Virus genome (UHGV): UHGV-2011979
Length of the DNA: 5,527 nt
Origin: a virus
Strand: one strand, 5' to 3'
A program made the translations under genes and the position numbers. Within the stretch, counting starts at the first letter, position 1. Each line of letters starts with the position of its first letter. The notes beneath the pieces were generated by a model. It ran no database searches and was not told the DNA's origin. It was given only the letters and a program-made list of their open reading frames with translations. Below are positions 1-5,527 of the stretch, in pieces.

Positions 1-782
1 TCTATTGTTTCTACTTTAATAGGAGTTTTGTTGTAGTACTTTGTTTGTTTCTCTTCCTTTATGATTCGGAGGGCTTCGCGTTCTTGATCTGTCCATATTT
101 TTTGTTTGTAGTATGTTGGTAGTGCGACTTTTATTCCTGATCCTGTTCTGTATGTTTCTTCCGTGAATCTATCTTGATATTTATGCCTGTTGAGTGTGTT
201 TTTGTTTATGTAACCTATTCCGATCCTTTTTGAAGTGAATATCTTTCCGTTGAATTCGGGATTGTCTTCGTCTCTTTTCGTTATGTATTTTATGATGTAG
301 TTTATTGTTCTTTCATTCACTTCGTACCCGAAGAATATCCAGCCGTACCCCCATTCTTTCTCGAATTGTTCTTCTGTTAATTCTGTCCATATAATGCCGT
401 GTAGATGTATTCTTTTGGTGTTATCATGTCCTAATTCTGTGATTAACCAGTGTTTGAGTGGCTTCTTGTATTTTTTCCACCATCGTTTTCTGAATAGGCT
501 GATTGCTTTTTGAGGCGCTTTGTTTGGTTCTTTTTCGTCATATTCCAGTTTTTTTAAGCTCTCTTCGGAGAATGTCAGTGTCGCAAATATAATGTTTTTT
601 GGATTCGATTTTATTTCTTCCATTAATCTTACTCTCCATTCATTTGCTTTTGCGTGTCTGCATTCTTCGCAGTGTCCGCATGGAATTTGAATCCATCTTA
701 GGCGATAATCCTTAATTCTTTTGCTGTTTTCATTCGATTTGGCGTATTTGGGATTCTCAATGATACTCGGATATAGACACAT
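1..782 (-). CDS. VP4: Rolling-circle replication initiation protein (Microviridae VP4/gpA-like HUH endonuclease). Start codon at 782..780; the 3' end is truncated by the window edge, leaving 260 aa visible.
   Basis: I translated the minus strand from the ATG at 782 by hand. The frame stays open to position 1; the track omits it because it never reaches a stop. The product begins MCLYPSIIENPKY...IPCGHCEECRHAKANEW...NIIFATLTFSEE...TKRIHLHGIIWTE...INYIIKYITKRDED. It carries a CxxC...C zinc-finger-like cluster at aa 35-41 (nt 680..660). RCR motif I FATLTF is at aa 66-71 (nt 587..570). The HUH motif HLHGII is at aa 126-131 (nt 407..390), and I confirmed it as CAT CTA CAC GGC ATT ATA. The catalytic motif III YIIKYITK (YxxKYxxK, two tyrosines) is at aa 162-169 (nt 299..276). 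The N-terminal CxxP...NP pattern and CG(H/K)CxxC are typical of gokushovirus-type VP4 proteins. Confidence 0.9.
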   Translation of the reverse strand, partial: MCLYPSIIENPKYAKSNENSKRIKDYRLRWIQIPCGHCEECRHAKANEWRVRLMEEIKSNPKNIIFATLTFSEESLKKLEYDEKEPNKAPQKAISLFRKRWWKKYKKPLKHWLITELGHDNTKRIHLHGIIWTELTEEQFEKEWGYGWIFFGYEVNERTINYIIKYITKRDEDNPEFNGKIFTSKRIGIGYINKNTLNRHKYQDRFTEETYRTGSGIKVALPTYYKQKIWTDQEREALRIIKEEKQTKYYNKTPIKVETI

Positions 783-823
783 TGGTTTTATTTAAAATTT
801 TCCCCTTTAAAATCATTTTTCTC

Positions 824-2032
824 TTACCATTTTGTTGTTACAGTTTTATCTACTCCTTTGAATTGCATTTCCGGATCGAAATGCTGTGTTACTGTCGTCG
901 AATTCTTGGGGGGTGTTTCGCTCATCCTTTTTTCCGTATATTCTCTGATCAGTTTTCCTGTTTTTCCTCCGATCGTTAGATTTCCTACTACTTGTGCTAA
1001 TTTGATGATCGTATTTGCAATCTCGGTCCAGTATTGAAGCTCTCGCAGTTCTGCGGTTGCCTCTTCGGTTCTCTTTTTCACTTCGAGCATCTTTGCTTCT
1101 GCTTTCTGAGTTTCGCCTGCTGCATAATAATACGCTGCCTGGGCCATTCCGCTACATGCGTCTGCGTTTATTTTTTTGATTTCTGCCGATAGTTTTTTGT
1201 CTGCGTATATGCTTTCTAAGGTTTTGATCGCCGCCGTTCCCTCGAGGATCTGTTTTTCGGCTGCCATCATATCGCCCTGGAATGATTCTTCTCCGAATAC
1301 AATTTTGCCGAACTTGTCATCCTCTATTTCGAAGTATTTAGGTATTTCAACTTCCTTGCCGTCGATTGTTGTTTTTTCTGTTGGTTGCCATTTTACCATC
1401 TGATCCCATAGCTGGTTTGCTGTGTTGATGAAGCTTGTCCATCCTTTAAACATTTCTTGCTTTACTTCCCATAGCCTTTTATCGATTATCGATTGGGTTT
1501 CCTCTTTGTTTTTACCTGCTTCTGCTTTGAGTGCGTCTGCTTGGGTATTGAGTAGATTGATTTCTGCTTCGTTCTTTCGCTCGCTCATCCGCACCTGTCG
1601 TAGCGACATCAATGCTTGCAGTTGTGCATTAGGATCGGCTGCTGATCCTGCGCCGGCAGCACCCGTTGCCCCCATGGGGGCACCTGTCGTCGATCCGGCC
1701 CCCCCACCGCTGGCCCCGCCTCCACCATACATTAGGCCTGGTGACAATCCTGCTGCATCCATTTGTGCGACTTTGTTAGCGTAACTTTGGTCTTGATAGG
1801 TTCTGTTGTATAATACTTGCTGCCTTTCGAACGCATTCTCTGCTGCCATTTCTCCGTATTTGTAGTTTATTCGAGCCGCGTTCTCTGCCATCTCTTTCTG
1901 CTGCCTCATCTGTCTCCTTCTGCCTATGCCTAACATATTAAGAATTCCCGAGGCGCCGCCAATGATTCCCGAGGCACCACTTGTGAGATCCTCTCCTGTT
2001 TGGAGTAATTTTAATAGTTTTTCAAAGTTCAT
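824..2032 (-). CDS. VP2: Minor capsid / DNA pilot protein (Microviridae VP2, phiX174 H-like), 402 aa.
   Basis: ORF from the track. The N-terminus is Gly/Ala/Ile-rich and hydrophobic (TSGASGIIGGASGILNMLGIG), and is encoded by a 13-nt direct repeat attcccgaggcRcc at 1944..1956 and 1965..1977. A basic patch RRRQMRQQK follows. Aa ~97-133 (nt ~1634..1744) form an extreme Gly/Ala/Ser/Thr low-complexity linker (GGGGASGGGAGSTTGAPMGATGAAGAGSAADP). Aa ~135-200 (EAEINLLNTQADALKAEAGKNKEETQSIIDKRLWEVKQEM) form a long predicted coiled coil. This architecture matches pilot proteins that form a coiled-coil DNA conduit. The gene lies between capsid and Rep, as VP2 does in gokusho/alpaviruses. Confidence 0.7.
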   Translation of the reverse strand: MNFEKLLKLLQTGEDLTSGASGIIGGASGILNMLGIGRRRQMRQQKEMAENAARINYKYGEMAAENAFERQQVLYNRTYQDQSYANKVAQMDAAGLSPGLMYGGGGASGGGAGSTTGAPMGATGAAGAGSAADPNAQLQALMSLRQVRMSERKNEAEINLLNTQADALKAEAGKNKEETQSIIDKRLWEVKQEMFKGWTSFINTANQLWDQMVKWQPTEKTTIDGKEVEIPKYFEIEDDKFGKIVFGEESFQGDMMAAEKQILEGTAAIKTLESIYADKKLSAEIKKINADACSGMAQAAYYYAAGETQKAEAKMLEVKKRTEEATAELRELQYWTEIANTIIKLAQVVGNLTIGGKTGKLIREYTEKRMSETPPKNSTTVTQHFDPEMQFKGVDKTVTTKW

Positions 2033-2126
2033 TTTCGTTCTTTTCTTAAAAGAATTTATACCTTATGTTCTTGTTATATATGTATAAACGTCTACCGCCC
2101 TGTGCCACATGTATTTATGAGGGTTG

Positions 2127-2157
2127 AAAGAGGGGGACGGAAACATCCCCCCTCTTT
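2127..2157. promoter_or_regulatory. GC-rich perfect hairpin in the 154-nt VP-intergenic region (10-bp stem AAAGAGGGGG / CCCCCTCTTT, 11-nt loop).
   Basis: Positions 2127..2136 (aaagaggggg) are the exact reverse complement of 2148..2157 (ccccctcttt), with the loop acggaaacatc between them. This is the only strongly structured element in the only sizeable non-coding stretch of the window. On the plus strand it is followed by gagTTTTgg. Confidence 0.5.
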
Positions 2158-2186
2158 GAGTTTTGGTAGAGCTTTATACGACTGCT

Positions 2187-2510
2187 TTAGCTCTTTTCGG
2201 GATCGGTTTTTACTCCTGTCCCGAAATCTTTCACGGCTTCGGTTTCCCCCTTGCTTTTTGCGACTTGGTTTGCTGTGCTTTGATTGATTTTATCTATTGC
2301 GTCTATCGCTACTTCGAATCGATCTGTCCTTATGTCGAATTCGGGTTGTACTCCATCTTTCTTTTCCGTGTAGATTGTTGGAAATACTCCATCCTCCATG
2401 TCATTGGATTCCCCATTGATTATTTTCCTCAGTTTTACCTCTCTTGGTTCTGCTTGGTATGTGAGGTTGGGATTGTTGATACATCCTTTTCTATTTCTTG
2501 CTGTTTTCAT
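2187..2510 (-). CDS. Hypothetical small protein (107 aa) between VP1 and VP2, with a basic N-terminus and an acidic body. It may be an internal scaffolding (VP3-like) or DNA-associated protein.
   Basis: ORF from the track. Its ATG (2510..2508) lies 4 nt downstream of the VP1 stop (2517..2515). It is on the same strand and in the same compact operon. The N-terminus MKTARNRKGCINNP is Lys/Arg-rich, and the remainder is Asp/Glu-rich (EDGVFPTIYTEKKDGVQPEFDIRTDRFEVAIDAIDK...). I recognise no motif. Confidence 0.5.
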   Translation of the reverse strand: MKTARNRKGCINNPNLTYQAEPREVKLRKIINGESNDMEDGVFPTIYTEKKDGVQPEFDIRTDRFEVAIDAIDKINQSTANQVAKSKGETEAVKDFGTGVKTDPEKS

Positions 2511-2514
2511 GGTG

Positions 2515-4560
2515 TTATAAATTTGGAATTTGTTTTGCTGACATTACTCGGCGCGCTGTTACATCGAACGCCACTTGGACCCAGAAGTTTTGCGAGCTTA
2601 GTCTCGACTCTGCGAATATATTGTTATATATTGTCGGATCGATGTACGTCGACGGGTTAGAAATTGTTCCATTTGTACTTTCTTCGTATACCCTGTTCAA
2701 GCACATGAACGCTAAAGGCATTCCCGCGGCAAATTCGCCGTATGTTTCGTTTACGTCTGTTGTGTATTCGATCCACGACGGTTGTTTTCCTAATGACTGG
2801 TATACGTGTTGGTAGTTTTCGGTAGTTTCCGTACTCCATGCGGCTGCTTCTTCTGCTATTAGTTCTTGGAATCCAATTGCGTCTAATGTTGGCTTATGGA
2901 AGTCATCCATAGTCTCTAATCTTGTCCACCATTTGTTGCCTTGACTATAATCTATTCGAGGTGTAATCGACCCTAAAGCCATGATCATACTTGGTTCTGT
3001 GCATTTGATTTTCAAGCCCCTTCCGGATTTATACATGGTTGCCACTCCTCGTCCGGCAAGTGTTCCCAGTGGCTCATCGTCTGTTGCTGAATTTGATACA
3101 ATCTCATCGAATGCGATTTCGCTTTGCATTCCGCCGCAGAATATAGGAGATTCGGGTAGTGTTGCGCTTCTGATTCCGTATGTTGCTTCTCTCCATGCTT
3201 GGTAGGTACCGTCTGTAATGGCTACGCGGTTTAGCATGTTGAATATTTTTTTTTGGAGAATTAGAGCGTCCATAGTAAGTTTTCCGTCGCTTACGTCTAC
3301 CGCTGTAATTGCGTTGATTCCCCCCGTTGTCCCGTCGATCCATTCGGTGTTGAGCCAATTGTTGAATCTGTCGCTAAGGTATGTTTTTACTGCTAATCCC
3401 GCTTGTGAGAACCACGATAATGAACTGGTATATGTTTTCTTGCGGTCGTAGCTTGGTAGGTCTAAGGGTCCCGTTGCAGCTCCGTATGGCAGGGTTCCAT
3501 GGTCTACTATGTATGCCGAGGTGCTCGGTGCCGCCAGGATTTTGGTCCGTTCATCGTCGATGTTTTTTAATGGGAATGCTGTTAGTTTGATTTTTTGGTT
3601 GTCCGGCATTGTTACCGGGTTTCTTCCGCTTGTGCTTATTTTGTATGCAAGTTTGATGGCTTTTTTGATTTTGTACATGTAAATGTTGGTTGCCTTTCTC
3701 GGGTTATTTGGTTCCCTGAGTCCCGGCGCATCCGGATCTGTTCGTTCGAATACAAAAGTGTCTCCGAGTTTTGTCAGGCCGTTGCTCTCTATTGTTGGTG
3801 TGTACGGGTTATTTGTCATGAGTTGTATCTCATTGACTTCTTCGGGTGAGATTTTTTCCTCGAATTCCAGCTTGATGTACTGCGGTTTTTCATCTGTTGG
3901 CGTAACATTGTATTGCTCGCCTGAGTTGGTGAGCCATGTCTTGGCCCAGTTATACCCGTCTCCTACCTGGATTTTTTTCCAAATACGGTCTATTCCGGTG
4001 ATTACATATGCGTTTTCTTCTTGTTTGTTGGCGTAGTAGTTTTTGAATATATCCCAGTATGCCAGATTGAACATCGCGGGAAATCTTCGGAGGTATTGAT
4101 TAACCTTAGAGTGTCCGAATCCCTTTATTCCTATGTACGCCAGTAGCGAGCTTGGATTAACTTGCCCCCTATTGGTATCTAATTCATAGATTGATGTGTT
4201 AGCACTGTATGCTTCAAATTGTGGTAGTAATACTTTGCTCATATTCAACCCTACTCCCAAGGCATTATTATGCAATGCTGCTATGTAGAGCCTGATCGGA
4301 ATTACGAACACGTCGATTTGGTGTTTGAAGCTTCCGAATACAGGTCCGGTTGTTGGCAAAGTCTTTACTTTTGTCGTGATGTCAATGTAGAATGTTGTTC
4401 CATCCAAACCTATTTGGCACCAATAGGGAACGATTGTTCCGCATGCTTGTGATGTTCGGATTATCTTCCCCACGTTGTGCGATGATCTGCCGAAATTAGG
4501 CAGATATACCTCCATTTTGCTCTCGCTTCGGAGTCTGTCTCCTCCTAATGTTTTTTTCAT
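2515..4560 (-). CDS. VP1: Major capsid protein (Microviridae VP1, phiX174 F-like jelly-roll), 681 aa.
   Basis: This is the longest ORF in the window and it is on the minus strand. It sits immediately upstream of the VP2-like and Rep genes, matching the VP1-VP2-VP4 order of gokusho/alpaviruses. Its size falls in the 600-780 aa range of Alpavirinae-type VP1 proteins. The call rests on size and synteny; I verified no catalytic motif. Confidence 0.75.
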   Translation of the reverse strand: MKKTLGGDRLRSESKMEVYLPNFGRSSHNVGKIIRTSQACGTIVPYWCQIGLDGTTFYIDITTKVKTLPTTGPVFGSFKHQIDVFVIPIRLYIAALHNNALGVGLNMSKVLLPQFEAYSANTSIYELDTNRGQVNPSSLLAYIGIKGFGHSKVNQYLRRFPAMFNLAYWDIFKNYYANKQEENAYVITGIDRIWKKIQVGDGYNWAKTWLTNSGEQYNVTPTDEKPQYIKLEFEEKISPEEVNEIQLMTNNPYTPTIESNGLTKLGDTFVFERTDPDAPGLREPNNPRKATNIYMYKIKKAIKLAYKISTSGRNPVTMPDNQKIKLTAFPLKNIDDERTKILAAPSTSAYIVDHGTLPYGAATGPLDLPSYDRKKTYTSSLSWFSQAGLAVKTYLSDRFNNWLNTEWIDGTTGGINAITAVDVSDGKLTMDALILQKKIFNMLNRVAITDGTYQAWREATYGIRSATLPESPIFCGGMQSEIAFDEIVSNSATDDEPLGTLAGRGVATMYKSGRGLKIKCTEPSMIMALGSITPRIDYSQGNKWWTRLETMDDFHKPTLDAIGFQELIAEEAAAWSTETTENYQHVYQSLGKQPSWIEYTTDVNETYGEFAAGMPLAFMCLNRVYEESTNGTISNPSTYIDPTIYNNIFAESRLSSQNFWVQVAFDVTARRVMSAKQIPNL

Positions 4561-4563
4561 GGC

Positions 4564-4869
4564 TTATTCTTTTTGAGTGTTTATCATTTGGTTATTTACG
4601 TGTGCGATGAATATAAATGCCGCGGTTAAGATGTCATCCCACGTTTTTTCAGATAGATGTTTTTCGGCGTCCTCTTTGGTGTCGAATTCTTTCCCGTTTA
4701 CGAGTGCCCCGCACGTTGTGATCACCCATTTGTTTTTTTTGTTGCGAATTAGTACGAACGGCCCCTCTTTTGATACCGCTCTTTCTTCGATTTCGAGGTT
4801 TACGTTTTTGATTTCCTCTTCTTTTTTTTGGCTTTCAGCGAGTAGCTGATTTCTGAATTTCTTGTCCAT
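4564..4869 (-). CDS. Hypothetical protein (101 aa) immediately upstream of VP1, with a charged coiled-coil-like N-terminus and a short hydrophobic segment near the C-terminus.
   Basis: ORF from the track. Its stop TAA (4566..4564) is 3 nt from the VP1 ATG, and its ATG (4869..4867) is 1 nt after the stop of the 56-aa membrane ORF. The N-terminus NQLLAESQKKEEEIKNVNLEIEERAVSKE is heptad-like. The C-terminal segment WDDILTAAFIFIAHV is hydrophobic. Confidence 0.5.
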   Translation of the reverse strand: MDKKFRNQLLAESQKKEEEIKNVNLEIEERAVSKEGPFVLIRNKKNKWVITTCGALVNGKEFDTKEDAEKHLSEKTWDDILTAAFIFIAHVNNQMINTQKE

Positions 4870-4870
4870 G

Positions 4871-5041
4871 TTACTTGATTTTTGTTGATGTTGATACTTC
4901 GATTGTGTCGACTTTAATTCCGCTTGCTTTGAGGTAATGCTTGTGAGTGCAACCCTGCTCTATGATCACGGCAGCTGCCGCGCCGATCGCAGCCGCTATT
5001 ACCGCGATCCATTTTACGATCTTCTTTACTTTTTCATTCAT
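4871..5041 (-). CDS. Small single-pass membrane protein (56 aa, N-terminal transmembrane helix). It is not in the supplied ORF track, apparently because it is under 60 aa. Candidate lysis (amurin/holin-like) or membrane-targeting protein.
   Basis: I hand-translated the reverse complement of 5041..4871 and obtained MNEKVKKIVKWIAVIAAAIGAAAAVIIEQGCTHKHYLKASGIKVDTIEVSTSTKIK followed by TAA. The layout is a Lys-rich N-terminus, then a 17-residue uninterrupted hydrophobic helix (WIAVIAAAIGAAAAVII), then a polar C-terminal tail. The start codon (5041..5039) overlaps the TGA of the upstream 118-aa ORF (5040..5038) in an ATGA arrangement. The stop (4873..4871) is 1 nt from the ATG of the next gene. 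Confidence 0.55.
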   Translation of the reverse strand: MNEKVKKIVKWIAVIAAAIGAAAAVIIEQGCTHKHYLKASGIKVDTIEVSTSTKIK

Positions 5042-5394
5042 AGGTTTAGTGATAATTGAATGTTTGTGTTTTTGATTATTACTATTCTTCTGATAGTGGG
5101 TTCGTACATTTGTTTGCTTTCGTTGTATAACCAGTCAGTTATTTCGTAGAAGCTTATGCCGGTTCTTTGCGCTTTTTGAGTGATTACGTATTCTTTGTCG
5201 TATACCTCTCCGTCTTCTGTTACGTAATATGTTCCTTCGTATTTGAAGTCTCGTCGAGATACCCTTTCGGCGCCGATCAGCTTTATTAGGTTGCTTGATC
5301 TGTCTCCGATGTCTCCTCTGTCTCTGTTGGTATCAGTATTTTGTTTCGTATTAATATGTTTTCCAACCTTTTGATTGCAATCTCTGTTTGCCAT
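5038..5394 (-). CDS. Hypothetical protein (118 aa as drawn from the first ATG; the true start may be further downstream). It overlaps the 62-aa ORF in the -1 frame.
   Basis: ORF from the track. The C-terminal ~80 aa (DFKYEGTYYVTEDGEVYDKEYVITQKAQRTGISFYEITDWLYNESKQMYEPTIRRIVIIKNTNIQ) read like a folded, beta-rich domain. The N-terminal 36 aa (MANRDCNQKVGKHINTKQNTDTNRDRGDIGDRSSNL) are polar, low-complexity, and wholly overlapped by the 62-aa ORF. The stop codon is translationally coupled by ATGA to the 56-aa membrane ORF. Confidence 0.5.
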   Translation of the reverse strand: MANRDCNQKVGKHINTKQNTDTNRDRGDIGDRSSNLIKLIGAERVSRRDFKYEGTYYVTEDGEVYDKEYVITQKAQRTGISFYEITDWLYNESKQMYEPTIRRIVIIKNTNIQLSLNL

Positions 5395-5474
5395 AGTTCA
5401 CGAGTTAGTTGTGTTTTATTTATGATCAAGTCTGCATATCCTTTGCATATTTCATTTTTTTCTCTTTCCGTCAT
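5286..5474 (-). CDS. Hypothetical small protein (62 aa), predicted helical/coiled-coil, and the first gene of the minus-strand cluster.
   Basis: ORF from the track, with ATG at 5474..5472 after an A-rich leader (caaacaatcaaaaaatATG). The sequence TQLTRELWQTEIAIKRLENILIRNKIL has a heptad-like hydrophobic periodicity, and the C-terminal tail is acidic (PTETEETSETDQAT). The last 109 nt overlap the 118-aa ORF in another frame. Confidence 0.4.
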   Translation of the reverse strand: MTEREKNEICKGYADLIINKTQLTRELWQTEIAIKRLENILIRNKILIPTETEETSETDQAT

Positions 5475-5527
5475 ATTTTTTGATTGTTTGCCAATATTTT
5501 ACTGCGTTGACATATTCTCTGTATTGT

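Follow-up and report, generated by a model that had tools for sequence, protein, structure and literature searches.

The window analysed here, UHGV-2011979, is a complete circular microvirus genome of 5,527 nt from the human gut, and all features described below lie on its minus strand. The major capsid protein (MCP, 681 aa; 2515..4560), which matched PHROG 514 at 1e-39 and Pfam Phage_F, marks the genome as a microvirus and anchors synteny. The genes form a gap-free polycistron with the order Rep - 62 aa - 118 aa - 56 aa - 101 aa - MCP - 107 aa. Its 56-aa ORF (4871..5041; 56 codons plus TAA) begins with ATG and translates into MNEKVKKIVKWIAVIAAAIGAAAAVIIEQGCTHKHYLKASGIKVDTIEVSTSTKIK. This ATG, at 5041-5039, shares bases with the TGA (5040-5038) that ends the upstream 118-aa gene, so that the plus-strand letters 'tcat' at 5038-5041 read ATGA on the coding strand; termination-reinitiation coupling is possible at this overlap (5038..5041). 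At the other end, the TAA (4873-4871) is separated by a single base (4870) from the ATG (4869-4867) of the 101-aa gene, giving a TAA-c-ATG junction (4867..4873). Both the start/stop overlap and the 1-nt gap, as described in the first-pass annotation, can be read directly in the sequence. The ORF had also been taken to be built into the polycistron, which agrees with the gap-free operon and with junctions that are the same in 28/28 relatives. Scans for sigma-70 promoters and intrinsic terminators gave matches at chance level only. The upstream neighbour (118 aa; 5038..5394) evolves fast, with a dN/dS of 0.49, and gave no match in Pfam and PHROG searches. The downstream neighbour (101 aa; 4564..4869; dN/dS 0.23) is a clade-wide core gene that adjoins the MCP gene on its upstream side and encodes a conserved C-terminal W-[ND]-x-hydrophobic helix.

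Conservation was analysed in relatives from IMG/VR, 28 of which had enough upstream DNA. The ORF was intact in all 28, with 56 codons and the same two junctions; the ATGA overlap and the stop-c-ATG layout were kept throughout, the stop codon itself being TAA, TGA or TAG. Variable sites at codon positions 1/2/3 numbered 17/6/38, of 56, and NG86 estimates for the ORF were dN = 0.042 and dS = 0.47. The resulting dN/dS of 0.09 is lower than that of either neighbour. Since dS was normal in each sub-region, the ORF is conserved at the protein level. The first-pass annotation had named two observations that would speak against the gene, namely the lack of a conserved ORF at this position in related genomes and the lack of purifying selection in this frame; on both points, the opposite was found. 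A reading of the ORF as spurious or as non-coding spacer could draw on its small size and missing database annotation, and on nothing else. It is countered by the low dN/dS, by the dominance of third-position changes, by the preservation of start, stop, and length in 28/28 genomes, and by membership in a family of 2,082 clusters. By sequence comparison, this reading has already been refuted and its probability is practically nil. We consider it well supported by the same comparisons that the 56-codon ORF is a genuine, strongly conserved gene of human-gut microviruses. Its preservation in 28/28 relatives and its dN/dS suggest that it encodes the precursor of a small exported, membrane-tethered peptide belonging to a microviral mini-(pro)lipoprotein family.

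The ORF had initially been called unannotated, which is correct in part. The exact 56-aa protein is recorded in 158 blocks of public assemblies, and public gene callers predict the ORF (185 clusters). One of these clusters is in nr, under the title 'MAG TPA: hypothetical protein [Microviridae sp.]'. Thus, the gene has been called in hundreds of public assemblies, but always just as 'hypothetical'. A tblastn search of GenBank phages with the 56-aa protein gave no match, and searches of Pfam and PHROGs gave no meaningful one.

The protein can be divided into four segments. The n-region (aa 1-10, MNEKVKKIVK; 5012..5041) carries K4, K6, K7, and K10 against E3, which gives a net charge of +3, and is predicted to lie on the cytoplasmic side. 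The lysine-rich N-terminus noted at first reading is therefore confirmed, with Lys at 4/10 of the first residues. These positions are nearly invariant, with low column entropies, and the dN/dS of the segment is 0.008. The h-region (aa 11-27, WIAVIAAAIGAAAAVII; 4961..5011; dN/dS 0.047) is an Ala/Gly-rich hydrophobic helix that may serve as a signal peptide or signal anchor. The proposed uninterrupted hydrophobic stretch of 17 residues was found exactly here: residues 11-27 are uncharged and, among the coding-strand ORFs of at least 25 aa, constitute the only strongly hydrophobic uncharged stretch (KD17 = 2.59, runner-up 1.44). Judged by this measure, the 56-aa product is the sole membrane-targeted small protein predicted on the coding strand. 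AF2 placed a helix at residues 3-29 with a pLDDT of ~85. Directly behind the h-region follows the motif E-Q-G-C (aa 28-31; 4949..4960), an atypical box at the lipobox position with Glu at -3. Its Cys31 (codon 4951-4949) is the invariant residue of the family. EQGC occurred in 101/103 lineage sequences and the Cys in 103/103, with Gln29 and Gly30 also reported as invariant; position -3 was Glu in 102 sequences and Asp in one. For this segment, dN was 0 at a dS of 0.53. The cationic tail (aa 32-56, THKHYLKASGIKVDTIEVSTSTKIK; 4874..4948) has a net charge of +3 when counted from Cys31 and is predicted to lie outside the cytoplasmic membrane. Two motifs of the family, [YF]-L-K-A-x-G and [VI]-D-[ST]-[IV]-x-[VI], occur in it, and D45 is invariant across subfamilies. 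With a dN/dS of 0.19, the tail is the most variable part of the protein; AF2 gave a pLDDT of <50 and no autonomous fold, pointing to disorder.

Relatives whose MCP identity is 36-57% encode, in the same slot, proteins of 49-75 aa in which a basic N-terminus precedes a hydrophobic core and a lipobox Cys. Here the boxes are canonical (LTSC, FTSC, ITAC, IGGC, VQSC) and are followed by a short cationic tail sharing the [VI]-D-[ST] motif. A profile search with the lineage alignment against 1.84e9 proteins yielded a bridging sequence, P0134, at an E-value of 8.6e-4. Comparison of the two groups with hhalign gave a probability of 80.8% and an E-value of 1.3e-5, with the Cys residues in register with the TSC of the canonical relatives; Q-[GS]-C and [VI]-D-[ST] are common to both. 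In a sister subfamily, the box reads [VIM]-Q-[SG]-C, and VQGC is one residue away from EQGC. The Cys is the sole invariant column of the family-wide alignment. A search with the family profile yielded 2,082 clusters, all of them 'hypothetical' and all on contigs of 5.5-7.5 kb, and the family had no match in Pfam (searched at E <= 10) or PHROG. All lineage genomes (41/41) carry the family. The other matches of the lineage-alignment search were mostly same-lineage fragments. The 769-aa Cys-rich repeat protein P0132 matched the tail motif five times, which we judged to be a chance resemblance between short motifs.

The genomic position of the family is conserved. Among the HMM-detected family ORFs, 22/23 start 420-890 nt upstream of MCP; the outlier lies 2,128 nt upstream on L097, a contig of more than one genome length. 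Two further members, called by eye on L116 and L122, start 665 and 643 nt upstream. The slot is directly upstream of the 101-aa core gene, itself directly before MCP. Homologs of the 101-aa protein were detected in family-positive and family-negative genomes alike, including a related prophage in Dysgonomonas. On this comparative evidence, it is well supported that the 56-aa product is a member of a large family, unnamed before, whose proteins are very small microviral (pro)lipoproteins. Their common architecture is likewise well supported: a short basic N-terminus is followed by a hydrophobic signal helix, then by a Cys at the lipobox position, and finally by a cationic, unstructured tail of 25-40 residues with a conserved [VI]-D-[ST] strand motif.

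The first-pass annotation regarded the hydrophobic segment as a single transmembrane (TM) helix. A hydrophobic helix is indeed present, but it most likely represents the h-region of a lipoprotein-type signal peptide rather than a mere TM anchor, because the only invariant family residue is the Cys directly after the helix and because most other lineages have canonical lipoboxes. According to published criteria, lipoproteins have an uncharged hydrophobic h-region, a Cys at residue 15-35, and three uncharged, non-polar residues before this Cys (PMC12889592). The net charge of +3 in the n-region, the uncharged residues 11-27, and the Cys at position 31 all agree with a signal peptidase II (SPII) substrate. 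The box was assessed with the rule [LVI][ASTVI][GAS]C and with a broader PROSITE-type pattern, and E-Q-G-C fails both; Gly at -1 is acceptable, whereas Gln at -2 passes the broad rule only, and Glu or Asp occupies -3 in 103/103 lineage sequences. By comparison, 15/19 members from other lineages passed the formal lipobox rule. Lipidation of this particular protein is uncertain, because Glu at -3 breaks the rule of uncharged, non-polar residues. We consider it somewhat probable from the box and its relatives that the EQGC protein is still lipidated, and quite possible, if short of probable, that its helix is kept as an uncleaved anchor.

The latter case leads to a different explanation, in which EQGC is unprocessed and the protein is an uncleaved single-pass peptide with its N-terminus inside and its C-terminus outside, i.e., an amurin resembling E, SglM, or the PP7 protein. 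Its Ala/Gly-rich helix would pack on MraY, MurJ, or an FtsW-like enzyme, or on itself, and a lipoprotein ancestor would have turned into a TM effector. The acidic residue at -3 in every lineage sequence, contrary to the lipobox rule, fits this explanation, as do the nearly invariant helix and N-terminus at normal dS and the small-xxx-small helix pattern AAAIGAAAA with its confident AF2 prediction. Sgl proteins described so far are likewise TM peptides, of 37-91 aa. Against it, Cys31, Gly30, and Gln29 are still invariant, as if the box were in use, and the corresponding box of the sister subfamily is V-Q-[SG]-C. Moreover, the tail motifs common to the canonical lipoproteins are retained, an argument for the same exported peptide being the part that functions, and the accessory distribution described below speaks against an essential lysis gene. 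We rate an uncleaved amurin as decidedly unlikely. Like the 56-aa protein, phiX174 E and the Sgl proteins of ssRNA phages (SglM, SglPP7, MS2 L) are tiny membrane-targeted proteins of minimal, endolysin-less genomes; their expression is tied to neighbouring genes, and they form a diverse, lineage-specific set. They differ in that their TM peptides stay uncleaved; moreover, several Sgl genes as well as E are overprinted on other genes, whereas the 56-aa ORF has its own slot. There is no homology between them and the target family, which has an invariant lipoprotein-type Cys, and no MraY, MurJ, or MurA target is known here.

The most likely host phylum of the clade is Bacteroidota. We counted the location of the related prophage in Dysgonomonas in favour of this assignment, and also the leaders of the genes, with a Shine-Dalgarno motif at 0/8 genes and A-rich sequences at all 8. 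Several seemingly informative contigs were rejected. One of them, L034, a scaffold of 5.7 kb labelled 'Acinetobacter lwoffii', represents an entire free phage genome and was not taken as host evidence. Three long contigs carrying the lineage proved to be assembly chimeras: L104 is joined at a poly-G run and has a truncated integrase-like ORF, L105 is joined to tailed-phage genes, and L160 equals exactly one genome length and an overlap of 48 nt, its GC content jumping from 41% to 51%. Apart from three such joins, all family clusters lie on contigs of at most 8.2 kb, and lineages with the family showed nothing that points to lysogeny. As a model, phiHBP1, the sole Bacteroides microvirus in culture, was discarded, as it belongs to a different clade, has M15, and is without the lipoprotein.

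Surface lipoproteins of Bacteroidota carry an acidic lipoprotein export signal (LES) directly after the Cys (PMC12889592). Residues +2 to +6 of the 56-aa protein are THKHY and thus do not form such a signal, and Asp and Glu are absent from these positions in 227/231 family members. Without the acidic surface-export signal, the lipopeptide should face the periplasm.

The lysis mechanism of microviruses outside the phiX174 group is unknown, and an M15 peptidase occurs in only some of them (Roux et al., 2012). No peptidoglycan hydrolase domain was found in any of the genome's 8 proteins with Pfam and PHROG, an absence that we counted in favour of a lysis role and that characterizes the Sgl/amurin class. 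Hydrolases were likewise absent from 41/41 lineage genomes (M15 or DUF5675, 0/41) and from 25/25 more distant family-positive genomes. That the 56-aa gene is the only hydrophobic coding-strand ORF was also counted for this role. A holin, an option raised in the first-pass annotation, is unlikely because the genome has no endolysin partner. In the Dysgonomonas prophage, the sole relative with M15, the Rep-to-MCP interval encodes Peptidase_M15_3 and, in the slot of the family, a different, Cys-less TM ORF; that of L072 and L075 encodes DUF5675/Tlde1, and the family is missing from all three. Small TM ORFs unrelated to it were present in 9/26 family-negative versus 1/23 family-positive genomes (Fisher p = 0.012); both observations were counted for a lysis-type role. 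The mutual exclusivity of hydrolase and family (0 vs 3 genomes; Fisher p = 0.24) was not significant, with only three hydrolase-bearing genomes in the sample. When viral contigs were scanned with an M15 alignment, the matches were tailed-phage fragments only, with no microviruses of this clade. Small membrane ORFs of any kind were missing from 17/26 family-negative, hydrolase-negative relatives, among them bajarodmic virus 724, the closest genome in GenBank. Lysis in the clade is thus not universally dependent on such a protein, and, judged by its distribution, the gene is accessory within the clade.

Our best guess for the function, though short of an even chance, is an envelope-directed lysis or release effector; the lysis assignment is offered as a hypothesis for a candidate gene. 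The steps that we infer are coupling, insertion, processing, and envelope action. Small amounts of the 56-aa protein would be translated via ATGA coupling to the 118-aa gene, and on entering the cytoplasmic membrane, the precursor would leave its N-terminus on the inner side. For the family at large, lipidation and cleavage at the Cys would be carried out by Lgt and signal peptidase II, yielding a lipopeptide of ~26-37 aa that stays periplasm-facing. In the EQGC lineage, the protein would be either lipidated or helix-anchored, with its tail tethered on the periplasmic side in both cases. The tethered tail would then act on the envelope as a periplasm-side inhibitor or destabilizer of wall or outer-membrane integrity, in the manner of single-gene lysis. 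We hold this explanation as a whole, a mini-(pro)lipoprotein gene whose product has a periplasm-side lysis or release action, only tentatively. The constraint on the n- and h-regions, which exceeds that on the tail (dN/dS 0.008 and 0.047 vs 0.19), is unusual for a disposable signal peptide and was counted against a lipoprotein effector. It is possible, if rather improbable, that the family constitutes a new class of single-gene lysis effectors, 'lipo-amurins', in which a cationic peptide of 26-37 residues is lipid-anchored or, in the present lineage, helix-anchored. Such a lipo-amurin is proposed to attack, from the periplasmic side, the biogenesis of the Bacteroidota wall or outer membrane at an extracytoplasmic step.

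The closest parallel to a lysis or release effector of this type, comparable in chemistry and size, is found among the colicin lysis proteins or bacteriocin release proteins (BRP), whose precursors of ~45-55 aa contain a stable signal peptide that adds to toxicity. These proteins, too, are very small lipoprotein precursors with a mature lipopeptide of less than 40 aa, and they are co-translated from within, or from the end of, an operon that encodes products which have to exit the cell. The unusually conserved signal helix of the 56-aa protein would fit such a toxic, stable signal peptide. Colicin lysis proteins, which are lipoproteins of small size, cause envelope damage, or 'quasi-lysis' (PMC9517006). 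There are clear differences, however. Colicin lysis proteins are plasmid-borne and belong to Enterobacteriaceae, whereas the target family is phage-borne and belongs to Bacteroidota; unlike theirs, the EQGC box is non-canonical. The 56-aa protein and 15 other family members did not match Lysis_col (PF02402) at E <= 10, and Pfam searches showed no similarity to Entericidin. Colicin lysis proteins act via outer-membrane phospholipase A and need not release particles of 25-30 nm. By our reasoning, a mechanism of this type alone would not obviously open the peptidoglycan for virions of that size.

The main rival of a lysis or release function is receptor masking or superinfection exclusion. Here, the periplasm-facing peptide would bind an outer-membrane receptor on its periplasmic side, e.g., a TonB-dependent transporter, so that further infection is blocked and progeny are spared from being wasted on debris or vesicles. 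The exclusion proteins of T5 and the Cor type are small outer-membrane lipoproteins made by phages. The accessory, patchy spread of the family among related lineages is typical of exclusion genes, the product is predicted to face the periplasm without a surface-export signal, and relatives without any membrane ORF are apparently still viable. Furthermore, the tail is the most variable segment (dN/dS 0.19 vs <0.05 elsewhere), as expected if it tracks a component of the host surface. However, the constraint is strongest on the N-terminus and helix and not on the exposed tail. An exclusion gene would also be costly for a 5.5-kb genome, and family-bearing lineages give no indication of lysogeny. 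Proteins of the Llp/Cor type occur also in strictly lytic phages such as T5. Like the 56-aa protein, T5 Llp and Cor (phi80, N15, HK022) are small, accessory phage lipoproteins of the outer membrane that face the periplasm. They are larger and folded, with a mature part of ~60 aa for Llp, compared with just 26 aa, of which the 25-aa tail is predicted to be disordered. Their receptor, FhuA, is known, and Pfam and PHROG searches revealed no similarity to known exclusion proteins. Overall, we regard receptor masking as unlikely and equally so the exclusion benefit ascribed to it.

Very improbable, in our estimation, is an o-spanin-like or disruptin-like protein that disrupts the outer membrane and finishes lysis after another phage function has weakened the wall. 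A small lipoprotein predicted to face the periplasm with a cationic tail would suit this task, and the gene is tightly linked to the 101-aa gene with its C-terminal hydrophobic helix. O-spanins such as lambda Rz1 are also small outer-membrane lipoproteins of phages with a short mature part, and they act in lysis. They need an i-spanin and an endolysin, though, and both are absent here, so that there is no endolysin to follow. Neither neighbour, 118 aa or 101 aa, has the N-terminal TM segment that is expected, together with a periplasmic coiled coil, of an i-spanin, and the 101-aa protein occurs also in lipoprotein-less genomes. Gene order and architecture differ as well. Rz1-type proteins are Pro-rich and have Cys residues that form intermolecular disulfides; the tail of the 56-aa protein is not Pro-rich and has no extra Cys. 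In addition, the M15-bearing prophage is without the family. Another small, non-essential, hydrophobic accessory protein of a microvirus is phiX174 K, which also has 56 aa. It is overprinted on genes A and C, has no Cys at a lipobox position, shows no homology, and belongs to a phage of Enterobacteria.

In the human gut, microviruses rank among the most abundant phages. An anonymous ORF of 56 codons is here placed in a family that is now defined and exceeds 2,000 clusters, with a common architecture, a predicted periplasm-side tether, and testable roles, and is a candidate for how members of this abundant phage group break through or alter the Bacteroidota envelope. A lysis effector would disclose a new extracytoplasmic weak point in this envelope together with a minimal peptide that exploits it, and the lipo-amurin proposal, if true, would account for host lysis by thousands of gut microviruses that have no hydrolase. 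A receptor-masking protein would represent the first exclusion system described for a microvirus of this group and provide a handle on the receptor. Whichever role holds, hundreds of public microvirus genomes contain a conserved gene that small-ORF filters conceal.

The window, 5,527 nt long, represents a microvirus genome that is circular and complete, and all its genes are carried by the minus strand. They encode Rep (285 aa; 782..1 then 5527..5452, spanning the origin), a 62-aa protein (5474..5286), a 118-aa protein (5394..5038), the 56-aa protein under study (5041..4871), a 101-aa protein (4869..4564), MCP (681 aa; 4560..2515), a 107-aa protein (2510..2187), and the pilot protein VP2 (402 aa; 2032..824). 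PHROGs and Pfam matches were obtained for MCP, VP2, and Rep, and the five small proteins were not recognized by either database. Reading the sequence confirmed the two junctions described in the first-pass annotation: the ATG of the 56-aa ORF overlaps the upstream stop (ATGA), and its own stop lies 1 nt from the next start (TAA-c-ATG).

A search among 5.8 billion proteins revealed 185 clusters with 73-98% identity to the 56-aa protein, nearly all exactly 56 aa long and encoded on contigs of ~5.55 kb. Thirty IMG/VR relatives were retrieved via the neighboring 101-aa gene. All 28 loci with enough upstream DNA contained the ORF at the same position, with identical length and identical junctions, and the stop codon varied among TAA, TGA, and TAG. 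Variable sites were distributed over codon positions 1, 2, and 3 as 17/6/38, and the dN/dS ratio was 0.09, compared to 0.23 for the 101-aa gene and 0.49 for the fast-evolving 118-aa gene directly upstream (5038-5394, minus). Thus, the ORF proposed in the first-pass annotation is both conserved in position and under purifying selection in its frame. As dS was normal in every sub-region, this conservation is not due to a hidden overlapping element. The exact protein occurs in 158 blocks from public assemblies, most of them human-gut contigs of 5-10 kb, and was called as a gene in every one of them. We conclude that the ORF is a real gene; the gene and its family are solid.

Residues 11-27 form the only strongly hydrophobic, uncharged stretch among all coding-strand ORFs of at least 25 aa. 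The most striking feature of the lineage, an E-Q-G-C box, follows right behind this helix and is invariant within the lineage. We surveyed relatives with 36-57% MCP identity, in which a small ORF in the same slot, the homolog of the 101-aa gene, and MCP directly adjoin one another in this order. The small ORF encodes 49-75 aa: behind a basic N-terminus and a hydrophobic core comes a canonical lipobox Cys (LTSC, FTSC, TTSC, TTGC, ITAC, LLAC, GVSC, IGGC, TIGC, or VQSC), and then a cationic tail, which has two motifs in common with the 56-aa protein, phi-phi-K-G as well as [VI]-D-[ST]-x-phi-x-phi. The closest canonical relative reads FTSC followed by SASYMLHKKGLHTDSVEVWIK, compared to EQGC followed by THKHYLKASGIKVDTIEVSTS in the 56-aa protein. 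The Cys is the sole invariant column of the family-wide alignment. Between the lineage and a large sister subfamily, I12, C31, and D45 are invariant and Q29 is nearly so; the sister box is [VIM]-Q-[SG]-C, including VQGC, one residue off EQGC. The lineage profile, run against 1.84 billion representatives, matched a bridging 62-aa protein (P0134, E 8.6e-4) with a similar N-terminus and a canonical MTSC box, and hhalign aligned the lineage to the canonical relatives with the Cys in register (81% probability, E 1.3e-5). The whole-family profile retrieved 2,082 clusters. All of them lie on contigs of 5.5-7.5 kb and are labelled "hypothetical", and none has a Pfam domain. Based on the canonical lipoboxes, the invariant Cys, P0134, the hhalign result, and the sister VQGC, we assign the family to the lipoproteins. 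The helix of the first-pass annotation is therefore, rather than simply a transmembrane anchor, most likely the lipoprotein signal peptide of this family. The tail profile (positions 36-56) also matched five repeats (LKVNGVCVDTIQVSATHKLKC; E 8e-10) of P0132, a Cys-rich 769-aa protein with Pro/Thr-rich linkers, which is probably a chance likeness of a short beta-strand motif.

According to the lipobox rule, including the Bacteroides working criteria, the residues before the Cys are uncharged and mostly non-polar (PMC12889592). The box of the 56-aa protein departs from this rule, with Glu or Asp at position -3 relative to the Cys in all 103 full-length lineage sequences. The protein itself is therefore not filed as a proven lipoprotein, and we put lipidation in its lineage at about even odds. 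The dN/dS ratio was 0.008 for the N-terminus, 0.047 for the helix, and 0.19 for the least constrained part, the tail. The constraint on N-terminus and helix is compatible with a signal peptide that is functional and "stable" as well as with a helix kept as an anchor, and both predict the same topology, with the N-terminus inside and the tail of 25 residues tethered at the periplasmic face. AlphaFold predicted residues 3-29 as a helix with confidence, and no fold for the tail. An acidic signal after the Cys routes Bacteroidota lipoproteins to the cell surface (PMC12889592). This signal is absent from the tail, and positions +2 to +6 are free of Asp/Glu in 227 of 231 family members.

The first-pass annotation had proposed a candidate lysis effector. 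An envelope or lysis role gains from the fact that no wall hydrolase was found in the window, in 41 lineage genomes, or in 25 more distant family-positive genomes, and that the 56-aa protein is the only membrane-directed small protein of the window. Also in its favor, alternative small TM ORFs were enriched in family-negative genomes (9/26 versus 1/23 family-positive; p = 0.012). The simple reading as the lysis gene loses from 17 of 26 family-negative, hydrolase-negative genomes, among them the closest relative in GenBank, bajarodmic virus 724, which have no membrane ORF whatever. Mutual exclusivity of hydrolase and family was not significant (p = 0.24), which also counts against it. Colicin lysis proteins are the closest analogues by size and chemistry and single-gene lysis proteins by biological niche, but the 56-aa protein belongs to neither family. 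The most likely single reading, though a tentative one, is a predicted role as a periplasm-side lysis or release effector. The main rival, receptor masking or superinfection exclusion, is rated as less likely. Sequence comparison revealed no likeness to known lysis, spanin, or exclusion proteins, and we found no description of a microviral lipoprotein or lipoprotein Sgl in the literature, two further points against a simple lysis gene.

Envelope modules have a hotspot in the interval from Rep to MCP, which likewise speaks for an envelope or lysis role. Several lineages carry unrelated TM ORFs of 34-60 aa there, and a Dysgonomonas prophage encodes Peptidase_M15_3 together with a Cys-less 86-aa TM ORF in the slot of the 56-aa gene. 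Two relatives (L072:2388-2765 and L075:1748-2131) encode a DUF5675/Tlde1 protein (YkuD-fold, L,D-transpeptidase-like; Pfam E 6e-16), a predicted peptidoglycan-acting module unlike the M15 peptidases so far reported in microviruses. The 101-aa gene (4564-4869, minus) is a clade-wide core gene directly upstream of MCP (e.g., L035:5290-5595, L001:5214-5525, and L133:2723-3040). It occurs in lineages from the gut and from the environment, whether or not they carry the lipoprotein. Its product, for which neither Pfam nor PHROGs gave a match, combines a conserved T-P-F..G-x-Y-R-[IL]-T-E block in its center with a likewise conserved hydrophobic helix at the C-terminus, which is W-[ND]-x-[IL]-[IV]-Q-V-like; this protein could serve in morphogenesis or even act as a universal lysis factor. 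Positional counterparts of the 118-aa gene in distant relatives (e.g., L068:824-1036, L001:5033-5239, and L078:5212-5466) often share with it a similar C-terminal motif, Q-[LK]-x-L-[FW] (..QLSLNL in the window), a hint that the C-terminus has a conserved function.

The eight window genes all lack a Shine-Dalgarno motif and are preceded by A-rich leaders, a known Bacteroidota pattern. The Dysgonomonas prophage is a microvirus of this clade integrated (L035:5003-10698) in the Bacteroidales member Dysgonomonas macrotermitis DSM 27370 (NZ_FQUC01000005.1, 265-kb contig). Its MCP is 38% identical, its gene order is the same, and it has homologs of the 101-aa and 107-aa genes. It carries, in this order, the 86-aa TM ORF, the homolog of the 101-aa gene, Peptidase_M15_3, MCP, a 102-aa protein, VP2, Rep, and an ORF with a TM segment at its C-terminus, 70-77 aa long according to which start codon is used. 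No integrated family-bearing genome was found. A complete lineage genome of 5,673 bp with the lipoprotein and 84% MCP identity is deposited as Acinetobacter lwoffii strain SU1904 scaffold_75 (NZ_JACWEU010000076.1); contamination or free phage DNA is the most likely source, and it was rejected as host evidence. Three longer-than-genome contigs were likewise rejected as integrations, as they look like assembly chimeras with foreign DNA: the microvirus is joined at a poly-G run to a fragment of an integrase (L104:5380-5620), to tailed-phage genes (L105:1-2700), or to a serine recombinase block with a GC jump at the join (L160:4650-4810). Two of the three joins lie within the Gly-rich, GC-rich part of VP2. 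In the window, the Gly/Ala-rich pilot protein segment, the part of VP2 in which the chimeric joins lie, corresponds to a local GC peak (1501-1950, minus) of 0.53-0.55 versus ~0.42 genome-wide.
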